From Candidatus Limivicinus sp. (GTDB taxonomy: Bacteria; Bacillota; Clostridia; Oscillospirales; Oscillospiraceae): 64,000 nt of DNA. Within the stretch, counting starts at the first letter, position 1, and each line of letters begins with the position of its first letter. The notes beneath the pieces are model-generated. The model saw only the letters and a list, made by a program, of their open reading frames with translations. It was not told where the DNA came from and made no database searches. Positions 1 through 64,000 of this stretch are shown here, piece by piece. The stretch lies in the NCBI GenBank assembly GCA_051866745.1, contig JBJDXQ010000022.1, forward strand, positions 84,533 to 148,532, given 5' to 3'. The position numbers were made by a program, and so were the translations under genes.

Positions 1-473
1 ACGCCGGTATCGCCCGGCCGGAGCAGTTTCAGGATATTGCGCCGGAAACCTGGAAGCGGCTGTTCGACGTGAACCTGGGGGGCTGCTTCAACACCATTCA
101 GGCGGTTCTGCCCCATATGCTCCATGAGCACGCCGGCTGCATCGTGAACATGTCCTCCATCTGGGGCCAGCATGGCGCCTCCTGCGAGGTGGCCTATGCC
201 TCCACCAAGCATGCCATCATCGGCTTGAGCCGCTCCCTGGCGGCGGAGCTGGCACCCTCCGGCATCCGGGTCAACTGCGTCGCCCCCGGCGTCATCGATA
301 CCGACATGGTGCAGGTGCTGGGCCAGGAGACGCTGGACAATCTGGCCCAGGAACAGATTCCTCTTGGCCGCCTGGGCAAAACCGAGGAGATCGCCGAGAC
401 CGTGCTCTATCTGGCCAGGGCAAGCTACACTACCGGCCAGGTCATCACCGTGGACGGCGGCTTCATCATCTGA
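1..473 (+). CDS. short-chain dehydrogenase/reductase (FabG-like), 5-prime truncated by window edge
   Basis: The frame is open from base 3 (AGIARPEQFQDIAPETWKRLFDVNLGG...). SDR YxxxK active site is present (YASTKHAIIGLSRSLA), followed by VNCVAPGVIDTDM. Confidence 0.85.
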   Translation, partial: AGIARPEQFQDIAPETWKRLFDVNLGGCFNTIQAVLPHMLHEHAGCIVNMSSIWGQHGASCEVAYASTKHAIIGLSRSLAAELAPSGIRVNCVAPGVIDTDMVQVLGQETLDNLAQEQIPLGRLGKTEEIAETVLYLARASYTTGQVITVDGGFII

Positions 474-484
474 AATCGGATTTT

Positions 485-517
485 ATATACACCGGCTTTG
501 CCCGGTGTATATTTTTT
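485..517 (+). terminator. intrinsic terminator after the SDR gene
   Basis: Hairpin atatacaccgg/ccggtgtatat followed by a run of 6 T. Confidence 0.8.
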
Positions 518-595
518 GCCTTCTCTGGTGAGACTATTTACAGTTCACTACATATGATGTAATGGGCGACTATTCAGGCGGAGTGTGAATCAACA

Positions 596-940
596 ATGGT
601 CAAACGCGGAGATATCTATTACGCCGACCTCAGCCCGGTGGTCGGCAGCGAGCAGGGAGGCATGCGCCCGGTGCTCATCGTCCAGAACGACACCGGCAAC
701 CGGCACAGCCCCACCGTGATCGCGGCGGCCATCACCAGCCAGATCGGCAAGGCCAGGCTGCCCACCCACATCGAGCTCTCCGCCCAGAGCGTGGGATTGA
801 ACAGAGACAGCGTCATCCTTTTGGAGCAGATTCGTACGCTGGATAAATCCCGCCTGCGGGAGCGGATGGGGAAGCTGGACGAGAACACCATGACAGCCGT
901 GGACAATGCCCTGGCCGTCAGCTTTGGACTGCATAACTGA
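596..940 (+). CDS. mazF: MazF/PemK-family endoribonuclease toxin (type II TA toxin)
   Basis: 114 aa. [32 protein letters not shown]...AAITSQ...[17 protein letters not shown] is a textbook MazF/EndoA pattern. Confidence 0.9.
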
Positions 941-950
941 ATAATTCCAG

Positions 951-983
951 TCTCCTGCCCATATATTTGGGCAGGAGATTTTT
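951..983 (+). terminator. intrinsic terminator directly after mazF
   Basis: Hairpin tctcctgccc/gggcaggaga followed by ttttt. Confidence 0.75.
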
Positions 984-1002
984 GCGTGAAGGAGGCGCGG
1001 AC

Positions 1003-1572
1003 ATGGACTATCCGCTGCTGCTGGGCGGGGAAAGGGCCGGGACGCTGCGCATAGAGCAGCAGGGACTTTATACCTGCATGGAAGTCAGCGCCGAGGCAAG
1101 GGAAGGGCTGCTGCGCATCTGGGTGCAGGGCGGTGGCCGGGAGGCCTACCTGGGTATTTTGCAGCCGAAAGGGGAGGGCTTGTATCTGTGCCGCCGGCTG
1201 AGCCGCCGGGAGCTGGCAGCCTTTCCCCAGGTGATCGAACAGGCCTCCGACCGGCAATTGCCACCCCAAGAAGAAGTTGACATAACACAAGAATCACAGG
1301 AGCCGGCGCAGGCTCTGCTGCTGCCGGCCCCGGCGCCCGCACTGGAACCCGACCCCGAGCCTGAACCAGAACTTCAGCCTCAGCCCGAACCCCGGCCGGC
1401 AAGTACCATGGAGCCGCCCGCCCTTATCTGGCAGGAGCGGCGGGACGGCAGCCTGGTGGCGAAGGAGGGGAGCCATACCCTGCTGGCCCTGCCGGCCCGA
1501 CTGCGCCGCGCGCCCCAGGGGGCCGACCTGCGCCGCATCGGCGGCAGGGAATATTTGGTCTTCCGCTATTGA
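1003..1572 (+). CDS. hypothetical protein with Pro/Glu-rich central linker
   Basis: GGAGG sits 8 nt upstream of the ATG at 1003, an internal Met of track ORF 967..1572. Globular N- and C-terminal parts are joined by PAPAPALEPDPEPEPELQPQPEPRP. I recognise no family. Confidence 0.55.
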   Translation: MDYPLLLGGERAGTLRIEQQGLYTCMEVSAEAREGLLRIWVQGGGREAYLGILQPKGEGLYLCRRLSRRELAAFPQVIEQASDRQLPPQEEVDITQESQEPAQALLLPAPAPALEPDPEPEPELQPQPEPRPASTMEPPALIWQERRDGSLVAKEGSHTLLALPARLRRAPQGADLRRIGGREYLVFRY

Positions 1573-1630
1573 GAACGGGGCCGGAAAGGTGTATAATGAA
1601 AGAAAAAAAGGGGAGGACACTGCCGTGCTG

Positions 1631-2929
1631 ATGACCGATCTTATTGTAAAAAAACGTGACGGAGGCGAACTCAGCCACGAGGAAATCAACTTCATGATCG
1701 ATGGCTATACCCGGGGCCAGATCCCGGATTACCAGATGTCCGCCATGTGCATGGCCATTCTGCTCCGGGGTATGAGCGATCGGGAGACCCTGGATATGAC
1801 CATGGCCATGGTCCATTCCGGGGAGACCCTGGACCTCAGCCCTATCCAGGGCGTCAAGGGGGATAAGCACTCCACCGGCGGCGTGGGGGATAAGACCAGC
1901 CTGGTGCTGTGCCCCATGGTGGCGGCCTGCGGATTGAAGGTGGCCAAAATGTCCGGCCGGGGCCTGGGCCATACCGGCGGCACCATAGATAAGCTGGAGA
2001 GCTTTCCCGGCTTCACCACCGGCATCGGGGAGGAGGCCTTCTTTAAAAATGTAAATGACATCGGCATCGCCATCGCCGGACAAACGGCGGACCTTGTGCC
2101 TGCGGATAAAAAGCTCTATGCCCTGCGGGATGTCACCGGCACCGTCCCCAGCATCCCGCTGATTGTCAGCTCCATCATGTCCAAGAAGCTGGCCTCCGGC
2201 GCGGATGTGATCGTGCTGGACGTGAAATGCGGCAGCGGCGCCTTCATGAAAACCGAGGAGGAGGCCCGCGCCCTGGCCCAGGGCCTGACCCGCATCGGCC
2301 GCCTGGCCGGGCGGAAATGTGCCGCCGTCATCACCGACATGGATCAGCCCTTGGGCTGGGCCGTGGGCAACGCCCTGGAGGTGAAGGAGGCCATCTCTGT
2401 CCTGAAAGGGGAGAAGGGGGGCGACCTGCTGGAGCTGTGCCTGACTCTGGGCAGCTGTATGCTTACCGAGGCGGGCCTTGCCGGCAGCATTGAGGAAGCC
2501 CGCGCCAAGCTGGAAAAAACAATAAGCGACGGCACGGCCCTGGAGAAGCTGAGCCAGATGGTGACGGCCCAGCAGGGCGACGGCCGGGACGTGTATGACA
2601 CTTCCCGTCTGCCCATGGCTCCGGTGCAGTTGGAGGTACCGGCCCTGGAGAGCGGCTTTGTCCGCCGTATTGAGGCGGAGCAGGTGGGTCTTGTGAGTAT
2701 GCACCTGGGCGGCGGCCGGGCCACCAAGGACAGCGAGATCGACCTGTCCGTGGGTCTGGTGCTCCATAAGAAGGTGGGGGACCGTGTGGAAGCGGGGGAG
2801 AGCCTGGCCACCATCCATGCCCCCAGCCGGGAAAAGGCGGCGGAGGCGGCGGAACTGCTGCGCGCCTGCTACAGCCTCAGCCCCGACCCGGTGCAGCGCA
2901 GCCCCTTCATCAAGGATATTATCCGCTAA
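1631..2929 (+). CDS. pdp: pyrimidine-nucleoside (thymidine) phosphorylase
   Basis: MTDLIVKKRDGGELSHEEINFMIDGYTRGQIPDYQMSA...KHSTGGVGDKTSL motif. The start is taken at the ATG after a GGGGAGG RBS; a GTG at 1625 is also possible. Confidence 0.9.
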   Translation: MTDLIVKKRDGGELSHEEINFMIDGYTRGQIPDYQMSAMCMAILLRGMSDRETLDMTMAMVHSGETLDLSPIQGVKGDKHSTGGVGDKTSLVLCPMVAACGLKVAKMSGRGLGHTGGTIDKLESFPGFTTGIGEEAFFKNVNDIGIAIAGQTADLVPADKKLYALRDVTGTVPSIPLIVSSIMSKKLASGADVIVLDVKCGSGAFMKTEEEARALAQGLTRIGRLAGRKCAAVITDMDQPLGWAVGNALEVKEAISVLKGEKGGDLLELCLTLGSCMLTEAGLAGSIEEARAKLEKTISDGTALEKLSQMVTAQQGDGRDVYDTSRLPMAPVQLEVPALESGFVRRIEAEQVGLVSMHLGGGRATKDSEIDLSVGLVLHKKVGDRVEAGESLATIHAPSREKAAEAAELLRACYSLSPDPVQRSPFIKDIIR

Positions 2930-2952
2930 GCCAGCGTCAATATTGTCAGATA

Positions 2953-2990
2953 ATCAGCAATAGAGCATTTTGCCCTATTGCTGATTTCTT
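2953..2990 (+). terminator. intrinsic terminator after pdp
   Basis: 11-bp stem atcagcaatag/ctattgctgat followed by a T-rich tail. Confidence 0.65.
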
Positions 2991-3103
2991 ATTTCATCAA
3001 ATTTCGTCAAAATGTTAATTGTAATCCTGAACGGCATATGTTAAACTGTCTCAGCAAGGAAAACAAATGTCCTTATAATACGGACACAGACATGGAGGAT
3101 AAA

Positions 3104-4252
3104 ATGAAAGTTGCTGTTTTGGGCTTCGGCACCGTTGGGGCCGGGATTTATGAGATGCTTGCAAATGCAAAAGGGCTGGAGCAGGGGCCGGTTTTGGTGC
3201 GGCCCGGAAAGGATGACGCTCCCTTTAAGCGAACAAGCATAGAGGCCATTCTGGCGGAGCCGGGTGTGGAAGCTGTGGCGGAGGCCATGGGCGGCATTGA
3301 GCCGGCCTTCAGCTATGCCATGGCAGCTCTGAAAGCCGGCAAGCACTTTGTCACCTCCAATAAGGCTTTGGTGGCGGCCCATGGGATCGAGCTGGCCGCT
3401 GCGGCCCGGGAGAAGGGGGTGGGCTTCCTGTTCAGCGCCGCCTGCGGCGGTGGGATGCCCTTCCTGCATAATCTGAGTATCGCCGTGGAGAGCGACCTGA
3501 TCGTCTCCCTGGGCGGTATCCTCAACGGCACCACCAACTATATGCTGGACGCCATGCAGCGCCGCTCCCTGGGCTATGCCGAGGCTCTGAGTGACGCCCA
3601 GCGCCTGGGCTATGCCGAGGCAGACCCCAGCGCCGATGTCTCCGGCCTGGACGCCCTGCGCAAGATCGTCCTCAGTTCCGCGGTGGCCTATGATCTGCTG
3701 CCGGTGGAGGGCCTGTGCCATGAGGGCATCGAGAGCATCACCGCCGAGGACGTGAAGCGCATCCAGGCCCGGGGCCTCAGCTGCCGCCTGATGGCAAAAT
3801 GCGGCCCTGCCGTCGGCGGCAAGGTCTACGCCTATGTGGAGCCGGTGCTGTTCCCCGCCTCCGCCCCGGAGTGCAGCGTCCTGGATAACTACAACATGGC
3901 CCGGTATGAGGGCAAGTGCGCCGGCCCCATGGTGTTCATGGGCCAGGGCGCGGGCCGCTGGCCCACCGCTTCCGCCGTGCTGCGGGATCTGGATTGCATC
4001 CTCAAGGGTCGGCTGCATATGCTCTCCCCCGCCTGTCATGAGGGCAGCGCCGACAACGCCGCTTGCAGCCACAGCTACTATGTGCGCCTGCCCAGCAGCC
4101 TGTCCGGCTGCTTCGAGGCCAAGAGCTACAGCGAGGCTGACGGCGTCAGTGAGCTGATCACCAAACCCATGTCTGTCAAGGCCATGCATGAGCTGGCCGC
4201 CCGGCTGCGCGGCGAGGGGGCCTCCCTGTTCTTTGCCGCTGTGGAGGATTGA
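3104..4252 (+). CDS. hom: homoserine dehydrogenase
   Basis: MKVAVLGFGTVGAGIYEML Rossmann N-terminus, with GGAGG 6 nt upstream of the ATG at 3104. Homoserine-DH core motifs are present (LNGTTNYML, YAEADPS.DV.G.DA). Confidence 0.9.
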   Translation: MKVAVLGFGTVGAGIYEMLANAKGLEQGPVLVRPGKDDAPFKRTSIEAILAEPGVEAVAEAMGGIEPAFSYAMAALKAGKHFVTSNKALVAAHGIELAAAAREKGVGFLFSAACGGGMPFLHNLSIAVESDLIVSLGGILNGTTNYMLDAMQRRSLGYAEALSDAQRLGYAEADPSADVSGLDALRKIVLSSAVAYDLLPVEGLCHEGIESITAEDVKRIQARGLSCRLMAKCGPAVGGKVYAYVEPVLFPASAPECSVLDNYNMARYEGKCAGPMVFMGQGAGRWPTASAVLRDLDCILKGRLHMLSPACHEGSADNAACSHSYYVRLPSSLSGCFEAKSYSEADGVSELITKPMSVKAMHELAARLRGEGASLFFAAVED

Positions 4253-4255
4253 GCC

Positions 4256-5569
4256 ATGGTCAAGGTTGCAAAATTCGGCGGCTCCTCCGTGGCCGGGGCC
4301 CAGCAGTTTGAAAAGGTCAAGGCCATCGTGGAGGCGGACCCGGCCCGGAAGGTGGTGGTGGTCTCCGCCGCCGGCAAGCGCAGCAGCGGCGACCATAAGC
4401 TCACCGATCTGCTGTATCTCTGCCATGCCCACCTGACCTATGGGGTATCATGCGACGACATTGTTCATACAATAGAGCAGCGCCTCTGCGAGATTCGGGA
4501 CGAGTTGGGCCTTCGCTTTGATGTGGGGGCGGAGATGGCCCGGCTGGAGCAGAGCCTCAGCAAGGATATGTCCGCCGATGAGCTGGTGTCCCGGGGCGAG
4601 TACCTGACCTCCCGGCTGATGGCCGATTACCTGGGCTATCAGTTTGTGGACGCGGCGGACTGTGTTTTCTTCGCCTATGACGGTCAGGTGGACCGGGAAA
4701 AGACCTACGCCGCCATCAGGGCCGCCTATGAGCAGTACGGCCGCATCGTGATCCCCGGCTTCTATGGCCGCCTGCCCAACGGCCGCATCAAGGTGATGAC
4801 CCGGGGCGGCAGCGACATCAGCGGCGCCCTGGCCGTGGCGGCCATTGACGCCGACGTGTACGAGAACTGGACGGACGTGTCCGGCATCCTGATGGCGGAC
4901 CCCCGCATTGTGAAGGACCCCAAACCCATCGGCCGCATCACTTATGCGGAGCTGCGGGAGCTGGCCTTCATGGGGGCCTCCGTGCTCCATGAGGAATCGG
5001 TGCAGCCGGTGAAGGAGAAGGGGATCGCCCTCAACATCCGCAACACCAACTGCCCGGAGCATCCCGGGACCATCATCGTGGATAAGATTGAAAAGGAGGA
5101 GCGGGATGAACGTTTCCTCACTGGCATCGCCGGGCGGAAGAATTTCACCATCCTCACCGTCAATAAGCGGAACATGAACGCCAGCCAGACCCTGCGCCAG
5201 ACCCTGGAGATCTTTGACCACTATCATGCCAATGTGGAGCATATCACCCTGGGGCTGGACTCCTTTGCCCTGGTGACCTCCACCGCCGCCCTGGGGGACG
5301 CGCTTTACAGCCTCATGGGGGACATCGAGAAGCAGTGCCACCCGGAGGACCTGCGGGTGCAGGACGGCATCGCCCTGGTGGCTGCCGTGGGCCGCAAAAT
5401 GACCTTCCGCCCCGGCATCTCCGGCAAAATCTTCAAGGCGCTGGGCGAAGAGGGCATCAATATCCGCACCATTGCCCAGGGCGCGGATGAGCTTTCCATC
5501 ATCGTGGGCGTGGACAACAAAAATTACGAGGCGGCGGTACAGGTGCTGTACGACAGCTTCGCTGGTTAA
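4256..5569 (+). CDS. aspartate kinase
   Basis: MVKVAKFGGSSVA...VVVVSAAGK kinase N-terminus and C-terminal ACT-like repeats. It starts 3 nt after the hom stop. Confidence 0.9.
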   Translation: MVKVAKFGGSSVAGAQQFEKVKAIVEADPARKVVVVSAAGKRSSGDHKLTDLLYLCHAHLTYGVSCDDIVHTIEQRLCEIRDELGLRFDVGAEMARLEQSLSKDMSADELVSRGEYLTSRLMADYLGYQFVDAADCVFFAYDGQVDREKTYAAIRAAYEQYGRIVIPGFYGRLPNGRIKVMTRGGSDISGALAVAAIDADVYENWTDVSGILMADPRIVKDPKPIGRITYAELRELAFMGASVLHEESVQPVKEKGIALNIRNTNCPEHPGTIIVDKIEKEERDERFLTGIAGRKNFTILTVNKRNMNASQTLRQTLEIFDHYHANVEHITLGLDSFALVTSTAALGDALYSLMGDIEKQCHPEDLRVQDGIALVAAVGRKMTFRPGISGKIFKALGEEGINIRTIAQGADELSIIVGVDNKNYEAAVQVLYDSFAG

Positions 5570-5594
5570 CATAATGTAATGGAGGAGAAGAAAA

Positions 5595-6602
5595 ATGAAA
5601 AAATATAATGTCGCCATTCTGGGTGCTTCCGGCGCCGTGGGCCAGCAGATGCTGCAGGTCCTGGAAGAGTATCAGATCCCTGTGGACACCCTGCTGCCCC
5701 TGGCCAGTGCCCGCAGCGCCGGGGAAAAGGTGCTGTTCAATGGCCGGGAAGTGGAGATTCAGGAAGCCACCGAGGACAGCTTCCAGGGCATGGATTTTGT
5801 CCTGGGCGCGGTGAAAAACGGCATGTCCAGAAAGTTTGCCCCCGCCATCGTCAAGAGCGGCGCGGTGTACATCGATAACAGCTCCGCCTTCCGCCTTGAC
5901 CCGGAGGTGCCCCTCATCGTGCCGGAAATCAACGGCGCCGACGCCCTGAACAACAAGGGCATCATCGCAAACCCCAACTGCTCCACCATCATCACCCTGA
6001 TGGCTGTGGCTGCCCTGGCGAAGATTTCTCCCATCCGTTCCATGGTGGCCTGCACCTATCAGGCTGTCTCCGGCGCCGGCAAGGCCGGCTTTGACGAGCT
6101 GGAGGGCCAAATGGCCGCCGCCGTCAACGGCGGGGAGATGGAGTGCAAGGTGTTCCCCACCCAGATCGCTCTCAACGTTATTCCTCACATCGGTGACGAG
6201 CTGGAGAACCTCTATACCGATGAGGAGATGAAGATGCAGAACGAGGGGCAGCGCATCCTCCACCTGCCGGAGCTGAAGGTGAACTGCACCTGCGTCCGGG
6301 TGCCCGTTATGCGCTCCCACTCCATCGCCGTCACGGTCCGCACGGAGGAGAAGATTTCCGTGGAGCAGGCCAAGGCCGCCATTGCCGCTTTCCCCGGCTG
6401 CCGTCTGATTGAGGATTACCAGGGCCGCAACTACCCCACGCCGCTGGACACCAGCAATCAGGACCTGGTCTGGGTGGGCCGCATCCGCGAGGACCTGACC
6501 GACGATAAGGGCCTGACTCTCTGGTGCTGCGGCGATCAGATCCGCAAGGGCGCCGCCAGCAACGCCGTGCAGATTCTGAAATACCTGATTGAGAACCGAT
6601 AA
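5595..6602 (+). CDS. asd: aspartate-semialdehyde dehydrogenase
   Basis: MKKYNVAILGASGAVGQ...IANPNCSTI (active-site Cys)...RVPV..HS. Confidence 0.92.
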   Translation: MKKYNVAILGASGAVGQQMLQVLEEYQIPVDTLLPLASARSAGEKVLFNGREVEIQEATEDSFQGMDFVLGAVKNGMSRKFAPAIVKSGAVYIDNSSAFRLDPEVPLIVPEINGADALNNKGIIANPNCSTIITLMAVAALAKISPIRSMVACTYQAVSGAGKAGFDELEGQMAAAVNGGEMECKVFPTQIALNVIPHIGDELENLYTDEEMKMQNEGQRILHLPELKVNCTCVRVPVMRSHSIAVTVRTEEKISVEQAKAAIAAFPGCRLIEDYQGRNYPTPLDTSNQDLVWVGRIREDLTDDKGLTLWCCGDQIRKGAASNAVQILKYLIENR

Positions 6603-6617
6603 GTTTTACCGCATATC

Positions 6618-6650
6618 AAAAGCGCCCGCCTTGAGAAGGCGGGCGCTTTT
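6618..6650. terminator. bidirectional terminator between asd and the convergent lipoprotein gene
   Basis: Hairpin aaaagcgcccgcc/ggcgggcgctttt with A/T runs on both sides. Confidence 0.8.
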
Positions 6651-6654
6651 GATA

Positions 6655-7902
6655 TTATTTGAGATCATAAAGGTAGAAATTTCCGTCTCCGGGCTGCTCC
6701 AGCACCGTGTCGCTGTCAAACCAGATGAGCCTTTCGGCGTTCTGGCTGTCCAGCCGCACTATGGTGCAGTCCCGGTAATCCAGCACAGCGGCCCTGTTGC
6801 TGCCGGTGTCCTTCAGCAGCAGGCGCTGGCCGTCCAGACTGCCGGTGCTGCTCAGGTTGGAGGCAGGCAGGGTATAGCCCTCCACGGCCCGCAGAGACCA
6901 GTCCTCCATATCCAGCACATAGGTCTGGCCGCTGCCGTCGGTGCACAGGGCGTAGCGGCTGCCGGAGAACATATTGCCCTGCCGCAGCTGACTGTCAAAG
7001 CCGGCCAGATGGGCAAAGCGCAGGTTGCCGGTGTCCACGTCGGTCTGCAGGGCGGGCATTTCCTGCCGCTTGAAATCCGAAAGCTCAATGCTCCAGAAAT
7101 GATAGTCCCCCAGAACACCGCTGCCCTCGCCGCCCTGGCTCCAGCAGATGATTTTGTCGCCGGCGACAGTACAGGCCTTCACCGGCTCGCCGGAGAGCTC
7201 GTCCAGGCTGTAGACTGTGTTGGTTTTCAGATTGCAGTAGTAGATGGCGCCGCCCTCCCGGGCCAGCAGCAAACCGCTGTGATCCGGGCTGAACGCGGCG
7301 TTGCAGATTTGGGAAAGACTGCCCAGGCGGCAGTTGGCAAGCAGATCCGTCAGCTCTCCGCTTTCCAGATCCAGCAACACCGGGTAGTAGCTGTAAACGG
7401 TGTCGTCCTCCCCGGCAAGCCAGCGCAGCAGGAACAGATTTTTACTGTCCTGGTCAGACAGGGTCAGCATGCTGGCCTCCATATCCGCAGGGACGTAGGT
7501 TAGCGTCTTGATGCCGTCATACTCTGCCCAGTCAAAGCTCAGGTGGTAGCGATTGCCCTCCAGGGTGTAGGCGTTGTTGAACTGCGCCTCTTCCAGCTGT
7601 TCCAGCGCCCCATCGGCGTTGACGGCGAAGGCGTCGTAATGGCTGCCCTGATTCATCTCCACCGGGTCGGCGCAAAGATAGAACACGCCGCAGTTTTCCA
7701 TAGGCCGCAGCTGCTTGCCCTTATAGATTTCCGGGACAACGGCGCTGGCTTTTATCAGGGGGAGAGTCGGTCCGTTGGCGCTGACCGATGCCGCCCGCAT
7801 TGCCGGGGCCGCCGATGCGCGGGCGGGTGCCTGCGCCTCCGCCTTGCTGCAGGCGCTGATCAGGCAGCACAGGGCCAATAGTAGCAAGATGATTCTTTTC
7901 AT
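6655..7902 (-). CDS. lipoprotein, function unknown
   Basis: Internal start MKRIILLLLALCCLISAC (signal peptide plus lipobox) is preceded by CAGGAGG. The upstream part of track ORF 6655..8166 looks non-coding. Confidence 0.7.
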   Translation of the reverse strand: MKRIILLLLALCCLISACSKAEAQAPARASAAPAMRAASVSANGPTLPLIKASAVVPEIYKGKQLRPMENCGVFYLCADPVEMNQGSHYDAFAVNADGALEQLEEAQFNNAYTLEGNRYHLSFDWAEYDGIKTLTYVPADMEASMLTLSDQDSKNLFLLRWLAGEDDTVYSYYPVLLDLESGELTDLLANCRLGSLSQICNAAFSPDHSGLLLAREGGAIYYCNLKTNTVYSLDELSGEPVKACTVAGDKIICWSQGGEGSGVLGDYHFWSIELSDFKRQEMPALQTDVDTGNLRFAHLAGFDSQLRQGNMFSGSRYALCTDGSGQTYVLDMEDWSLRAVEGYTLPASNLSSTGSLDGQRLLLKDTGSNRAAVLDYRDCTIVRLDSQNAERLIWFDSDTVLEQPGDGNFYLYDLK

Positions 7903-8010
7903 GCCGACCTCCTGTGATTTGTTTACCATAACTCTGACGAGGACATTTCTATTTTGTTCCAGCATACCATAGAAACCGTAATATTTTTTAGACAAACAAT
8001 AAACTTTGGG

Positions 8011-8043
8011 AAAACAAAACAGGCCGCCCTTTGGGCGGCCCTG
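8011..8043 (-). terminator. intrinsic terminator after the SGNH-like gene
   Basis: Minus-strand hairpin cagggccgcc/ggcggcctg followed by ttttgtttt. Confidence 0.75.
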
Positions 8044-8056
8044 TGTGGATGAAAAA

Positions 8057-8905
8057 TCAGATTCCATGCATACGGAAATATTCCATGATCTTGCTGATGC
8101 CGGCGGCGCTGATGCTGCGGCCGTCTGCGGCGGCGTATTCAGCGCTGAGGGCGCCGCTGGTGTCATTCAAAATGGCCCCCAGATCCGCATAGTAGACCCC
8201 GGTGTCGGCGCAGACCTGCTGAATCCACTGGTTGGCCTGGGCCACCAGTGAGGCTGTCAGCCCGTCGGTGCCGGTGTAGGCGGCGGTGACGGAGCCGATG
8301 GAGCAGCAGATAATCCGCGTCTCCGGGCTTGCCGACTGGATGCCCTTCACAAGGGAGCTGTACCCGGCAATAAAGCTGTCCCGATCGGCACTGCCCAGAT
8401 TGTCGCCACCCAGGTAAATCACCAGCCGGGCCGGCTGATACAGGCCGGCGGCGTCCGCCGGGGTTTTCTCTGTGCCGTCATTGGGGTAGATGATTTTGGT
8501 ACTGGCAGCGTTAGTGGCGGGGAGGATGCCCCCTGCGGGCAGCCATACCTGGGCGGAAGCGGTGCTGCCGAAGTTGGCGCCGAAGCTGCCCACGGCGGAA
8601 AAGCTTTCATCGCACAGGAAGGTCAGGTTGAAAAGGTATTCCAGCCCTGTGTCCTGAGAACCGGGCAGCGCCATGGCGCCGGCACCGCCGTCCAGGCCGC
8701 CGTCCACCCCGCTACTGTCGGAATGACCGGCAGAGCCGCCGGAGGAAAGCCCGCTGCCCTCCCCCAGATACAGGGTGCCGTCCTGCCGCTGGCCGCCGAA
8801 GCCCAGCACCATGGTGATGATCAGGCCGACCAGCACCGCCGCCAGGGCGACCACGATGGCCAGGGCCCAGATGATGTTTTTGATTCCTGATAATCCGTTA
8901 TTCAT
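8057..8905 (-). CDS. membrane-anchored SGNH/GDSL-like hydrolase family protein
   Basis: N-terminal TM helix, a Gly/Ser-rich linker, then a C-terminal domain with GDSL-like blocks (VIYLGGDNLG ... ). The family call is tentative. Confidence 0.55.
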   Translation of the reverse strand: MNNGLSGIKNIIWALAIVVALAAVLVGLIITMVLGFGGQRQDGTLYLGEGSGLSSGGSAGHSDSSGVDGGLDGGAGAMALPGSQDTGLEYLFNLTFLCDESFSAVGSFGANFGSTASAQVWLPAGGILPATNAASTKIIYPNDGTEKTPADAAGLYQPARLVIYLGGDNLGSADRDSFIAGYSSLVKGIQSASPETRIICCSIGSVTAAYTGTDGLTASLVAQANQWIQQVCADTGVYYADLGAILNDTSGALSAEYAAADGRSISAAGISKIMEYFRMHGI

Positions 8906-8917
8906 AGTCCTCTTGGT

Positions 8918-8948
8918 TTAAAAACTGGCGGCCTGTTACAGCCGCCAG
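8918..8948 (-). terminator. intrinsic terminator after the EF-G-like gene
   Basis: Minus-strand hairpin ctggcggc/gccgccag followed by ttttt. Confidence 0.8.
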
Positions 8949-8965
8949 TCACTGTTATTTTGTGC

Positions 8966-10984
8966 TTACTCCTGCTCGGCCAGAGCCTTGGCTTCCTCAA
9001 TGACTTTCTGCTGGACATTGCCGGGAGCCTCCTCATAGCGGATGAACTTGCAGGTGAAGGAACCACGGCCCTGGGTCATGGACCGCAGGTCGATGGTGTA
9101 GGAGCTCATCTCCGCCATGGGCACCTCGGCCTCCACGGTCTGCATGCCGTCCTCGGCGTTCATGCCCAGCACGGTGCCGCGGCGCTTGGAGCTGATGTCG
9201 CTCATGATGTCGCCCAGGTTCTCATCGGGGATGGTGACCTGCAGCAGGCCGATGGGCTCAAGAATGGTGGGCTTGGCCTTGGGGATGCCGTCCTGGTAAG
9301 CCAGGCGGGCAGCGGTCTGGAAGGCCATATCGTTGGAGTCCACCGGGTGGTAGGAGCCATCGTACAGAGTGGCCTTCAGGCCAACCAGGGGATAGCCGGC
9401 CAGAACGCCCTTCACAACGGCGTTGCGCAGGCCCTTTTCCACGGAGGGGAAGAAGTTCTTGGGAACGGAGCCACCAAAGACCTCCTCGGCGAAGATCATA
9501 TCGTCCTGCTCGTCCTGGGGCTCAAAGCGAATCCAGACGTCACCGAACTGGCCGGAACCGCCGGACTGCTTCTTGTGGCGGCCATGGGATTCCACACGGC
9601 CCTTGATCTTCTCGCGGTAAGCCACACGGGCAGGCTTCAGCTCGGTCTCCACGCCGAAGCGGCTCTTCAGCTTGGCGCAGAGCACGTCCAGCTGAATGTC
9701 GCCCAGGCCGGAGAGCACCTGCTGGCGGGTCTCGGCGTTGTTGAACAGATTGAAGGAGATATCCTCCTCGTTGAGTCTGGCAAGGCCTGCGGCCACCTTG
9801 TCGTCCTGGCCCTTGGTCTTGGGGGAGATGGCCATGGAGTAGCAGGGTTCGGGCATCTGGATGGCGGGCAGCTCTACCTCGTTCTTGGGGTCGCAAACGG
9901 TGTCGCCGGTCTTCCAGTCCATCTTGCCAACGGCCACGATGTCGCCGCAGCAGGCTTCCTTCACCTCGGTGGTCTTCTTGCCGCAGATGGTGTACAGACG
10001 GCCCAGCTTATCGGTGCTGGAGGCGCGGACATTACGCAGGGACATATCGGCAGTGATCTTGCCCTGCATGACCTTCACGAAGCTGTATTTACCGAACTGG
10101 TCGGAAATGGTCTTGAACACGAAGCCAACGGTACTGCCGGCGGGCTGGATGCCTTCCACCTCGGCGGGGTTGGGAACGTAGTCCACAATACCCTGCAGCA
10201 GGGCCTCGGTGCCGATGCCGGCCATGGCGGCGCTGGCGAACACGGGCACCACGCTGCGGTCCTTCAGGCCGGCGCGGATACCGGTGACCATCTCGGCCTC
10301 GCTCAGCTCCATGGTGTCAAAGTACTTCTCCATCAGCTCCTCGGTGGCGCCGGCGGCGGTCTCCATCAGGGCCTCCCGCAGCTCTTCCACCTTGTCCGCG
10401 TCAGCGGCGGGGACAGCGACCTTGGTGGTCTTGCCGCCCTTGGTCTGGTAAGCGGTGTTATGCACAATATCGATCACGCCGGTGCCGTCGGAGGTGGGGA
10501 TGGTGACGGCGCAGACGATGCTGCCGTACTTGGCCTTCAGGGCGTCCAGCACCTTGAAGTAATCGCCGTGCTCCTCATCGCACTTGGAGATGCAGAAAGC
10601 GGCGGGGACGTTGGCGGCCTTCAGGTATTTCCATGCCCGCTCAGCGCCGACAGACAGCCCGTCCTTGGCGGAGCAAAGGATAATGCCGGTCTCGGCGGCG
10701 CGGATGGCAGCCAGGGCCTCGCCCACAAAGTCAAAGAAGCCGGGGCAGTCCAGCACGTTGATCTTGCAGCCACCGAAGTTGACAGGGGCCACAGCGGTGG
10801 AAATGGTGATCTGGCGCTTGGTTTCCTCCGCGTCATAGTCGCAGACGGTGTTGCCGTCGCTGACCTTACCCATACGGTCGATGGCGCCGGTGCTGAACAG
10901 CATGCTCTCAGCAAGGCTGGTCTTGCCGCTGTTGCCATGGCCCAGCAGGCAGATGTTGCGGATGTTTTTGGTTTCGTAGCTCAT
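8966..10984 (-). CDS. elongation factor G family GTPase (divergent EF-G paralog)
   Basis: 672 aa. It has a translational GTPase N-terminus (NICLLGHGNSGKTSL, DCPGFFDF, SKCD) and EF-G domains II-V (GDI..V.K, EPI..L.V.IP...GD...D...RRG). Confidence 0.85.
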   Translation of the reverse strand: MSYETKNIRNICLLGHGNSGKTSLAESMLFSTGAIDRMGKVSDGNTVCDYDAEETKRQITISTAVAPVNFGGCKINVLDCPGFFDFVGEALAAIRAAETGIILCSAKDGLSVGAERAWKYLKAANVPAAFCISKCDEEHGDYFKVLDALKAKYGSIVCAVTIPTSDGTGVIDIVHNTAYQTKGGKTTKVAVPAADADKVEELREALMETAAGATEELMEKYFDTMELSEAEMVTGIRAGLKDRSVVPVFASAAMAGIGTEALLQGIVDYVPNPAEVEGIQPAGSTVGFVFKTISDQFGKYSFVKVMQGKITADMSLRNVRASSTDKLGRLYTICGKKTTEVKEACCGDIVAVGKMDWKTGDTVCDPKNEVELPAIQMPEPCYSMAISPKTKGQDDKVAAGLARLNEEDISFNLFNNAETRQQVLSGLGDIQLDVLCAKLKSRFGVETELKPARVAYREKIKGRVESHGRHKKQSGGSGQFGDVWIRFEPQDEQDDMIFAEEVFGGSVPKNFFPSVEKGLRNAVVKGVLAGYPLVGLKATLYDGSYHPVDSNDMAFQTAARLAYQDGIPKAKPTILEPIGLLQVTIPDENLGDIMSDISSKRRGTVLGMNAEDGMQTVEAEVPMAEMSSYTIDLRSMTQGRGSFTCKFIRYEEAPGNVQQKVIEEAKALAEQE

Positions 10985-11050
10985 GTGTTGCTTCCTCTCT
11001 TGGTTTGATTTGTATAATTAATTATGATATTCCATAACAGCATTCAGCTT

Positions 11051-11079
11051 ATTATACACGATGTACAGGGGATTGGCAA
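11051..11079 (-). promoter_or_regulatory. sigma-A type promoter of the EF-G-like gene
   Basis: On the minus strand: TTGCCA, 17 nt, TATAAT. Confidence 0.6.
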
Positions 11080-11129
11080 CAAAAATTTGTGGACAATTAT
11101 GGATTCCGCTGATTTTCCTCCGCTCCGCG

Positions 11130-11164
11130 AAAATAAAAAATCAGCCGGTGCAAGCACCGGCTGA
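11130..11164 (-). terminator. intrinsic terminator after the 921-aa gene
   Basis: Minus-strand hairpin tcagccggtgc/gcaccggctga followed by ttttttatttt. Confidence 0.8.
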
Positions 11165-11187
11165 TGAAACGGACTTATACATTCTTT

Positions 11188-13953
11188 TCAGGGTTTGGCG
11201 CCAACAAAGAGACTGGTGAGCACCATGGGGATGGCCCAGGCCAGCTGCAGCAGGAGCAGAAAGCCCAGGGTGACGCTTCCGGCGGTCAGCAGCTTTGCGA
11301 AAACCACCACACTGCCCAGTACCGCTGCCAATACCGCCGCTGCCAGGTTGACGCGGACGGCCAGGTACATGCTGCGGCCCACATCGGCCACTTCTGTCAG
11401 AGGCCCCAGCCCCTCGTTGCAGATTACCGCGGCGATCTTGCTCTTCTCCGGGGACGGCTCCGACATGGTGAAGCGCTCCACATAGGGCGGGAAGTCGTAG
11501 CCGTCGGTGGCCAGGTCAAAGGTGTTGTGCAGCATTTCCGGGTTTACGTTGAAATCCCGCACGGCAAACACCGGGTGCCGCCCGGAGCGCACCAGCTCCA
11601 CCAGTGCCCGGCGAACCTGGGGCAGGGGGGTGTAGTTCAGACTGAAAATGCCGTAAAGGATGCCGTCAATGGCCAGCAGCACCGAGGTCTTGTCGGTAAG
11701 CCGGTAGGGGATGCGCACATTCATCAGGCGCATCAGCTCCGTCCCGCCGCAGAGGACCACATGGCCTTCAATGATGCCCTTCAGGCCGCCGCCGGAGAGA
11801 AACTCAAAACTCTCCACCTGCCGGGGGGAGCAGTGGTTCTCCTCCATCAGTCTGGCAAAGCAGCCGCTGATGCTGGCACCGGAGGCGGTCACCAGGGTAC
11901 CGGCGTAGGCAATTACCTTCTCCGTGGATTCATCGGAGAAGATGCGCACGGTGCCCATTTCAATGCTGCTCTCCGGGAACAGGTCCCGGTCGGTGACGAT
12001 CAGGTTCCGGCTGGCGCCGATGTCGCACAGGCCGGACCAGCCGGCAATGGCGGCGCCGCTTTTGAAGATGCGAACGGAGCCCACAAAGTAGGGCAGGGCA
12101 AAGGCCAGCAGCCCACAGAAGGGGGCCGCCGGGGCCAGAATGGCGGAGAAAATGAACACAAAATCCGCAAAGGTCTTTTTCACCGCGGCGATCACCAGGC
12201 TCAACACCAGCGCCAGCACAATCAGCACCGGCCCCAGTTTGATAAACAGGGTCTCGTCCGGGGCGGCCTCCTCCGTGCGGCGGACGAAGCCCTTGGCAGA
12301 GCGCAGGGATTTCAGCAGGGTCAATTCATCCTTACGCAGCTTGGTCTCGCCTGTGACGGCATAAAAGTGCTTGCCAATGGCCGGCACCCGCAGGGCCTTA
12401 CGGATGCCCCGGGTGCTGAGGGAGGAGGAGAGCATCACGCCGATGAGGGACAGGCTGGACACGGCGCACAGCGGGGTGTGCAGCGCCGCCGAGTCGGACA
12501 GGGCTACAATCAGCCCGTCCAGACTGGTGAGCAGGCAGGACAGCACTGCCAGCGCATCCGCACCCACCTTGCCTCTGGCGGCGTTCAGGATACCGCCGGT
12601 GACCACATCCAGGCACAGCAGCATGATGGCAAACTGCAAGGCGCAGCAGGCCGCTGCCGTCACCGGCAGATGCTGCAGCATCCCCGTCAGGGGCAGGCCC
12701 AGGGACAGATAGCACAGCAGCACTTCCAGCAGCACTGCCAGCCGCAGCCGCAGCCGCTGGGACCGCATGAAGGAGCCGTAGTAGCGGCAGGCGCCGGCCG
12801 GGGTCAGCTCCGGCCCCAGGTCCTCCTCGCTGTCGCTCATGGTGCTGGTGGTCACGCTGCGGTTGGTGCCCCGCAGGCGGAGGAAAGCGGAAGCCACCAG
12901 CGAGGCCACATACTCCCGGAAGCTGGGCAGGTCGTCCTCCAGGTCCAGCTCCCTGTCCCTGGCAGACCGACGGCCGAAGCCCGCTTCTTCCTCGTCATAA
13001 TCGTCGTAACGGTCGTCCTCGGCATAGCTGCCGCCGGGCACGGCCTGATAATCCCGGAAGCTGCCGGCATAGTCGGCATATTCCGCCGCCTGACTCTCCC
13101 GGGGTTCCTCCGGCTGGGTCTCATAGTCGGAGGTATAGCCTTCCTCCGGCTTGTCCTTCCGGCACTTTTTGAAGATTCCTTTCCTGCGCCCGGTACCGGC
13201 GTCCTCATCCTCCGGGACGTCGCTTTCCGTTTCCGGCGCCCAGTGGCGCAGGTCGTGCTCCGGCTGGACAGAGGGGCTGTAGCCCTGATCGGCGCTCATA
13301 TCAACGGCGCGGCTGCCGAAGACGAAACCCTCCTGCTTTTTCTTTCCGCTGAGATTGAAGCGGCTGTCAAACTCTTCCGCCTGCTCTGGCTCTTGCCGCG
13401 GGGAGCGGTCCACCGGCGGTCGGTAAGGCCGTTCGTCCTCGCCGATGGGGGCGTAGAGATCCACTTCTTCCCTTTTGGGCGCGGCCTGGGCCGCGTCCTG
13501 GCGGAGCCGGGCGATGGTGTCCAGCGCGTCCTGCTCCATGGCGCCCAGATTGCCGGTGTGAAGCTCCGCCGGAGCCTGACCGTAGATACGCACATCGTCG
13601 TCACCGGCAAAGCGCTGGGGCGCCGGGGCCTCCGCCGGCTCGTCGTAGTACTGGGCAAAGATCTTGTCAAACACCGCGTCAAAATCCGACTCGGGGCTGT
13701 TGTCCGGGCTGTAGTACGCCTCCTCCGGCTGCCTGCCGGCATAGTCCGGCTCGTAGACCTCGGAGTCATAGTAGTCCTCGGCCCCGCCCTGGGAGGAGCT
13801 GTAGTATTCGCCCCGGCCGTCCGGCTCCGGGCTATAGCGGGGCTGCAAGCGTTCCTCCGCCTGGTACTCGGCCAGAATATCCTCTACGGAAAGTTCTTCT
13901 TCAGATTCAGTTTTCAGTTCACGCGGCTTCTGCTTATGACTGAAAAGTTTCAT
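11188..13953 (-). CDS. membrane protein with a degenerate P-type-ATPase-like core and a long acidic Tyr-rich N-terminal region
   Basis: 921 aa. The first roughly 385 aa are low complexity (E/D/Y/P/S). The remainder follows P1B-ATPase order, but the signature motifs are changed (see finding). Confidence 0.75.
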   Translation of the reverse strand: MKLFSHKQKPRELKTESEEELSVEDILAEYQAEERLQPRYSPEPDGRGEYYSSSQGGAEDYYDSEVYEPDYAGRQPEEAYYSPDNSPESDFDAVFDKIFAQYYDEPAEAPAPQRFAGDDDVRIYGQAPAELHTGNLGAMEQDALDTIARLRQDAAQAAPKREEVDLYAPIGEDERPYRPPVDRSPRQEPEQAEEFDSRFNLSGKKKQEGFVFGSRAVDMSADQGYSPSVQPEHDLRHWAPETESDVPEDEDAGTGRRKGIFKKCRKDKPEEGYTSDYETQPEEPRESQAAEYADYAGSFRDYQAVPGGSYAEDDRYDDYDEEEAGFGRRSARDRELDLEDDLPSFREYVASLVASAFLRLRGTNRSVTTSTMSDSEEDLGPELTPAGACRYYGSFMRSQRLRLRLAVLLEVLLCYLSLGLPLTGMLQHLPVTAAACCALQFAIMLLCLDVVTGGILNAARGKVGADALAVLSCLLTSLDGLIVALSDSAALHTPLCAVSSLSLIGVMLSSSLSTRGIRKALRVPAIGKHFYAVTGETKLRKDELTLLKSLRSAKGFVRRTEEAAPDETLFIKLGPVLIVLALVLSLVIAAVKKTFADFVFIFSAILAPAAPFCGLLAFALPYFVGSVRIFKSGAAIAGWSGLCDIGASRNLIVTDRDLFPESSIEMGTVRIFSDESTEKVIAYAGTLVTASGASISGCFARLMEENHCSPRQVESFEFLSGGGLKGIIEGHVVLCGGTELMRLMNVRIPYRLTDKTSVLLAIDGILYGIFSLNYTPLPQVRRALVELVRSGRHPVFAVRDFNVNPEMLHNTFDLATDGYDFPPYVERFTMSEPSPEKSKIAAVICNEGLGPLTEVADVGRSMYLAVRVNLAAAVLAAVLGSVVVFAKLLTAGSVTLGFLLLLQLAWAIPMVLTSLFVGAKP

Positions 13954-13986
13954 GGCAATTTCCTATCGATCGTTTTTTCTGCTCTG

Positions 13987-14748
13987 TCAGCAGCCGCTGC
14001 GCTGCCGCAGAACCTCATACATGGTAACCGCTGCCGCCGCGGAGGCGTTGAGGGAGCTGACCTTGCCCTTCATGGGCAGACGCACCACAAAGTCGCAGTT
14101 TTCCTTCACCAGCCGGCCCATGCCGTCCCCTTCGGAACCGATCACCAGGGCCATGGCCCCGGTAAAGTCCGTGTGCCACAGGTCGCTTTGGCCGTCGGCT
14201 GCCGTGCCGTAGACCCAAAGCCCCTGCTCCTTCAGCTCCTTGATGGCGGCGGAGATGTTGGGCACCCGGGCGATCAGCGCATGCTCCGCCGCGCCGGCGG
14301 AAGCCTTGTCCACAATGGCGGTGAGCCCGGCGCTGCGGCGCTTGGGGATGATGATGCCGTGGGCACCGGCGCACTCGGCAGAGCGGATGATGGCGCCCAG
14401 ATTGTGGGGGTCGCTGATCTCATCGCAGACGATGACGAAGGGCGGCTCCTGCCGCTGCTCCGCCAGGGCCAGAATATCGCTGATCTGGCAGTATTCCCGC
14501 ACACCGGCCAGGGCAATAACCCCCTGGTGGGCGTGGGTCTGGCTCATGAAGTCCAGCTTGCGCCGGTCGGCCTCCACCACCACAACGCCCTTCTCCCGGG
14601 CCTTGGAGGCGATGTGCCCCAGGGTCTTGTCCACATCGCCCTTGGCGATGAATATCTTGTCAATGGCCCGGCCGGCCCGCAGGGCCTCAATGACCGCGTT
14701 GCGGCCTTCTATCATGTCGTTTTTGATCTCGTTATCTCTTTCCACCAT
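13987..14748 (-). CDS. rlmB: TrmH-family 23S rRNA 2-prime-O-methyltransferase (RlmB-like)
   Basis: IEGRNAVIEALRAGRAIDKIFIAKG N-terminal domain and a SpoU core (GAIIRSAE..GA, LVIGSEG.GM, LNASAAAA). The start is uncertain (ATG at 14748 or 14766). Confidence 0.85.
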   Translation of the reverse strand: MVERDNEIKNDMIEGRNAVIEALRAGRAIDKIFIAKGDVDKTLGHIASKAREKGVVVVEADRRKLDFMSQTHAHQGVIALAGVREYCQISDILALAEQRQEPPFVIVCDEISDPHNLGAIIRSAECAGAHGIIIPKRRSAGLTAIVDKASAGAAEHALIARVPNISAAIKELKEQGLWVYGTAADGQSDLWHTDFTGAMALVIGSEGDGMGRLVKENCDFVVRLPMKGKVSSLNASAAAAVTMYEVLRQRSGC

Positions 14749-14904
14749 GTATATCGTAAGCTCCATTTCGCTGTCAGCATAATATATCAGCCTACATAGT
14801 AACACAGACCGGCGGATATGGAAAGCCCCAGTTTTTTGAATTTACAAAATTTTATAGACTTTGGCAGAAAGACAGGGTATATTATAGTGTAAAGATTTAC
14901 CAGA

Positions 14905-15750
14905 ATGGAGAATCCTATGAGAAATCCCATGAACCGTATCGAGCGCTTCTGCTATGAGCACCCCAACTTCGGCATTAAAAATCTGATGATGTATATCAGC
15001 ATTGCCAACGTGGCCTTCTGGGTCCTGGGCGCCATCAACCGGCCCTTTTTGTCCTACCTGAGCTTTGACGCCGCCGCCATCCTCCATGGCCAGGTCTGGC
15101 GGCTGGTCACCTTCATGCTCTATCCCCCCAGCACGGGGCTTCTGGCCTTCATCGCCTTTTACTTTTATTATTGGATCGGCTCCACCCTGGAGCAGTATTG
15201 GGGCAGCGGCCAGTTCACCATCTATTTCTTCTCCGGCGTCATTCTCACCATCCTCTATGGCTTCCTGATCTATTTCATCACCGGCAGCAACGTGCGGCTG
15301 GACTCTCAGTATATCTACCTGTCCATGTTCTTCTCCTTTGCCGCCCTGTTCCCGGATATGCAGGTGCTGTTTATGTACATCATCCCCATCAAGATGAAGT
15401 ACCTGGCCATTGTGGACGCGGTGTTCTTTGCCCTGGCCGTTATCACCAACCCCTTCCCGGTGAACCTGCTGCCCATCGTGGCGGTGCTGAACTTCTTCCT
15501 GTTCTGCGGCGGGGACCTGCTGAGCCATGTCCGCCCCAACCGGACCAGCCGGAGCACTGTGAACTTCCGCAAGGAATCCCGCCGTATCCGCCGGGAGCAG
15601 CAGTCCAAGCTCTACACCCATAAGTGCGCCGTCTGCGGCCGCACCGATGTGGACTATCCCAACCTGGAGTTTCGCTATTGCTCCCGCTGCCAGGGCTATC
15701 ACTGCTTCTGCATCGACCATATCAATAACCACATCCACTTTACCGAGTGA
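14905..15750 (+). CDS. rhomboid-fold-like polytopic membrane protein with C-terminal Cys-rich zinc-ribbon
   Basis: HGQVWRLVTFMLYP and WIGSTLEQYWGSGQF resemble rhomboid TM2/TM3. The C-terminus is CAVCGR...CSRCQGYHCFCIDH. Confidence 0.65.
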   Translation: MENPMRNPMNRIERFCYEHPNFGIKNLMMYISIANVAFWVLGAINRPFLSYLSFDAAAILHGQVWRLVTFMLYPPSTGLLAFIAFYFYYWIGSTLEQYWGSGQFTIYFFSGVILTILYGFLIYFITGSNVRLDSQYIYLSMFFSFAALFPDMQVLFMYIIPIKMKYLAIVDAVFFALAVITNPFPVNLLPIVAVLNFFLFCGGDLLSHVRPNRTSRSTVNFRKESRRIRREQQSKLYTHKCAVCGRTDVDYPNLEFRYCSRCQGYHCFCIDHINNHIHFTE

Positions 15751-15760
15751 GCGATTTTGA

Positions 15761-15797
15761 AAAACCGGCGCGGCCTGTCAGCCCGCGCCGGTTTTTT
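15761..15797 (+). terminator. intrinsic terminator
   Basis: Hairpin aaaaccggcgcgg/cccgcgccggtttttt. Confidence 0.8.
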
Positions 15798-15921
15798 AGC
15801 GTCTATAAAAACAACACAATCTCCTGAAAAAACGCGCTATCGAAAGGGAGGGCTTTACGGTAAAATACAGGCATAAAGAAAAAACAGCGCCTGCCCGGCG
15901 CTTTAAAAAGGAGAGGTTTCC

Positions 15922-16146
15922 ATGAACAAATCCGCTTCCCTCACTCTGGCCCTGACCCTCTGCGCCCTGCTGTTTGACGCCATGCGCCGGGACTACGCCA
16001 GCCAGGTCTTTACTGTCAACTCCTCACCCTACGCCGTGGAGGTCTACCGGCACCTGGGCTTTACCCCTACGGACACGGAGCAGCTTACCAACGGCATCCG
16101 CTATACCCCCATGCGCTTTGAAGAAAAAGAGCAAAGCCAGCTGTAA
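15922..16146 (+). CDS. 74-aa ORF resembling only the C-terminal part of a GNAT acetyltransferase (possible remnant)
   Basis: Good RBS (AAGGAGAGG). However, only VNSSPYAVEVYRHLGFTPTD...YTPM looks GNAT-like, and the acetyl-CoA-binding motif A is absent. Confidence 0.4.
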   Translation: MNKSASLTLALTLCALLFDAMRRDYASQVFTVNSSPYAVEVYRHLGFTPTDTEQLTNGIRYTPMRFEEKEQSQL

Positions 16147-16150
16147 CATA

Positions 16151-16197
16151 AAAAAAGGAATGAGAATTGCACATTCATGCAATTCTCATTCCTTTTT
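16151..16197. terminator. bidirectional terminator
   Basis: 20-bp stem aaaaaggaatgagaattgca/tgcaattctcattccttttt. Confidence 0.8.
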
Positions 16198-16205
16198 CAG
16201 CTGCC

Positions 16206-16922
16206 TCAGTCCAGAATGCGGCCGTCTCTGGAGATGGTCACCACCTGCCAGGGGATGAACTTGCCGCTGGCTTTCAGGGCGTTTTCCGCCGCCCGCTGAA
16301 GTCCGCCGCAGCAGGGAACGTCCATGCGCACAATGGTGACGCTTTTAATGTCATTGCCGCTTATGATCTGGCTCAGCTTTTCGGTGTAATCCACCCCGTC
16401 CAGCTTGGGGCAGCCGATGACCGTGACCTTGCCCCGCATGAAGTCCTCATGCATCCCGGCATAGGCGTAGGCGGTGCAGTCCGCCGCGATCAGCAGCCCG
16501 GCCCCGTCGTAGAAGGGGGCCTTTGCCGGCAGCAGCTTCAGCTGTACCGGCCACTGCTTCAGCCGGGACACCGGCTTTACAGCGGCTGCCGCCGGGCTGT
16601 CCTCCCCATGCTGAAGCCCCATGACGGCGGAGCCGGGGCAGCCGGACAGGGGGCGGTGCTCCTGGGTCAGCTTTTCCGCCGCCTTTTTTCTCTGGCTCTC
16701 CTTTACTGCCGCCTCGTCATAGGCGGGGGCTTCCCGCTGCTCAAAGCGGATGGCCCCTGTGGGGCACTGGGGCAGGCAGTCGCCAAAGCCGTCGCAGAAG
16801 TTCTCCCGCACCAGCCTGGCCTTGCCCTCTACCATGTCGATGGCCCCCTCATGGCAGGCCTGGGCGCACAGGCCGCAGCCGTTACATTTTTCTTCATCTA
16901 TGCGAATGATTTGTCTGATCAT
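16206..16922 (-). CDS. 4Fe-4S dicluster ferredoxin-domain protein
   Basis: Contains CNGCGLCAQACHEGAI and CDGFGDCLPQCPTGAI, plus a C-terminal Cys-containing domain (GCPKLDG...VPCCGGL). Confidence 0.8.
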   Translation of the reverse strand: MIRQIIRIDEEKCNGCGLCAQACHEGAIDMVEGKARLVRENFCDGFGDCLPQCPTGAIRFEQREAPAYDEAAVKESQRKKAAEKLTQEHRPLSGCPGSAVMGLQHGEDSPAAAAVKPVSRLKQWPVQLKLLPAKAPFYDGAGLLIAADCTAYAYAGMHEDFMRGKVTVIGCPKLDGVDYTEKLSQIISGNDIKSVTIVRMDVPCCGGLQRAAENALKASGKFIPWQVVTISRDGRILD

Positions 16923-16977
16923 GTTGATAACCTCCTTGCTTTTCTGGCTAAAGTGTAATAAAGTCTAAAGAAAAAGT

Positions 16978-16995
16978 ATGTGGTTATAACCACAT
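16978..16995. promoter_or_regulatory. perfect 18-bp palindrome, candidate Crp/Fnr-family operator
   Basis: ATGTGGTTATAACCACAT has a TGTGG-N6-CCACA layout, like the CRP-type TGTGA-N6-TCACA. It lies in the divergent intergenic region next to a Crp/Fnr gene. Confidence 0.4.
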
Positions 16996-17021
16996 ACCAG
17001 AAAGAATCGGGAGGGAAATTT

Positions 17022-17681
17022 ATGGATTTGGAGGCCGTTCGGGACAATTTACTCTTCCAGGGCATGACAGAGGCGGAGCTGAGCGCCTGCGTGTCCGCCC
17101 TCTCCGCCCGGGAGAAGCAGTACCCCAGAGGCAGCCTGATTCTCCGGGCGGGGGAGACCACCGACTGCATGGGCATCGTCCTTACCGGCAGCGTGACCAT
17201 TGAAAGCAACGATGCCTGGGGCGGCTGCACTGTCCTCAGCCATGTGGGCCAAGGCGGCTTCTTTGCCGAGACCTATGCCCTGCTGCACCGGGAGGCCATG
17301 CTTGTGGACGTCCGGGCCAATGAGGACAGCCGCATCCTGTTTCTGAACCTGGGCGGCCTGGCCGGTGCGGCCCATACCCCGGCACCGTGGCAGTATCAGC
17401 TGACGGCAAAGCTGCTGCTCATCTCGGCTCACAAAAACCTCGCCCTTACCGGCCGCAGCTTCCACACCGCGCCCAAAACCATCCGCGGCCGCATCCTGTC
17501 CTACCTGAACGCGGTGTCTCTCCAGCAGCATTCCGCCGCCTTTGACATCCCCTTTGACCGCCAGCAGCTGGCGGACTACCTGAACGTAGAGCGGACGGCC
17601 CTCTCCAAGGAACTGGGGAAGATGCGGGCAGAGGGCCTGATCCGATGCCGCCGGAACCATTTTGAGATTCTGGGGAACTAG
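17022..17681 (+). CDS. Crp/Fnr family transcriptional regulator
   Basis: A cNMP-binding-like N-terminal domain (LFQGMTEAEL...) and a C-terminal HTH (RQQLADYLNVERTALSKELGKM). GGGAGGG RBS lies before the ATG at 17022. Confidence 0.85.
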   Translation: MDLEAVRDNLLFQGMTEAELSACVSALSAREKQYPRGSLILRAGETTDCMGIVLTGSVTIESNDAWGGCTVLSHVGQGGFFAETYALLHREAMLVDVRANEDSRILFLNLGGLAGAAHTPAPWQYQLTAKLLLISAHKNLALTGRSFHTAPKTIRGRILSYLNAVSLQQHSAAFDIPFDRQQLADYLNVERTALSKELGKMRAEGLIRCRRNHFEILGN

Positions 17682-17684
17682 GGT

Positions 17685-18656
17685 TCAGGCGGGCCGCAGG
17701 CTGATCTCCCCGGCGTTCACCCGCTGCACCTGGCCGTCCTCCGTTCTCACCACCAGGGCAAAGTCCTCATCGATATCCAGCACCCTGGCAGAGATGGCCT
17801 CTCTGCCGGGACTCAGCAGCTGCACGTCCTTCCCCAGAACCACCGAGCGGCTTTTATACGCCTCATAGCAGGCCCGGCTGCCCAGGCAGGCGTAGTAGCC
17901 CATGAAGCGGTTCAGAATCTCCGCCGCCAGGCGGCAGCGCAGCTCCGGCACCGGGTCGGCGCCGAAGGCAGCTCCGGCAATGCCCTGCAGCTCCTCCGGG
18001 AAGCCCTCCGCCGGGACGGCGGTGTTCACGCCGATGCCCGGCACCACATAGTCAATCAGGCCGCTTTCAAAGTCCATGGCGGCCTCGGTCAGAATGCCGC
18101 AGACCTTCCTGCCATGAAATAACACATCGTTGACCCATTTGATCTGCACCGGCTCTCCGGCCAGCTGCTCAATGGCCTCCGCCACGGCCACCGCGGCGCT
18201 GGCGGTCACCAGGGTGGCCCGCTGGGCGTCGGTGCGGGGGCGCAGCAGCAGACTCATGTAAATGCCGGTGCCCGGCGGGGAATAGAAGCTGCGGCCCATG
18301 CGGCCCCGCCCGGCGCTCTGCTCGTTGGCGATCAGCACGCTGCCATGGGGCGCGCCCTCCGCTGCCATCCGCTTCATGGCGGCGTTGGTGGAGTCTATCT
18401 GATCCACCACCTGGATGCGCAGGCCGGTCGCCTTCAGATACCGTTCCACCCCGGCTTCGCTGAGCACGTCGCTGCGGGAGGAAAGGCGGTAGCCCTTGTT
18501 GGTTACCGATTCAATCAGATAGCCCTGGGCACGCAGCTGCCCCATGGCTTTCCATACCGCCGTCCGGCTGACGCCCAGCCGTCCGGCCAGCTCCGCCCCG
18601 GAGATATATTCGTCCCGGGCCTTCCAAAGATGCTCCAGCACCTGATCTTTCAGCAA
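17685..18656 (-). CDS. birA: bifunctional biotin-[acetyl-CoA-carboxylase] ligase / biotin operon repressor
   Basis: N-terminal wHTH (ISGAELAGRLGVSRTAVWKAMGQLRAQGY) and a ligase core (GRGRMGRSFYSP, KWVNDV). Confidence 0.9.
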   Translation of the reverse strand: MLKDQVLEHLWKARDEYISGAELAGRLGVSRTAVWKAMGQLRAQGYLIESVTNKGYRLSSRSDVLSEAGVERYLKATGLRIQVVDQIDSTNAAMKRMAAEGAPHGSVLIANEQSAGRGRMGRSFYSPPGTGIYMSLLLRPRTDAQRATLVTASAAVAVAEAIEQLAGEPVQIKWVNDVLFHGRKVCGILTEAAMDFESGLIDYVVPGIGVNTAVPAEGFPEELQGIAGAAFGADPVPELRCRLAAEILNRFMGYYACLGSRACYEAYKSRSVVLGKDVQLLSPGREAISARVLDIDEDFALVVRTEDGQVQRVNAGEISLRPA

Positions 18657-18660
18657 AAAA

Positions 18661-19215
18661 TCACCCTCTTGGTTTCAGCAGGCTGTGCAGCCTCCCGGTC
18701 AGCGAGACGGCCAGCAGAATCTTCACCGCGTCCGGCAGCAGATAGGGGAACACGCACAAGCTCAAAGCGGTCAATACCCCAATGGCCCCGCTGGTTCTGG
18801 TATACACCAGAACAAACCAGGCCGTACCGAAAGTATAGCACAAAAGAATGCCGATTGCCATAAAAAGAGCCAGAAGGGGTGGCTTTCTGCCAAATTTTTT
18901 TACGCCCAGCCCCACAACCAGAGCCGTAAAGATAAAGCCGATGATATAGCCCCCGGTGGTGCCCAGCAGCGTGCCAATGCCGCTGCGAAAGCCTGAGAAT
19001 ACCGGCAGGCCCGCCGCGCCCAACAGAATGTAGACCACCACTGCCCACAGTCCCAGCCGCAGCCCCAGCACCGCCGTGATCAGGCAGATGGCAAAGGTCT
19101 GTAATGTAATAGGCACCGGCAGGGGAATGCTGATCCAGGAGCAGACCGCGATCAATGCTACGCCCATGGCAATATAAGAAAGGTCCTTTGCAGTAAGCCG
19201 ACGATTCATTTTCAT
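18661..19215 (-). CDS. bioY: biotin transporter BioY
   Basis: Contains ITLQTF...LLGAAGLPVFSG...G.GTLLGTTGGYIIGF. The start is at MKMNRR, after a GAGG RBS. Confidence 0.9.
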   Translation of the reverse strand: MKMNRRLTAKDLSYIAMGVALIAVCSWISIPLPVPITLQTFAICLITAVLGLRLGLWAVVVYILLGAAGLPVFSGFRSGIGTLLGTTGGYIIGFIFTALVVGLGVKKFGRKPPLLALFMAIGILLCYTFGTAWFVLVYTRTSGAIGVLTALSLCVFPYLLPDAVKILLAVSLTGRLHSLLKPRG

Positions 19216-19262
19216 ACACCTCACATTTGAACTTGCCTGTTACTATAAAGGAAAAACTTCCG

Positions 19263-19296
19263 ATTGTCAACTGTTTTATAAAAAATGGTTAACAAT
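19263..19296. promoter_or_regulatory. candidate BirA operator upstream of bioY-birA
   Basis: Inverted repeat ATTGTCAAC-N16-GTTAACAAT, with TTAACA-type half sites, lies in the bioY upstream region. Confidence 0.55.
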
Positions 19297-19393
19297 TGAA
19301 ACGCAGCCCTGATGCTGCCTCTGGTTTCCTGTTGCGTATTTGGATAAAAAAGAATATAATGTCCGGGAAAACAACAGAAGCAGAGGAAACATC

Positions 19394-20248
19394 ATGATTA
19401 TCGACGCGCATTCCCACATTTTTCCCGATAACGTTGCCAAAGGCGCCCTGAGCAAGCTGCAGGCCGGCTCCAACGCCGGCATTTTCTGTGAAGCCACGGA
19501 GAAGGCCCTGACGGCCTCCATGGCCCAGGCGGGCATTGACCTGTGCATCAACCTGCCCTGCGGCACCAATCCCGCCAAGGTGCGGCAGATCAACCAGCTC
19601 TCCGCCCGGCGCAACAGCCGCCAGAAGAAGATTTTCAGCATCGGCTGCATCCACCCGGACTGTGCCGACGTGCGGGCGGAGCTGGCTCTGGCGGCCCAGC
19701 TGGGCCTGAAAGCGGTGAAAATTCACCCCTATTTCCAGAACCATGATTTTGACGACCCGGTCTATCTGCGCCTGATGGAGGCGGCCGGGGAGCTGGGCCT
19801 GATTGTAGTGGCCCATACCGGCACCGACCTGGGCTATCCCGGTCTCTACCGCTGCACTACCCCCATGATTGCCAATGTGCTGAAAAGCCTCCGGGGCGTG
19901 AAGCTGGTGCTGGCCCACATGGGCGGCTGCGGCAACTGGGAGGATATCATGGAGGTTGTGGCGGATTCCGATGTGATGCTGGACTGCGCCTACAGCCTGG
20001 GCTGCACCCTGGACATGGAGGGCAAGCCCATGGCCGGTATGCCCAGCCTGCTGACGGCGGAGCAGTTCATGGCTATGGAGAAGGTGCTGGGGCCGGAGCG
20101 CATCCTCTTCGGCACCGACAGCCCCTGGATGGATCAGCGCCATACCCTGGACCTGTTCCTGTCCCTGCCCCTCAGCCCGGAGGCCCAGGCGCGGATTTTG
20201 TACCAAAACGCCCTGGAGCTGTATGGCTTTCAGAATTGGATGGAATGA
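19394..20248 (+). CDS. amidohydrolase-family (TIM-barrel metal-dependent hydrolase) protein
   Basis: Begins MIIDAHSHIFP, with later HTG and H.GG motifs. AGAGGAAA RBS precedes the ATG at 19394. Confidence 0.8.
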   Translation: MIIDAHSHIFPDNVAKGALSKLQAGSNAGIFCEATEKALTASMAQAGIDLCINLPCGTNPAKVRQINQLSARRNSRQKKIFSIGCIHPDCADVRAELALAAQLGLKAVKIHPYFQNHDFDDPVYLRLMEAAGELGLIVVAHTGTDLGYPGLYRCTTPMIANVLKSLRGVKLVLAHMGGCGNWEDIMEVVADSDVMLDCAYSLGCTLDMEGKPMAGMPSLLTAEQFMAMEKVLGPERILFGTDSPWMDQRHTLDLFLSLPLSPEAQARILYQNALELYGFQNWME

Positions 20249-20282
20249 AAAAAGGCTTCCCCAAGAAAGGGAAGCCTTTTTT
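20248..20282. terminator. bidirectional terminator
   Basis: Hairpin aaaaaaggcttccc/gggaagcctttttt. Confidence 0.8.
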
Positions 20283-20283
20283 A

Positions 20284-21561
20284 TCAGTATCCGAAGTTGA
20301 AGAAGCCGGGGAAGGAGAACTGCCGTTGGCTGCTCTGCTGCTGCACCTGGGCCTGATCCTCCTCTGAACCCAGGGCGGACTGAATCTTTTCACCCACGAT
20401 GACCGTCAGCTCCACCGTCTCGCCCTGCCGGTAAACCGTCAGCTTCAGCTCCGCCCCGTCGTAGAGGTCACCCACCAGCCGCACCAGGTCGTCGCTGGAT
20501 TCTATCGCGGTTCCGTTGGCTTCGGTGATGATGTCATTGATCTGCAGTCCGGCCTTCTCGGCGGGGCTATCCTCGCTGATGGCCTTCACCGCCGCCCCCT
20601 TGGGCAGGCCGTAGCTCTGGGTCTCGCTGCTGACAGAGGTGACGGAAACGCCGATATAGGGCTTGGCGATGTAGCCCTTTTCAATAATGCTCTCCACAAT
20701 GTTCATCACGCTGTTGATGGGAATGGCAAAGCCGATGTTGTCGATGGACGCGCCGGAGCCGCTGCTGGAGTATTTGGCGTTGGTGATGCCGATGACCTCG
20801 CCGTAGAGGTTAAACAGGGCGCCGCCGGAGTTGCCGGAGTTGATGGCGCAGTCGGTCTGAATCAGCTCCATGGTCACGTTGCCAGAGAGGGTGACCTCCC
20901 GGTCAAGGGCGCTGACCACGCCGGCAGTGAGGGAGAAGGTCAGCTCACCCAGGGGGTTGCCGATGGCCACCACGCTGTCGCCCACGTTCAGATTGTCAGA
21001 ATCGCCCAGCACCACGGGGCTCAGATTTTCCGCGTCCACCTTCAGCACGGCGATGTCGTTGCTTTCGTCATAGCCGATCAGCTCTGCCTCATAGCTGCTG
21101 CCGTCGTACATGGTCACCTTGATGGAGGTGGAATTTTCGATCACGTGGTAGTTGGTAAGAATGTAGCCGTCATCACTGAGCACGAAGCCGGAGCCGGCAG
21201 CGGCAGAGGTGGTGGTAAAGCCGAAGTAGTTGGTGGTGACGGAGGTGGTGATGCCCACCGTGGAGGCCACGTTCTGGGCGTAGACCTCTGCGGGGCTCAG
21301 TTGCTTGCTGGTGTCAATGGTGGCCACATCGATGACGGAGCTGGGCCGCTCCCCCTTCAGAACCTGGGAACTGCTGCCGCTGCCGGAAGGAGCCAACAGC
21401 AGCACGCCGCCGGCGCCCAGCGCGCCGCCCAGCAGGGCGGCCACCAGCATCAGCGCGATCACCTTGCCCCAGGGGAAGCCCTTCTTTTTGCTGCCGCCGG
21501 TATACTCGGGATTATAGCTCCCATCACTGTTATAGGAACCGTTCGTGAAATCATCGTTCAT
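20284..21561 (-). CDS. HtrA/DegP-family serine protease with PDZ domain
   Basis: TM anchor, a trypsin-like core (TNYHV, DIAVLKV, GNSGGAL) and a C-terminal PDZ domain. Confidence 0.9.
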   Translation of the reverse strand: MNDDFTNGSYNSDGSYNPEYTGGSKKKGFPWGKVIALMLVAALLGGALGAGGVLLLAPSGSGSSSQVLKGERPSSVIDVATIDTSKQLSPAEVYAQNVASTVGITTSVTTNYFGFTTTSAAAGSGFVLSDDGYILTNYHVIENSTSIKVTMYDGSSYEAELIGYDESNDIAVLKVDAENLSPVVLGDSDNLNVGDSVVAIGNPLGELTFSLTAGVVSALDREVTLSGNVTMELIQTDCAINSGNSGGALFNLYGEVIGITNAKYSSSGSGASIDNIGFAIPINSVMNIVESIIEKGYIAKPYIGVSVTSVSSETQSYGLPKGAAVKAISEDSPAEKAGLQINDIITEANGTAIESSDDLVRLVGDLYDGAELKLTVYRQGETVELTVIVGEKIQSALGSEEDQAQVQQQSSQRQFSFPGFFNFGY

Positions 21562-21699
21562 GTTTGTCTCTCCTTTTATGGGCCTGAGCCCAGTGGCTTT
21601 TCAGCCTGTTTTTTATCATTGCCCGTATTGTACATATAAAAACTTAAATTTACCTGAAAGAACCTTGAAATATTTGTGAACACTGAAAGAAAGAAACAG

Positions 21700-21731
21700 G
21701 CGGGACACCGAACAATGGTGTCCCGCCTGAG
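21700..21731. repeat. left copy of duplicated terminator hairpin flanking MITE copy A
   Basis: gcgggacaccgaacaatggtgtcccgcctgag repeats at 21985-22016 with one loop mismatch. Confidence 0.85.
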
Positions 21732-21984
21732 CCTGTTAAAAAAGTCCATTTTACGGGCTGCATCAGTGAATTCTGCCGGTCAAAGGCTTCCCCTTGAGGG
21801 GAAGCTGGCGGCGCAGCCGACTGATGAGGTGGTAAGTAAAAACTTGGAAAAAGCAGAAGCTTCCGTCAAAAAAGCAGGATTTCCACCTCATCCGCCCAGT
21901 GTGCGCACTGGGCACCTTCCCCTCCAGGGGAAGGCTTGAGAAAGAACCCCTCTTCCTCGCACTATGGTTTTTTGACAGTCAGAA
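21732..21984. mobile_element. MITE-like palindromic element, copy A (about 253 bp, non-coding)
   Basis: Alignable by eye over its whole length with 48274-48527. Long imperfect inverted arms are present (ggcttccccttgaggggaagc...gatgaggtgg / ccacctcatc...ccttcccctccaggggaagg), with outer ends tgt(t/c)aaaaa / tttttgaca. Confidence 0.75.
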
Positions 21985-22016
21985 GCGGGACACCGAAAAA
22001 TGGTGTCCCGCCTGAG
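21985..22016. repeat. right copy of duplicated hairpin (the purF-proximal terminator)
   Basis: Direct repeat of 21700-21731, located 8 nt from the purF stop. Confidence 0.85.
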
Positions 22017-22024
22017 GATGCGTT

Positions 22025-23485
22025 TTATTTTTTCCCTGCGTGAATCTTGTTTTCAAAGCGATCCTTCTCCCCGGCGCTGGGGATGGCCGTGGGATAGCCG
22101 CCGCCGAAGCAGGCGGTGCAGAAGCCGCCGGGCTCATCGCCTGCCAGCCGCACCACATCCTCCACGCTCAGGTAGCCCAGGGAGTCCACCCCGATGATAC
22201 CGGCAATCTCCTCCACGGTGTGGTGGTTGGCGATCAGCTTCTCCGCGTCGTCGATGTCCGTGCCGTAGTAGCACTCACTGATGAAGGGCGGGGCGCTGAC
22301 TCGCATGTGGATTTCCTTTGCCCCGGCCTGCCGCAGCAGCTCGATGGTGCGCCGGCAGGTGGTGCCCCGGACGATGGAATCATCGATCATTACCACCCGC
22401 TTCCCCTCCACCACGGAGCGGATGGGGTTGAGCTTGATGTTCACGCCGTTTTCCCGCATCTCCTGAGTGGGGGAGATAAAGGTGCGTCCAATGTATTTGT
22501 TCTTGGTAAAGCCCATGGCGTAGGGGATGCCGGAGGCCTCGGCGTAGCCCAGGGCCGCGTCCAGCCCGGAATCCGGCACGCCGATGACCACATCCGCCTC
22601 CACCGGGTGGGCTTTGGCCAGAAAGGCCCCGGCCCGCTTCCGGGCCTGACAGACGCTGCACCCGTCGATGACGGAATCCGGCCTGGCAAAATAGATATAC
22701 TCAAACACGCACAGGCTCCGCCCCGCCTGACCGCAATGGCTGCGGTCACTGTGGATGCCCCTGCCGCTGACGGTGACGATCTCCCCGGGCAGAATATCCC
22801 GCTCAAATTCCGCGCCTACCGCATCCAGCGCGCAGGACTCGGAGGCGAATACCACCTTGCCGTCCTTCCGCCGGCCCATGCACAAAGGCCGGAAGCCATG
22901 GGGATCCCGGGCGGCAATCAGCTTGCTGGGGGATGAGATCACCAGAGAATAGGCTCCCTCCAGCCGGTTCATGGCCGCCGATACCGCCGCCTCAATGGAG
23001 CTGCTGCGCAGCCGCTCCTGCACGATGATATAGGCGATCACCTCGGAGTCGGTGGTGGTGTGGAAGATGGAGCCCTTTTCCTCCAGCTGCTTGCGCAGCT
23101 CCATGGAGTTGGTCAGATTGCCGTTATGGGCCAGGGCCATACGACCCTTGTAGTGGTTAATGATCAGGGGCTGCACATTGCGCTTGTTGTCCGAGCCGGT
23201 GGTGGCATAGCGCACATGGCCCACAGCGATGTTGCCGCTGCCCAGGGCCTGCAGCCGCTCCGGCGTGAAAACATCGTTCACCAGGCCCACATCCCGGTAG
23301 GCGCTGAAAACACCGTCGTCATTGATCACCATGCCGGCGCTTTCCTGGCCCCGGTGCTGCAGGGAGAACAGACCGTAGTATACCAGACCGGCCAGGTCTG
23401 CCGTTGCCGGGGAATAGACGCCGAAAACGCCGCATTCCTCATGGATGTGGCCGTTCCTTCGGTAGGGCTGCTCAGTCTGCATCAT
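22025..23485 (-). CDS. purF: amidophosphoribosyltransferase
   Basis: Propeptide followed by CGVFGV, a PRPP-binding motif ([13 protein letters not shown]) and C-terminal Fe-S cysteines. Confidence 0.95.
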
Positions 23486-24191
23486 GATCCATTAGCCTCT
23501 TCATGATCTCGGCGTAAGCATCCTCCACGCCGCCCAGATCCCGGCGGAACCGATCCTTATCCAGCTTCTCGTGGGTTTTCTCGTCCCAGAGGCGGCAGGT
23601 GTCCGGGCTGATTTCGTCGGCCAGCACGATGCTGCCGTCCGCCAGGCGGCCGAACTCCAGCTTAAAGTCCACCAGGATCACGCCGCACTCTGCCCACAGG
23701 GCCTTGAGGAAGTCGTTCACCTGGAATGCGTAGCGCTTGATGGTGTCAATCTCCTCCGCCGTGGCAAGCCCCAGGGCCAGGGCATGGTAGCTGTTGAGCA
23801 GGGGATCGCCCAGCTCATCATTTTTATAGGAGAACTCGATGGTGGGCGCGTCGAACACGATGCCCTCCTCCACGCCGTAGCGCTTGGCGAAGGAACCGGC
23901 GGAGAGGTTGCGCACGATGACCTCCAGCGGCACGATGGACACCTTCTTCACCAGGGTCTCCCGGGGGCTCAGCTCCTGCACAAAGTGGGTGGGCACACCG
24001 GCCTTTTCCAGCTTTGCCATCAGGCGGTTGCTCATTTGGTTGTTGATCATGCCCTTGCCGGCAATGCTTCCCTTCTTCAGACCGTTGAAGGCGGTGGCGT
24101 CGTCCTTGTAATCCACGATGAGAAGTTCGGGATCATCAGTCTTGAATACTTTCTTTGCCTTTCCCTCGTAGAGCTGTTCCAGTTTCTGCAT
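23472..24191 (-). CDS. purC: phosphoribosylaminoimidazole-succinocarboxamide synthase
   Basis: [22 protein letters not shown]... SAICAR synthase pattern. GGAGG RBS is present. The gene overlaps the purF start. Confidence 0.93.
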
Positions 24192-24245
24192 GGTGCAAGC
24201 CTCCGTTTTCTGTATTTTTCTGTAAATCCGAGAATTTACGTGCAA

Positions 24246-24274
24246 ATAGTATCACCGCGAAAAAGCCATTGCAA
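24246..24274 (-). promoter_or_regulatory. candidate promoter of purC-purF
   Basis: On the minus strand: TTGCAA, 17 nt, TACTAT. Confidence 0.5.
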
Positions 24275-24436
24275 TACGGAATTTCCATTTTGTAGGATGT
24301 GACAGAGCGGGCCGTTTCCCGGCTTTTTCTTTGCTTAAATTTGACCAGAGTCAGGAATATTTACACAACGTTCAGGAAAGAAAAACAGGAAAGCTTTATA
24401 CTAAAATTTAATGTAAAGAGAAGGAGCACTGCTTTC

Positions 24437-25141
24437 ATGCCGGAATTCATTCACTTTGATAATGTGGGAAAAATCTACAAAGTAGGCGAGGTGGAGATTC
24501 ACGCCCTGAAAAATGCCAGCTTCACCGTGAAGCAGGGGGAAATCTGCGTCATTGTGGGCGCCTCCGGCGCCGGCAAAACCACCATCCTCAACATCCTTGG
24601 CGGCATGGACACCATGAGCCAGGGTCACGTCTGGCTGGATGGGCAGGACATCTCCGGCTATAATGAAAAGCAGCTTACTTCCTATCGCCGCTATGACATC
24701 GGCTTTGTGTTCCAGTTTTATAACCTGATCCCCAACCTGACCGCTCTGGAGAATGTGGAGCTGGCGGTGCAGATCTGCAAGGACCATCTGGAACCGGCTC
24801 AGGTGCTTGCCCAGGTGGGGCTGGAGGCCCGGGCCAACAACTTCCCGGCCCAGCTCTCCGGCGGCGAGCAGCAGCGGGTGGCCATTGCCCGGGCTCTGGC
24901 CAAGAAGCCCAAGCTTCTGCTGTGCGATGAGCCTACCGGCGCCCTGGACTATAACACCGGCAAGGCCATCCTGAAGCTGCTGCAGGATACCTGCCGCCAG
25001 ACCAACATGACCGTGGTCATTGTCACCCATAACTCCGCCCTCTGTGACATGGCGGACCGGGTGATCCGGGTCAAGAGCGGCTGCATCCAGTCCGAGACCG
25101 TGAACCCCAAGCCCATCCCCGTAGAGCAGATCGAGTGGTGA
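24437..25141 (+). CDS. ABC transporter ATP-binding protein (MacB/LolD-like)
   Basis: Walker [10 protein letters not shown], signature [15 protein letters not shown], Walker [13 protein letters not shown]. Confidence 0.9.
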
Positions 25142-25145
25142 TACC

Positions 25146-27815
25146 GTGGATATACTGATTACTTCCACCTTTCGGGAAATAAAAAAAAGCCTGGGCCGCT
25201 ACCTGGCCATCCTCACCATCATCGCCCTGGGCGTGGGCTTCTTCGCGGGCCTTCGCATCTGCCGCCCCATGCTGGTGGACTCTGCCGACGATTATTTCCG
25301 CCGCCAGAACTTCTATGACTACCGCGTCATTTCCACCATTGGCTTTTCTGAGGACAATGTGCTGAGCCTGGCGGAGCAGGAGCCGGTACTGGCCGCCGAG
25401 GGCGGCTGTTATGAGGATGTGCTGGTGCGCATCGGCGGCAACGACCACGTTTTCAAGGCCCATTCCATCACCGAAAACGTCAACACCCTGCGCCTGGTGG
25501 CCGGCCGTATGCCGGAGACGGACAGTGAGTGCGTCCTGGACGCGGACGTTTGGGACGAGACCATGCTGGGCCAGACCATCCGCCTGTCGGATACCAACCG
25601 CCAGGACACCCTGGATGAATTCAGCCGCCGGGACTTTACCGTGGTGGGCCTTGCCACCAGCCCTCTGTACATCAATCAGGACCGGGGCACCAGCAGCCTG
25701 GGCAACGGCCATGTGTCCTCCTGCGTCTATCTGCTGCGCAGCTGCTTTACCGCGGACTATTATAAAGAGCTGTTTCTCACCCTCCGGGGCGGTCAGGCCG
25801 CCTATACCGAAGCCTATGATCAGCGGATCGAAAGCACCGAGGATACCATCACCGCCCTGGCGGAGGAACAGGCCCGGCTTCGGTATCAGGAGCTGGTGCT
25901 GGATAACCGGGAGGAGATCGCGGAAGGCCGGCAAAAGCTGGCGGATGCCGAGGCGGAGATCGCCAGCCAGAAGGAAGAGGCCCGGCAGCAGGTGCGGGAC
26001 TTTATGAGCGGTATGGGCTTCTCCCCGGAAGAAAACATGGGCTACTACCGGCTGCTGCTGGACCAGATCAACACCTCCTTTACCGAGGCCGAGGAGGAGA
26101 TTGCCCAGACCTATGCCGATCTGGAAGAGGCGGAGCAGGAGCTGGACGATATCGAAGAGCCCTCCGTCTATGTCCTGACCAGAAGTGAAAACGTGGGCTA
26201 TGCCGCCTTTGAACAGGATTCCGCCATCATTGAAAAGATTTCCGTGGTGTTCCCGGTGTTCTTCTTCCTGGTGGCCGCCCTGGTCTGCGTCACCACCATG
26301 ACCCGCATGGTGGATGAGCAGCGCACTCAGGTGGGTGTGTGGAAGGCCATGGGCTATGACAAAGGGCTTATCAGCCTGAAATACATCATCTATGCCGGCT
26401 CTGCCGGCCTGATCGGCAGCGTCCTCGGCTTTTTCCTCTGCACCTGGTTTATCCCCCGGGTGTTCTGGGCCGCCTATGCCAGCCTGTATAACTTCACCCA
26501 GCAGCTGACCTATACCTTCCAGCCGGCAATGCTGGCCCTGTCCTTAGCCATCGCCCTGCTGTGCACCGCCGGGGTGGGGCTGTACTGCTGCCGCAAGGAG
26601 CTGCGGGAGGTACCCGCCTCCATCCTGCGGCCCAAGGCCCCCAAAAACGGCAAGCGCATCCTGCTGGAGCGGATCGGCTGGCTCTGGCGGCGCATCAGCT
26701 TTCTGCATAAAGTCTCCCTGCGCAATGTGCTGCGCTATAAGCAGCGCTTCTTCCTGATGATTCTGGGCGTCAGCGGCTGCACGGCCCTGCTGCTTACCGG
26801 CTTCGGCGTCCGGGACTCTATCCAGAACGTCACCGATTACCAGTACGGCGAGATCAGCCTCTACGACGCGGAGATCAACTTCAGCGAGGAACTTAGCGCT
26901 GAAGAGCAGAGCGACTTCCTGTCAGCCCATGACAGCCTTTCCGGCCTGGTCTATCTCTCCCGCAGCAACGCGGATGTTGCCGCCGGCAACAAGGTGAAGA
27001 GCACCGCCCTCACCGCCGTTATGGAGGGGAGACTGGAGGATTACCTCTCCCTCCACAATGAAGCCGGCCCGGTCAGCCTGCCGGGGGAGGGGGAAGCGGT
27101 TCTCTCCATGGGCATTGCCGGGTCCCTGGGCGTGGCGCCGGGGGACCGGCTGGAGATCACCAATGATGATTTCAACAAAATCACGCTCACCGTCAGCGGC
27201 GTGTTTGACAACTACCTGGGGGACTTTGTCTTTGTCACGGAGCAGAGCCTGATGAAGCTCAACGGCGAAGCCCCGGTGAACACGGCCTACGCCAGCTTCC
27301 GGCCCGGCCTGGACCAGAATACCGCTTCCGCGCTGCTGCTGGATGATTCCCTGGTGAGCCGGGTGGCCCTGAACCAGGATATGCGGGACACGGTGGACAG
27401 TTCCTTTGCCAGCCTGAGCATTGTGGTGCTGCTGATCATTCTCTGCGCCGGCGCCCTGGCCTTCATCGTGCTGTTCAATCTGATCAACATCAACATTGGC
27501 GAGCGCATCCGGGAGATCGCCACCATCAAGGTCCTGGGCTTTTATGACGGGGAATCCTCCGCCTATGTGTTCCGGGAAGTGAATATGCTGACGGCTTTGG
27601 GCGCGCTGCTGGGCCTGCCCTTCGGCAAGCTGCTCCATGCCTTCGTCATGCAGCAGATTCATACCGACGGCATGTGCTTCGATGTGCGCATCGCGGCCCT
27701 GAGCTATGTTTACAGCCTGGTGCTGACGGCCCTGTTCGCCCTGCTGGTGCGCCTGGTCATGAGCCTGAAGCTGAAAAAAATCAATATGTCCGAGTCCCTG
27801 AAATCCGTGGAATAA
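25146..27815 (+). CDS. ABC transporter permease with two FtsX-type domains
   Basis: 889 aa, GTG start. It has large extracytoplasmic domains, a coiled-coil segment and two 4-TM FtsX-like modules. Confidence 0.85.
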   Translation: MDILITSTFREIKKSLGRYLAILTIIALGVGFFAGLRICRPMLVDSADDYFRRQNFYDYRVISTIGFSEDNVLSLAEQEPVLAAEGGCYEDVLVRIGGNDHVFKAHSITENVNTLRLVAGRMPETDSECVLDADVWDETMLGQTIRLSDTNRQDTLDEFSRRDFTVVGLATSPLYINQDRGTSSLGNGHVSSCVYLLRSCFTADYYKELFLTLRGGQAAYTEAYDQRIESTEDTITALAEEQARLRYQELVLDNREEIAEGRQKLADAEAEIASQKEEARQQVRDFMSGMGFSPEENMGYYRLLLDQINTSFTEAEEEIAQTYADLEEAEQELDDIEEPSVYVLTRSENVGYAAFEQDSAIIEKISVVFPVFFFLVAALVCVTTMTRMVDEQRTQVGVWKAMGYDKGLISLKYIIYAGSAGLIGSVLGFFLCTWFIPRVFWAAYASLYNFTQQLTYTFQPAMLALSLAIALLCTAGVGLYCCRKELREVPASILRPKAPKNGKRILLERIGWLWRRISFLHKVSLRNVLRYKQRFFLMILGVSGCTALLLTGFGVRDSIQNVTDYQYGEISLYDAEINFSEELSAEEQSDFLSAHDSLSGLVYLSRSNADVAAGNKVKSTALTAVMEGRLEDYLSLHNEAGPVSLPGEGEAVLSMGIAGSLGVAPGDRLEITNDDFNKITLTVSGVFDNYLGDFVFVTEQSLMKLNGEAPVNTAYASFRPGLDQNTASALLLDDSLVSRVALNQDMRDTVDSSFASLSIVVLLIILCAGALAFIVLFNLININIGERIREIATIKVLGFYDGESSAYVFREVNMLTALGALLGLPFGKLLHAFVMQQIHTDGMCFDVRIAALSYVYSLVLTALFALLVRLVMSLKLKKINMSESLKSVE

Positions 27816-27879
27816 ATTTGACATTTTTCGTCCCGGGGCATATAATTGCTTTTACTTTCTGCCCAAGGAGAAGTGCCCT

Positions 27880-28911
27880 ATGAACATGGAATTCGTGCGC
27901 AAGCTCACCATCCCCGCCGAGGTGAAGGAGATGTATCCCCTCACCGGGGAGATGGCCCGCTGCTTTGAACAGCGGGATATTCAGCTGAAAAACATCCTCT
28001 CCGGCCGGGACCAGCGCCTGCTGCTGATCATTGGCCCCTGCTCTGCCGACCATCCTGACAGCGTGCTGGATTATATGCAGCGGCTGCGCCGGGTGCAGGA
28101 GCAGGTGGAAGATAAAATTTTCATCGTCCCCCGCTGCTATACCAACAAGCCCCGCACCACCGGCAAGGGCTACAAGGGGATGCTGCACCAGCCGGACCCG
28201 GAGCATAAGCCGGATATGTTCAAGGGCCTCATCGCCATCCGGGAGCTGCATATGCGTGTGGTGAAGGAGACCGGCTTCACCTGTGCCGACGAGATGCTGT
28301 ATACCGAGAACTATAAGTATCTGGACGATATCCTGGCCTATGTGGCCGTGGGCGCCCGGTCTGTGGAGAATCAGCAGCACCGGCTCACCTCCAGCGGCAT
28401 TGAGGTGCCTGTGGGCATGAAAAACCCCACCTCCGGCAGCTTCTCCGTGATGATGAACGCCATCACCGCCGCCCAGGATAAGCACACCTTCATTTACCGG
28501 GGCTGGGAGGTCCACTCCCAGGGCAATCCCTATGCCCACGCCATCCTGCGGGGCTATATGAACAAGCAGGGCCAGACCCATCCCAACTACCACTATGAGG
28601 ACATCCTGCTGGTCAGTGACCTGTACGCCCAGAACCCGGACCTGCAGAACCCGGCCGTGATCATTGACACCAATCATTCCAACTCCGGCAAGCAGCCCCT
28701 GGAGCAGATCCGCATCGCCAAGGAAATCGTGCTGAACCGGCAGCTCAATGCGGATGTGGGCCGCCTGGTCAAGGGCCTGATGATTGAGAGCTATATTGAG
28801 GACGGCGCCCAGCCGGTGGGCGGCGGCTGCTACGGCAAGTCCATTACCGATGCCTGCCTGGGCTGGGACAAGAGCCAGCGGCTGATCCTGGACCTGGCCG
28901 AGATGCTGTAA
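27880..28911 (+). CDS. 3-deoxy-7-phosphoheptulonate (DAHP) synthase, class I
   Basis: LLLIIGPCSADHPD, NKPRTTGKGYKG and the ~340 aa length fit the class I enzyme. Confidence 0.9.
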   Translation: MNMEFVRKLTIPAEVKEMYPLTGEMARCFEQRDIQLKNILSGRDQRLLLIIGPCSADHPDSVLDYMQRLRRVQEQVEDKIFIVPRCYTNKPRTTGKGYKGMLHQPDPEHKPDMFKGLIAIRELHMRVVKETGFTCADEMLYTENYKYLDDILAYVAVGARSVENQQHRLTSSGIEVPVGMKNPTSGSFSVMMNAITAAQDKHTFIYRGWEVHSQGNPYAHAILRGYMNKQGQTHPNYHYEDILLVSDLYAQNPDLQNPAVIIDTNHSNSGKQPLEQIRIAKEIVLNRQLNADVGRLVKGLMIESYIEDGAQPVGGGCYGKSITDACLGWDKSQRLILDLAEML

Positions 28912-28926
28912 AACGGAAAAACATCT

Positions 28927-28970
28927 AAACTCCCCATTTCCCCTGCGGGAAATGGGGAGTTTCATATTTT
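28927..28970 (+). terminator. intrinsic terminator after DAHP synthase
   Basis: 16-bp stem aaactccccatttccc/gggaaatggggagttt followed by a T-rich tail. Confidence 0.75.
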
Positions 28971-29140
28971 GAATTATATACATTTAAAAAGAAAAAATAT
29001 TCATACCCGTCCCAACGGAAAGAAAGAAAAAAAGAAAAAATATTAGAAAATTCAGAGAATAAGGGGAATGCGGCATTTGGCAAAAGCTGGAAGCCAAAAG
29101 CGAACGGTGAATAAATTTCCTGTTAAAGTGAAAATTATTG

Positions 29141-29169
29141 TTGACTTCTGATTCTTACAGGAGTATATT
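29141..29169 (+). promoter_or_regulatory. candidate promoter of the M20 amidohydrolase operon
   Basis: TTGACT, 17 nt, TATATT, within an AT-rich intergenic region. Confidence 0.5.
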
Positions 29170-29235
29170 TGTCACATTATATTTTTGAACATTTAGTGAG
29201 TTAAATCACTGAGTGTACCAACAGGAGGTTTACGA

Positions 29236-30453
29236 ATGAACGCACAGGAACTGCTGCAGGAAGCCATCGCCCTGCAGCCGGAGATCCAGGCCAACCGCCG
29301 GGAGCTGCACAAGCACCCGGAGCTGGGGCTGGATATGGAGTTTACCAAGGCTTTTGTGAAAGCAAAGCTGGAGGAAATGGGCTATCAGCCTCAGGACTGC
29401 GGTGAAGGCGGTCTGGTGGTCCTGGCCGGCGGCAAGAAGCCGGGCAAGTGCTTTTTGATCCGCGGCGATATGGACGCGCTGCCCATCCAGGAGGAGGCAG
29501 AGGTGGACTTCGCCTCTGAAAATCCCGGCAAGATGCACGCCTGCGGCCATGACACCCATGCGGCCATGATGCTGGGCGCGGCCAAGCTGCTGAAGGAGCA
29601 TGAGGATGAGCTTCAGGGCACCGTCAAGCTGTTGTTCCAGCCCGGTGAGGAGACGCTGGAGGGCGCGGAGAGCTGCGTCAAGGCCGGCGTGCTGGAAAAT
29701 CCCCATGTGGACGCCGCTATGATGATCCACTCCATGACCGGCATGCCCATGCCTCACGGCGTTGTGCTGATTATGGACGGCGGCCGCGGCATGGCCTCCT
29801 GCGACCAGTATAAGATCACCGTCAAGGGCAAGGGCGGCCACGGCGCCATGCCTCACCTGACCATTGACCCCATCACTGCCGCGGCTCACATTCATGTGGC
29901 CCTGGCTGAGATTCACTCCCGGGAGCTGACCTCCGGCACCTTCGGCGTTATCACCACCGGCAAGTTCCAGGCCGGCGTCGCCTCCAACGTGATTGCCGAT
30001 ACCGCCGTCATGGAGGGTACCATCCGCACCGGCGATGAGGCCACCGAACAGATGCTGATGCAGCGTGTGAAGGAAATTGCCGAGTCTGTGGGCAAGGCCT
30101 ACCGCTGCCAGGTGGATGTGGAATTTGTGGGCCATTGCCCCCCCAACATCTCCGATAAGGAAGTTTCCGCCAGCGCCGTCCAGTACATGACCGAGCTGCT
30201 GGGCCAGGCTGCCGTTCCCGCCTCTGTGGCCATGGGCGACAGCAATAAGATTTCCGGCGGCAGCGAGGACTTTGCCTTTATCAGCACCAAGGTCCCCTCC
30301 GTATCCATGATGCTGGCCATCGGCAATCCCGAGAACGGCTACTGCTATCCCCAGCACCACCCCAAAGCCCGGTTTGATGATTCCAAGCTCTTTGAAGGCG
30401 CTGCCGCTTATGCCTATGTGGCGGCCTGCTGGCTGGAGGAGCATCAGAATTAA
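29236..30453 (+). CDS. M20-family amidohydrolase (N-acyl-L-amino-acid amidohydrolase / hippurate hydrolase-like)
   Basis: Contains RRELHKHPELG, MHACGHDTHAAMMLGAA and GGSEDFA. Confidence 0.88.
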   Translation: MNAQELLQEAIALQPEIQANRRELHKHPELGLDMEFTKAFVKAKLEEMGYQPQDCGEGGLVVLAGGKKPGKCFLIRGDMDALPIQEEAEVDFASENPGKMHACGHDTHAAMMLGAAKLLKEHEDELQGTVKLLFQPGEETLEGAESCVKAGVLENPHVDAAMMIHSMTGMPMPHGVVLIMDGGRGMASCDQYKITVKGKGGHGAMPHLTIDPITAAAHIHVALAEIHSRELTSGTFGVITTGKFQAGVASNVIADTAVMEGTIRTGDEATEQMLMQRVKEIAESVGKAYRCQVDVEFVGHCPPNISDKEVSASAVQYMTELLGQAAVPASVAMGDSNKISGGSEDFAFISTKVPSVSMMLAIGNPENGYCYPQHHPKARFDDSKLFEGAAAYAYVAACWLEEHQN

Positions 30454-30496
30454 TCAATAAGGATAAAAACATTAGAAAGAGAAAAGAGGAAAAAAC

Positions 30497-31207
30497 ATGG
30501 TAAAAGGTTCCGTCGTTGCCAACAGTCCCTTGCTGTTTGTTCTGGTTGCAATCGGCCTGTTGATTGTTATCGCCTATGCGGTGCTGAGTGTGATGAAGGC
30601 CTCCAAGCGCTGCAAGGAGTTGGGTATCTCCAGTGAGACCATCAGCAACGTTGTCAAGGCTACTGCTACTTCGTCCATCGTTCCCAGCCTTGCCATTCTG
30701 CTGGGCTTCCTGACGCTGACGGTGTCCCTGGGCGTGATTTGGCCCTGGTGGCGTCTGTCCGTCATCGGCTCCCTGTCCTATGAGGCCATGGCCTCCAACT
30801 ACACCGTGAGCGCGCTGGGCGTGGCCATGTCCGAAATCCTGAATGCGGATGCAACTGTCTTCGGCGCTGTCATGATGGTTATGTCCTTTGGCATCATCAC
30901 CGGCCCCATCGTGGCCGTGCTCTTTGCCAAGAAGTACTCCACCGGCATTATGAAGGCCAATATGGGCCAGAGCGAGTGGGGCCAGGTCATGTCCGGCTGC
31001 TTCTTCCTGGCTATGTTCTCCGTGTACATCCCCATCCTGCTCTTCACCGATCTGCCCACCACCCTGACCATGGTTGTCAGCTTTGTGGTCACTCTGATCT
31101 GCGGCGTCATCGGCAAGAAAGCAAAGTGGATTAACAACTTCACCATGGCCATCGCCATGCTGGTTGCTATGGCTTCCAGCGTGCTTTGGGTCGGCCTGTT
31201 CAAGTAA
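30497..31207 (+). CDS. uncharacterised polytopic membrane protein
   Basis: 236 aa with about 6 hydrophobic helices. It lies in an operon with the M20 enzyme. Confidence 0.7.
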   Translation: MVKGSVVANSPLLFVLVAIGLLIVIAYAVLSVMKASKRCKELGISSETISNVVKATATSSIVPSLAILLGFLTLTVSLGVIWPWWRLSVIGSLSYEAMASNYTVSALGVAMSEILNADATVFGAVMMVMSFGIITGPIVAVLFAKKYSTGIMKANMGQSEWGQVMSGCFFLAMFSVYIPILLFTDLPTTLTMVVSFVVTLICGVIGKKAKWINNFTMAIAMLVAMASSVLWVGLFK

Positions 31208-31220
31208 GGAGGTAAAGAAA

Positions 31221-31982
31221 ATGGCGAAAGAGAAGAAAGTCAAGGAAAAAATCGTTCTGGATCCCTTCACCGAATGGGCCCACAAGTCCGGACGTATCTT
31301 TATGGTGCTGTTCATCGCCTACATGGTGGTGATCCCCCTTATCGTTTGCACTGTGTATGACTGCATGCCCAGCTTCAAGATGTGCCTGCCCGGCCTGATC
31401 GCCATTCTGGCCATCATGGGCCCCATGTCCATCGCCGAGGTGGGCAGCTACACCCCCATTCTGGGCTCCTCCACCTACCTGACCTTTGTCACCGGCAACG
31501 TGATGAACCTGAAGGTTCCCTGCATCATCAATGCCCAGCAGGTCGCCAAGGTGGAGCCCAATACCGTGGAAGGCGACGCCATCTCCCTGATCGCCACCGC
31601 CGTCTCCTCCGCTGTTACCATCATCATCCTGGCCATTGGCGTGGTGCTGCTCAGCTTCATCAAGCCCGTTCTGGAGAACCCCTATGTGGTCACCGCCAGC
31701 GACTACCTGCTGCCCGCCCTGTTCGGCTGTATGGCTCTGGGCCTGCTCAGCAGCGGCAACGGCAAGACCAAGGTGAAGAACCACCTGCTGCCCGCCGTGA
31801 TTCCTGCCCTGCTGGTGACCGTCCTGACCGTGCTGGGCATCGGCTCCACCGGCCTTGCCGGTATCCTCATTATCGTCATGATCCCCGTCACCATCCTCTG
31901 CGCCCGCATCCTGTGGAAGAAGGGCATTGTCAAGGTGGTGCCCGTGGAGCAGAAGGAGACTGCCGCTTCCGCTCAGGAGTAA
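31221..31982 (+). CDS. uncharacterised polytopic membrane protein
   Basis: Start MAKEKKVKEK follows AAGGAGG. There are multiple TM helices. Confidence 0.7.
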   Translation: MAKEKKVKEKIVLDPFTEWAHKSGRIFMVLFIAYMVVIPLIVCTVYDCMPSFKMCLPGLIAILAIMGPMSIAEVGSYTPILGSSTYLTFVTGNVMNLKVPCIINAQQVAKVEPNTVEGDAISLIATAVSSAVTIIILAIGVVLLSFIKPVLENPYVVTASDYLLPALFGCMALGLLSSGNGKTKVKNHLLPAVIPALLVTVLTVLGIGSTGLAGILIIVMIPVTILCARILWKKGIVKVVPVEQKETAASAQE

Positions 31983-32013
31983 GCAGAATCAGCAAGCATT
32001 TTCCTTTACATCC

Positions 32014-32050
32014 AACTGCCGCCCGGCTGACCAGCCGGACGGCAGTTTTT
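32014..32050 (+). terminator. intrinsic terminator
   Basis: Hairpin aactgccg...cggcagttttt. Confidence 0.8.
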
Positions 32051-32147
32051 CTATAGGCACTCTGGGCAAATATCGCAAGAAAAATCAAGCGAAACCCTGC
32101 ATCCTGATGTATAATAGCGCCAGAGCGGTTGGAAAGGGGACAAAATC

Positions 32148-33116
32148 ATGTACCAGTGGGAAAAGCAGATCCAGCAGATTGTGGATGAGATCGACAGCAG
32201 TATCCGCACCCATAATGACGAGGCCCTGACCCTCAGCGCCCTTTCCCGGCGGCTGGGATACTCCGAATATCACATGAGCCGGAAGTTCCGGGAGATTGCG
32301 GGTCTCTCCCTCCGGGACTACCTGCGGCGCAGGAAGCTGGCCTTCGCCCTGAAGGAACTGCGGGACAGCCAGAGAAGCATTCTGGCCATCGCCCTTGACT
32401 ATGGCTTTTCCACCCACGAAGCCTTTACCCGGGCCTTTAAAAGCACCTATGGTGTGACGCCGGGGGAATACCGGGCCAATCCCTGCCCGGTGGTCCTGCG
32501 CACCAAGCTCCACCCCTTTGACCGCTACTTTTTCGGCTTGGGAGAGATCGGTATGATAAAATCGGCAGAGGGCGTGAAGGTGTATCTGGTCACCATACCC
32601 GCCCACACATTCCTGCACATCAAAAACTACGAGAGCAACGGCTACTGGGACTTCTGGCAAAAGCAGAATCAGATCCCGGGCCAGGACCAGGAGACCATCT
32701 GCGGACTGCTGGACAGCATCAAGGGCAAGCTGGACGATGCCGGCGGCAGCGAGGCCAACTGCGGCAGCGGCCAGATCATGGCCTACATCAACGACCCGGC
32801 GGGCCGGGTCTGCGACTGGGGCTACCACCGCACCGAGTGCTGGGGCGTCCGCCTGCCGGCGGATTACAGCGGCCCGGTTCCCGCGCAGATGCAGCTGCTG
32901 GCGGTGCCGGAAGGGGAGTACATCGTCTTTGAGCACGGCCCCTTTGATTATGAACAGGAGAACCGCAGCGTGGAAGAAAAGATTGAAAAAGCCATGGCTG
33001 ACTTTGACTATGCCGCTGCAGGTTTCTGTCTGGATACAGCCCCCGGCCGCATCATGTATTTTTACTATGACCCGGCCCGGTACTTCAAATATATCCGGCC
33101 GATCAAAAGAAAATAG
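32148..33116 (+). CDS. AraC-family regulator with C-terminal GyrI-like effector domain
   Basis: N-terminal double HTH (LSALSRRLGYSEYHMSRKFREI..., IALDYGFSTHEAFTRAFK) and a roughly 200-aa C-terminal domain. Confidence 0.85.
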   Translation: MYQWEKQIQQIVDEIDSSIRTHNDEALTLSALSRRLGYSEYHMSRKFREIAGLSLRDYLRRRKLAFALKELRDSQRSILAIALDYGFSTHEAFTRAFKSTYGVTPGEYRANPCPVVLRTKLHPFDRYFFGLGEIGMIKSAEGVKVYLVTIPAHTFLHIKNYESNGYWDFWQKQNQIPGQDQETICGLLDSIKGKLDDAGGSEANCGSGQIMAYINDPAGRVCDWGYHRTECWGVRLPADYSGPVPAQMQLLAVPEGEYIVFEHGPFDYEQENRSVEEKIEKAMADFDYAAAGFCLDTAPGRIMYFYYDPARYFKYIRPIKRK

Positions 33117-33158
33117 AGGACCCACGGAAGCCTTTTCCTTCCCTCCGGCAAGAAAACA

Positions 33159-33199
33159 CCCCCTGGTCAGACCCTATATCACAGGGTCTGACCAGGGGG
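33159..33199. terminator. strong hairpin between convergent genes
   Basis: 17-bp stem ccccctggtcagaccct/agggtctgaccaggggg. Confidence 0.7.
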
Positions 33200-33263
33200 C
33201 GCTGTTTCTCGCCTTACCGCAGCGTCATTTGGTTTTCGCTTTTTCCACAGCTGCATTCATAGG

Positions 33264-34487
33264 TCAATCTCCACATTCTCCAGGAATAAGGTGGCGCTTC
33301 CCCGGGTAAAGGCATCGGTCACTTTCCTCCGCCTCCCGAAGCACGAGCCCGATCTCGTAACCGGGGAAAAGACACTCCGCCCGCCGTAAAAGCTCCGCTT
33401 CCTTCACTATTCCCTTGCACAGGGCCTCAATCTTCATGCGCTTCCCGCTGGCCTCTGCCCGAAAGTCCACCAGCCCCTCCAGAGACAGCAGCGCATTATC
33501 CAGCGCTGTGATTTCCGTCCCCTGAGGGCGGCGATCCAGCCTGTCCAGCCGTATGGTCTGGCTGCCGCAGGGGCAGACTCCGGGCAGAATGCGGGTGTAG
33601 TCCCCGGTTCGGTATCGAATCAGGGGCAGGGCATCCATGCCAATGGTGGTGATCACCAGCTGGCCGTATTCTCCCGGCGGCAGCACCCGGCCATCTTCAT
33701 CCACGATTTCGGCGATCACATGGTTTTCCCGCAGATGCATTCCCTCGTGGGCCGGACATGTGATCGCCCCGCCCAGGGCCATCTCCCGGGAGCCGTAGTG
33801 GGGAAACAGCCTGGTGCCCAGGATGGCTTCACACTGCCGCAGAACCTCCGCCGGGCAGGCGTCGCCGCTGACCAGGGCCCGGCGCAGGCTGCCCCTGCCG
33901 CAGCAGCGCAGGATGGATAAAAGCTGCACCGGCATCCCCACGAAGCTGTCCGGCTGTTCCCGCTCCATCACGTCTTTGTACTCCCCATAGCTGCGCATGG
34001 TACCCAGCTTCAGAGGCTTCGCCCCCAGGCGCTCAATGGCCTGGGCAATCAGTTCTCCCAGCCCATAAGGCCCGGAAAAGGGCATGCAAATCATGGTCAC
34101 GCTGCCAGGAAAGACCAGTTCCCCCAGCCCGGCGGCGAAAAAATCCACGGTATTCTCGCAGTCGCCCTGGGTATAGAATACCCGTTTGGCCGCGCCGGTG
34201 GTGCCGCTGGTGGCGTCGGACAGCACCCGCTGAATCTCCCCCTGGGAGCATAGCAGCATAGCCGCCGCGTTGTGGGCCAGATCCTCATCGGTGGTAAAGG
34301 GCAGTTCCGCCAGCTGGGAAAGACTGGCCAGTTCGGCCGGAAGCGCTTTGTAAAACCCTGCCCGTTCCTTTTCCCGTCTGAGCAGCTGGTTGAGCTTCTC
34401 CAACTGCATGGCCTGGATGTCCTGCCTCGTGAGGCGGTCCATGCCCTCTTTCTCCATGATGTACTTGTCGATCCGGGAAATGGTCAT
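33264..34487 (-). CDS. PaaK-like (phenylacetate-CoA ligase / F390-synthetase family) adenylate-forming enzyme
   Basis: 407 aa. SDATSGTTGAAKRVFYT is a P-loop-like AMP-binding motif, and YRTGD is present. The start overlaps the radical SAM stop (ATGA). Confidence 0.8.
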   Translation of the reverse strand: MTISRIDKYIMEKEGMDRLTRQDIQAMQLEKLNQLLRREKERAGFYKALPAELASLSQLAELPFTTDEDLAHNAAAMLLCSQGEIQRVLSDATSGTTGAAKRVFYTQGDCENTVDFFAAGLGELVFPGSVTMICMPFSGPYGLGELIAQAIERLGAKPLKLGTMRSYGEYKDVMEREQPDSFVGMPVQLLSILRCCGRGSLRRALVSGDACPAEVLRQCEAILGTRLFPHYGSREMALGGAITCPAHEGMHLRENHVIAEIVDEDGRVLPPGEYGQLVITTIGMDALPLIRYRTGDYTRILPGVCPCGSQTIRLDRLDRRPQGTEITALDNALLSLEGLVDFRAEASGKRMKIEALCKGIVKEAELLRRAECLFPGYEIGLVLREAEESDRCLYPGKRHLIPGECGD

Positions 34488-35809
34488 TTTCTGTATAAGG
34501 CTCTCCCTTCGGTATTGGTCAGATTATAGGCGCAAAAGGGCACCATGCCGAAATCCTCATCCACCTCGCAGATATAGCAGCGCTTCAGCCGGGTCAAGTC
34601 CAGGTTGTAGGCGTCCTGAAACACCATCCCCGACACGGCAAAGGTATCCTGCCTGATTTGGGCCAGGAAAGCATCCAGAGCGGAAGTCTCCTCCAGTTCC
34701 CCGTCGGCGTTGAATACCCGTTCTTCCTCCGCTCCGCTCCATTGGTTCGCCACAAACTCCCGGGAGTCGTCCGACCCGGTGCAGCAGCATCCGCTGCTTT
34801 TGCGGGCCAGGGCTTTCAACCTGCCATCCGCCATGCGGCGGTAGCTGGCGTGGAAGGAGCAATAGGGGTTTTCCGCCCCGCCGCCGCCGAAGTCAGCGGC
34901 ACGCATCATGCCGCCGGTCTGTTCCTCGATCAGCGCAAGCATTTTGGGGATAGTAATGGGTTTTGCCGGCCGGTCCAGGGCGCAGCGGCCGAAATAGCTG
35001 ACGGGCTGAAAATGAACCCCCCGCACCGCCGGCGCATGGGCCAACCCATAGCGCAGCACTTCGCCCACCTGCTCCTCATTTACTCCCCGGGCAATCACCG
35101 GCACCAGCACAATCCCCAGCCCGGCAGCGGCGCAGTTGGCAATGGCTGCCTCTTTTTCCCGCATCAGCGCCCGGCCCCGGAGGGCGAGATACACATCGTC
35201 CGTAACACCGTCAAACTGCAAAAACACCGTGTTAAGTCCTGCGGTCTTTAACGCCTCCGCATAGCCCGGTTCCCGGGCCAGCCGGAGGCCGTTGGTATTC
35301 AGCTGGAAAAAGGAGAAGCCCTTCTCCCGGCCCAGACGGATGATTTCCGGCAGGTCGTCCCGCATGGTGGGCTCCCCGCCGGAGAGCTGAATATTGAAGG
35401 GCCCGCCATGGGCCATCAGCATATCAAACTGTCTGCCGATATCCGCAAGGCTGGGCTCCTTCACCGGGGCCTCCCCGGCGGAGGCAAAGCACACCGGGCA
35501 GCGGAGATTGCAGCGGTTGGTCAGCTCCAAAAGCACGCAGCAGCCCTTGCGCTGATGCTCCTGGCACAGCCCGCAGTCATAGGGGCAGCCTTTTTCCGTC
35601 CCCCTTGGCTTCACCGGCTGTTCTTCCCGGATGCTTTCCGTACTCCAGTGAAGGTAGGAACGCAGATCCCCCTCCCAGATCAGCGCGGAAAAGCGGCCAT
35701 GCTCCAGGCAGCTTTTGTCCATATAGATGCCGTCCTGCTCCGCCCGCTTTTCCGCCTTCAGGCGGCGCAGGCAAACGGGACATACGCTCTCCGTTGTTCC
35801 GATTACCAT
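34484..35809 (-). CDS. radical SAM enzyme with N-terminal Cys-rich zinc-ribbon-like region
   Basis: CNLRCPVC (CX3CX2C) at residues 100-107. GGEPTM is present. Upstream are CPVC, CPYDCGLC and CC; CCC is at residues 341-343. Confidence 0.85.
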   Translation of the reverse strand: MVIGTTESVCPVCLRRLKAEKRAEQDGIYMDKSCLEHGRFSALIWEGDLRSYLHWSTESIREEQPVKPRGTEKGCPYDCGLCQEHQRKGCCVLLELTNRCNLRCPVCFASAGEAPVKEPSLADIGRQFDMLMAHGGPFNIQLSGGEPTMRDDLPEIIRLGREKGFSFFQLNTNGLRLAREPGYAEALKTAGLNTVFLQFDGVTDDVYLALRGRALMREKEAAIANCAAAGLGIVLVPVIARGVNEEQVGEVLRYGLAHAPAVRGVHFQPVSYFGRCALDRPAKPITIPKMLALIEEQTGGMMRAADFGGGGAENPYCSFHASYRRMADGRLKALARKSSGCCCTGSDDSREFVANQWSGAEEERVFNADGELEETSALDAFLAQIRQDTFAVSGMVFQDAYNLDLTRLKRCYICEVDEDFGMVPFCAYNLTNTEGRALYRK

Positions 35810-35810
35810 T

Positions 35811-36236
35811 TTAAATCAGGCCCTTCTCGCTGAGGATTTCCATGCATTTTTCAAAGGTGGCGGCAATGATCTGGGGGCAGTACTCCACCCGCTTGGCGGG
35901 ATTGCCGCGGGTGATGTCCCGGCAGTCAATGCCGCCGTATTCCGCGGTCATCTCTTCCTCAAACCAGCGGGTAAATTCCCCCATAGCGCTCTTGTGCTCC
36001 GGCAGCTCCAGGCCGGTGTCCTCTCCCTTGCCGGTGAAATAGGACAGCAGACAGGCCCCGCCGGTCATACAGCCGCAGCAGCCGCCGGAAAAGCCCACGC
36101 CGCCGTTGAGCCCGCCCAGGGCTTTCACAAGGCCGGGGTTTTCCTCCCCCTGGCTCTCCAGCGCCAGAATCATCAATATCTGGGAGCAGAAATACCCGTA
36201 GCGGGACAGCTCCAGAACCCGGTCCAGCAGATCCAT
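35811..36236 (-). CDS. C-GCAxxG-C-C family protein
   Basis: 141 aa. YGYFCSQILM ... GGCCGCMTGGACLL ... CRDI ... YCPQII matches the family's cysteine spacing. Confidence 0.85.
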   Translation of the reverse strand: MDLLDRVLELSRYGYFCSQILMILALESQGEENPGLVKALGGLNGGVGFSGGCCGCMTGGACLLSYFTGKGEDTGLELPEHKSAMGEFTRWFEEEMTAEYGGIDCRDITRGNPAKRVEYCPQIIAATFEKCMEILSEKGLI

Positions 36237-36240
36237 TTTC

Positions 36241-36750
36241 TCATTCCTTTCCGCAAATCAGCAGCCAATAGCTGCATTTGCCGCCCGGTGACGGGCAGCA
36301 TTCCTCGCCGCGCCACAGCGCCTCCAAATAATAGGCCCGCCATTGGGCTGTCATATCCACAGCCTGGAGAATATGAAACCCGGCCCGGGCCAGAAGCGGC
36401 TCCGGCTCCTGAAAAAACACGTCTGCCAGCAGCAGCTTCCCGCCCGGCTTCAGCAAGCGATGGCTTTCGGCCAGCGCCTGATCCACATCGCCGGAGATAT
36501 AGAAGGCGCATTGGCTCAAGACCCCGTCAAAGCTGCCGCCGGGAAAGTCGGTGCCGTGCATGTCAGCCTGCTCCACCAGCTCTGACCGGGGTGCCAGGTC
36601 AATGCCCCGGGCTGCATAGCCCATGCTTCGCAGCAGGGCCACCGTCTCCCCGGCGCCTGCGCCCATGTCCAGAATGCTTGCCCCGGGACCCAGTCCCGAA
36701 AGCGCAAGCATCTGCCGGGTGTTCTCCTGCCCGCCCGGATGGCCCTTCAT
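36241..36750 (-). CDS. small class I SAM-dependent methyltransferase
   Basis: ILDMGAGAGETV (motif I) and LLKPGGKLLLAD. 169 aa with a Cys-rich tail (EECCPSPGGKCSYWLLICG). Confidence 0.8.
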   Translation of the reverse strand: MKGHPGGQENTRQMLALSGLGPGASILDMGAGAGETVALLRSMGYAARGIDLAPRSELVEQADMHGTDFPGGSFDGVLSQCAFYISGDVDQALAESHRLLKPGGKLLLADVFFQEPEPLLARAGFHILQAVDMTAQWRAYYLEALWRGEECCPSPGGKCSYWLLICGKE

Positions 36751-36962
36751 TTATCCTCCAGGGCTTTTTCCACCGCCAGCACCTTGCCCAGGGCCAGCTC
36801 CTCCGGCACGTAGACAAAGCCGCACACCGGGCAGACCGGCAACTCCACCGGGAAGCCGTTATCCAGATACATGAATTTGGCCTTACCCTTTTCCAGCGGT
36901 ACCCCGCACTTGACACACTGGAGCTTGCCCTGGGGGTCTATGGTGTAATAGTTCTTTTCCAT
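36747..36962 (-). CDS. 71-aa double-CxxC (zinc-ribbon / rubredoxin-like) protein
   Basis: Contains CVKCG ... CPVCG. ATGA overlap with the methyltransferase start. Confidence 0.65.
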   Translation of the reverse strand: MEKNYYTIDPQGKLQCVKCGVPLEKGKAKFMYLDNGFPVELPVCPVCGFVYVPEELALGKVLAVEKALEDK

Positions 36963-36964
36963 GG

Positions 36965-39256
36965 TTACTGCCTCCTTACGATGTTCATGCGGTGGCTGTA
37001 GGCGCTGTGAACCAGATAGCTGTTGTCCCCCTCCCGGGTGAACTTCACCCAGAAGGTGGCATTGCCCAGGCGGCTGCGGGCAATCAGCAGCCCCGTTTCG
37101 CTGTCCAGAATGGCTTCGCCGCTTTGGCGCACCTCATCCATAACGGCGATGACGTCGCTTTTCAGGATCATCCGGTCATCCATCATTTTCAGAGCAGCTT
37201 CCGTAAACTTCAGTTCATAGTCCAGCTTCATTTCCTCTGTCTCCTCCTGCCATAACTCCCGGAGCAGTTCATTCTTCAGGCTGAGCCGGTTATAGCGCTT
37301 TTCGCTGATATCCGGCGGGGAACCCGCGTCCGTGCCATAGGCCAGCTCCAGTATGTGCCGGGATTCTCTCCCTTGTCTGGCAAAGCGGTCCCGGCAGGCC
37401 ATGCAGTAGCTGATATAGGGCGCGTCGGAGCGCTCCAGGCATTTGTCCGTCATCTCCTTCGCCAGTTCCCGGTTGGCATAGGCGGTCAGGCCGCCATAGC
37501 CGCAGCAGGGGCTCCGATCCCCGGAATACGCCGTCTCAACCAACTGGCAGCCCAGGCTCTCCGCCAGCTTGCGTATGGCGGTCTGGGTCTGTTCATCCCC
37601 CCGGGCGCCGCAGGAATCATGGAGGGCCGCAGGCCGTTCCAGCCCCTTTGCCCCCTCCGGCAGGCCGATTTCACAGAGAATGTCCCATATGCCCACCAGT
37701 TCGGCCTGGGCATGGGCGGCCAGTTCTTTTTTACAGCTGGGGCAGCCTGCAATGATGATGGGGTCGCCCAGCTTGGCCAGCTCCCGGTCAATAAATTCCC
37801 TGGTCTGATCGTACATCTCATAGCGGCCCGCCCAGTCGCAGATGGCGCCGCAGCAGCCCAGCATCAGGGCCACGCCGCCCTCCAGCCTTTCACACAGGTC
37901 CAGATAGGCCGCTTTCACCGTCTCCGGCGCGATGGCCGACGCCTGGCAGCCAGGGAAAAACACATACTTGCACTGGGCATAGCCCGGCTGGTTCCGGCAC
38001 AGGAAGGCCTCGTTGTTGGAAAACAGCATATCCATCAGAGCAAACTCATGGGGTGCCAGAGGCATCTTGTCCGTGGATACCATGTTCTGCCTGGCCAGGT
38101 GACAGACCTCCGCCATGTCAAAACCGTTGGGGCAGGTGACGGTACATTGGCCGCAGAGGGAACAGGAGTTCATAGGCTTGTTCAGCTGGTGATCTCCCAT
38201 GATAATCTGGGTATTATTGAAAATCTCCCGCCCCAGCAAAGCCGGGTATTTTTTATAGTGCTCCAAAAAGGCACAGCCTTTTTTACATTCCTCACAGTGG
38301 CACTGGATGCAGCGCCGGGCCTCTTCCGTGGCCTCCTCCCGGGTATAGCCATCGGTTCCAACAGGGATGCGCCGGAGCTTCTTTGCATCTTCCGTGCTGG
38401 TGTACAGCCGGGTTTCTACCGGCCCTTCGTCCCCTCTGGTGTTGGCCGGGTCCAGATTCTGGGCCAGCCTGTCCACAGAGAGGGCGGCCCGTTTGGCGGC
38501 ATAGGCGCAGGATAGCACAGTGCCGCTCAGACCCATCACCAGCTTTTCCTTTTCGTATACCATCAAAGCTTGGTTGCAGACCGCTTCCGGGAAACACTTC
38601 AGGGCGATCGCCTCTGACGCACAAATCACGTCAAAGCGCTCCCGCTGCTGGTCAAAGAAGGCCTTATCCATATCGCAGCCAAATGCAAACTGCAAGTCCA
38701 TCCCCTGCAGGTTGACAAGCTCTGCCGCGAATTCTTCCCGGCTCAAAAAACCTGTCTCCGCCGCCAGGAATTGCTCCATGTCCGCTTCCGGGCAGAAAAT
38801 AGTCACCGGGTAAGCCTTTTTCTCCAGCTCGCCTGCCAGGAAAAGGCAGAATAAACCGGAGCCGAAAATGGCCACGGTCTTTTTCTTTTTCATGCGGAAC
38901 ACGCTACCGCCCTTGCTGCGGGTGCTGTAGCGGGCCACCGCTTTTTCCAGCTCCTGAATGGCAATTCCATCCCCCACCTGGCACAGCTTGCACGTTTCCT
39001 GGCAGGGTGCTTCGCAGCCGGCAGAGAGAATATGCACAAAGGGGCTGGCTTTTTCATACAGCTGCCGTGCTTTTTTATAGTCTCCCTCCGCCACTGCTTT
39101 CAGCATGGCCTTGGTGTCCAGCTTCAGCGGACAGGCAGCATTACAATAGGCCGGCTGCTCATATACGCAGCGGCTAATCATCTCGTCCATCATTTCCTTG
39201 GACAGACGGTTCACACGGTACACATGGGTGGAGCGGCGTTCATTGATCTGCGCCAT
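36965..39256 (-). CDS. multidomain flavo-iron-sulfur protein: GltD-like N-terminus with dinucleotide fold, 2x[4Fe-4S] ferredoxin, two HdrD-type CCG domains
   Basis: YCNAACPLK...GCEAPCQETC, then TVAIFGSGLFCLFLAGEL, then CIQCHCEECKKGC and CSLCGQCTVTCP, then FFPGCQ...LGCCGA and HDSCGARG...SPCCGYGG. Confidence 0.8.
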   Translation of the reverse strand: MAQINERRSTHVYRVNRLSKEMMDEMISRCVYEQPAYCNAACPLKLDTKAMLKAVAEGDYKKARQLYEKASPFVHILSAGCEAPCQETCKLCQVGDGIAIQELEKAVARYSTRSKGGSVFRMKKKKTVAIFGSGLFCLFLAGELEKKAYPVTIFCPEADMEQFLAAETGFLSREEFAAELVNLQGMDLQFAFGCDMDKAFFDQQRERFDVICASEAIALKCFPEAVCNQALMVYEKEKLVMGLSGTVLSCAYAAKRAALSVDRLAQNLDPANTRGDEGPVETRLYTSTEDAKKLRRIPVGTDGYTREEATEEARRCIQCHCEECKKGCAFLEHYKKYPALLGREIFNNTQIIMGDHQLNKPMNSCSLCGQCTVTCPNGFDMAEVCHLARQNMVSTDKMPLAPHEFALMDMLFSNNEAFLCRNQPGYAQCKYVFFPGCQASAIAPETVKAAYLDLCERLEGGVALMLGCCGAICDWAGRYEMYDQTREFIDRELAKLGDPIIIAGCPSCKKELAAHAQAELVGIWDILCEIGLPEGAKGLERPAALHDSCGARGDEQTQTAIRKLAESLGCQLVETAYSGDRSPCCGYGGLTAYANRELAKEMTDKCLERSDAPYISYCMACRDRFARQGRESRHILELAYGTDAGSPPDISEKRYNRLSLKNELLRELWQEETEEMKLDYELKFTEAALKMMDDRMILKSDVIAVMDEVRQSGEAILDSETGLLIARSRLGNATFWVKFTREGDNSYLVHSAYSHRMNIVRRQ

Positions 39257-39315
39257 GGCAGCTGCCTCCTTTGCATGGAAAACTTCAAATTAAAGTAAAG
39301 TGCAATTTAAAGTTC

Positions 39316-39568
39316 AGAGAGGCTCATTTGAGCCTCCCTGAGCCTGTAAAAACCGTGCTTCACGCACCGAAGATAGAGCAGCGGGGGTGCGCGAGGGGGT
39401 CAAGACCCGCCTCGCAGTACAATAACCCGCCGCAGAAAATCCTTGAAAATCAAGGATTTTCGAGCGAAGCAGCATTTTGATAGTATCAAAATGCTCGGCG
39501 GTCGAAGCTTATCAAAAAGCCAACAAGGACTTTGTGATAAGCTGAGAGAGGCTCAAATGAGCCTCTCT
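39316..39568. repeat. about 250-bp highly structured palindromic insert bounded by 24-bp inverted-repeat hairpins
   Basis: Ends are agagaggctcatttgagcctccct and agagaggctcaaatgagcctctct, which are reverse complements. Internal perfect hairpins lie at 39436-39460, 39472-39494 and 39505-39543. Confidence 0.6.
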
Positions 39569-39597
39569 ATTGTATCATGGTTTGAATCCGCTGTAAA

Positions 39598-42360
39598 TTA
39601 CTTCTCCAGCTCCTTGAGGGCGGCAAGCACCTTGTCGGGGCGTGCGGGGATGCGGGTGATGCGGGCGCCGGTGGCGTTGTAGATGGCGTTGAGGATGGCG
39701 GGGTGCGGTGCATCCAGCGGAGCCTCGCCGCAGCCGGCAGCACCGTAGGGGCCGTTGGGACGGTAGGTCTCATTGAAGTGCAGCTCGATGTCATCGGGAG
39801 CATCGTTGGGGTAGGGGATGCCGCACTTGAGCAGGCTGGTGTGCTTGCTCAGGTCCTCAAAGTCCTCGCTGAGGGCCAGGCCAATGCCCTGAACCAGGCC
39901 GCCGTAGAAGTTGCCTTCCACCAGCAGGCGGTTCATGATGGTGCCAACGTCAGCAACGCAGGTGAACTTCTCCACCTTCACCTTGCCGGTCTGGGTGTCA
40001 ACGCAGACCTCAGGCAGGAAGATGGTGTACATGTAGGTGGCGAAGGGATCGCCCTGGGCGGTATCCTGGTCGATGGGATGATCGGCGCAGAAGGTGGTCA
40101 CCCAGTTGCCCTCGTACTTGGTCTCAAGGCCTTCCGCCTTCATTTCGTCATAGGTGCGGTAAGTGCCGTCCTCTTTCTTCATAGCGGCCAGCAGGTTCTC
40201 GGCGGCCAAGCGGCAGGCGTTGCCGCTCATGACCTGAGAGCGGGAACCACCGGCAGGACCGGAGTTGGGGGTGTACTTGGTGTCGTTCATCACCAGGCGG
40301 ATCTGCTCCGGCTTAATGCCTGCCTGGCGCAGGGTCTCATGAGCGGAGACCAGAACGCCCATATCAGCGCCCTGACCGTGATCCTCCCAGGAGGCGTACA
40401 TGGTGACGGTGCCGTCGGGGTTCAGCTCGGCATAGGCGGAGGAGGCGTCAACGCCGTCCAGGCCGCAGCCGTAAACGCCCAGGGAGACGCCGATGCCGTA
40501 CTTGTAACGGCCGTCGGAGGCGGCGTTCTTCTCGGCAACCCGTTTCTTGCCCGCCTCATACAGGGGACGGGCCTTGTCAAACAGGGCCTCCTCGCAGTAG
40601 ACCTCAGGGGGATAGCCGGTGGGGATGGTGGTGCCCTCGGACTCCTTGTAGCAGTTCATGGCACGCATCTCAAAGGGATCGATGCCCATCTTGGCTGCCA
40701 GGCAGTCAATGGCAATCTCAGAGCCCATGAAGGACTGGGGAGAACCGTAGGCACGGAAGGCGGAGCCCCAGGCGTGGTTGGTGAACACGGTTTGGCTCTT
40801 GTTGCGGATGGAGTTGATGCCGTAGCCTGCGCCGGTGAACTGGCTCAGACGCATGGTCAGCAGGTCACCGAACTCGGAGTAGGGGCCGTGGTCCACATAG
40901 TTGTCGCCCCACAGGGCCAGCAGCTTGCCCTTCTCGTCCGCCGCCAGCTTGATGTGCATGAAAGCGGGAGAGCGCTTGCCGGTGTAGGTGATATTCTGGA
41001 ACTGGTTGAACACCAGAGACACGGGGCGCTGGCAGATGATGGCCGCCGCGCCGATCAGGGCCTCGTTGGTGGGAGAGAACTTGTAGCCGAAGGTGCCGCC
41101 GGCATGGTTCTGAACGATGCGCAGCTTCTCCATGGGAACGCCGATGCCGCCGGCGATCATGGGCATATGCAGATGGATACCGATGGACTTGGAGTGGATG
41201 GTCACCATGCCGTCCTCGTCGATGTAGCCATAGCCGCAGTCCGGCTCCAGGTGCAGATGGGGCTGACGGGAGCAGTAGCTCTCGATCTCAACCTGCTGGG
41301 AATCGGGCACGCTGTCCCAGTCAAAGTCGGGTCCCTTGATGCAGTTGGTTTCAAAGAAGGTGTTGGGCGTGCCGGGATGGATTTCAATGGCGTCCTCGGC
41401 CATGGCGTCCAGTGCGTTCATGTAGGCGGGCAGTTCTTCAATCTCCACCTTCACCGCGTCGGCCGCAGCCCGGGCATGGGCCTCGGTGTCGGCCGCCACA
41501 ATGGCGATGGCGTCGCCGAACTGGAAGATTTTATCGCTGCACAGGACCGGGCGCTCAAAGCCGTCGGTCTTGTTGTGCTTGGGCAGCATGACAAGGCCGT
41601 TGATCTTGTTGGTGCCGCCGGCAGCCAAGATGTCCTTATAGGTGATGACCTTGAACACGCCGGGCATCTTCTCCGCCTCAGAGGTGTCGATGCTCTTGAT
41701 GTTGGCGTGGGAGACCTTGGCCTGGGTCAGGGCCAGGCGCAGGGTGTTCTCCGGCATCTTCAGCGCGTCGTCAGCGCCGAAGTCCCAGGTGCCGGTGACC
41801 TTCTGGGCTGCGGAGGGACGGATGTACTTGGTGCCCTTGATGCTGTCGCCGGTGGGCTTGAAGATCAGGTCTTCCTTGGTCATCTCGCCCCGCAGAACAG
41901 CGGCAGCGTCCATAACCGCGTCCACCAGGGGCTTGTACCCGGTGCAGCGGCACAGGTTGCGGGTCTTGTTGAACCAATCCCGCACTTCCTCGCGGGTGGG
42001 GTTGGGATTCTGCTCCAGCAGCACCTTGGCGCTGATGATGAAGCCGGGGGTGCAGAAGCCGCACTGGGCGCAGCCGTGAGCCATCCAGGCCACCTGCAGG
42101 GGATGCATGTCGCTGATGGTGCCCACGCCCTCGATGGTGGTGATTTCCGCATTGTCCCGCACCTTACTCATCTTCACGATGCAGGAACGGGTCACCTTGC
42201 CGTCCAGAATGACGTTGCAGGCGCCGCAATGGCCCTCGCCGCAGCCGATTTTGCAGCCGGTGAGCAGCAGATGCTCACGCAGCACCTTGGCCAGGGTCTC
42301 GTCCTGCTCCAGCACCAGGTTGCGGGTGACGCCGTTGATTACCAGAGTTTTTCTAATCAT
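39598..42360 (-). CDS. molybdopterin-dependent aldehyde oxidoreductase, MOP type (2x[2Fe-2S] plus Mo-pterin domains in one chain)
   Basis: 920 aa. GCGEGHCGACNV and CAQCGFCTPG...CRCTGY are the two [2Fe-2S] sites. Xanthine-oxidase-family Mo-binding domains follow. There is no FAD domain, as in the Desulfovibrio gigas MOP enzyme. Confidence 0.92.
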   Translation of the reverse strand: MIRKTLVINGVTRNLVLEQDETLAKVLREHLLLTGCKIGCGEGHCGACNVILDGKVTRSCIVKMSKVRDNAEITTIEGVGTISDMHPLQVAWMAHGCAQCGFCTPGFIISAKVLLEQNPNPTREEVRDWFNKTRNLCRCTGYKPLVDAVMDAAAVLRGEMTKEDLIFKPTGDSIKGTKYIRPSAAQKVTGTWDFGADDALKMPENTLRLALTQAKVSHANIKSIDTSEAEKMPGVFKVITYKDILAAGGTNKINGLVMLPKHNKTDGFERPVLCSDKIFQFGDAIAIVAADTEAHARAAADAVKVEIEELPAYMNALDAMAEDAIEIHPGTPNTFFETNCIKGPDFDWDSVPDSQQVEIESYCSRQPHLHLEPDCGYGYIDEDGMVTIHSKSIGIHLHMPMIAGGIGVPMEKLRIVQNHAGGTFGYKFSPTNEALIGAAAIICQRPVSLVFNQFQNITYTGKRSPAFMHIKLAADEKGKLLALWGDNYVDHGPYSEFGDLLTMRLSQFTGAGYGINSIRNKSQTVFTNHAWGSAFRAYGSPQSFMGSEIAIDCLAAKMGIDPFEMRAMNCYKESEGTTIPTGYPPEVYCEEALFDKARPLYEAGKKRVAEKNAASDGRYKYGIGVSLGVYGCGLDGVDASSAYAELNPDGTVTMYASWEDHGQGADMGVLVSAHETLRQAGIKPEQIRLVMNDTKYTPNSGPAGGSRSQVMSGNACRLAAENLLAAMKKEDGTYRTYDEMKAEGLETKYEGNWVTTFCADHPIDQDTAQGDPFATYMYTIFLPEVCVDTQTGKVKVEKFTCVADVGTIMNRLLVEGNFYGGLVQGIGLALSEDFEDLSKHTSLLKCGIPYPNDAPDDIELHFNETYRPNGPYGAAGCGEAPLDAPHPAILNAIYNATGARITRIPARPDKVLAALKELEK

Positions 42361-42426
42361 AGCTTGACCTCCTGTTGATTTTCGTTTTTTCTTTTTCTGC
42401 TTTCCTTACAATACTGTCAAAGCGCC

Positions 42427-42684
42427 TCAGGTTTGGCTGTGTCCGCCGCAGTTATCATGGTCCGCGCCTTTACCGGTCAAATCTTTCAGCCGCTGAATGC
42501 CCCTTGCGGAATAGAACACCAGCTGAGCCGTGCTGCCGTCCACGTTTTCACCGCTGAGCCGCAGGACATTGGCGTTCTCATAATAGTCAATGGGCAGCTC
42601 CCGGCGAAAAACCTGGCCTGTCCTTTCGTCCCTGATCTCTACAGTGACCTGGCTGGCGGAGATCTCAAAAAGTTCATCTTCCAT
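42427..42684 (-). CDS. 85-aa hypothetical protein at the head of the oxidoreductase operon
   Basis: ORF-track entry with plausible composition, but a weak RBS. Its start is overlapped by the upstream micro-ORF. I recognise no family. Confidence 0.5.
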   Translation of the reverse strand: MEDELFEISASQVTVEIRDERTGQVFRRELPIDYYENANVLRLSGENVDGSTAQLVFYSARGIQRLKDLTGKGADHDNCGGHSQT

Positions 42685-42721
42685 AACAGCAACACTTCTC
42701 TCTGTATATTTCTTTATTCAA
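42674..42721 (-). CDS. candidate 15-codon micro-ORF (M)NKEIYREKCCCYGR
   Basis: TTG start lies 7 nt after AAGGAGG. The TGA stop overlaps the first codons of the 85-aa ORF. Read by hand; it is below the ORF-track cutoff. Confidence 0.25.
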   Translation of the reverse strand: MNKEIYREKCCCYGR

Positions 42722-42758
42722 TGATACGCCTCCTTCTTCCGGAGTTTCAAGTTTCAAC

Positions 42759-42793
42759 AAAAAGCAATTCGCAGAATCTGCGAATTGCTTTTT
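42759..42793 (-). terminator. intrinsic terminator after the TylF-like gene
   Basis: 11-bp stem gcaattcgcag/ctgcgaattgc flanked by A5 and T5. Confidence 0.8.
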
Positions 42794-42851
42794 GTGAATC
42801 TTATACAATTTCTGTGAATTTTTTATGGCAAAACTGTTATTTTTTCAGCAA

Positions 42852-43826
42852 TCATACGGGAAGAATCAGAGAACCATTGGCATCACACAGCGGCACCGCC
42901 GGCAGGCGGCGGCCCAGCTCCGCTTCGTACCGCTCCAGAGCGGCGCGGACGCCGGGGAGTTTGGGCGAAGAATAATCGTGCAGGAGGAGGCAGCCGCCGG
43001 GGGAAAGGCGGGGATAGAAATAGCGCAGGCCGGCCAGGGTGCTCTCCTCCAGGTCCACATCCAGGGACACCAGGGCGAAGCGCTCCTCCAGGCCATTTAA
43101 GGAGGCAGGGAACAGGCCGGGCATCAAAACCGCCTGCTCCGGGTGGGGCAGAGCGCGCAGCACCCTCTCCGCGGAAGTGTTCTTATGGCTCTCCAGAAAG
43201 CCCTGGCCCAGAGGGCGCAAAGCCTTCTCCCGCAAGGCTTCCCGGGAATCGAAGCCCTCAAAACTATCGAATAAATAGAGCTTGCGGTCAGGGAGGAGGG
43301 CGTTGATGCAGCGGGCGAAGGCGCCCTGATAGACCCCCAGCTCCGCCGCCGCACCGGGCACATCAGACAGGCGCAGGCACAGAGCTTCCAGGGTTTTTAC
43401 ACGGACATAGTCATTCTCCAGAGCGTCCGCAGGCAGCAATTGGGTGGCCTCCCAGGGGGCATTTTTGATGATTTTCGGTGGGCTTTGCAGCAGCTTTAGG
43501 ACGGCTTTGGGCAGGATTGCAGCCGCCTTTTCATAGCCTAGGTTCCTGTCTGTGAGGGTGAAATGATTCTTTAAATACAAGACCCGGTCTTTCTCAATGC
43601 CGGCGGCCTCACAGCGGCGTGCAATGGCGGGCACATCCCGGCTGGTGACCAGCAGAAGGTCATAGTCCCGCCCGGCCAATTCCTCGGGGCTGATTACAGG
43701 GCGCCCCAGGAAGCAGGCCCCCGGTTGGGGAGCGCTTTCCACAAAGGAGCGCACTTGCCCCAGGTCCAGGCCGCTGTCGATCAGTTCCCCGGCGCCGCAG
43801 CCGGTGCCGTAAATATACAGTTCCAT
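42852..43826 (-). CDS. TylF/MycF-family SAM-dependent O-methyltransferase with extra N-terminal domain
   Basis: Contains VPGAAAELGVYQGAFARCIN ... LYLFDSFEGF ... LVSLDVDLEEST ... GGCLLLHDY. Confidence 0.8.
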   Translation of the reverse strand: MELYIYGTGCGAGELIDSGLDLGQVRSFVESAPQPGACFLGRPVISPEELAGRDYDLLLVTSRDVPAIARRCEAAGIEKDRVLYLKNHFTLTDRNLGYEKAAAILPKAVLKLLQSPPKIIKNAPWEATQLLPADALENDYVRVKTLEALCLRLSDVPGAAAELGVYQGAFARCINALLPDRKLYLFDSFEGFDSREALREKALRPLGQGFLESHKNTSAERVLRALPHPEQAVLMPGLFPASLNGLEERFALVSLDVDLEESTLAGLRYFYPRLSPGGCLLLHDYSSPKLPGVRAALERYEAELGRRLPAVPLCDANGSLILPV

Positions 43827-43887
43827 GGTTCACCCTCCTTGCGTATTCCATTACAAAATACCACATTCAATTTGGGCTGTAAAGCAA

Positions 43888-43916
43888 TTTACATTTGAAA
43901 AACAATCGGGTATACT
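43888..43916 (+). promoter_or_regulatory. candidate promoter of the mocA-like operon
   Basis: TTTACA, 17 nt, TATACT. Confidence 0.55.
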
Positions 43917-43947
43917 AGGGACAGGTTTATACTGAGGAGGGATACAT

Positions 43948-44874
43948 ATGCAGACAGGCGCGGTCATCGTTGCGGCGGGGATGTCTTCCCGGATGGGGGA
44001 TTTCAAACCCATGCTGAACATCGGCTCCATTTCCATTGCCCAGCGGGTGGTGGCCACCTTCCAGCAGGCGGGCGTGGAGAAGATTGTGATGGTCACAGGC
44101 TACAACGCCACGGCGCTGGAGAAGCATCTGGCCAACAACGGCATCGTTTTTCTCCGCAACGAGGAATACGAGCACACGCAGATGTTTGAATCGGCCAAAA
44201 TCGGCCTTGGATACATACAGGATAAGTGCGACCGGGTGCTGTTCACCCCAGTGGACATCCCCCTGTTCACGGCAGCCACGGTTCACGCTTTGCTGGAAAG
44301 CGGGGCGGAGCTGGCCTGCCCGGTGTGTCAGGGAGAGACGGGACACCCGATTCTGATTGCTTCCCATTTAATCGATGCGATTTTGGAGGACAGCGGAGAG
44401 GGTGGTCTGCGGGGCGCACTGGACCGCTGCGGCGAGGCGATGGAGCAGGTCCCGGTTTCGGATTTGGGGGTGCTCCACGACGCGGACACGCCCCAGGATT
44501 TCAAGGCGCTGCTGCGCTACCACAATGAGCAGCTGGTGCGGCCGGTGGTCAATGTGGCGCTGGCCCGGGAAAAGCCCTTCTTTGACAGCCAGGTGGCCAT
44601 GCTGCTGGAGCTGGTGGACGAGACCCAGTCGGTGCGCACTGCCTGCGCACGGATGCAGATGTCCTATTCCAGCGGGTGGAACCTGATCCGCAGGCTGGAA
44701 TCCCAGCTGAACATGTCGCTGATAGAGCGCAGTCAGGGCGGCGCAGGAGGCGGCAAGAGCAGCCTGACCCCGGAGGGAAAACGGCTGACAGAGGCCTACA
44801 GAAGCTATCTGGCAGCGGTGAAAGAGGCAGCGGCCGATCTCTACGGGCAGTATTTCACAGGAATATTCAGATGA
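43948..44874 (+). CDS. MobA/MocA-like molybdenum-cofactor nucleotidyltransferase fused to a ModE-N-type winged HTH
   Basis: N-terminus is GAVIVAAGMSSRMGDFKPML. The C-terminal roughly 100 aa (SVRTACARMQMSYSSGWNLIRRLESQLNMSLIERSQGGAGGGKSSLTPEGKRL) match the ModE N-terminal pattern. Confidence 0.8.
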   Translation: MQTGAVIVAAGMSSRMGDFKPMLNIGSISIAQRVVATFQQAGVEKIVMVTGYNATALEKHLANNGIVFLRNEEYEHTQMFESAKIGLGYIQDKCDRVLFTPVDIPLFTAATVHALLESGAELACPVCQGETGHPILIASHLIDAILEDSGEGGLRGALDRCGEAMEQVPVSDLGVLHDADTPQDFKALLRYHNEQLVRPVVNVALAREKPFFDSQVAMLLELVDETQSVRTACARMQMSYSSGWNLIRRLESQLNMSLIERSQGGAGGGKSSLTPEGKRLTEAYRSYLAAVKEAAADLYGQYFTGIFR

Positions 44875-45935
44875 GGAAACTATACTTGATCCGCCATGGC
44901 AGGCCGGATATTCCCCAGGGGAAACGGCTCTGCCTGGGCCGCGCCGATATCCCCCTGGGAACCCTGGGCCGGATGCAGGCCTGCCTGCTGGGACAGGAGC
45001 TGGAGGGCCGGGTGAGCCGGGTGTTTTCCAGCCCGCTTTCCCGGGCGGTGCAGACAGCAGAGGGAATCTCCCGGGAGGTCACGGTTCTGGACGGACTGAC
45101 GGAGCTTTCCGCCGGGGATTGGGACGGACTGGACTTTGACGAAATTGCCCGGCGCTGGCCAGCGCTCTATGCCGCCAGGGGGGCCAACCCCAATTTGCCC
45201 ATCCCCGGGGCGGAGGACGCGGCGGCAGGACAGCAGCGCTTCCTGGCGGCGGTCAGGGACGCCCTGGAGGCTTCTGCCGGGGATATTGCCATTGCGGCCC
45301 ATATCAGCGTCAACCAGCTGCTGCTGTGCCAGGGGCTGGGCATCTCCCCCTATGAGGCCAGGCAGTTCCGCCTGCCTTATGGAAGCTATTGTGAACTGGC
45401 ATTCGACGATAGGGGAGGCTTCACCGTGGAGAGCGTGGGCCGGCTTCCCCGCCCGGTTCTCACGCCGGAACTGGCGGAGAAGCTGCTGCTGGCAGCTGCC
45501 CCCGGGGAGCAGGTGACGGCCCACAGCAGGGCCGTGGCAAAGGAGGCGCTGCGGATTGCCGGGGCGCTGCCGCTGACGCTGGACAAGGCGCTGCTGGAAA
45601 GCGCCGCCCTGCTGCACGACATTGCCCGCTCCCAGCCGGAGCATGCGTTGCTGGGGAGCCAATGGCTGCGGGAGCTGGGCTATGACAGGGCGGCAGAACT
45701 GGTGGAGAGCCATCACGACTGGGAAAGCGGCAGTCTGGATGAAAGGGCGATTCTATACATTGCCGATAAATGCGTCCGGGAGGACAGACGGGTCAGGCTG
45801 GAAGAGCGCTTTGAGGGCAGCGCGGCCCGCTGCAAAGACCGGGAAGCGCTGGAGGCCCACCGGCGGCGCTATGACGCTGCGCTGGCTTTGAAGGAAGAGA
45901 TTAACCGCTTGGGCGGCCAGGCGATCATCGAATAA
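44871..45935 (+). CDS. histidine phosphatase (PGAM/CobC-like) fused to an HD-domain phosphohydrolase
   Basis: LYLIRHGRPD (RHG motif) ... SSPLSRAVQTAE, then C-terminal ALLHDIAR ... ESHHDW. ATGA overlap with the preceding gene. Confidence 0.8.
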   Translation: MRKLYLIRHGRPDIPQGKRLCLGRADIPLGTLGRMQACLLGQELEGRVSRVFSSPLSRAVQTAEGISREVTVLDGLTELSAGDWDGLDFDEIARRWPALYAARGANPNLPIPGAEDAAAGQQRFLAAVRDALEASAGDIAIAAHISVNQLLLCQGLGISPYEARQFRLPYGSYCELAFDDRGGFTVESVGRLPRPVLTPELAEKLLLAAAPGEQVTAHSRAVAKEALRIAGALPLTLDKALLESAALLHDIARSQPEHALLGSQWLRELGYDRAAELVESHHDWESGSLDERAILYIADKCVREDRRVRLEERFEGSAARCKDREALEAHRRRYDAALALKEEINRLGGQAIIE

Positions 45936-46083
45936 AAGAAGCAAAAGAGCATGCGCAATCGTTGCGGGGCGCTTTTAAACGAACCGAAGGAAAACCGGGC
46001 AGTCACGGCGGAGACCCGGCTTGCAGCGCCGGCGGCTGATTGAGGACGGAAGCTGCTGAATGCGCTTTTATATCGTAACGAAA

Positions 46084-46119
46084 CCAGGCCTTCCCTGTGA
46101 CGGGAAGGCCTGGATTTTT
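46084..46119 (+). terminator. intrinsic terminator
   Basis: Hairpin ccaggccttccc/gggaaggcctgg followed by attttt. Confidence 0.8.
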
Positions 46120-46195
46120 GTTGATTTCCCTGCCACAGGGGCGAGCATCGTCCACAAAATACAGCTGAGTGAAACAGGCGGACGTGCAATGCACG

Positions 46196-46461
46196 CCCCT
46201 ACGGTTCTGATGAGGTGGGGGGACGGCCCTCTCAGCCCAGTGTGCGCACTGGGCAGCTCCCCCAGAGGGGGAGCCAAGAGGGGTGCGGCAGAAGGCCGGC
46301 CACCTCATCCGCCCAGTGTGCGCACTGGGCAGCTCCCCCAGAGGGGGAGCCAAGAGGGGTGCGGCAGAAGGCCGGCCACCTCATCCGCCCAGTGTGCGCA
46401 CTGGGCACCTTCCCCTCGAAGGGGAAGGCTTGAGAATGGGATTTCCTTCCTCGCGGTATGG
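46196..46461. mobile_element. rearranged copy C of the MITE-like family
   Basis: The right arm ccacctcatccgcccagtgtgcgcactgggcaccttcccctcgaaggggaaggcttgag matches copies A and B. The left arm is reduced to ...ctgatgaggtgg. Confidence 0.65.
46235..46407. repeat. 76-bp tandem repeat, two identical units plus a partial third
   Basis: Units 46235-46310 and 46311-46386 are identical. The third unit (from 46387) shares the first 21 nt and then switches to the canonical arm hairpin. Confidence 0.85.
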
Positions 46462-46494
46462 CTTCCGAAAGCCGGTTCCCTTAGCAAGGGGAGC

Positions 46495-47535
46495 CTAATA
46501 CAAAAGAAGAATGTTCGCCGGTGCAATGCCCATCTCTCCGGGGAAATTCTGAGGCTTTTTGTCTTTGGGCAGGCGCCACCAGATGGGCGGGGAGTCCGGG
46601 GCCTGAGAGGCGTAGCGGAACTGGATGATGGTCTCAAAGGGCTCCTCCATCTCCTCCACAAAGGTCACGGGATAGCGGTTCTGCTGGGCGGCGGGATGGA
46701 AATAGTGGGCGCGGATGCCCACGGCCTTCAGGCCCTCCCTTACTTCGGCGGCGGTTTGCAGGCGGACGCCCCAGGAGGGCACCTCCACCTCATGGGTGCC
46801 AACGCGCACCGCCTCCGCAATGTTCTTGCAGCCGGTGAGCAGGGCGGCCTGGGGGCTGCCGGGGTCGGCAAAGAGGGCCTTGGTGGGCTTCTGGGTGAGA
46901 ATCTGCCCGGCGTCCATGACGGCGATCTCCTGACTGAGGTTATAGGCCTCCTCCCGGCTGTGGGTCACCATCAGAACCTCCCGGCCGTAGGAACGGAGAA
47001 TGTCCCGCAGCTCGATTTTCAGCAGATCCCGCAGGTGGCCGTCCAGGGCGGAGAAGGGCTCATCCAGCATCAGGAGCTGTGGCTCGCTGACCATGATGCG
47101 GGCCAGGGCCACCCGCTGGGCCTGGCCGCCGGAGAGCTGATAGGGCCGGTGCTTCTCCAGCCCCTCCAGGCGCATGAGGCGGATCATCTCCCGCAGCCGC
47201 TGCTCCCGGAGGGCTTTGTCCTTCTCCCGGTGCAGGCCGCAGCGGATGTTCTGGGCCACGGTCATGTTGGGAAAGAGGGCATAGTTCTGAAACAGGTAGC
47301 CCACCTGACGCTTCTGGGGCGGCAGGTCGATCTTCTGCTCCGAGTCAAAGAGCACCCGGCCGTCCAGCTCAATATGGCCGCTGTCCGGCCTTTCGATGCC
47401 GGCAATGCATTTGAGAGTATAGCTCTTGCCGCAGCCGGAGGGACCCAGCAGGCAGGTGATGCCATTTTCCGCCTCAAAAGCCACATCCAGGTGAAAGGCG
47501 CCCAAACGCTTATGAATATCCACTACAAGACTCAT
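46495..47535 (-). CDS. modC: molybdate-type ABC transporter ATP-binding protein
   Basis: GPSGCGKS, LSGGQAQRVALARIM and a C-terminal TOBE-like extension. Operon context with modB and modA. Confidence 0.85.
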   Translation of the reverse strand: MSLVVDIHKRLGAFHLDVAFEAENGITCLLGPSGCGKSYTLKCIAGIERPDSGHIELDGRVLFDSEQKIDLPPQKRQVGYLFQNYALFPNMTVAQNIRCGLHREKDKALREQRLREMIRLMRLEGLEKHRPYQLSGGQAQRVALARIMVSEPQLLMLDEPFSALDGHLRDLLKIELRDILRSYGREVLMVTHSREEAYNLSQEIAVMDAGQILTQKPTKALFADPGSPQAALLTGCKNIAEAVRVGTHEVEVPSWGVRLQTAAEVREGLKAVGIRAHYFHPAAQQNRYPVTFVEEMEEPFETIIQFRYASQAPDSPPIWWRLPKDKKPQNFPGEMGIAPANILLLY

Positions 47536-48206
47536 GCTCTGCCCCTCCTTTTCTGCCGGGTTTCCAGCATGTTCACCGCCAGAAGCACCACGGTGCTGAT
47601 GGCCAGGTTGACCAGCACCCAGAACATGGCCCCCGCCTCATCGTTGGTACGCCAGAGCTGGTATACGGTGGTGGAGATGGTGGCCGTCCGGCCGGGGGTA
47701 TAGCCGATGAGCATACTGGTAGCGCCGTACTCCCCCAGGGCCCGGGCAAAGGCCAGGACGGTGCCGGCCAGAATGCCCTGGCGGCAGGCGGGCATACGGA
47801 TGCGCCAGAAGATATAGGTATTGGACAGGCCCAGGGTCTGGCCGGAATAGGCCAGGGTATCGTCAAAGCTCTCAAAGGCACCCCGGGCGGTACGGTACAT
47901 CAGCGGGAAGGACACCACCAGGGCGGCCAGAACACCGCCATACCAGGTCATGACGAACTTGACGCCGAAGTTGGCAAGGAAAATGCCCAAAGGCCGCTTG
48001 GCACCGAAGAGCAGCAGCAGAAAATAGCCGCAGACCGTAGGCGGCAGCACCATGGGCAGGGTGAGGACAACGTCCAGAACGCCCTTCACTGCCCGGGGCA
48101 GGCGGGCGGCATAATAGGCAAAGAAGAGGCCCAGGAAGAACACCAGTACGCAGCTGATGGCAGCGATGCGCAGGGAGTTCCACAGAGGGTAGAGGTCAAT
48201 GTTCAT
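47532..48206 (-). CDS. modB: molybdate ABC transporter permease
   Basis: 224 aa, about 5 TM helices, EAA-like loop FARALGEYGATSM. Overlaps the modC start. Confidence 0.88.
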   Translation of the reverse strand: MNIDLYPLWNSLRIAAISCVLVFFLGLFFAYYAARLPRAVKGVLDVVLTLPMVLPPTVCGYFLLLLFGAKRPLGIFLANFGVKFVMTWYGGVLAALVVSFPLMYRTARGAFESFDDTLAYSGQTLGLSNTYIFWRIRMPACRQGILAGTVLAFARALGEYGATSMLIGYTPGRTATISTTVYQLWRTNDEAGAMFWVLVNLAISTVVLLAVNMLETRQKRRGRA

Positions 48207-48242
48207 AGGGGACGCTCCAAATTTTTATTTCCGAATTCTTAT

Positions 48243-48273
48243 TTGAAAAGGCAGCACATAAGTGCTGCCTTTT
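48243..48273. repeat. left copy of duplicated hairpin flanking MITE copy B
   Basis: ttgaaaaggcagcacataagtgctgcctttt is identical to 48528-48558. Confidence 0.85.
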
Positions 48274-48527
48274 TACAGCTTGTCAAAAAGTCTGTTTTAC
48301 GTGCTGCACCAGTGGGTTCTGCCAGTCAAAGGCTTCCCCTTGAGGGGAAGCTGGCGGCGTAGCCGACTGATGAGGTGGCAAGTAAAAACCGGGAAAAAAC
48401 AGAAACTTCCATCAAAAAAACAGGATTTCCACCTCATCCGCCCAGTGCGCGCACTGGGCACCTTCCCCTCAAGGGGAAGGCTTGAGAAAGTGTTCTCCTT
48501 CCTCGTACTATGTTTTTTGACAGTCTC
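48274..48527. mobile_element. MITE-like palindromic element, copy B (about 254 bp), inside the modA-modB intergenic region
   Basis: Collinear with copy A (21732-21984) with scattered substitutions. It is flanked by a perfect 31-bp direct repeat. Confidence 0.75.
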
Positions 48528-48558
48528 TTGAAAAGGCAGCACATAAGTGCTGCCTTTT
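48528..48558. repeat. right copy of duplicated hairpin (modA-proximal)
   Basis: Identical to 48243-48273; located 17 nt from the modA stop. Confidence 0.85.
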
Positions 48559-48575
48559 CAGTTGATGCAAGGGGT

Positions 48576-49463
48576 TCAGGCGACGGGGGAGAAGCCCACG
48601 GATTCAAACACGGACATGGCGGGCTCGGTCAGCAGGTAGTCCAGGAAGGCCTGGGCCTCGGTGGGATGGGAGCTGGTTTTCAGCACGGAGGCGGGGTAGA
48701 TCACCTGGCCGCACATCTCGGCGGTGGCGCTGTCAGCCACGGTGAGGCCGGCAGAGAACGCGTCGGTGCAGTACACCACGCCGCAGTCAACACTGGCTTC
48801 GCTGACCTGAGTGGTGACTTCCTTCACGTTGGTGCCGTAGGTGATGAGGCCGGCGTTGGCCAGCTCTTCCTCGCTGAGCTCATAATAGGCCAGAATCTTC
48901 TGGGTGTACTGGCCCACAGGCACGTCGCTGTTGCCCATGGCCATGAACACGTCGCCGTTCTTCAGGGCCTCGGCCAGCTGGTCAAAGGACTCCAGGCCCT
49001 TGGGGTTGCCATCGGGAACGGCCAGAACCACCTTGTTCTCCAGCAGGTTCAGGCGGCTGTCTGCCAGGACAAAGTCCAGACCCTCGGTATTCACATCGGC
49101 AGAGGCGTTGATGTCCAGCTGGTCCATCTGCTTCTGGCCGGCGGAAATGAACAGGTCGCAGTCGGCCCCCTCCTGAATCTGGGTCTTCAGGGTGCCGGAG
49201 GAGTCAAAGTTATAAGTAATGGTGATTTCCGGGTGATCGGCCTCATACAGGTCCTTGATCTGGGTGAGGGTTTCGGTCATGGAAGCGGCGGCAAAGACGA
49301 TGATCTCCGTCTTTTCCACAGGGGCGGCCTCGGGGGCGGCTTCTGCCGGGGCTTCCGTGGCGGCAGGTTCAGCGGCGGGCTGGGCGGAGGAACCGCCGCA
49401 GGCAGCCAGGGCCACTACCATTGCCAGAGCAAGCAGCAGGGCCAACATTTTTTTCATTTTCAT
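48576..49463 (-). CDS. modA: molybdate ABC transporter substrate-binding lipoprotein
   Basis: Signal peptide with lipobox (LALAMVVALAACGG), IIVFAAASMTETL and the ModA-like length. Confidence 0.88.
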   Translation of the reverse strand: MKMKKMLALLLALAMVVALAACGGSSAQPAAEPAATEAPAEAAPEAAPVEKTEIIVFAAASMTETLTQIKDLYEADHPEITITYNFDSSGTLKTQIQEGADCDLFISAGQKQMDQLDINASADVNTEGLDFVLADSRLNLLENKVVLAVPDGNPKGLESFDQLAEALKNGDVFMAMGNSDVPVGQYTQKILAYYELSEEELANAGLITYGTNVKEVTTQVSEASVDCGVVYCTDAFSAGLTVADSATAEMCGQVIYPASVLKTSSHPTEAQAFLDYLLTEPAMSVFESVGFSPVA

Positions 49464-49553
49464 TCTTTCACTCCTTCTCCATATTTCAGGAAAAAATTTA
49501 TATAAACGCGATTTACGCGCTAATACCGAATGAAAGAGAGGCTTGGCTTTGGC

Positions 49554-50579
49554 TCAGACGCCTTTGCCGAAGCCGCAGTTGGGGAAGTGGCAGACCGGGC
49601 AGTTCAGGCACAGGCCACCGTTGCCCAGGCCGGCCAGCCATTCCCTGGTGACCGGGGTATCCGTCACCAGGTAGGGGAGAACCAGGTCAAAGATGGTGCG
49701 TTTGGCGTACATCACGCAGCCGGGCAGGCCGCAGATGGGGCGGCCATCCGCCGAATAGGATACCAGAAACATGGCGCCGGGCAGCACAGGGGCGCCGTAG
49801 GAGACGATGCGGGCGCCGGTGTTTTTAATGGCGAGGGGGGTCTTGTCATCCGGGTCCACGCTCATGCCGCCGCTGCAGAACACCATCTGGCAGCCCTGGG
49901 CCAGCATATCCTGAATGGCGGCGGTGATCTTCTCATGGTCATCGTCCAGAATCACATGGGCGGTCATCTCGCAGCCAAACTCCGCCAGCTTTTGCTCAAT
50001 GACGGGGGTGAAGGTGTCCTGAATCCGGCCGCGGAACACCTCGTTGCCGGTGGTGACCACGCCGTAGGGCCGGGCCTTCACAGGCATCAGGCGCATCAGA
50101 GGCTTGTCCCCGGCCAGCTCTTTGGCTTTGGCCATGCGCTCCTTTGCGATCACCAGAGGGATGACCCGGGTGCCGCAGAGCTTGTCCCCCTTCTTCACCA
50201 TGAAGCCGGAGGGACGGGTGGCGATCATCATATCCCCCAGGGCGTTGATGGCCCGCAGGCGCTCCAGGTCGATCAGCAGGAGACCGTCTGTATCGGCAAT
50301 CAGCTCGATCTTGCCCTCCTTGGGCTCAGTGGCGTGCATGTTCCCGCTGATGCAGATATCCCGCAGAATCTCCGCCGCCTCGTTCTCGTGGTACATGCTG
50401 TCGTCATTCTCCCAGATATAGACCGACTCCTTGCCCACGCTCAGCAGTACCGGCACATCCTCCGGCTGGATGATATGGCCTTTGCGGAAAACGGCGTCCT
50501 TGGTGACGCCCTTGATGATCTGGGTAATGTCATGGCACAGCACCTGGCCCACGGCATCCTCGGTGCGCATCAGTTTCAT
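49554..50579 (-). CDS. MoeA-related molybdopterin-binding (MoCF-biosynthesis domain) protein with C-terminal Cys cluster
   Basis: VVTTGNEVFRGRIQDTF ... MVFCSGGMSVDPDDKTP is the MogA/MoeA domain-III pattern. The tail is CLNCPVCHFPNCGFG. Confidence 0.75.
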   Translation of the reverse strand: MKLMRTEDAVGQVLCHDITQIIKGVTKDAVFRKGHIIQPEDVPVLLSVGKESVYIWENDDSMYHENEAAEILRDICISGNMHATEPKEGKIELIADTDGLLLIDLERLRAINALGDMMIATRPSGFMVKKGDKLCGTRVIPLVIAKERMAKAKELAGDKPLMRLMPVKARPYGVVTTGNEVFRGRIQDTFTPVIEQKLAEFGCEMTAHVILDDDHEKITAAIQDMLAQGCQMVFCSGGMSVDPDDKTPLAIKNTGARIVSYGAPVLPGAMFLVSYSADGRPICGLPGCVMYAKRTIFDLVLPYLVTDTPVTREWLAGLGNGGLCLNCPVCHFPNCGFGKGV

Positions 50580-50659
50580 GGGTTGACCTCCTTATTCGGG
50601 ATTGTTCGATCAGAAAACAGCAAAAAAGCAAGTTGTTTTTCAATATAATTCGCTCTTGT

Positions 50660-50688
50660 ATTATCGCAAATCGTGCTGCGTTTGTCAA
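50660..50688 (-). promoter_or_regulatory. candidate promoter of the moeA-like/modABC transcription unit
   Basis: On the minus strand: TTGACA, 17 nt, GATAAT. Confidence 0.6.
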
Positions 50689-50732
50689 CCACGTTTTTCA
50701 CCGGGGGGATCTGTTTCTCTTTCTCACCGGAC

Positions 50733-50753
50733 TGGTGGGGGAAGGTGGATTCG
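50733..50753 (-). repeat. 21-bp duplicate of the tRNA-Tyr 3-prime end (T-loop to CCA)
   Basis: tggtgggggaaggtggattcg is identical to 50841-50861. Confidence 0.8.
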
Positions 50754-50801
50754 CCTCGGCTGCGGCGAAGGCTGCCTCGGGTTCGAGTCCTTTCGGATAA
50801 T

Positions 50802-50840
50802 AAGAATAGGGAGCACTCCCGCAGGAGTGCTCCCTATTCT
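50802..50840 (-). terminator. terminator hairpin after tRNA-Tyr
   Basis: 18-bp stem aagaatagggagcactcc/ggagtgctccctattctt. Confidence 0.7.
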
Positions 50841-50925
50841 TGGTGGGGGAAGGTGGATTCGAACCACCGAAGGCATTGCCAGCAGATTTACAGTCTGTCC
50901 CCTTTGGCCACTCGGGAATTCCCCC
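50841..50925 (-). tRNA. tRNA-Tyr (GTA), CCA encoded
   Basis: The reverse complement folds as gggggaa..cccgagtggccaaagggg..actGTAaatc..long variable arm..ggtggttcgaatccaccttcccccacca. Length 85 nt. Confidence 0.9.
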
Positions 50926-50991
50926 ATATTTAACTTTGAAGCCCTTTTGTCACTCAAACCAAAGCCCGGCGAAGCGGGGTGGATTTGACGT

Positions 50992-51067
50992 TGGAGCTGG
51001 TGGACGGACTCGAACCCCCGACCTGCTGATTACAAATCAGCTGCTCTACCGACTGAGCTACACCAGC
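50992..51067 (-). tRNA. tRNA-Thr (TGT), CCA encoded
   Basis: Reverse complement: gctggtgtagctcagtcggtagagcagctgatTTGTAAtcagcaggtcgggggttcgagtccgtccaccagctcca. The cloverleaf has one T-stem mismatch. Confidence 0.88.
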
Positions 51068-51133
51068 GTATAAAAGCCGGCGCTGCTCTTGCAGTGATTT
51101 GTGATCACTGCGCGGGCTCTTAACCGCTCAGTT

Positions 51134-51162
51134 ATAATAGCAAACACCGACCGATTTGTCAA
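51134..51162 (-). promoter_or_regulatory. candidate promoter of the tRNA-Thr/tRNA-Tyr unit
   Basis: On the minus strand: TTGACA, 17 nt, TATTAT. Confidence 0.6.
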
Positions 51163-51539
51163 CAGGAATTTTTAAAAAACGTGAAAAAATTTGGGACAGC
51201 TTTTTTTTCGTAAGTACCCCGGCTTCATTGGCATTGGCCGGGGCTGCCGGGGCCCGTGGTCATGTACCGGCGGCCCCGTTTTTTTTGGCGTTCCGGTGAA
51301 AGGCCCCGCCAATAAACCGCCTTTGAGTGAATGATTCAACGACTCCTCAAACAGACAGGAATAGACATATTCAAGATGCAAAATTATTGTATAGAAAACA
51401 AAAACCAGATAAAAACGTCATACAATTGAACAGTAAAGTTCAATGGATAATAAAAAATTTGTAGTATAATTATTCAAATAAGCGGATATAACGGATGCTG
51501 GATGTGTTTGCAGATACCCGTGCAAAGGAGGGATAAAAG

Positions 51540-52541
51540 TTGGCAAGGAGAGATCTTGACCTGAAGTCTATTCTGGACATACCGCTTTGGGAGAAAATAC
51601 AGGATGAGTTCGCCAGGCTTACCGGCACGGCGATTGTTACCATTGATTATAAGGGCAACCCCATCACCAAGCATAGCGGCCGGACGGATTTTTGCAGCGT
51701 TATCCGGGAAGACCCTGTCTTTCACAAGCGCTGCTGCCGCTGCGACGCCCTGGCAGGGCTGGAGGCGGTGCGCATTGGAAAACCCTATATCTATCTCTGC
51801 CATTGCGGCATCGTGGATGTGGCGGTGCCGGTGACGGTAGGGGATCGATATTTGGGCGCGGTGATGTTTGGTCAGGTGCGCATACCCGATAACGATACCG
51901 ACGCCAAGGTGGAACGCCTTGTCAGCGAGGTCAGCTCCTTCCAGGCCGGCAGCGAGGGCACCCGGCAGGACCTGCTGGAGATGTATGAGCGGCTGCCGGA
52001 AATGGAGTATAAGCGCATTGTGGCCATTGCAAACACACTGGGCGCCGTTGTAAACTATATCGTTGACCGGGCGGTGCACAGCGAGAATGAGACCATGACC
52101 TACAAATTCCTCCTGCAAAACAGCAATATACACAACGCCGCCGCTTTTTCGGAGATACAGGAGCTGAAAGCGCCGGAGTTAGAGTGGGGGGATTTGCCCG
52201 CGGAGCGGGAGCTGCCCGAGAGCAGTCCGATCTATCCGGCAGTGGCCTATGTGCACAACCATCGGCAGGAGATGGTGACCATGAACGATATGGCCCGGCT
52301 TTGCCACCTCAGTCCCAGCTATTTTTCCCGTTTGTTCCGGCGGGAAATGGGGGAAAACTTTATAAATTATGTAAACCGAATTAAAGTGCAGTGGGCCAAG
52401 GAGCGGCTGCGCAGCAGCAATGACAGCGTGGTGCAGATCGCCCAGGAGCTGGGTTATATGGACTCCAGTTATTTTATCAGCGTGTTCAAGAAATTTGAGG
52501 GCACCACACCTCTGGCCTACCGGCAGAATAAGTACCGCTGA
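51540..52541 (+). CDS. PocR-sensor domain / AraC-family HTH regulator
   Basis: TTG start follows GGAGGG. The N-terminal PocR pattern is present (FARLTGTAIVTIDYKGNPIT...FC...C..CD...YLCHCGIVDVAVPV). The C-terminus has the AraC double HTH. Confidence 0.85.
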   Translation: MARRDLDLKSILDIPLWEKIQDEFARLTGTAIVTIDYKGNPITKHSGRTDFCSVIREDPVFHKRCCRCDALAGLEAVRIGKPYIYLCHCGIVDVAVPVTVGDRYLGAVMFGQVRIPDNDTDAKVERLVSEVSSFQAGSEGTRQDLLEMYERLPEMEYKRIVAIANTLGAVVNYIVDRAVHSENETMTYKFLLQNSNIHNAAAFSEIQELKAPELEWGDLPAERELPESSPIYPAVAYVHNHRQEMVTMNDMARLCHLSPSYFSRLFRREMGENFINYVNRIKVQWAKERLRSSNDSVVQIAQELGYMDSSYFISVFKKFEGTTPLAYRQNKYR

Positions 52542-52752
52542 GTGTTCCAATTGAATGAAGGCTTCCCAGAAGGCCGGATGGGCTCCCAAGCTCATCCGGT
52601 TTCAGCTTGTTGGGTAAATTATGCATAATCTGCGAATTATGGCCTTGCGTAAGCGCGCTTTTCCGTTTATAATGCATAACATAAACCTTATCCTCTTCCT
52701 GCTGCTTGTTTTAACAGAAAGAGAAGAAAATTTATTTATGGAGGGTTTCCTT

Positions 52753-53991
52753 ATGATACTGGATACTGCTAAATACCTTGGCAAATGCGACTGCGGCCGT
52801 GACCATGAACTGCGGACGAAGCTTGTGGTGTGCGAATATGGCGCGCTGAACAACTTCGATAAGTACATGGAGGACTGCGGCCTGAGCGGCTTCCGCACCG
52901 TGATTTATGACACCAATACCTATAACCTGCCCACCATGGTCCACATCAAGGCGGACCAGGAGATCATTCTGGAGGCCCAGGGCCTCCACTCCGAGAAGGG
53001 CATGATCGAGGATATGATGACCAGGCTGGAGCGCAAGCCCGATGTGATCGTGGTGGTTGGCGCCGGCACCCTGATGGACTTTGGCCGCTACAGCGCCTAT
53101 AAGCTGGGCATCCCCTTTGTGGCCATCCCCACCCTGGTGTCCTCTGACGGTTTCACTGCCAACATCTGCTCCATTATCATTGACGGCCAGAAGAAGTCCA
53201 TCCCCATGATCGCCCCCGACGCCGTGATCTGTGACCTGGATATTGTCAAGGGCGCCCCCCGCTTCCTCACCGTTTCCGGCGTGCAGGACATTCTGTCCAA
53301 GTACGTCTCCATTGCTGACTGGAAGATCGCCCACCTGGTCTCCGGCGAGTATTTCTGCCAGCGGGTGTGCGACATGGCCCAGGAGGCCCTGGACACCATG
53401 GTCAAGTGCGCCTACGATATGCGGGACGGTAAGCCCGATGACTTTGAGGCCATGGCCTATGCCCAGATGCTTTCCGGCCTGACCATGCAGATTCTGAACC
53501 ACTCCCGCGCCGCCTCCGGCGCCGAGCATCTGATTGCCCACCTGGTGGAGATGAAGCCCAAGGGCTTTGAGAACGCCCATGGTATGCATGGCGAGTGCGT
53601 GGGTGTGGGCACCATCATCTGTGCCGAGGAGTATCACCGTCTGGCCCAGCGGGAGACCATAGAGGTCAAGCCCTTCCAGCCTCTGGACCCGGCCTGGGTG
53701 CGGGACATCTTCGGTGACCTGGCCGACGGTATTTTCAAAGAGTGCGAGAACGATGTGCTTGCCGGCTTTGACGAGCACAAAATCCAGGAGCATTGGCAGG
53801 AGATCCGGGAGATCATTTCCACCATCCCCAGCGCCGAGGAGCTGACGGAGCTGTTCAAGGCCATCGGCGCCAAGCATACCCTCAGCGACCTGGGCATTGA
53901 CGAGAGCATGAAGCATGACGCCCTGGATATTTCCGCCGCCATCCGCAACCGTCTCACCTTCAACCGCATGAGACGGCTCATTGTGGAGTAA
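52753..53991 (+). CDS. iron-containing alcohol dehydrogenase superfamily protein, glycerol-1-phosphate dehydrogenase (AraM/EgsA)-like
   Basis: Start MILDTAKYLG follows GGAGGG. VVVGAGTLMDFGRYSAYKLGIPFVAIPTLVSSDG and later His motifs (SGAEHLIAH, HGECVG) are present. Confidence 0.75.
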   Translation: MILDTAKYLGKCDCGRDHELRTKLVVCEYGALNNFDKYMEDCGLSGFRTVIYDTNTYNLPTMVHIKADQEIILEAQGLHSEKGMIEDMMTRLERKPDVIVVVGAGTLMDFGRYSAYKLGIPFVAIPTLVSSDGFTANICSIIIDGQKKSIPMIAPDAVICDLDIVKGAPRFLTVSGVQDILSKYVSIADWKIAHLVSGEYFCQRVCDMAQEALDTMVKCAYDMRDGKPDDFEAMAYAQMLSGLTMQILNHSRAASGAEHLIAHLVEMKPKGFENAHGMHGECVGVGTIICAEEYHRLAQRETIEVKPFQPLDPAWVRDIFGDLADGIFKECENDVLAGFDEHKIQEHWQEIREIISTIPSAEELTELFKAIGAKHTLSDLGIDESMKHDALDISAAIRNRLTFNRMRRLIVE

Positions 53992-54121
53992 AAAGAAAAA
54001 CAAGGAAGAGGCGACCTTGCGCCGCCTCTTTTTATGTATTATGTAGAAATCTTGAAACTGGCTGCGCGGCAGCGGGGTTATCGCCCCAAACGGAAAGAAT
54101 TCAAAAGAAAGGAAACAGCCT

Positions 54122-55621
54122 ATGCAATACATCATGTCATTGGATCAGGGCACAACCAGCAGCCGCTGTATTCTGTTTGACAAGGCGGGCAACATCTGCG
54201 CCTCCGTGCAGAAGGAGTTCAGGCAGATTTTCCCCAAGCCCGGTTGGGTGGAGCATGACGCGGAGGAGATTTGGGACACCACCCTGGAGGTCTCCCGGGC
54301 CGCCATGGCCAAGCTGAACATCGGGGCGGACAGCATCGCCGCCATCGGCATCACCAACCAGCGGGAAACCACGGTGATCTGGGATAAAGAGACCGGCGAG
54401 CCTATTGCCAACGCCATCGTGTGGCAGTGCCGCCGCACCTCCGATATCATTGACCAGCTGGTGGCCGACGGCCATGCAGATACCATCCGTAAAAAGACCG
54501 GCCTGGTGCCTGACGCTTATTTCTCCGGCTCCAAGATCAAGTGGCTGCTGGACAATGTGCCCGGGGCCAGAAAGCGGGCCCAGGCGGGCAAGCTGCTCTT
54601 CGGCACCATTGACACCTGGCTGATCTGGAAGCTCACCGGCGGCCGGGTCCATGTGACGGACCATACCAACGCCAGCCGCACCATGATCTATAACATCCAC
54701 GACCTGTGCTGGGATCAGGAGCTGCTGGACCTGCTGGACATTCCGGCGTGCATCCTGCCGGAGGTCAAGCCCTCCAGCTGTGTCTACGGCAAGACGGATT
54801 TCGAGGTTTACGGCGGGGAGATCCCCATTGCCGGCGCGGCAGGGGACCAGCAGTGCGCCCTCTTTGGCCAGTGCTGTTTCAACCCCGGCGACATGAAGAA
54901 TACCTACGGCACCGGCTGCTTCCTGCTGATGAACACCGGAGAGAGGCCGGTGAGCAGCTGCAACGGCCTGGTCACCACCATTGGCGTCAGCTTTGCGGAC
55001 AAGGTGGTTTACGCTCTGGAGGGCAGCATCTTCGTGGCCGGCGCCGCCATCCAGTGGCTGCGGGACGAGTTGGGCGTGGTGTCCAACGCTGCGGAGAGCC
55101 AGGAGTATGCCGAGAAGGTGGAGGACACCGCCGGCGGCTATGTGGTTCCGGCCTTCACCGGCCTGGGTGCACCCTATTGGAACCAGCGGGCCAGAGGCGC
55201 CGTGGTGGGCGTGACCCGGGGCTTCAGCCGGGCACATCTTGTCCGGGCCACCCTGGAATCTTTGGCCTATCAGACCTATGACATTGCCCGGGCCATGGAG
55301 CGGGACGCCGGCATCAAGATTGGGGAACTGAAGGTGGACGGCGGCGCCTGCGCCAATGACTTCCTCATGCAGTTCCAAAGTGACATTATGGGCTCCGACG
55401 TGTACCGCCCCCGCTGCATCGAGACCACCGCCCTTGGCGCCGCTTACCTGGCGGGCCTGGCCGTGGGCTATTGGGACAGCCTGGACGATATCCGCAGCAA
55501 CTGGGCCGTTGACAAGGTTTTTACTCCCTCCATGGAGGAGCAGAAGCGCATAGAAAAATTAAAAGGCTGGCACAGGGCCGTCCGCTGCGCCCTGGCCTGG
55601 GCCGATGATGAAGGGGATTGA
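54122..55621 (+). CDS. glpK: glycerol kinase
   Basis: Contains [26 protein letters not shown] and the FGGY kinase C-terminus. Confidence 0.95.
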
Positions 55622-55626
55622 TACCG

Positions 55627-56448
55627 ATGGATACCAATAAGCTGAAAAATGTGGAGCTGTTCCTGTTTGACATGGACGGCACGCTCTACCTGGGGGACGA
55701 GGTGTATGAAGGCGCCATTGATCTGATGAATGATCTGCCCCGCCTTGGGAAAAAATATATCTATCTCACCAACAACTCTTCCAGAGCCGGCGAGGACTAC
55801 ATCACCCGGCTCCGCCGCCTGGGCTTCCCCTGCGAGGCGGAGAACGTCTTTACCTCCGGCATGGCCACCGGCATGTACCTGAACCAGCGCCATCCCGGCG
55901 CCTCCGTGTACCTGGCCGGTACCAAGGCCTTTTACCGGGAGCTGAAGAGCTACGGCGTGAACCTGGTGAACGACGAGAACGGCCATACCGAGGCGGACAC
56001 CGTGGACGTGGTGGTGCAGGGCTTTGATACGGAGCTGGTGTATGAAAAGCTGGACAAGGCCTGCCACTTCCTGCGCCGGGGCGCCGCCTTCATTGCCGCC
56101 AACCCGGACTGGGTCTGCCCCATGCCCAATGACGAGGTCCTGCCGGACTGCGGCAGCATCTGCGCCCTGCTGACCGCCTCCTCTGGGAAGGAGCCCAATT
56201 ACATCGGCAAGCCCAACCGCAACATGATCGACGTGATCTCCGAAATGACCGGCATTCCCAATGAGAAGATCTGCGCCGTGGGCGACCGGCTCTATACCGA
56301 TATTGCCGTGGCCCAGAACGCCGGCTCCGTCTCCGTGCTGGTGCTCTCCGGCGAGACGGATCAGGCCATGGTGGACGCGGCGGAGCGCAAGCCCGACTAC
56401 GTCCTGGCCGACGTCCACGAACTGCACATGGTGCTGAAAGAAAACTGA
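55627..56448 (+). CDS. HAD-IIA family phosphatase (NagD-like)
   Basis: Contains FLFDMDGTLYLG, LTNNSS, GKP and VGDRLYTDI. Confidence 0.85.
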   Translation: MDTNKLKNVELFLFDMDGTLYLGDEVYEGAIDLMNDLPRLGKKYIYLTNNSSRAGEDYITRLRRLGFPCEAENVFTSGMATGMYLNQRHPGASVYLAGTKAFYRELKSYGVNLVNDENGHTEADTVDVVVQGFDTELVYEKLDKACHFLRRGAAFIAANPDWVCPMPNDEVLPDCGSICALLTASSGKEPNYIGKPNRNMIDVISEMTGIPNEKICAVGDRLYTDIAVAQNAGSVSVLVLSGETDQAMVDAAERKPDYVLADVHELHMVLKEN

Positions 56449-56505
56449 AACCGAACAAACTCAGGGACAAAGCCTTGCCCCTGAGTTTAAGTATTATTGT
56501 TGCTT

Positions 56506-58245
56506 ATGAATTTTCTGGTGAAATATTCGCTGCCCCTTCTGGCGGCACTGCTTCTGATCATCTTTTACCTGGGCCTGCCCGACCTCCGCGGCTGCACCCT
56601 CCGCAGGGAGGACAAGCGCCGGCTGGACCGGCGGGACGCTGCCATCATGGCCGGCATCAGCCTGGCCTATGCCCTGGTGGCCTTCTGGAACCTGGGCAAC
56701 ACCCGCTCCCCGGAGCACTTTGTGAACATGGAAAACCGCAGCGTCACAGTGGAACTGGGGCAGGGAAGTGCCGATTCCCTGATGCTCTTTTCCGGCGTGG
56801 GCATCGGGGAATATACCATTGAATACGCCCCCGACGGGGAGCATTTCCAGCCCCTGACCAGCTTCCGCCAGAGCCACGCCGAGGTGCTGAAATGGAACCC
56901 GGTGCCTCTGGAGCAGCGCCTCAGCGGGGGCAGCCTGCGCATTACTGGCTCCAGCAACGTGTGGCTGGGGGAAGTAGTGGCCCTGGACGGGGCAGGGGAG
57001 CCCCTCCCCCTGACCAGTGGGGAGCCGGCTCTGACGGATGAGCAGAGTCTCTGCCCCAAAGAGCAGACCTTCATGAACTCCAGCTACTTTGACGAGATTT
57101 ACCATGCCCGCACCGCCTGGGAGCACCTGAACGGCGTCTATCCCTATGAGATCACCCACCCGCCCCTGGGCAAAATCATCCTCTCCTGGGGCATCGCCCT
57201 CTTCGGCATGACGCCCTTCGGCTGGCGCTTTTCCGGCACCTTCTTCGGCGTGCTGATGCTGCCGCTGATGTATGTCTTTTTGAAGAAGCTGTTCGGCGGC
57301 AGGACGGTCCCCGCTGCCGGCACCCTGGTCTTTGCTGCCGACTTCATGCACTTTGTCCAGACCCGCATCGCCACCATCGACACCTATGCCGTGTTTTTCA
57401 TCCTGCTGATGTACCTGTTCATGTACCTGTTCTTTACGGAACACCGGCTGCGGTACCTGGCCCTGTCCGGCCTGTTCTTCGGCCTGGGCGCTGCCAGCAA
57501 ATGGACCTGCCTCTACGCGGGGGCGGGCCTGGCGCTGATCTGGGCCTGGTACTGGGTGAAGAATGCCCGCCTGGGGCCCAAGGCCTTTCTGAAAAATTGC
57601 GGCTTCTGCCTGGTGTTTTTTGTGCTTTTGCCCTGCTGCATCTATTACCTGGCCTATCTCCCCTATGGGCAGGCCTGCGGGTACCGGCTCTTCAGCGCCG
57701 ACTACCTGAAAATGGTGCTGGATAACCAGAGCTATATGTTCCATTACCATTCCGGCGTGGTGGCCACCCATCCCTATTCCTCCCGCTGGTATCAGTGGCT
57801 GCTGGATATCCGCCCCATCCTGTACTACCTCCAGTATCTGCCCGATGGGATGCGCTCCAGCTTCGGCGCCTTTGTGAACCCGGCTTTGTGCTGGGGTGGC
57901 TTCATCGCATTGTTTGTGCTGCTGTACCTGGTGATTGCCCGCCGGGACGAGACGGCCGCCTTTATCCTCCTGGGTTATCTGGCCCAGCTGGTGCCCTGGA
58001 TGTTTGTCTCCCGGCTCACCTTTGAATACCATTACTTCCCCTGCACGGTGTTCCTGGTGCTGGCCATGGGCTATGTGTTCAGCATCTTCTGCCAAAACGG
58101 CCGTCCTGGCCGGCGCTATGTCTGGGGCTTCGCCCTGGGCAGCCTGGCCCTGTTTGCGCTGTTCTACCCGGCCCTCTCCGGCGCGCCGGTGAACAATGCC
58201 CTGGCCACCCGGCTGCTGGGCTGGCTGCCCAGCTGGCCCTTCTGA
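56506..58245 (+). CDS. PMT/GT39-like phospholipid-carrier-dependent glycosyltransferase
   Basis: YFDEIYHARTAWEHL...HPPLGK loop-1 motif and about 11 TM helices. The start is uncertain (TTG at 56497 or ATG at 56506). Confidence 0.8.
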   Translation: MNFLVKYSLPLLAALLLIIFYLGLPDLRGCTLRREDKRRLDRRDAAIMAGISLAYALVAFWNLGNTRSPEHFVNMENRSVTVELGQGSADSLMLFSGVGIGEYTIEYAPDGEHFQPLTSFRQSHAEVLKWNPVPLEQRLSGGSLRITGSSNVWLGEVVALDGAGEPLPLTSGEPALTDEQSLCPKEQTFMNSSYFDEIYHARTAWEHLNGVYPYEITHPPLGKIILSWGIALFGMTPFGWRFSGTFFGVLMLPLMYVFLKKLFGGRTVPAAGTLVFAADFMHFVQTRIATIDTYAVFFILLMYLFMYLFFTEHRLRYLALSGLFFGLGAASKWTCLYAGAGLALIWAWYWVKNARLGPKAFLKNCGFCLVFFVLLPCCIYYLAYLPYGQACGYRLFSADYLKMVLDNQSYMFHYHSGVVATHPYSSRWYQWLLDIRPILYYLQYLPDGMRSSFGAFVNPALCWGGFIALFVLLYLVIARRDETAAFILLGYLAQLVPWMFVSRLTFEYHYFPCTVFLVLAMGYVFSIFCQNGRPGRRYVWGFALGSLALFALFYPALSGAPVNNALATRLLGWLPSWPF

Positions 58246-58392
58246 TAAAAAGTGGTTTTATCCCGGAAATACTGCAAATTCAACTGACAAGGTTCTTTTG
58301 AATCTTGTCAGTTTGGCTAATTTTCCCCTTGAAATATTGTGGAACTTCACTATAATATGTGTCAATATGTAAAAAATGAGCGAGGTAAATTT

Positions 58393-59313
58393 ATGAGTGT
58401 CGCGCTGCTAGGGAAGATCGCATCCCTGTTTTTGATTATGCTGGCGGGCTATGTGGTGGTCCGCTGCGGCTTTCTCCGTTCCGAGGACAGCCATACCCTC
58501 TCCGTGCTCTCCCTGTATCTGATCTGCCCCTGCAGCATTATCTCCGCGTTCCAGATTGACAGCACCCCGGAGATTCGCTCCGGCCTGGTGCTGGCATTCA
58601 TTGCCGGCCTGGTGATCCAGCTGGCCCTGGTGCTGGTGGTCACGCTGCTGAAAAAGCCCCTGCGCCTGGAGCCGGTGGAGCAGACCTCCATCATCTATTC
58701 CAATTCCGGCAACCTGATCATCCCCCTGGTCAGCGCCCTGCTGGGGCCGGAGTGGATCGTTTACACCTGCGCCTTTACCTGTGTGCAGATCGTTCTCCAC
58801 TGGAGCCACTGCAAGTCCGTAATCTGCAACGATGTACATATTGACGTCAAAAAGATGCTCCTCAATGTGAATATGATCTCCGTCCTTGCGGGCATCATCA
58901 TCTTTGCCCTGGGCATCAAGCTGCCCTATTTTGTCCAGAGCGCGGTGGACTCCCTGGCAGTCATGATCGGCCCCGCCGCCATGATGGTCACCGGCATGCT
59001 CATTGCCGGCATGGATCTGAAGAAGATCTTCACCCATAAGCGGGTCTGGTTCATCACCGCCCTGCGCCTGCTGGCCGTGCCGCTGATCTGCGTGTTTGCC
59101 CTTCGCATTGTCAGCCGCCATACCGGCGTTCCCAACGGGGATATGATCCTGCTGATCACCCTTCTGGCCACCGCCTCCCCCTCCGGCAGCACCATCACCC
59201 AGATGGCCCAGGTCTACGGCGGTGACACGGAGTATGCCTGCTCCATCAATGTGGTCACCACCCTGCTGTGCATCGTCACTATGCCCATCATGGTGGCCCT
59301 GTACCAGCTGTGA
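58393..59313 (+). CDS. AEC (auxin efflux carrier) family transporter
   Basis: About 10 TM helices and a typical AEC N-terminus (LGKIASLFLIMLAGYVV). Confidence 0.85.
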   Translation: MSVALLGKIASLFLIMLAGYVVVRCGFLRSEDSHTLSVLSLYLICPCSIISAFQIDSTPEIRSGLVLAFIAGLVIQLALVLVVTLLKKPLRLEPVEQTSIIYSNSGNLIIPLVSALLGPEWIVYTCAFTCVQIVLHWSHCKSVICNDVHIDVKKMLLNVNMISVLAGIIIFALGIKLPYFVQSAVDSLAVMIGPAAMMVTGMLIAGMDLKKIFTHKRVWFITALRLLAVPLICVFALRIVSRHTGVPNGDMILLITLLATASPSGSTITQMAQVYGGDTEYACSINVVTTLLCIVTMPIMVALYQL

Positions 59314-59331
59314 AATCGGTAGAAATAACAG

Positions 59332-59359
59332 TTGACATTGCCGTAATTTCTGATAAAAT
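59332..59359 (+). promoter_or_regulatory. candidate guaB promoter
   Basis: TTGACA, 16 nt, TAAAAT. A 9-bp-stem hairpin (59372-59404) lies in the leader. Confidence 0.6.
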
Positions 59360-59420
59360 AGCGTAAATTACCTGCGGCAGAGGCTTTGTTTCCGACTGCC
59401 GCAGAATTATATAATTTTGA

Positions 59421-60914
<1,494 letters not shown>

Positions 60915-60967
60915 GAATAATACGAAAAGCCGCCTGCCGTATGGCAGGTGTTCGCAGAACCCTTTCG

Positions 60968-61000
60968 GTCCCGGCAGCAATGTCTGCCGGGACTTTTCTT
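60968..61000 (+). terminator. intrinsic terminator after guaB
   Basis: Hairpin gtcccggcag/ctgccgggac followed by ttttctt. Confidence 0.8.
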
Positions 61001-61064
61001 GCATATATTGAAGCCGTATGATATGATTAAACAGACCGATAAACTTGAATTTGTAGGTGAGAAA

Positions 61065-61562
61065 ATGATTTTAAGAAAAGCATATATGAATGAAGTAAAT
61101 ACATCTTATCAATGCATTGAAGAGGCAAGAGAATACCACTCTTCCCTCGGGTTTACACAATGGCATCCAGGATATCCAAGTCTCCGCACGATAGAGGAAG
61201 ATATCGAAAACGGAATTGGCTTCGTTTTTGCAGAAGATAATGAAGTGATAGGATATTGCTGTATCATAATTGGAGACGAACCGGCTTACCGTGTAATTGA
61301 TGGCTCATGGAAAACAAATAGAGCATATGCAGTTGTACATAGAATGGCATTTTCAAAGAAAAGTAGGGGTAAAAGCTTGTCGGGAAAGGCAATTTCTTTG
61401 ATTAAGGATTTCTGTATAGAAAATGGAATTGAAGCCATCCGTGTTGATACACAGGAAGAAAACAAGGTGATGCAACACATTCTTTCTCGCGAAGGATTTG
61501 AGTATTGCGGACTGGTTACTTTTGATGGCGGTCCTAAGTTGGCATATGAATGGGACCGATAA
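61065..61562 (+). CDS. GNAT-family N-acetyltransferase (low-GC gene)
   Basis: Start MILRKAYMNE follows AGGTGAG. HRMAFSKKSRGKSLSGKAISL is motif A-like. Composition is clearly more AT-rich than the neighbours. Confidence 0.8.
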   Translation: MILRKAYMNEVNTSYQCIEEAREYHSSLGFTQWHPGYPSLRTIEEDIENGIGFVFAEDNEVIGYCCIIIGDEPAYRVIDGSWKTNRAYAVVHRMAFSKKSRGKSLSGKAISLIKDFCIENGIEAIRVDTQEENKVMQHILSREGFEYCGLVTFDGGPKLAYEWDR

Positions 61563-61643
61563 ATTCCAATTTGTCGAACTGATAAAGGCGCACTTCTATA
61601 CACCTTTTGGTGTACTGTGCGGTCTGCGATTTTGAGCAGCACC

Positions 61644-61698
61644 AAAGCCTCCCTTGTGTAAAGGGAGGTGGCACGGCGAAGCCGTGACGGAGGGATTG
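61644..61698. repeat. left inverted repeat of the DUF559 element
   Basis: aaagcctcccttgtgtaaagggaggtggcacggcgaagccgtgacggagggattg is an imperfect reverse complement of 62046-62092. It supplies the GGAGGG RBS. Confidence 0.7.
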
Positions 61699-61700
61699 TC

Positions 61701-62069
61701 ATGCAGACGAAGCATAATAAACAGTTGGTTCCATTGGCAAAGCAACTGCGAAAAGAAATGACAAAAGAAGAACGTCATCTATGGTACGACTTTTTGCGCT
61801 CCTATCCTGTCCGTTTTTCCAGACAAAAGGTACTTGGAAAATATATCGCTGATTTTTATAGTGCAGAAGCAAAACTTGTCATTGAGCTGGATGGTTCTCA
61901 ACACTATGAGGATAGAAATATTAAAAAAGATGCAGACCGTACCGCTTTTCTGGAGGGGTATGGTCTGAGAGTCATTCGTATCTCCAACAACGAAGTCGGC
62001 AGAAACTTCCGTGGAGTGTGTGAGTATATCGATGCTGCGGTAAAGCAATCCCTCAGTCAGCTTCGCTGA
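61701..62069 (+). CDS. DUF559 (Vsr-like / PD-(D/E)XK) endonuclease-domain protein
   Basis: QLRKEMTKEERHLWYDFLRSYPVRFSRQKVLGKYIADFYSAEAKLVIELDGSQH...D..R...L...G..V.R is the classic DUF559 pattern. Confidence 0.85.
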   Translation: MQTKHNKQLVPLAKQLRKEMTKEERHLWYDFLRSYPVRFSRQKVLGKYIADFYSAEAKLVIELDGSQHYEDRNIKKDADRTAFLEGYGLRVIRISNNEVGRNFRGVCEYIDAAVKQSLSQLR

Positions 62070-62092
62070 CAGCTCCCTTTACACAAGGGAGC
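62046..62092. repeat. right inverted repeat of the DUF559 element
   Basis: caatccctcagtcagcttcgctgacagctccctttacacaagggagc overlaps the 3-prime end of the ORF. Confidence 0.7.
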
Positions 62093-62116
62093 CGCTGCCA
62101 CACCGGTAAAACATAC

Positions 62117-62152
62117 AAAACCGACCTATGATCGTAACCATAGGTCGGTTTT
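62117..62152. terminator. bidirectional terminator hairpin
   Basis: Hairpin aaaaccgacctatg/cataggtcggtttt. Confidence 0.8.
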
Positions 62153-62218
62153 ACTGTCTTACGAAGCCCCGGCAAACCGGCAGGCGGCTTTTTTAGGCCG
62201 TGACTGAGAGGTTTGCCT

Positions 62219-63136
62219 TTACCGGCAGACAAAGCAATGCCATTCTTCCTCGGACTTGTGCTCCAGGATCTGGAAGCCGTTGGCCTTCAGGGCGGCCTCC
62301 GTCTCTACCCAGCGGTGCTCGATAATGCCGGAGCAGATGAAAACTCCATTCTCCGCCAGGAAGGGCCGTACCATGGCCGACAGGGGGATGATCACATCCG
62401 CCACAATGTTAGCCAGCACCAGCTGATACCCGCCGCCCAGATAGGCCCGCAGGGAGGCGTCGGCAAGAATGTCCCCGGCGCAGACCTTCATCCTGTCCGG
62501 CCCGATGCCGTTGAGGGCGGCGTTGGACATCACTACCTCCGGGGCCTTGGGATCGATGTCCACGCCGAAGCAGCTGTCACAGCCCAGCACCAGCGCCCCG
62601 ATGCCCAGGATCCCGCTGCCGCAGCCCAGGTCCAGCACCCCCACGCCGGGCCCCGCAAAGCCCTCCAGCGCCGCCAGGCACATCCGGGTGGTGGCGTGAC
62701 TGCCGGTGCCGAAGATCAGCCCCGGATCCAGCCGCAGGGGCAGGCGCCCGTCCTGGGGGATCTCCTCCCATTCCGGCACCACCACCAGCTTCTCGCCCAC
62801 CTGGATGGGCTTGTAATATTCCCGCCAGTTGTTCTCCCAGTCGCTGTCCTCCACAAAGCCGGTCTCCACATCGCCGTAGGCCGCCTTGATGGAGCGCAGC
62901 ACCGCCAGGCCCTCCTCATCGTCGGTCAGGTAGCACTTGATCCGGCTCAGGCCCTTGAACTTGTCCTCCAGCTCCTGATCCACATAGTCCCAGTACTGGT
63001 GGTTGTTCTCCAGAAAGGCCTGGAAATCCGCCTCGTTTTCGATGACAAAGCCGCCCGCGCCCATGTCCGCCATCTGCTGGCAGCGCAGGTCGATCTCCTC
63101 CTCCGGGGTATTTACGGTAACTTCAATGTAACGCAT
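62219..63136 (-). CDS. prmA: ribosomal protein L11 methyltransferase
   Basis: Contains W...W..Y.P, LDPGLIFGTGSHATTRMCL and VLDLGCGSGILGI. Confidence 0.9.
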   Translation of the reverse strand: MRYIEVTVNTPEEEIDLRCQQMADMGAGGFVIENEADFQAFLENNHQYWDYVDQELEDKFKGLSRIKCYLTDDEEGLAVLRSIKAAYGDVETGFVEDSDWENNWREYYKPIQVGEKLVVVPEWEEIPQDGRLPLRLDPGLIFGTGSHATTRMCLAALEGFAGPGVGVLDLGCGSGILGIGALVLGCDSCFGVDIDPKAPEVVMSNAALNGIGPDRMKVCAGDILADASLRAYLGGGYQLVLANIVADVIIPLSAMVRPFLAENGVFICSGIIEHRWVETEAALKANGFQILEHKSEEEWHCFVCR

Positions 63137-63361
63137 ATGGTTCTCCTTTACATCCTATTGCCTTGATTGTACTCCATCCCAACGGCCTTGTCCAGTGTGT
63201 GCTTTGAAAAGCTGTTGTAAATTTGCATAAAATGACCGTCGAAGCTTTAAAAAAAACGCACAGAATGCACTTGCAAAATTTTTAACAAGGTGCTATTTTA
63301 TATATGCTAATTAAATAACTAACAAAGTTGCGGTTTTCAAAACCGTTTGTATGAGGAGGAA

Positions 63362-63622
63362 ATGAAAATGAAGTGCCCCCGTTGCGGAAGCGAAATGTAT
63401 GTGGATGACCACCGGAAGTATGACCTGCACATGTGCTATGAGTGCGGCTACATGGAGGGGCGCAGCTATGGCGAAGCGCCTGTGGGTGCCAAGGCCCGGA
63501 AGCTGACCAATTTTGAGCGGCTGCGTTCCATGAATGAGAATGAGGCCATTGTTTTCATTGCTGCCGGCATGAACGTGGATGAAAGTCTGCTGCGCAACTG
63601 GATGGCCAAGAGCTTCGCCTGA
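63362..63622 (+). CDS. small zinc-ribbon protein, function unknown
   Basis: GAGGAGG RBS. The protein begins MKMKCPRCGSEM...CYECGYMEG. Confidence 0.6.
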   Translation: MKMKCPRCGSEMYVDDHRKYDLHMCYECGYMEGRSYGEAPVGAKARKLTNFERLRSMNENEAIVFIAAGMNVDESLLRNWMAKSFA

Positions 63623-63648
63623 GTTGCCGGAACAAGGGAATATCAATC

Positions 63649-63674
63649 AATCCCAGGGCTGTTGCCCTGGGATT
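63649..63674. terminator. hairpin between convergent genes
   Basis: Hairpin aatcccagggc/gccctgggatt. Confidence 0.7.
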
Positions 63675-63677
63675 TGT

Positions 63678-64000
63678 TTATTTCCGTCCCGCCAGGCGGC
63701 AGACGCCGTAGGCCAGCAGGTCGGCAATGACGATGCTGGCCCCGGTGGGGGTCTCCAGGAAGTAGGAGGCCAGCAGGCCGGTCAAAAAGCAGAGCACCGA
63801 GATGCAGGCCGATGTCAGCACCACGGCCTTGAAGCTGCGGCAGATGCGCATGGCGGAGAGGGCAGGGAAGATGATCAGGCTGGAAATCAGCAGCGCCCCC
63901 ATCATCCGCATCCCCAGCACCACCGTGATGGCCGTCAGCACCGCCAGCAGGGTGTTGAACAGCTCCGTCTTTGTGCCGGTGGCCCGGCTGAAATTCTCGT
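63678..64000 (-). CDS. metal (Zn/Mn-type) ABC transporter permease, N-terminal part outside the window
   Basis: The C-terminal TM helices (GALLISSLIIFPALSAMR..., TPTGASIVI) are typical of ZnuB/MntB-type permeases. The frame stays open to the window edge. Confidence 0.8.
   Translation of the reverse strand, partial: ENFSRATGTKTELFNTLLAVLTAITVVLGMRMMGALLISSLIIFPALSAMRICRSFKAVVLTSACISVLCFLTGLLASYFLETPTGASIVIADLLAYGVCRLAGRK

Follow-up and report, generated by a model that had tools for sequence, protein, structure and literature searches.

How does a non-coding element of 253 bp come to lie between two copies of a complete transcription terminator, and which enzyme would have placed it there? 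The question is raised by an element located between purF and a protease gene in DNA from a Candidatus Limivicinus sp. (the window, by which we mean the whole 64-kb stretch that was analyzed). We consider it likely that this element is a MITE with terminal inverted repeats (TIRs) of the IS1182 type, presumably moved in trans by an IS1182 DDE transposase, and that its ends are joined at the feet of terminator stem-loops, with the hairpin being duplicated in the process.

The element at the purF terminator and its copies

The following features make up the locus; the element at purF is called copy A, and TSD denotes a target-site duplication.

20284-21561, minus strand: trypsin/PDZ (HtrA-like) protease gene, downstream of purF (gene call and Pfam)
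21700-21731: left TSD copy at copy A, the purF terminator stem-loop; promoter-distal on the purF (minus) strand
21729-21746, plus strand: left terminal inverted repeat of copy A, GAGCCTGTTAAAAAAGTC; family consensus CAGCTTGTCAAAAAAGTC
21732-21984, plus strand: MITE copy A, 253 bp, without a credible ORF; the inverted-repeat consensus equally allows 21729-21982
21783-21938: conserved inner core of copy A, two inverted arms around an A-rich center
21966-21982, minus strand: right terminal inverted repeat of copy A, CTGACTGTCAAAAAACC in the minus-strand reading
21985-22016: right TSD copy at copy A, the purF-proximal hairpin, 9 nt past the purF stop codon, with the T-tract lost
22025-23485, minus strand: purF (amidophosphoribosyltransferase; Pfam GATase_6/7 and Pribosyltran), whose terminator is the target

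Copy A is non-coding and bracketed by two copies of gcgggacaccgaaNaatggtgtcccgcctgag (21700-21731 and 21985-22016) that differ by a single loop mismatch, and it occupies the space between the purF stop codon (22025, minus strand) and the start of the protease gene (21561). Our re-reading of the sequences agrees with the first-pass annotation on the 253-bp element and its 32-bp repeats, and the tgtcaaaaa-type inverted termini described there are real: the element runs from CAGCTTGTCAAAAAAGTC to TTTTTTGACAGTCTC, with (C/G)AGCYTGTYAAAAAAG at the left and CTTTTTTGACAGTC at the right end. The boundaries are ambiguous by about 3 nt, the first three bases of copy A coinciding with GAG of the target. 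The same annotation called the element a long imperfect palindrome, a description that holds in part. Each arm of the inner core contains a first GC hairpin, a second GC hairpin, and GATGAGGTGG; the termini, the first GC hairpin (GCTTCCCCTTGAGGGGAAGC / CCTTCCCCTCCAGGGGAAGG), and GATGAGGTGG are common to both arms in inverted orientation, but the second hairpin differs between them. Folding of one strand of copy A as DNA or RNA, as had been proposed, gave far more stable structures than did shuffled controls (z ~ -10), and the only ORFs in copy A are stop-to-stop artifacts that cross a flanking hairpin. An Rfam scan matched no family at the element, and the sole Rfam matches in the window are two tRNA genes on the minus strand (50844-51067). 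Each terminal repeat also contains a -35-like TTGACA that faces outwards (TTTTTTGACAG; window 21972-21977 and the consensus of both ends). These hexamers could form hybrid promoters with the flanks, and one promoter-like match is found at 21972-22001.

The history of the flanking repeats can be read from relatives in which the element is missing. An exact-protein look-up of the window purF gave no match, and we instead compared the contigs of purF homologues in public assemblies that are 92-99% identical to the window protein. The first-pass annotation had proposed looking for empty sites with a single hairpin, and four contigs have one: L037, L038 (purF 98% identical), L039, and L040 (purF 95% identical), with L039 originating from NCBI assembly GCA_004560305.1. 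Each has one hairpin and a T-tract, and the spacer between purF and the protease gene measures 175-184 bp in the empty sites, compared to 463 bp and two hairpins in the window. The empty-site hairpin, a 14-bp stem followed by the T-tract, is scored as an intrinsic terminator directly after purF, in line with the earlier reading of the flanking sequence as a stem-loop resembling the purF terminator. Because the empty site of close relatives has a single hairpin with T-tract, the flanking repeats of copy A are true target-site duplications. The flanking hairpins thus belong to the host target, as had been suggested; they also differ from copy to copy. The empty and filled purF alleles demonstrate that the element is mobile. 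In L035 and L036, whose purF is 99% identical, the insertion is present and the contigs end within the element, as is usual for repeats in short-read assemblies. The L036 contig (~1960-2042), after ending in the MITE, runs on into a Nextera adapter (CTGTCTCTTATACACATCTCCGAGCCCACGAGAC), which is an artifact of the public assembly record.

On the purF strand, the duplicated segment starts at CTCAG, directly ahead of the stem, and stops at the 3' foot; it excludes the T-tract, which in the window is kept by the distal hairpin copy only (21697-21729, minus strand; ctgtttctttctttc on the minus strand). At this site purF retains a hairpin without a T-tract, so that the MITE probably becomes part of the purF 3' UTR and termination probably shifts to the distal copy.

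The window contains two further MITEs and an ORF whose flanks resemble the core of copy A:

39340-39544, minus strand: third MITE, with an unrelated core but of the same superfamily; CAGCTTATCACAAAGTCC ... GGTTTTTACAGGCTC on the minus strand, 24-bp hairpin duplication
48243-48273: left TSD copy of copy B, 31-bp hairpin ttgaaaaggcagcacataagtgctgcctttt
48274-48527, plus strand: MITE copy B; the inverted-repeat consensus starts at 48276
48528-48558: right TSD copy of copy B, 31-bp hairpin ttgaaaaggcagcacataagtgctgcctttt
61701-62069: DUF559 ORF (Vsr-like nuclease; Pfam E = 8.5e-30), bracketed by inverted GC-hairpin modules (window 61644-62096)

Copy B had been described as having the same organization as copy A but a different duplicated hairpin, and this is what we find. 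It is 89% identical to copy A over 234 nt, and its flanks form a perfect 31-bp repeat of another hairpin, which can also be read as 33 bp with one mismatch. Its neighbors are an ABC-transporter binding-protein gene (48576-49463, minus strand) and a permease gene (47532-48206, minus strand). An empty site for copy B was not obtained among the relatives of the permease gene, all of which are filled and broken inside the MITE. The duplication at the third MITE comprises 24 bp (39316-39339 and 39545-39568). Its two copies differ by one stem base and by mutually inverted loops (ATTT versus AAAT), the pattern that a template switch within one strand of a palindrome would leave.

In a scan of 185,579 species representatives, a core 20-mer had 25 occurrences in one MAG (CAMCCC01) and was also present in two or three other Oscillospiraceae MAGs; the remaining matches are due to chance. 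CAMCCC01 is a close relative, as one of its loci is collinear with the window at 91-99% protein identity. These matches, together with the two window copies, bear out the view of copy A as a multi-copy non-coding element with terminal inverted repeats. The CAMCCC01 copies share their ends (left (C/G)AGCTTGTCAAAAAAG, right CTTTTTTGACAGTCTC), and in each case the left end directly adjoins a terminator-like hairpin, which differs from site to site. Copies without a flanking duplication had been named as a finding that would speak against the target duplication. The clean CAMCCC01 copies have duplications of 28-33 bp, but the duplication is short or absent in L016, L018, L022, and L027. In L016 and L027, the right junction is the exact product of a deletion from the element end (GTCTCA, ACAG) to the same bases in the 3' arm of the hairpin, which suggests that the short duplications result from secondary microhomology deletion. 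With the same architecture present at over 20 independent sites, chance can be set aside.

Among 15 aligned copies (window copies A and B and loci L007-L033), the inner 160 bp are more than 95% conserved, compared to ~70-80% for the ~45-bp outer segments with the terminal repeats. This is the opposite of what constraint through transposase binding would produce, although part of the difference may reflect ascertainment, as the copies were fetched with the core 20-mer. In L030, a ~610-bp tandem duplication of the 3' end of a gene (3389-3751 and 4002-4364) is located just upstream of a truncated MITE copy.

Termini shared with IS1182-family elements

A metagenome scan with the left terminus recovered at least 120 loci, mostly from human-gut assemblies among the matches listed. 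At least four further MITE families (X1-X4, 160-350 bp) start with CAGCTTGTCAAAAAAGTC and end with TTTTTTGACAGTCT(C/G). They are inserted at different hairpins and are flanked by hairpin duplications; occasionally a single hairpin has received insertions in tandem, and some of the flanks are chimeric. Including the 39340-39544 element, at least five other MITE families share only these ends with copy A and have the same duplication habit.

Several of these loci have peculiarities of their own. In the X1-X4 loci (L075-L194), the left terminal repeat is directly followed by its complement, which results in a perfect 31-40-bp palindrome (AGCTTGTCAAAAAAGTC..GACTTTTTTGACAAGCT) that could in turn serve as a target hairpin; L081, L134, and L178 have tandem insertions at a single hairpin. 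The duplicated hairpin copies in L170 differ by a compensatory pair (AAAGCACC..GGTGCTTT versus AAGGCACC..GGTGCCTT), and L092 and L132 each contain one MITE between two different hairpins, as expected after recombination between copies.

No element bounded by inverted repeats or duplicated hairpins in the fetched loci was longer than ~350 bp, and the transposase was found by inspecting L148. In this singleton locus, a terminal 24 nt identical to the MITE consensus, CAGCTTGTCAAAAAAGTC(Y)GTTTT, lies beside a hairpin, and the sequence next to it encodes the final 225 residues of an IS1182-family transposase (NCBIfam NF033551, E = 8e-41; Pfam DDE_Tnp_1_6). L148 is thus a truncated IS copy with an exactly matching end. 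Two complete ISs, reached through homologs of this transposase fragment, have whole-hairpin duplications as well. L196 (1,515 bp; IRL CAGCCTGTCGAAAAAGTCC, IRR CAGATTGTCGAATAACCC as reverse complement) is flanked by a perfect 27-bp repeat of a whole stem-loop (AAAGGAGCAGCGTTAAGCTGCTCCTTT), and its two ORFs match NF033551 positions 6-149 (143.7 bits) and 202-488 (234.5 bits), each falling below the 270-bit cut-off because the gene is split. The flanks of L209 (1,565 bp) consist of a perfect 22-bp palindrome (AGAGACCGGCATGCCGGTCTCT) with a T-tract after it. The same IRL is found in a plasmid copy from Thermocaproicibacter melissae (Oscillospiraceae; L210) with a transposase annotated by PGAP as IS1182 family; both ends of this copy abut hairpins, but these are two different ones, and there is no duplication. 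On this plasmid (NZ_CP101828.1; L210/L212) the IS1182 copy adjoins a type III-A CRISPR cas10, and the record was linearized exactly at the IS end.

The MITE consensus and the IRL of the complete ISs L196, L209, and L210 are identical at 15 of 18 positions, a close but not exact match. IS1182 elements are recognized by a DDE transposase that fits the family model (NF033551; Pfam DUF772 and DDE_Tnp_1_6), and the autonomous relatives L148, L196, L209, and L210 have such an enzyme. The window elements, for their part, combine matching TIRs, small size without a transposase gene, evidence for transposition, and the same kind of target and duplication, as expected for derived MITEs. The termini shared with complete ISs identify the window elements as miniature relatives of IS1182-family ISs that lack a transposase. 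A search of the 64-kb window and of ~190 kb from the related MAG CAMCCC01 turned up no IS1182 transposase gene; we assume an autonomous partner in this lineage, and, judging from the shared ends, the transposase gene acting in this genome would be of the IS1182 type.

BLAST searches against plasmids and phages with the MITE or its 42-nt terminal palindrome gave only chance matches or matches to the inner modules. A scan of viral contigs with the 17-mer inverted repeat produced 31 matches, essentially all due to chance and in coding sequence; the one real-looking match, the end in L071, is an X4-type MITE end. The contigs P0122, P0124, and P0126 contain truncated IS copies only. The left end (CAGACTGTAGACAAAGTCCATTTTATGG) of an annotated IS1182-family element on an Enterococcus faecium plasmid (L211, CP063640.1, ~885-915) has AAAGTCCATTTTAYGG in common with that of copy A in the window, which places conservation of the subterminal sequence far beyond the Clostridia.

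Hairpin length, joining of the ends, and alternative explanations

The empty site was rebuilt for 20 independent insertions (from the window family, X1-X4, one other family, and the IS L196), and the duplication was set against the best hairpin present there. The duplications measure 24-41 bp and the hairpins 21-38 nt, and the two lengths are strongly correlated (Pearson r = 0.845; permutation p < 1e-5, with 0 of 100,000 permutations reaching r), the duplication exceeding the hairpin by 0.4 +/- 2.8 nt on average. Both junctions are located within 3 nt of the hairpin feet in 19 of the 20 insertions, often symmetrically (+1/-1, +2/-2); L010, with an offset of 6-9 nt, is the lone exception. When all insertions are considered, including the IS L209, the duplications range from 22 to 41 bp. 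Because the length of the duplication tracks the length of the hairpin, the stagger is set by structure and not by a fixed ruler. The preference for hairpins is also evident from 85 distinct outer flanks, 56% of which contain a perfect stem of at least 8 bp ending at most 6 nt from the inverted repeat, compared to 1% for the same criterion at random positions in the same contigs.

Duplication of a segment by a DDE transposase means that attack on the top strand took place at the segment's left border and attack on the bottom strand at its right border. The likely sequence of events would start with a DDE transposase of the IS1182 type that acts in trans on the non-autonomous MITE; the IS1182-family partner would be bounded by CAGCTTGTCAAAAAAGTC / GACTTTTTTGACAAGCTG. 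The transposase would pick a terminator-type stem-loop as the target and link the two 3'-OH ends of the element to opposite strands, at or within ~3 nt of the 5' feet of this stem-loop. The feet would meet at the base of a cruciform extruded from the duplex, or at that of hairpins formed while the DNA is transiently single-stranded, but the joins would be one hairpin length apart in linear (B-form) DNA, so that gap repair would copy the whole hairpin to both sides. The chemistry at the cruciform feet is our reconstruction from the observed junctions. Of the two mechanisms offered in the first-pass annotation, the one that places a staggered reaction at the foot of an extruded hairpin or cruciform is favored by the finding that the duplication length follows the hairpin length over 24-41 bp.

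An alternative explanation retains the transposase and the joins but takes the target to be a hairpin in single-stranded DNA, rather than a supercoil-driven cruciform; the lagging-strand template, the non-template strand, or an R-loop at a terminating polymerase could provide the setting. Stems of 8-17 bp are poorly extruded as cruciforms without strong supercoiling, and the targets are overwhelmingly functional-looking terminators at gene ends (also PMC3098183), both of which would fit a single-stranded target. However, duplication of a whole hairpin requires joins on both strands, which are most simply obtained from a symmetric four-way structure, and the junction offsets are often symmetric about the dyad. 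We therefore regard the single-stranded target as possible but rather unlikely. The length of the duplications could also suggest an integrase with a fixed ruler (Cas1/casposase-like, or a transposase with a stagger of ~30 bp), for which the hairpin would only be a preferred neighborhood. The clean duplications of the window family do cluster at 28-33 bp, the same size range as the CRISPR repeats duplicated by Cas1-Cas2, and the first seven copies (28-33 bp) taken by themselves would fit a ruler of ~30 bp, unlike the full range of 22-41 bp. Across families with the same ends, this wider range follows the length of the hairpin; these ends enclose the gene for an IS1182 DDE transposase, and no copy was seen next to a cas1-like gene. 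A fixed ruler is thus extremely improbable, and integration of the casposon or Cas1 type was rejected because the duplication of 22-41 bp tracks the hairpin and the autonomous elements encode IS1182 transposases.

Could the arrangement have arisen without a transposase, with the terminator hairpin duplicated by slippage during replication or by a copy-choice template switch, or with hairpins that are part of the element? Palindromes are hot spots for template switching, and the loop inversion at 39316/39545 and the compensatory stem changes in L170 reveal that such processes do act on these hairpins. However, the same termini lie precisely at the feet of the hairpin in over 20 places, which template switching would not bring about; each site has a hairpin of its own, and empty alleles contain it once; and the conserved inverted termini of 17-24 nt, common to transposase-encoding ISs with the same duplications, have the appearance of a transposase substrate. 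An origin without transposase is, in light of these observations, very unlikely. The DUF559 (Vsr-like) nuclease was also considered as the mobilizing enzyme, a link that the first-pass annotation had suggested and that is not needed. The inner arms of the MITE and the flanks of the DUF559 ORF do have the same architecture (GC hairpin, CTGGC, second hairpin, GACNGANGRGRTKG), which would make the arms equivalent to the modules that flank the nuclease gene, and DUF559 cassettes adjoin MITE copies in L002 and L019. However, the 39340-39544 element and X1-X4 have the same termini and hairpin duplications without such modules, the complete elements with these termini encode an IS1182 transposase and not DUF559, and the DUF559 cassette in the window has neither these termini nor a flanking duplication. 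The adjacency in L002 and L019 is to be expected, as the module hairpins themselves serve as MITE targets, and it is highly doubtful that DUF559 moves the element.

Two other classes of elements do not fit. IS200/IS605-type elements and REPIN/RAYT systems have subterminal hairpins of their own, no TIRs, no target duplication, and a Y1 HUH transposase; the present element has TIRs, its flanking hairpins are target-derived and duplicated, and the enzyme is a DDE transposase. Group IIC introns insert just past a terminator hairpin without duplicating it, have a ribozyme structure, and usually contain a reverse-transcriptase ORF; here the hairpin is duplicated, the element comprises only 253 bp, and no group II intron match to Rfam was obtained in the window.

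The GC-hairpin modules in the MITE core look like passenger sequence. They may represent a second selfish system in Clostridia, REPIN/RAYT-like and driven by a single-copy DUF559 nuclease, that hitch-hikes in an IS1182-type MITE, but this is a speculative notion to which we give little credence. If this were the case, then the second system would also account for the core being better conserved than the transposase-binding ends. The last codons and the stop codon of the DUF559 ORF lie within the right module, an arrangement of gene and flanking palindromes that resembles REPIN/RAYT. At 46224-46471, two and a half tandem units of 76 bp, 99% identical and derived from the right-arm module of the MITE (CCACCTCATCCGCCCAGTGTGCGCACTGGGCA and the GC hairpin), run into a degenerate MITE right end just downstream of an ABC ATPase gene (46495-47535). 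An indel distinguishes the window from a close relative at 60915-62210: the related MAG (L013, 925-1260) has a MITE between duplicated hairpins at the orthologous site, and the window has a single diverged hairpin followed by ~1.2 kb with a GNAT acetyltransferase ORF and the DUF559 cassette.

Relation to known systems and significance

ISfinder lists the IS1182 family with "0-60 bp, palindromic targets". ISCbo5, an ISBma2-like member of the IS1182 family in C. botulinum group III that is also abundant in C. novyi-NT, is located at gene-end hairpins, read as terminators, in all but one case (Skarin et al. 2011, PMC3098183), and Table S3 of that study gives its ends as cag...ctg and its direct repeats as whole hairpins of 20-44 bp. 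The first-pass annotation had by implication placed the duplications beyond the behavior of DDE transposases; this does not hold, since the ends belong to IS1182 ISs, for which whole-hairpin repeats (PMC3098183 Table S3) and the targeting of hairpins or terminators (also PMC4923244, PMC5678879) were already on record. Whole hairpins likewise flank the window MITEs and the ISs L196 and L209. The termini of ISCbo5 and of our elements can be likened by cag...ctg alone, and ISCbo5 is autonomous and 1,612 bp long, whereas the window element is a non-coding 253 bp, found in Oscillospiraceae, with an unrelated core of GC-hairpin modules. For IS1272, another member of the IS1182 family, terminator stem-loops are the targets irrespective of their primary sequence, but they are deleted upon insertion (Furi et al. 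2016, PMC4923244; Wan et al. 2017, PMC5678879). In each of these papers, the ISfinder curators are cited on the palindromic targets of the IS1182 family. IS1272 and TnSha1 of staphylococci thus share with the present elements the structure-specific targeting of terminator stem-loops and a transposase of the same family. The difference is that IS1272 removes all or part of the stem-loop and leaves no duplication, whereas the present elements duplicate it, which reveals that the IS1182 family is not uniform. Attack at the 5' feet of a cruciform, with duplication of the stem-loop, was drawn as a hypothetical alternative to the IS1272 deletion (pathway b in Fig 13 of PMC5678879).

Similarities to other systems are more limited. 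Classical bacterial MITEs (Correia/CREE, RUP, ERIC, MITEAba12; PMC10969869) are also short, non-coding, TIR-bounded, structured, intergenic, multi-copy, and presumably mobilized in trans by a related IS, but their duplications are short and fixed (2-9 bp); the 2024 review of prokaryotic MITEs mentions no hairpin-duplicating MITE (PMC10969869). Spacer integration by Cas1-Cas2 and casposons resemble our case in that joins at the two borders of a ~30-bp palindromic segment lead to its duplication; however, the enzyme belongs to another class and the length is fixed by the repeat or a ruler, whereas here it varies with the hairpin. ISs that target REP sequences (IS1397 and members of IS110/IS1111; PMC1525189) have a preference for extragenic palindromes too, but they insert in or beside one specific palindrome family with duplications of 0-4 bp; for the present elements any terminator-like hairpin serves, and it is copied whole.

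Hairpin-duplicating MITEs do not overturn current understanding. The mechanism class is already known, as hairpin duplication is on record for the IS1182 family; what is added are derivatives that are non-autonomous, the finding that these are abundant in gut Clostridia, and a quantitative relation between the lengths of hairpin and duplication. Comprising over 20 independent insertions, together with empty sites and hairpins of various sizes, the elements provide a clean natural data set on a poorly studied form of target choice by DDE transposases, in which a DNA shape, the terminator stem-loop, is recognized instead of a sequence. The cruciform-foot model, drawn but unsupported in the IS1272 literature, thereby becomes directly testable. 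The elements also matter for annotation, through duplicated terminators, 3' UTRs lengthened by 250 bp, and contig breaks in metagenomes. Because the joins fall at the feet of the hairpin, the terminator is copied rather than destroyed, and this explains how dozens of copies per genome can be present in gut Clostridia while staying out of genes.

Follow-up and report, generated by a model that had tools for sequence, protein, structure and literature searches.

What is a nuclease gene doing between two inverted hairpin repeats, and how is it related to non-coding elements whose ends have the same layout? The question is raised by a DUF559 gene in the 64-kb stretch of DNA analysed here (the whole stretch is referred to hereafter as the window). 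DUF559 is a very large family without an assigned biological role, of which E. coli has one member, ycjD. The intergenic DNA of many gut Firmicutes is full of short hairpin repeats, which disrupt metagenome assemblies and give rise to spurious ORF tails; to our knowledge no origin has been described for them. The preliminary description of this locus had proposed that the gene and its repeats are the autonomous partner of three MITE-like elements in the window. Our results point to an undescribed partnership between the DUF559 family and a miniature mobile repeat family in the genomes of gut Clostridia.

Anatomy of the cassette and its nuclease

The DUF559 ORF (61701-62069, + strand, 122 aa) is framed by two inverted arms of ~50 nt, each made up of a hairpin 1 (hp1), a hairpin 2 (hp2) and a purine box. 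An inverted repeat search paired 61649-61673 with 62067-62091 (25 nt, 92% complementary) and, in a second match, 61685-61698 with 62046-62059 (14 nt, 93%). Together with the Pfam match of the protein and a reading of the sequence, this confirmed the framing of the ORF by ~50-nt inverted repeats that had been described before. The parts of the module are listed below, with scores for the arms from a covariance model (CM R1) that was built only from cassette arms of other genomes.

61562..61643, + strand: outer-left part of the module (leader), beginning directly after the GNAT stop codon with ATTCCAATTTGTCGAAC; two more hairpins
61644..61698, + strand: left arm (L-type), consisting of AAAG, hp1, hp2 and box; CM R1 74.7 bits, E 8e-24; kept in 62/80 species loci
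61648-61668, + strand: left hp1, CCTCCCTT GTGTA AAGGGAGG
61670-61688, + strand: left hp2, GGCACGGC GAA GCCGTGAC
61689-61698, + strand: left box, GGAGGGATTG; the ATG is 2 nt further on
61701..62069, + strand: DUF559 (Vsr-like PD-(D/E)XK) nuclease gene; PF04480 E 8.5e-30; PDB 3HRL E 2.8e-10; conserved residues; third-position substitutions
62046..62096, - strand: right arm (R-type), consisting of box, hp2 and hp1; CM R1 68.7 bits, E 1e-21; kept in 67/80 species loci
62046-62055, - strand: right box, CAATCCCTCA
62056-62070, - strand: right hp2, which includes the TGA stop at 62067-62069
62072-62092, - strand: right hp1, read from the sequence
62097..62197, + strand: outer-right part of the module, with a hairpin at 62117-62152 (AAAACCGACCTATG...CATAGGTCGGTTTT) and a second hairpin with a T-run at ~62160-62197

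The left box GGAGGGATTG doubles as the Shine-Dalgarno sequence of the DUF559 gene, and the right arm encodes the last 8 codons (C-terminal QSLSQLR) and the stop. Direct reading of the sequence bore out the earlier statement that the left repeat supplies the RBS and the right repeat overlaps the stop codon. Homology to other loci (L001-L006, L020, L024 and others, and L092) begins at 61562, the start of the leader, and the DNA upstream is unrelated. The outer-right part is kept in the closest subgroup to ~62180-62195, with unrelated sequence further out; it contains a perfect 14-nt inverted repeat and is terminator-like on the minus strand. The neighbours of the cassette are guaB, a GNAT acetyltransferase gene and prmA. 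Neither a recombinase gene nor a Dcm-type cytosine methyltransferase gene adjoins it.

Inverted repeats that overlap a CDS might be recombination sites at which the gene is flipped by programmed inversion. DUF559 is enriched (odds ratio 14.3) among the CDSs targeted by predicted programmed inversions (PMC9881135), and which side of the gene has the left-type and which the right-type arm varies between loci. Against such a switch, no recombinase is encoded beside guaB, the GNAT gene or prmA, and three contigs of the species (L082-L084) have the orientation of the window; 20 more were merged with one of these three because most of their neighbouring proteins were the same. Inversion would part the gene from its RBS only if the crossover fell inside the box; otherwise nothing would change, and no phenotype switch is evident. 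Gene-less doublets and target duplications (both described below) are also left unexplained, and we regard a switch as extremely improbable.

The protein matched Pfam DUF559 (PF04480, E 8.5e-30) over residues 11-113 and positions 5-107 of the 109 in the profile, with 103.3 bits against a cut-off of 20.6, and it matched PDB 3HRL at E 2.8e-10. Residues D51, E62, D64, H68, D77, R80, R93 and N96 were 99-100% conserved among 155 homologues, YcjD and the 3HRL protein included, and the acidic/His core of the Vsr-like PD-(D/E)XK fold is present in the window protein. The ORF was intact in 155 of 159 homologues. Judged by these sequence features, the protein of the cassette looks functional. Substitutions in the gene concentrate at third codon positions, where 19-61 of 123 sites differ, and the gene is under strong purifying selection.

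A structure model of the window protein reached a pLDDT of 64 (low to moderate confidence) because the alignment was limited to sequences at least 87% identical to the query; its order of secondary structure elements is compatible with a Vsr-like PD-(D/E)XK fold. The closest folds were the catalytic domain of the homing endonuclease I-Bth0305I (3R3P), which was the best Foldseek match (prob 1.0, E 1.8e-3, TM 0.57/0.69, for a model of pLDDT 64), and 3HRL. The match to PADLOC 'HEase' was weak (E 3.7e-4). No PADLOC defence protein was matched over its full length, the other matches being partial ones to nuclease domains (DpdF, 50 aa of 1078, E 4e-7; mREase_II, E 9e-6). At E <= 0.01 the Pfam search reported DUF559, MTES_1575 and DUF2726 only, with no match to the Vsr family, and Y1_Tnp was likewise not matched. 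The 122-aa nuclease domain is the sole ORF of the cassette, which encodes no transposase.

At least 573 relatives of the protein were found among the matches listed, and a protein 95-96% identical to it is present in Butyricicoccus and other taxa. Plasmid and phage collections held only distant relatives (<60% identical); the cassette is therefore not obviously carried by known plasmids or phages.

Conservation of the arms and their gene-less relatives

The comparison covered loci of ~6 kb and the 64-kb window. The arms flank the homologous gene in ~80% of the loci (left arm 62/80, right arm 67/80; different species, fuzzy regex). These 80 loci, like the subfamily sets below, were chosen through the protein and are phylogenetically related, and the counts for arm conservation and for arm type against subfamily therefore overstate the number of independent events. 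Conservation drops sharply immediately outside AAAG...CTT. Within the arms, hp1 (8 bp, GTGTA loop) is almost invariant, whereas the sequence of hp2 is free and its pairing is kept: all 8 of its pairs had changed on both sides, with 151 such cells compared to 51 in shuffles, and none of 500 shuffles reached 151. The arms are near-invariant, whereas the third codon positions of the gene diverge. Consensus arms open with AAAG(C/G)C and close in GGAGGGATTG or GATGAGGTGG, and carry no GTAG or CGTC tag. Chance and ordinary terminators were considered as sources of the inverted repeat and were rejected on the 80-locus conservation, the covariation and the covariance model.

Three non-coding elements of the window had been described as having the arm layout of the cassette. 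The elements at 21732-21984 (MITE A) and 48274-48527 (MITE B) are ~90% identical to each other, and self-BLAST resolved the one at 46196-46461 into a 76-bp tandem array. When the cassette arms were compared to the window by plain BLAST, each found its partner arm only and no similarity to the MITE arms was seen; a covariance model was therefore needed. In the 64 kb, CM R1 ranked the two cassette arms at the top, followed by 7 of 7 MITE arms (E 1.5e-6 to 2.8e-5), with the next match at E 0.13. The left-type/right-type asymmetry is common to cassette arms and MITE arms. The DUF559 cassette arms and the MITE-like arms are the same kind of element, and the likeness of layout noted earlier is one of homology. 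The elements and their arms are as follows.

21700..22016, no strand: MITE A with its target duplication, GCGGGACACCGAA(C/A)AATGGTGTCCCGCCTGAG at 21700-21731 and 21985-22016, 32 bp, a terminator hairpin
21782..21831, + strand: R-like arm of MITE A, type 3, GGCTTCCCC TTGA GGGGAAGC TG GCGGC..GCCGA CT GATGAGGTGG; CM R1 E 1.2e-5
21884..21938, - strand: L-like arm of MITE A, type 3; CM R1 E 5.7e-6
46224..46432, - strand: tandem array of three same-orientation arms with a 76-bp period (46224-46278, 46301-46354, 46377-46432); CM R1 E 2.7e-6, 1.5e-6 and 2.8e-5
48243..48558, no strand: MITE B with its target duplication, TTGAAAAGGCAGCACATAAGTGCTGCCTTTT at 48243-48273 and 48528-48558, 31 bp, a terminator hairpin
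48328..48377, + strand: R-like arm of MITE B, type 3; CM R1 E 8.9e-6
48430..48484, - strand: L-like arm of MITE B, type 3; CM R1 E 2e-5

Arms of the window MITEs match, at 94-95% and over their full length, arms of DUF559 genes from a sister subfamily (L354, L347, L390). Over 55 nt, the L-like arm of MITE A shares 94.5% identity with the arm immediately preceding the L354 gene; over 51 nt, its R-like arm shares 94% identity with the arm that follows the L347 gene. The sister subfamily (which includes L264, L354 and L347) is 55% identical to that of the window, and the same geometry is kept in both; at L264, both arms that flank the DUF559 gene are of the MITE type (type 3). Type-1 arms accompanied 72 of 78 window-like proteins and none of 75 L264-like proteins, while type-3 arms accompanied 45 of the 75 L264-like proteins and none of the 78 (72:0 against 0:45, Fisher p 2e-33). 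In the L264-like subfamily, which is the more diverse, 30 of the 75 genes had no arm recognisable by a strict regex, and significant inverted flank similarity was present in only 58%. By arm sequence, the window cassette is assigned to type 1 and its three MITE-like elements to type 3, the type of the sister nuclease subfamily, and the DUF559 gene of the window is therefore probably not the partner of the window MITEs. A second DUF559 gene was not found within the 64-kb window that holds the type-3 MITEs. The proposal of an autonomous partner thus stands in part: the arms are of the same kind, gene-less doublets exist and DUF559 is the sole recurrent cargo, but the pairing of this gene with these MITEs probably fails on the difference in arm type.

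Gene-less facing doublets of cassette-type arms are common, with arms up to 100% identical to the type-1 arms of the window. The gap between facing arms is bimodal (1-100 nt and 300-450 nt), and DUF559 occupied 83-85 of 99 cargo-sized pairs. Candidates for other cargo were ordinary neighbouring or phage genes, none of which recurs; L093 and L094 were rejected as alternative cargo, each being an IS30-family insertion into the right arm. In a viral collection, none of 90 type-1 hp1 loci had a DUF559 gene. BLAST of the outer-left and outer-right module sequences against gene-less doublets gave no match. The ends of module and doublets show only short resemblances (TTGTCGAAC against TTTATCGAGCTG or CTGTCAAAAA). 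Left- and right-type arms swap sides in L341, L356 and L388, and in L086 the arms point outward.

Several of these features bear on whether the arms serve expression, by stabilising or regulating the DUF559 mRNA, with the dispersed copies acting as REP-like stabilisers or terminators that have no enzymatic link to DUF559. The conserved left-right difference of the arms, the use of the box for ribosome binding and the position of the stop codon within hp2 are also compatible with a role in expression only. The leader and 3' region fold well as RNA (z -3.4 to -6.9; z = -3.5 for 61562-61705), the hp2 covariation fits RNA as well as DNA hairpins, and the window doublets are located at terminators. 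Such a role leaves unexplained why DUF559 alone is framed, why arms swap sides or point outward, why arm type tracks protein subfamily and why there are target duplications. An Rfam search of 61400-62400 (E up to 10) returned no relevant family. We give expression as the whole explanation little credence.

Genomic contexts and target duplications

The 80 species-level loci fall into ~70 different genomic contexts, and there are signs of recent gain. Relatives whose PrmA is 87-89% identical (L095, L103) have no cassette between guaB and prmA, and their intergenic DNA is too diverged to align; in a relative with 93% identical PrmA a different gene adjoins prmA. The exact PrmA was found on one short contig only, which ends inside the cassette, and no record with the exact GuaB was found. 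The exact DUF559 protein always had the same context. It occupied a single site in 23 of 23 contigs of the window's species, and the gene itself is therefore not hopping now.

Flanking direct repeats reached 16 nt or more at 9 of 45 doublets, compared to a maximum length of 13 in the control. Target duplications were 23-28 bp at doublets L161, L182 and L176 and 31-32 bp at the window MITEs; overall they ranged from 23 to 60 bp and were often a terminator hairpin. Hairpin-sized duplications had been reported for MITE copies A and B; they were confirmed at 32 and 31 bp, and similar ones recur elsewhere. In L032 a clean 60-bp duplication of host DNA surrounds an arm-bounded cassette. The window's own cassette has no target duplication. 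Long direct repeats around the cassettes L056, L361 and L380 include an arm and could stem from recombination between arms and not from transposition.

One way in which a nuclease gene could come to lie between arms is homing. The doublets would be pre-existing host repeats that serve as the target, the nuclease would cut an empty cognate doublet, and repair from a doublet that contains the gene, with the ~50-nt arms as homology, would copy it in; the nuclease would spread itself and not the repeats. The gene always lies exactly between a left and a right arm, conservation stops at the arms, and the strict match of arm type to subfamily is as expected of target specificity. Near-identical cassettes occur in unrelated contexts in different families, empty doublets are abundant, and the best structural match is the homing-endonuclease catalytic domain 3R3P, to which the weak 'HEase' match may be added. 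Yet the gene is apparently single-copy per locus and fixed within species, though many empty doublets should be available, and the doublet spacer (25-60 nt) was never found split around a gene. The duplication of 60 bp of unique host DNA at L032 is not a product of homing, and the moved unit in the closest subgroup reaches ~85 nt and ~100 nt past the arms. Homing, which also leaves the spread of doublets with long target duplications unexplained, is in our view unlikely.

The same duplications bear on a passenger explanation, in which the doublets would be MITEs that depend on an unrelated transposase from another locus, and DUF559 would be trapped in the element or exploit it, for example for its ready-made RBS and terminator. 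The window MITEs do have extra outer sequences with terminal inverted repeats of their own (CTGT(C/T)AAAAA...), and similar ends (TTGTCGAAC / TTTATCGAGCTG) are found at the left end of the cassette and at doublets such as L114. Very many arms occur with no DUF559 gene nearby, and because an IS30-family element is inserted in the right arm of L093 and L094, other mobile elements do interact with the arms. A passive cargo would vary, yet DUF559 is the sole recurrent one; nor would it co-diversify with arm type, or keep its geometry across two subfamilies that are 55% identical. DDE elements make target duplications of ~2-14 bp, and no common transposase family accounts for lengths of 23-60 bp. 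The strong purifying selection on the gene also speaks against a passenger, and we consider this explanation quite unlikely.

A proposed repeat-associated nuclease system compared with known systems

The reading that we favour, and to which we give about an even chance, is that the DUF559 gene is the central, coding part of a small selfish cassette that belongs to a repeat-associated nuclease system. The unit is a pair of ~50-nt arms, inverted with boxes facing inward. With 25-60 nt between the arms it is a gene-less doublet (MITE- or REPIN-like), and with a 122-aa DUF559 gene between them a cassette; there are several nuclease subfamilies, each with its own arm type. The Vsr-like PD-(D/E)XK nuclease would recognise the arm of its own type, probably folded into a hairpin or a cruciform, and would nick the DNA at the arms, at other extruded hairpins (terminators, for example) or at both, after which host repair or replication would finish the copying or insertion of the arm-bounded DNA. 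If the nicks were staggered widely, one at either base of a hairpin, this would account for the length of the target duplications (23-60 bp) and for their often being hairpin-sized. We infer that the DUF559 protein binds or cuts the arms and would thereby drive mobility. Counting against this, we know of no strand-transfer or ligation activity in PD-(D/E)XK nucleases, and the joining step therefore has no assigned enzyme. The preliminary description knew of no mobility mechanism for DUF559 genes; our literature search found no description of such a DUF559-repeat system.

By analogy, our best reading is that the system resembles REPIN-RAYT, which consists of REP doublets and a REP-associated tyrosine transposase (PMC3116915, PMC3337134, PMC5581495). 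Both have a usually single-copy enzyme gene flanked by two inverted copies of a hairpin repeat, the same repeat dispersed genome-wide, typically as inverted doublets with a short spacer, a repeat type for each enzyme subfamily, and a gene that is stable at one locus within a species. The enzyme of the cassette is, however, a Vsr-like PD-(D/E)XK nuclease (DUF559) and not an HUH/Y1 (IS200/IS605-like) transposase. The arms are ~50-nt double hairpins with a box, lack the GTAG or CGTC tag, and overlap the RBS and stop codon of the gene. Insertions of the DUF559 system carry target duplications of 23-60 bp, and there are signs that the cassette has moved horizontally from family to family; RAYTs, in contrast, are described as being inherited vertically.

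The cassette and its doublets also resemble pairs of autonomous transposons and MITEs, in that the same terminal inverted arms (up to 100% identical) are present with and without a coding sequence, non-coding copies are the more numerous and direct duplications are found at the flanks. Unlike such transposons, the cassette encodes no transposase of any known class, and its duplications are far longer and more variable than those of DDE elements and often comprise a whole terminator hairpin. Free-standing homing endonuclease genes are likewise small selfish nuclease genes in otherwise unrelated contexts, and the catalytic domain of I-Bth0305I (EDxHD family, PDB 3R3P) is the best structural match to the model. 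The DUF559 gene, in contrast, sits in an intergenic repeat doublet and not in an intron, an intein or a conserved host gene, and the window protein is a core of ~110 aa with no extra DNA-binding domain.

Vsr belongs to the same fold superfamily as the DUF559 protein, and YcjD-type profiles detect Vsr (PMC1189080). Some sources name DUF559 homologues 'very-short-patch-repair endonuclease'. The window protein differs from Vsr in having no Vsr Pfam match at E <= 0.01, no adjacent cytosine methyltransferase gene and an entirely different genomic setting.

A specific, co-evolving link between DUF559 and repeats, if true, would give DUF559 a testable function and the repeats an origin, and the REPIN-RAYT paradigm would gain a second class of enzyme. 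Such a link could bring to light a nuclease able to recognise defined hairpins or cruciforms in DNA, together with a mode of insertion in which whole terminators are duplicated, and it would account for the enrichment of DUF559 among predicted inversion targets (PMC9881135).

GC-rich hairpin repeats are also the setting of distant DUF559 genes from Deinococcus, Synechocystis, Neisseria and E. coli. A wider proposal, which we put forward tentatively and think somewhat doubtful, is that DUF559/YcjD-type nucleases are dedicated partners of GC-rich hairpin repeats across phyla. They would form a second, mechanistically distinct REP/RAYT-like system, in which a PD-(D/E)XK nuclease cuts at the bases of hairpins and leaves hairpin-sized target duplications. 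The repeat families in question would be the double-hairpin doublets of gut Clostridia, the hairpin repeats of Deinococcus and cyanobacteria, and the repeat in which the 3' end of E. coli ycjD lies.

E. coli YcjD, another DUF559 protein, shares ~43% identity with the window protein, and the ycjD reading frame, too, ends inside a dispersed hairpin repeat (CCCTCACCCCAACCCTCTCCC TGAAA GGGCGAGGGGG). Unlike the arms, this repeat is a single and not a double hairpin and was missed by CM R1. No matching inverted copy lies upstream of ycjD, where a different perfect hairpin covers the start codon. A functional link between ycjD and its repeat has not been reported in the literature. O157 genomes, in which no ycjD is annotated under the match, still have ~10 copies of the repeat, a comparison confounded by phylogroup. 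The repeat was found by BLAST at a median of 14 places per genome (range 1 to 26), with further copies just downstream of ycjD. The neighbour of ycjD is fabI, and the repeat is probably the 'box C' element, which was originally noticed beside envM/fabI.

Structure and conservation of the cassette

A repeat search and direct reading of the sequence showed an imperfect inverted repeat framing the DUF559 gene. Each arm consists of a first hairpin (hp1), a second hairpin (hp2) and a purine box. The preliminary description held that repeats of about 50 bp frame the ORF, the left one serving as the ribosome-binding site and the right one overlapping the stop, and the sequence reading bore this out in detail.

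Features of the DUF559 cassette
61644-61698, plus strand: left arm, with AAAG; hp1 CCTCCCTT-GTGTA-AAGGGAGG; TG; hp2 GCACGGC-GAA-GCCGTG; box GGAGGGATTG
61701-62069, plus strand: DUF559 ORF, 122 aa, matching Pfam DUF559 across nearly the entire profile (E 8.5e-30)
62096-62046, minus strand: right arm, parts in left-arm order when read on the minus strand

The ATG of the gene starts 2 nt after the left-arm box, and the final codons (QSLSQLR) together with the TGA stop are supplied by the box and hp2 of the right arm. The two arms are of distinct conserved types, GC-C...G-G TG...CG GA on the left versus GG-C...G-C TG...CT GA on the right. In a predicted RNA fold of the leader (61562-61705), AAUUCC, the six bases with which the module opens, is base-paired to GGGAUU within the Shine-Dalgarno box; such pairing, from a single-sequence prediction only, could hide the DUF559 ribosome-binding site. 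A stretch at 62197-62213, lying between the module and the stop codon of prmA, looks like an arm's inner end (GCCGTGACTGAGAGGTT, compared with GCCGTGACGGAGGGATT at 61681-61697) and is possibly what is left of an older one.

A one-genome-per-species scan for the window protein gave at least 573 relatives, the best 80 of which were 71-96% identical and came mainly from Oscillospiraceae and allied gut Clostridia. A fuzzy-pattern search around the 80 genes detected the left arm in 62 cases and the right arm in 67. When about 77 loci were aligned, conservation was 80-99% through the arms and 30-50% directly outside AAAG...CTT. The two-hairpin structure was 91.9% paired across 58 distinct arms from other genomes. 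Both sides varied in 8 of 8 hp2 pairs (151 cells, compared to 51 in shuffles, with 0 of 500 shuffles reaching 151), and this signal was lost when the pairing partners were slid. Because hp1 was near-invariant, loop included, while DUF559 third codon positions differed between loci at 19-61 of 123 sites, the arms are more constrained than synonymous sites. The inverted arms around DUF559 are neither chance nor local.

The ORF was intact in 155 of 159 homologues, third codon positions held most of the substitutions, and residues D51, F52, E62, D64, G65, H68, D77, R80, R93 and N96 were kept in 99-100%. The conserved residues are also present in E. coli YcjD, the Neisseria 3HRL protein and a Deinococcus homologue. 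NCBIfam placed the window protein close to the E. coli YcjD model with a score under its cut-off; YcjD-like proteins have been placed beside Vsr (PMC1189080). At the sequence level 3HRL was the sole PDB relative. A structure model of moderate confidence (pLDDT 64) matched best to 3R3P, the catalytic domain of the homing endonuclease I-Bth0305I, and next to 3HRL. PADLOC and PHROGs searches gave partial nuclease-domain matches only.

Arms of the window MITEs and nuclease subfamilies

No similarity between the cassette and MITE arm families was detected by BLAST. A covariance model trained only on cassette arms from other genomes (R1) was applied unfiltered to the whole 64 kb. Its top matches were both cassette arms (E 8e-24 and 1e-21), followed by precisely the 7 arms of the three non-coding elements (E 1.5e-6 to 2.8e-5), with noise starting at E 0.13. 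The layout shared by MITE and cassette arms, previously proposed, is thus supported, and the refutation set out beforehand, an arm similarity no better than chance, does not hold in these 64 kb. The MITE arms also share the left-type/right-type asymmetry of the cassette. When flipped, MITE A and MITE B consist of a left-type arm, a 52-nt spacer and an opposite-strand right-type arm, which is the cassette layout minus the gene.

MITE A (21700-22016) and MITE B (48243-48558) are inserted at intrinsic-terminator-like hairpins, with the whole hairpin copied on each side. The hairpin-sized target duplications attributed to these copies were found, at 32 bp with 1 mismatch for MITE A and 31 bp, exact, for MITE B. 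The duplicated sequence is unusually long and structured in its own right. The third element (46196-46461) is a tandem array of three co-oriented arms with a 76-bp period; two of the three are chimeric, with a right-type hp1 closing pair and left-type hp2 and junction, suggesting recombination between arm types.

Scanning with the MITE-type hp1 yielded at least 120 loci. At one of these, L264, a DUF559 gene sharing 55% identity with that of the window lies between MITE-type arms in the geometry of the window cassette (the box is the ribosome-binding site and the stop codon is inside hp2), and a gene-less doublet of facing arms comes after it. The MITE arm type was frequent among 80 additional relatives of the L264 protein from metagenomes. 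The window MITE arms matched arms beside L264-like genes at 94-95% over 51-57 nt, including one immediately upstream of the gene at locus L354 and another just downstream of that at L347. Among 153 cassettes, window-like proteins had the window cassette's arms (type 1) in 72 cases and the MITEs' arms (type 3) in 0, and L264-like proteins had type-3 arms in 45 and type-1 arms in 0 (Fisher p 2e-33, for counts that are not phylogenetically independent). A third paralogue, L031, had its own matched arm pair, CCTCCCTC-TGAC-GAGGGAGG. Since arm type follows subfamily in these cassettes and in the L354 and L347 matches, the MITEs probably go with a sister nuclease subfamily rather than with the 61701 gene. 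The suggestion that the DUF559 gene is the autonomous partner of the window MITEs therefore holds at the family level, as at L264, but probably not for this gene; the 64-kb window contains no second DUF559 gene.

Arm types were swapped at three loci (L341, L356 and L388), with right-type upstream and left-type downstream of the gene, and on a gut contig (L086, 86-616) the boxes of the two flanking arms point away from the gene. Gene-arm geometry thus varies across the wider family.

Mobility, doublets and cargo

Flanking genes were common to only a handful of pairs among the 80 species loci. Within its species, the exact window protein always occurred in the context guaB-GNAT-DUF559-prmA. A lineage with 95% identical PrmA carried the same module, with 93% nucleotide identity from 61562 on and another gene upstream, which sets the module's left end at 61562. 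The upstream gene is a GNAT acetyltransferase in the window (60948-61562) versus a 78-aa membrane-like protein in the comparison locus L092 (3800-5100, reverse complement), and the switch falls exactly on that end; at L082 and L083 a 61-aa product alone is called at the GNAT position. In relatives with 87-89% identical PrmA, guaB adjoins prmA across only a 76-97-bp spacer, which in L095 is one terminator hairpin, and the scanned L095 and L103 loci had no arms. A relative with 93% identical PrmA has spoVAD as the neighbour instead. The absence of the cassette from close PrmA relatives, yet the presence of a 95-96% identical protein in Butyricicoccus (Butyricicoccaceae) and other taxa, indicates horizontal acquisition.

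Flanking direct repeats of at least 16 nt were found in 9 of 45 gene-less doublets (control maximum 13), and one of the nine (L161) had a 28-nt repeat containing a hairpin. Long flanking repeats that contain an arm, as at L056, L361 and L380, could be products of arm-to-arm recombination. No target duplication of this kind surrounds the cassette of the window. Facing doublets without a gene adjoin cassettes at L063, L066 and L053. We consider a homing variant unlikely, with the nuclease invading doublets already present. At L032, 60 bp of unique host DNA, taking in the end of the upstream gene, are cleanly duplicated around the cassette; the insert between the two copies comprises the arm-bounded gene with 25 nt ahead of the left arm and 14 nt after the right arm.

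Over all DNA gathered, the gap between facing arms was bimodal, with one peak at 1-100 nt (47 pairs) and another at 300-450 nt (76 pairs). Cargo-sized facing pairs enclosed DUF559 in 83 of 99 cases, plus two more at contig ends, and the others held ordinary neighbouring genes; DUF559 is the only recurrent cargo of facing arms. In a viral-contig collection, 90 loci had the exact type-1 hp1 and 0 of 90 had a DUF559 gene; at several of them the arms showed 96-100% identity with those of the window. Arms found without the gene would suit a passenger gene inside a MITE moved by another enzyme, but the pairing of arm type with nuclease subfamily speaks against that reading, which we regard as decidedly unlikely. 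Arms that carry translation signals might instead be RNA-level expression elements, which seems quite improbable. Our preferred reading, that the cassette is a repeat-associated nuclease element, we give about an even chance. We infer nuclease activity on the arms and a role in mobility.

Many DUF559 homologues were on 0.5-1 kb contigs or at contig ends, as expected if arms break assemblies. At L239 (12903-13514) and L250 (3489-4102) arms lie inside or end phage structural-gene ORFs (protein tails such as ...PRHLPLKGKAGG), giving predicted proteins spurious or altered C-termini. Two strains with 95% identical PrmA (L093, 4039-5062, and L094, 4039-4174) carry an IS30-family transposase element inside the right arm, exactly at the hp1/hp2 junction (GGGAGCTG|); arms are thus a target of other mobile elements. 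Nested insertions interrupt the right arms of L020 (3346-3439; for example, 43 nt in the hp1 loop) and L004 (3346-3476), so arms can also be insertion targets of small elements.

Known systems and DUF559 genes outside Clostridia

The closest known system is REPIN-RAYT, in which a single-copy enzyme gene lies between inverted hairpin repeats, the repeat is dispersed as doublets, and enzyme and repeat form cognate pairs (PMC3116915, PMC3337134, PMC5581495). The DUF559 system is alike in all three respects. In contrast to REPIN-RAYT, its enzyme is a PD-(D/E)XK nuclease, its cassette arms are of different form and overlap the gene's translation signals, and its target duplications are long. None of the papers found that mention DUF559 or ycjD described flanking repeats or mobility, and literature searches gave no description of such repeats in Clostridia. 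DUF559 proteins are listed without comment as enriched among CDSs hit by predicted programmed inversions (PMC9881135), which inverted arms would explain. That the arms act as an invertible switch, which this enrichment would favour, we consider extremely improbable.

Distant DUF559 genes from plasmid and phage collections likewise lie within GC-rich hairpin repeats. A Deinococcus gene has a repeat of about 40 nt, inverted, on both sides (E 2e-7), the upstream copy being kept beside the gene in three more Deinococcus species. Synechocystis has CTCAC...CCCTCTCC hairpins as an inverted pair, and in Neisseria gonorrhoeae the gene is accompanied by direct repeats containing the hairpin CTCTCCC-TGT-GGGAGAG. 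The 3' end of E. coli ycjD lies inside a hairpin repeat that BLAST locates at a median of 14 places in each genome (range 1-26). R1 did not recognise the hairpin repeats beside DUF559 genes outside Firmicutes, so the generalisation beyond Clostridia rests on architecture, not homology.

The ycjD-sapF query was covered to at least 80% in only about 62% of complete E. coli genomes, in line with the replacement of ycjD by the eefRABCD operon in some phylogroups (PMC12817139). Two E. coli loci, L087 (NZ_CP141089.1, 4783653-4785146) and L091 (K-12, 1348000-1351500), have 2-3 further repeat copies downstream of ycjD toward fabI, and the ycjD start codon is covered by a perfect 18-bp hairpin.
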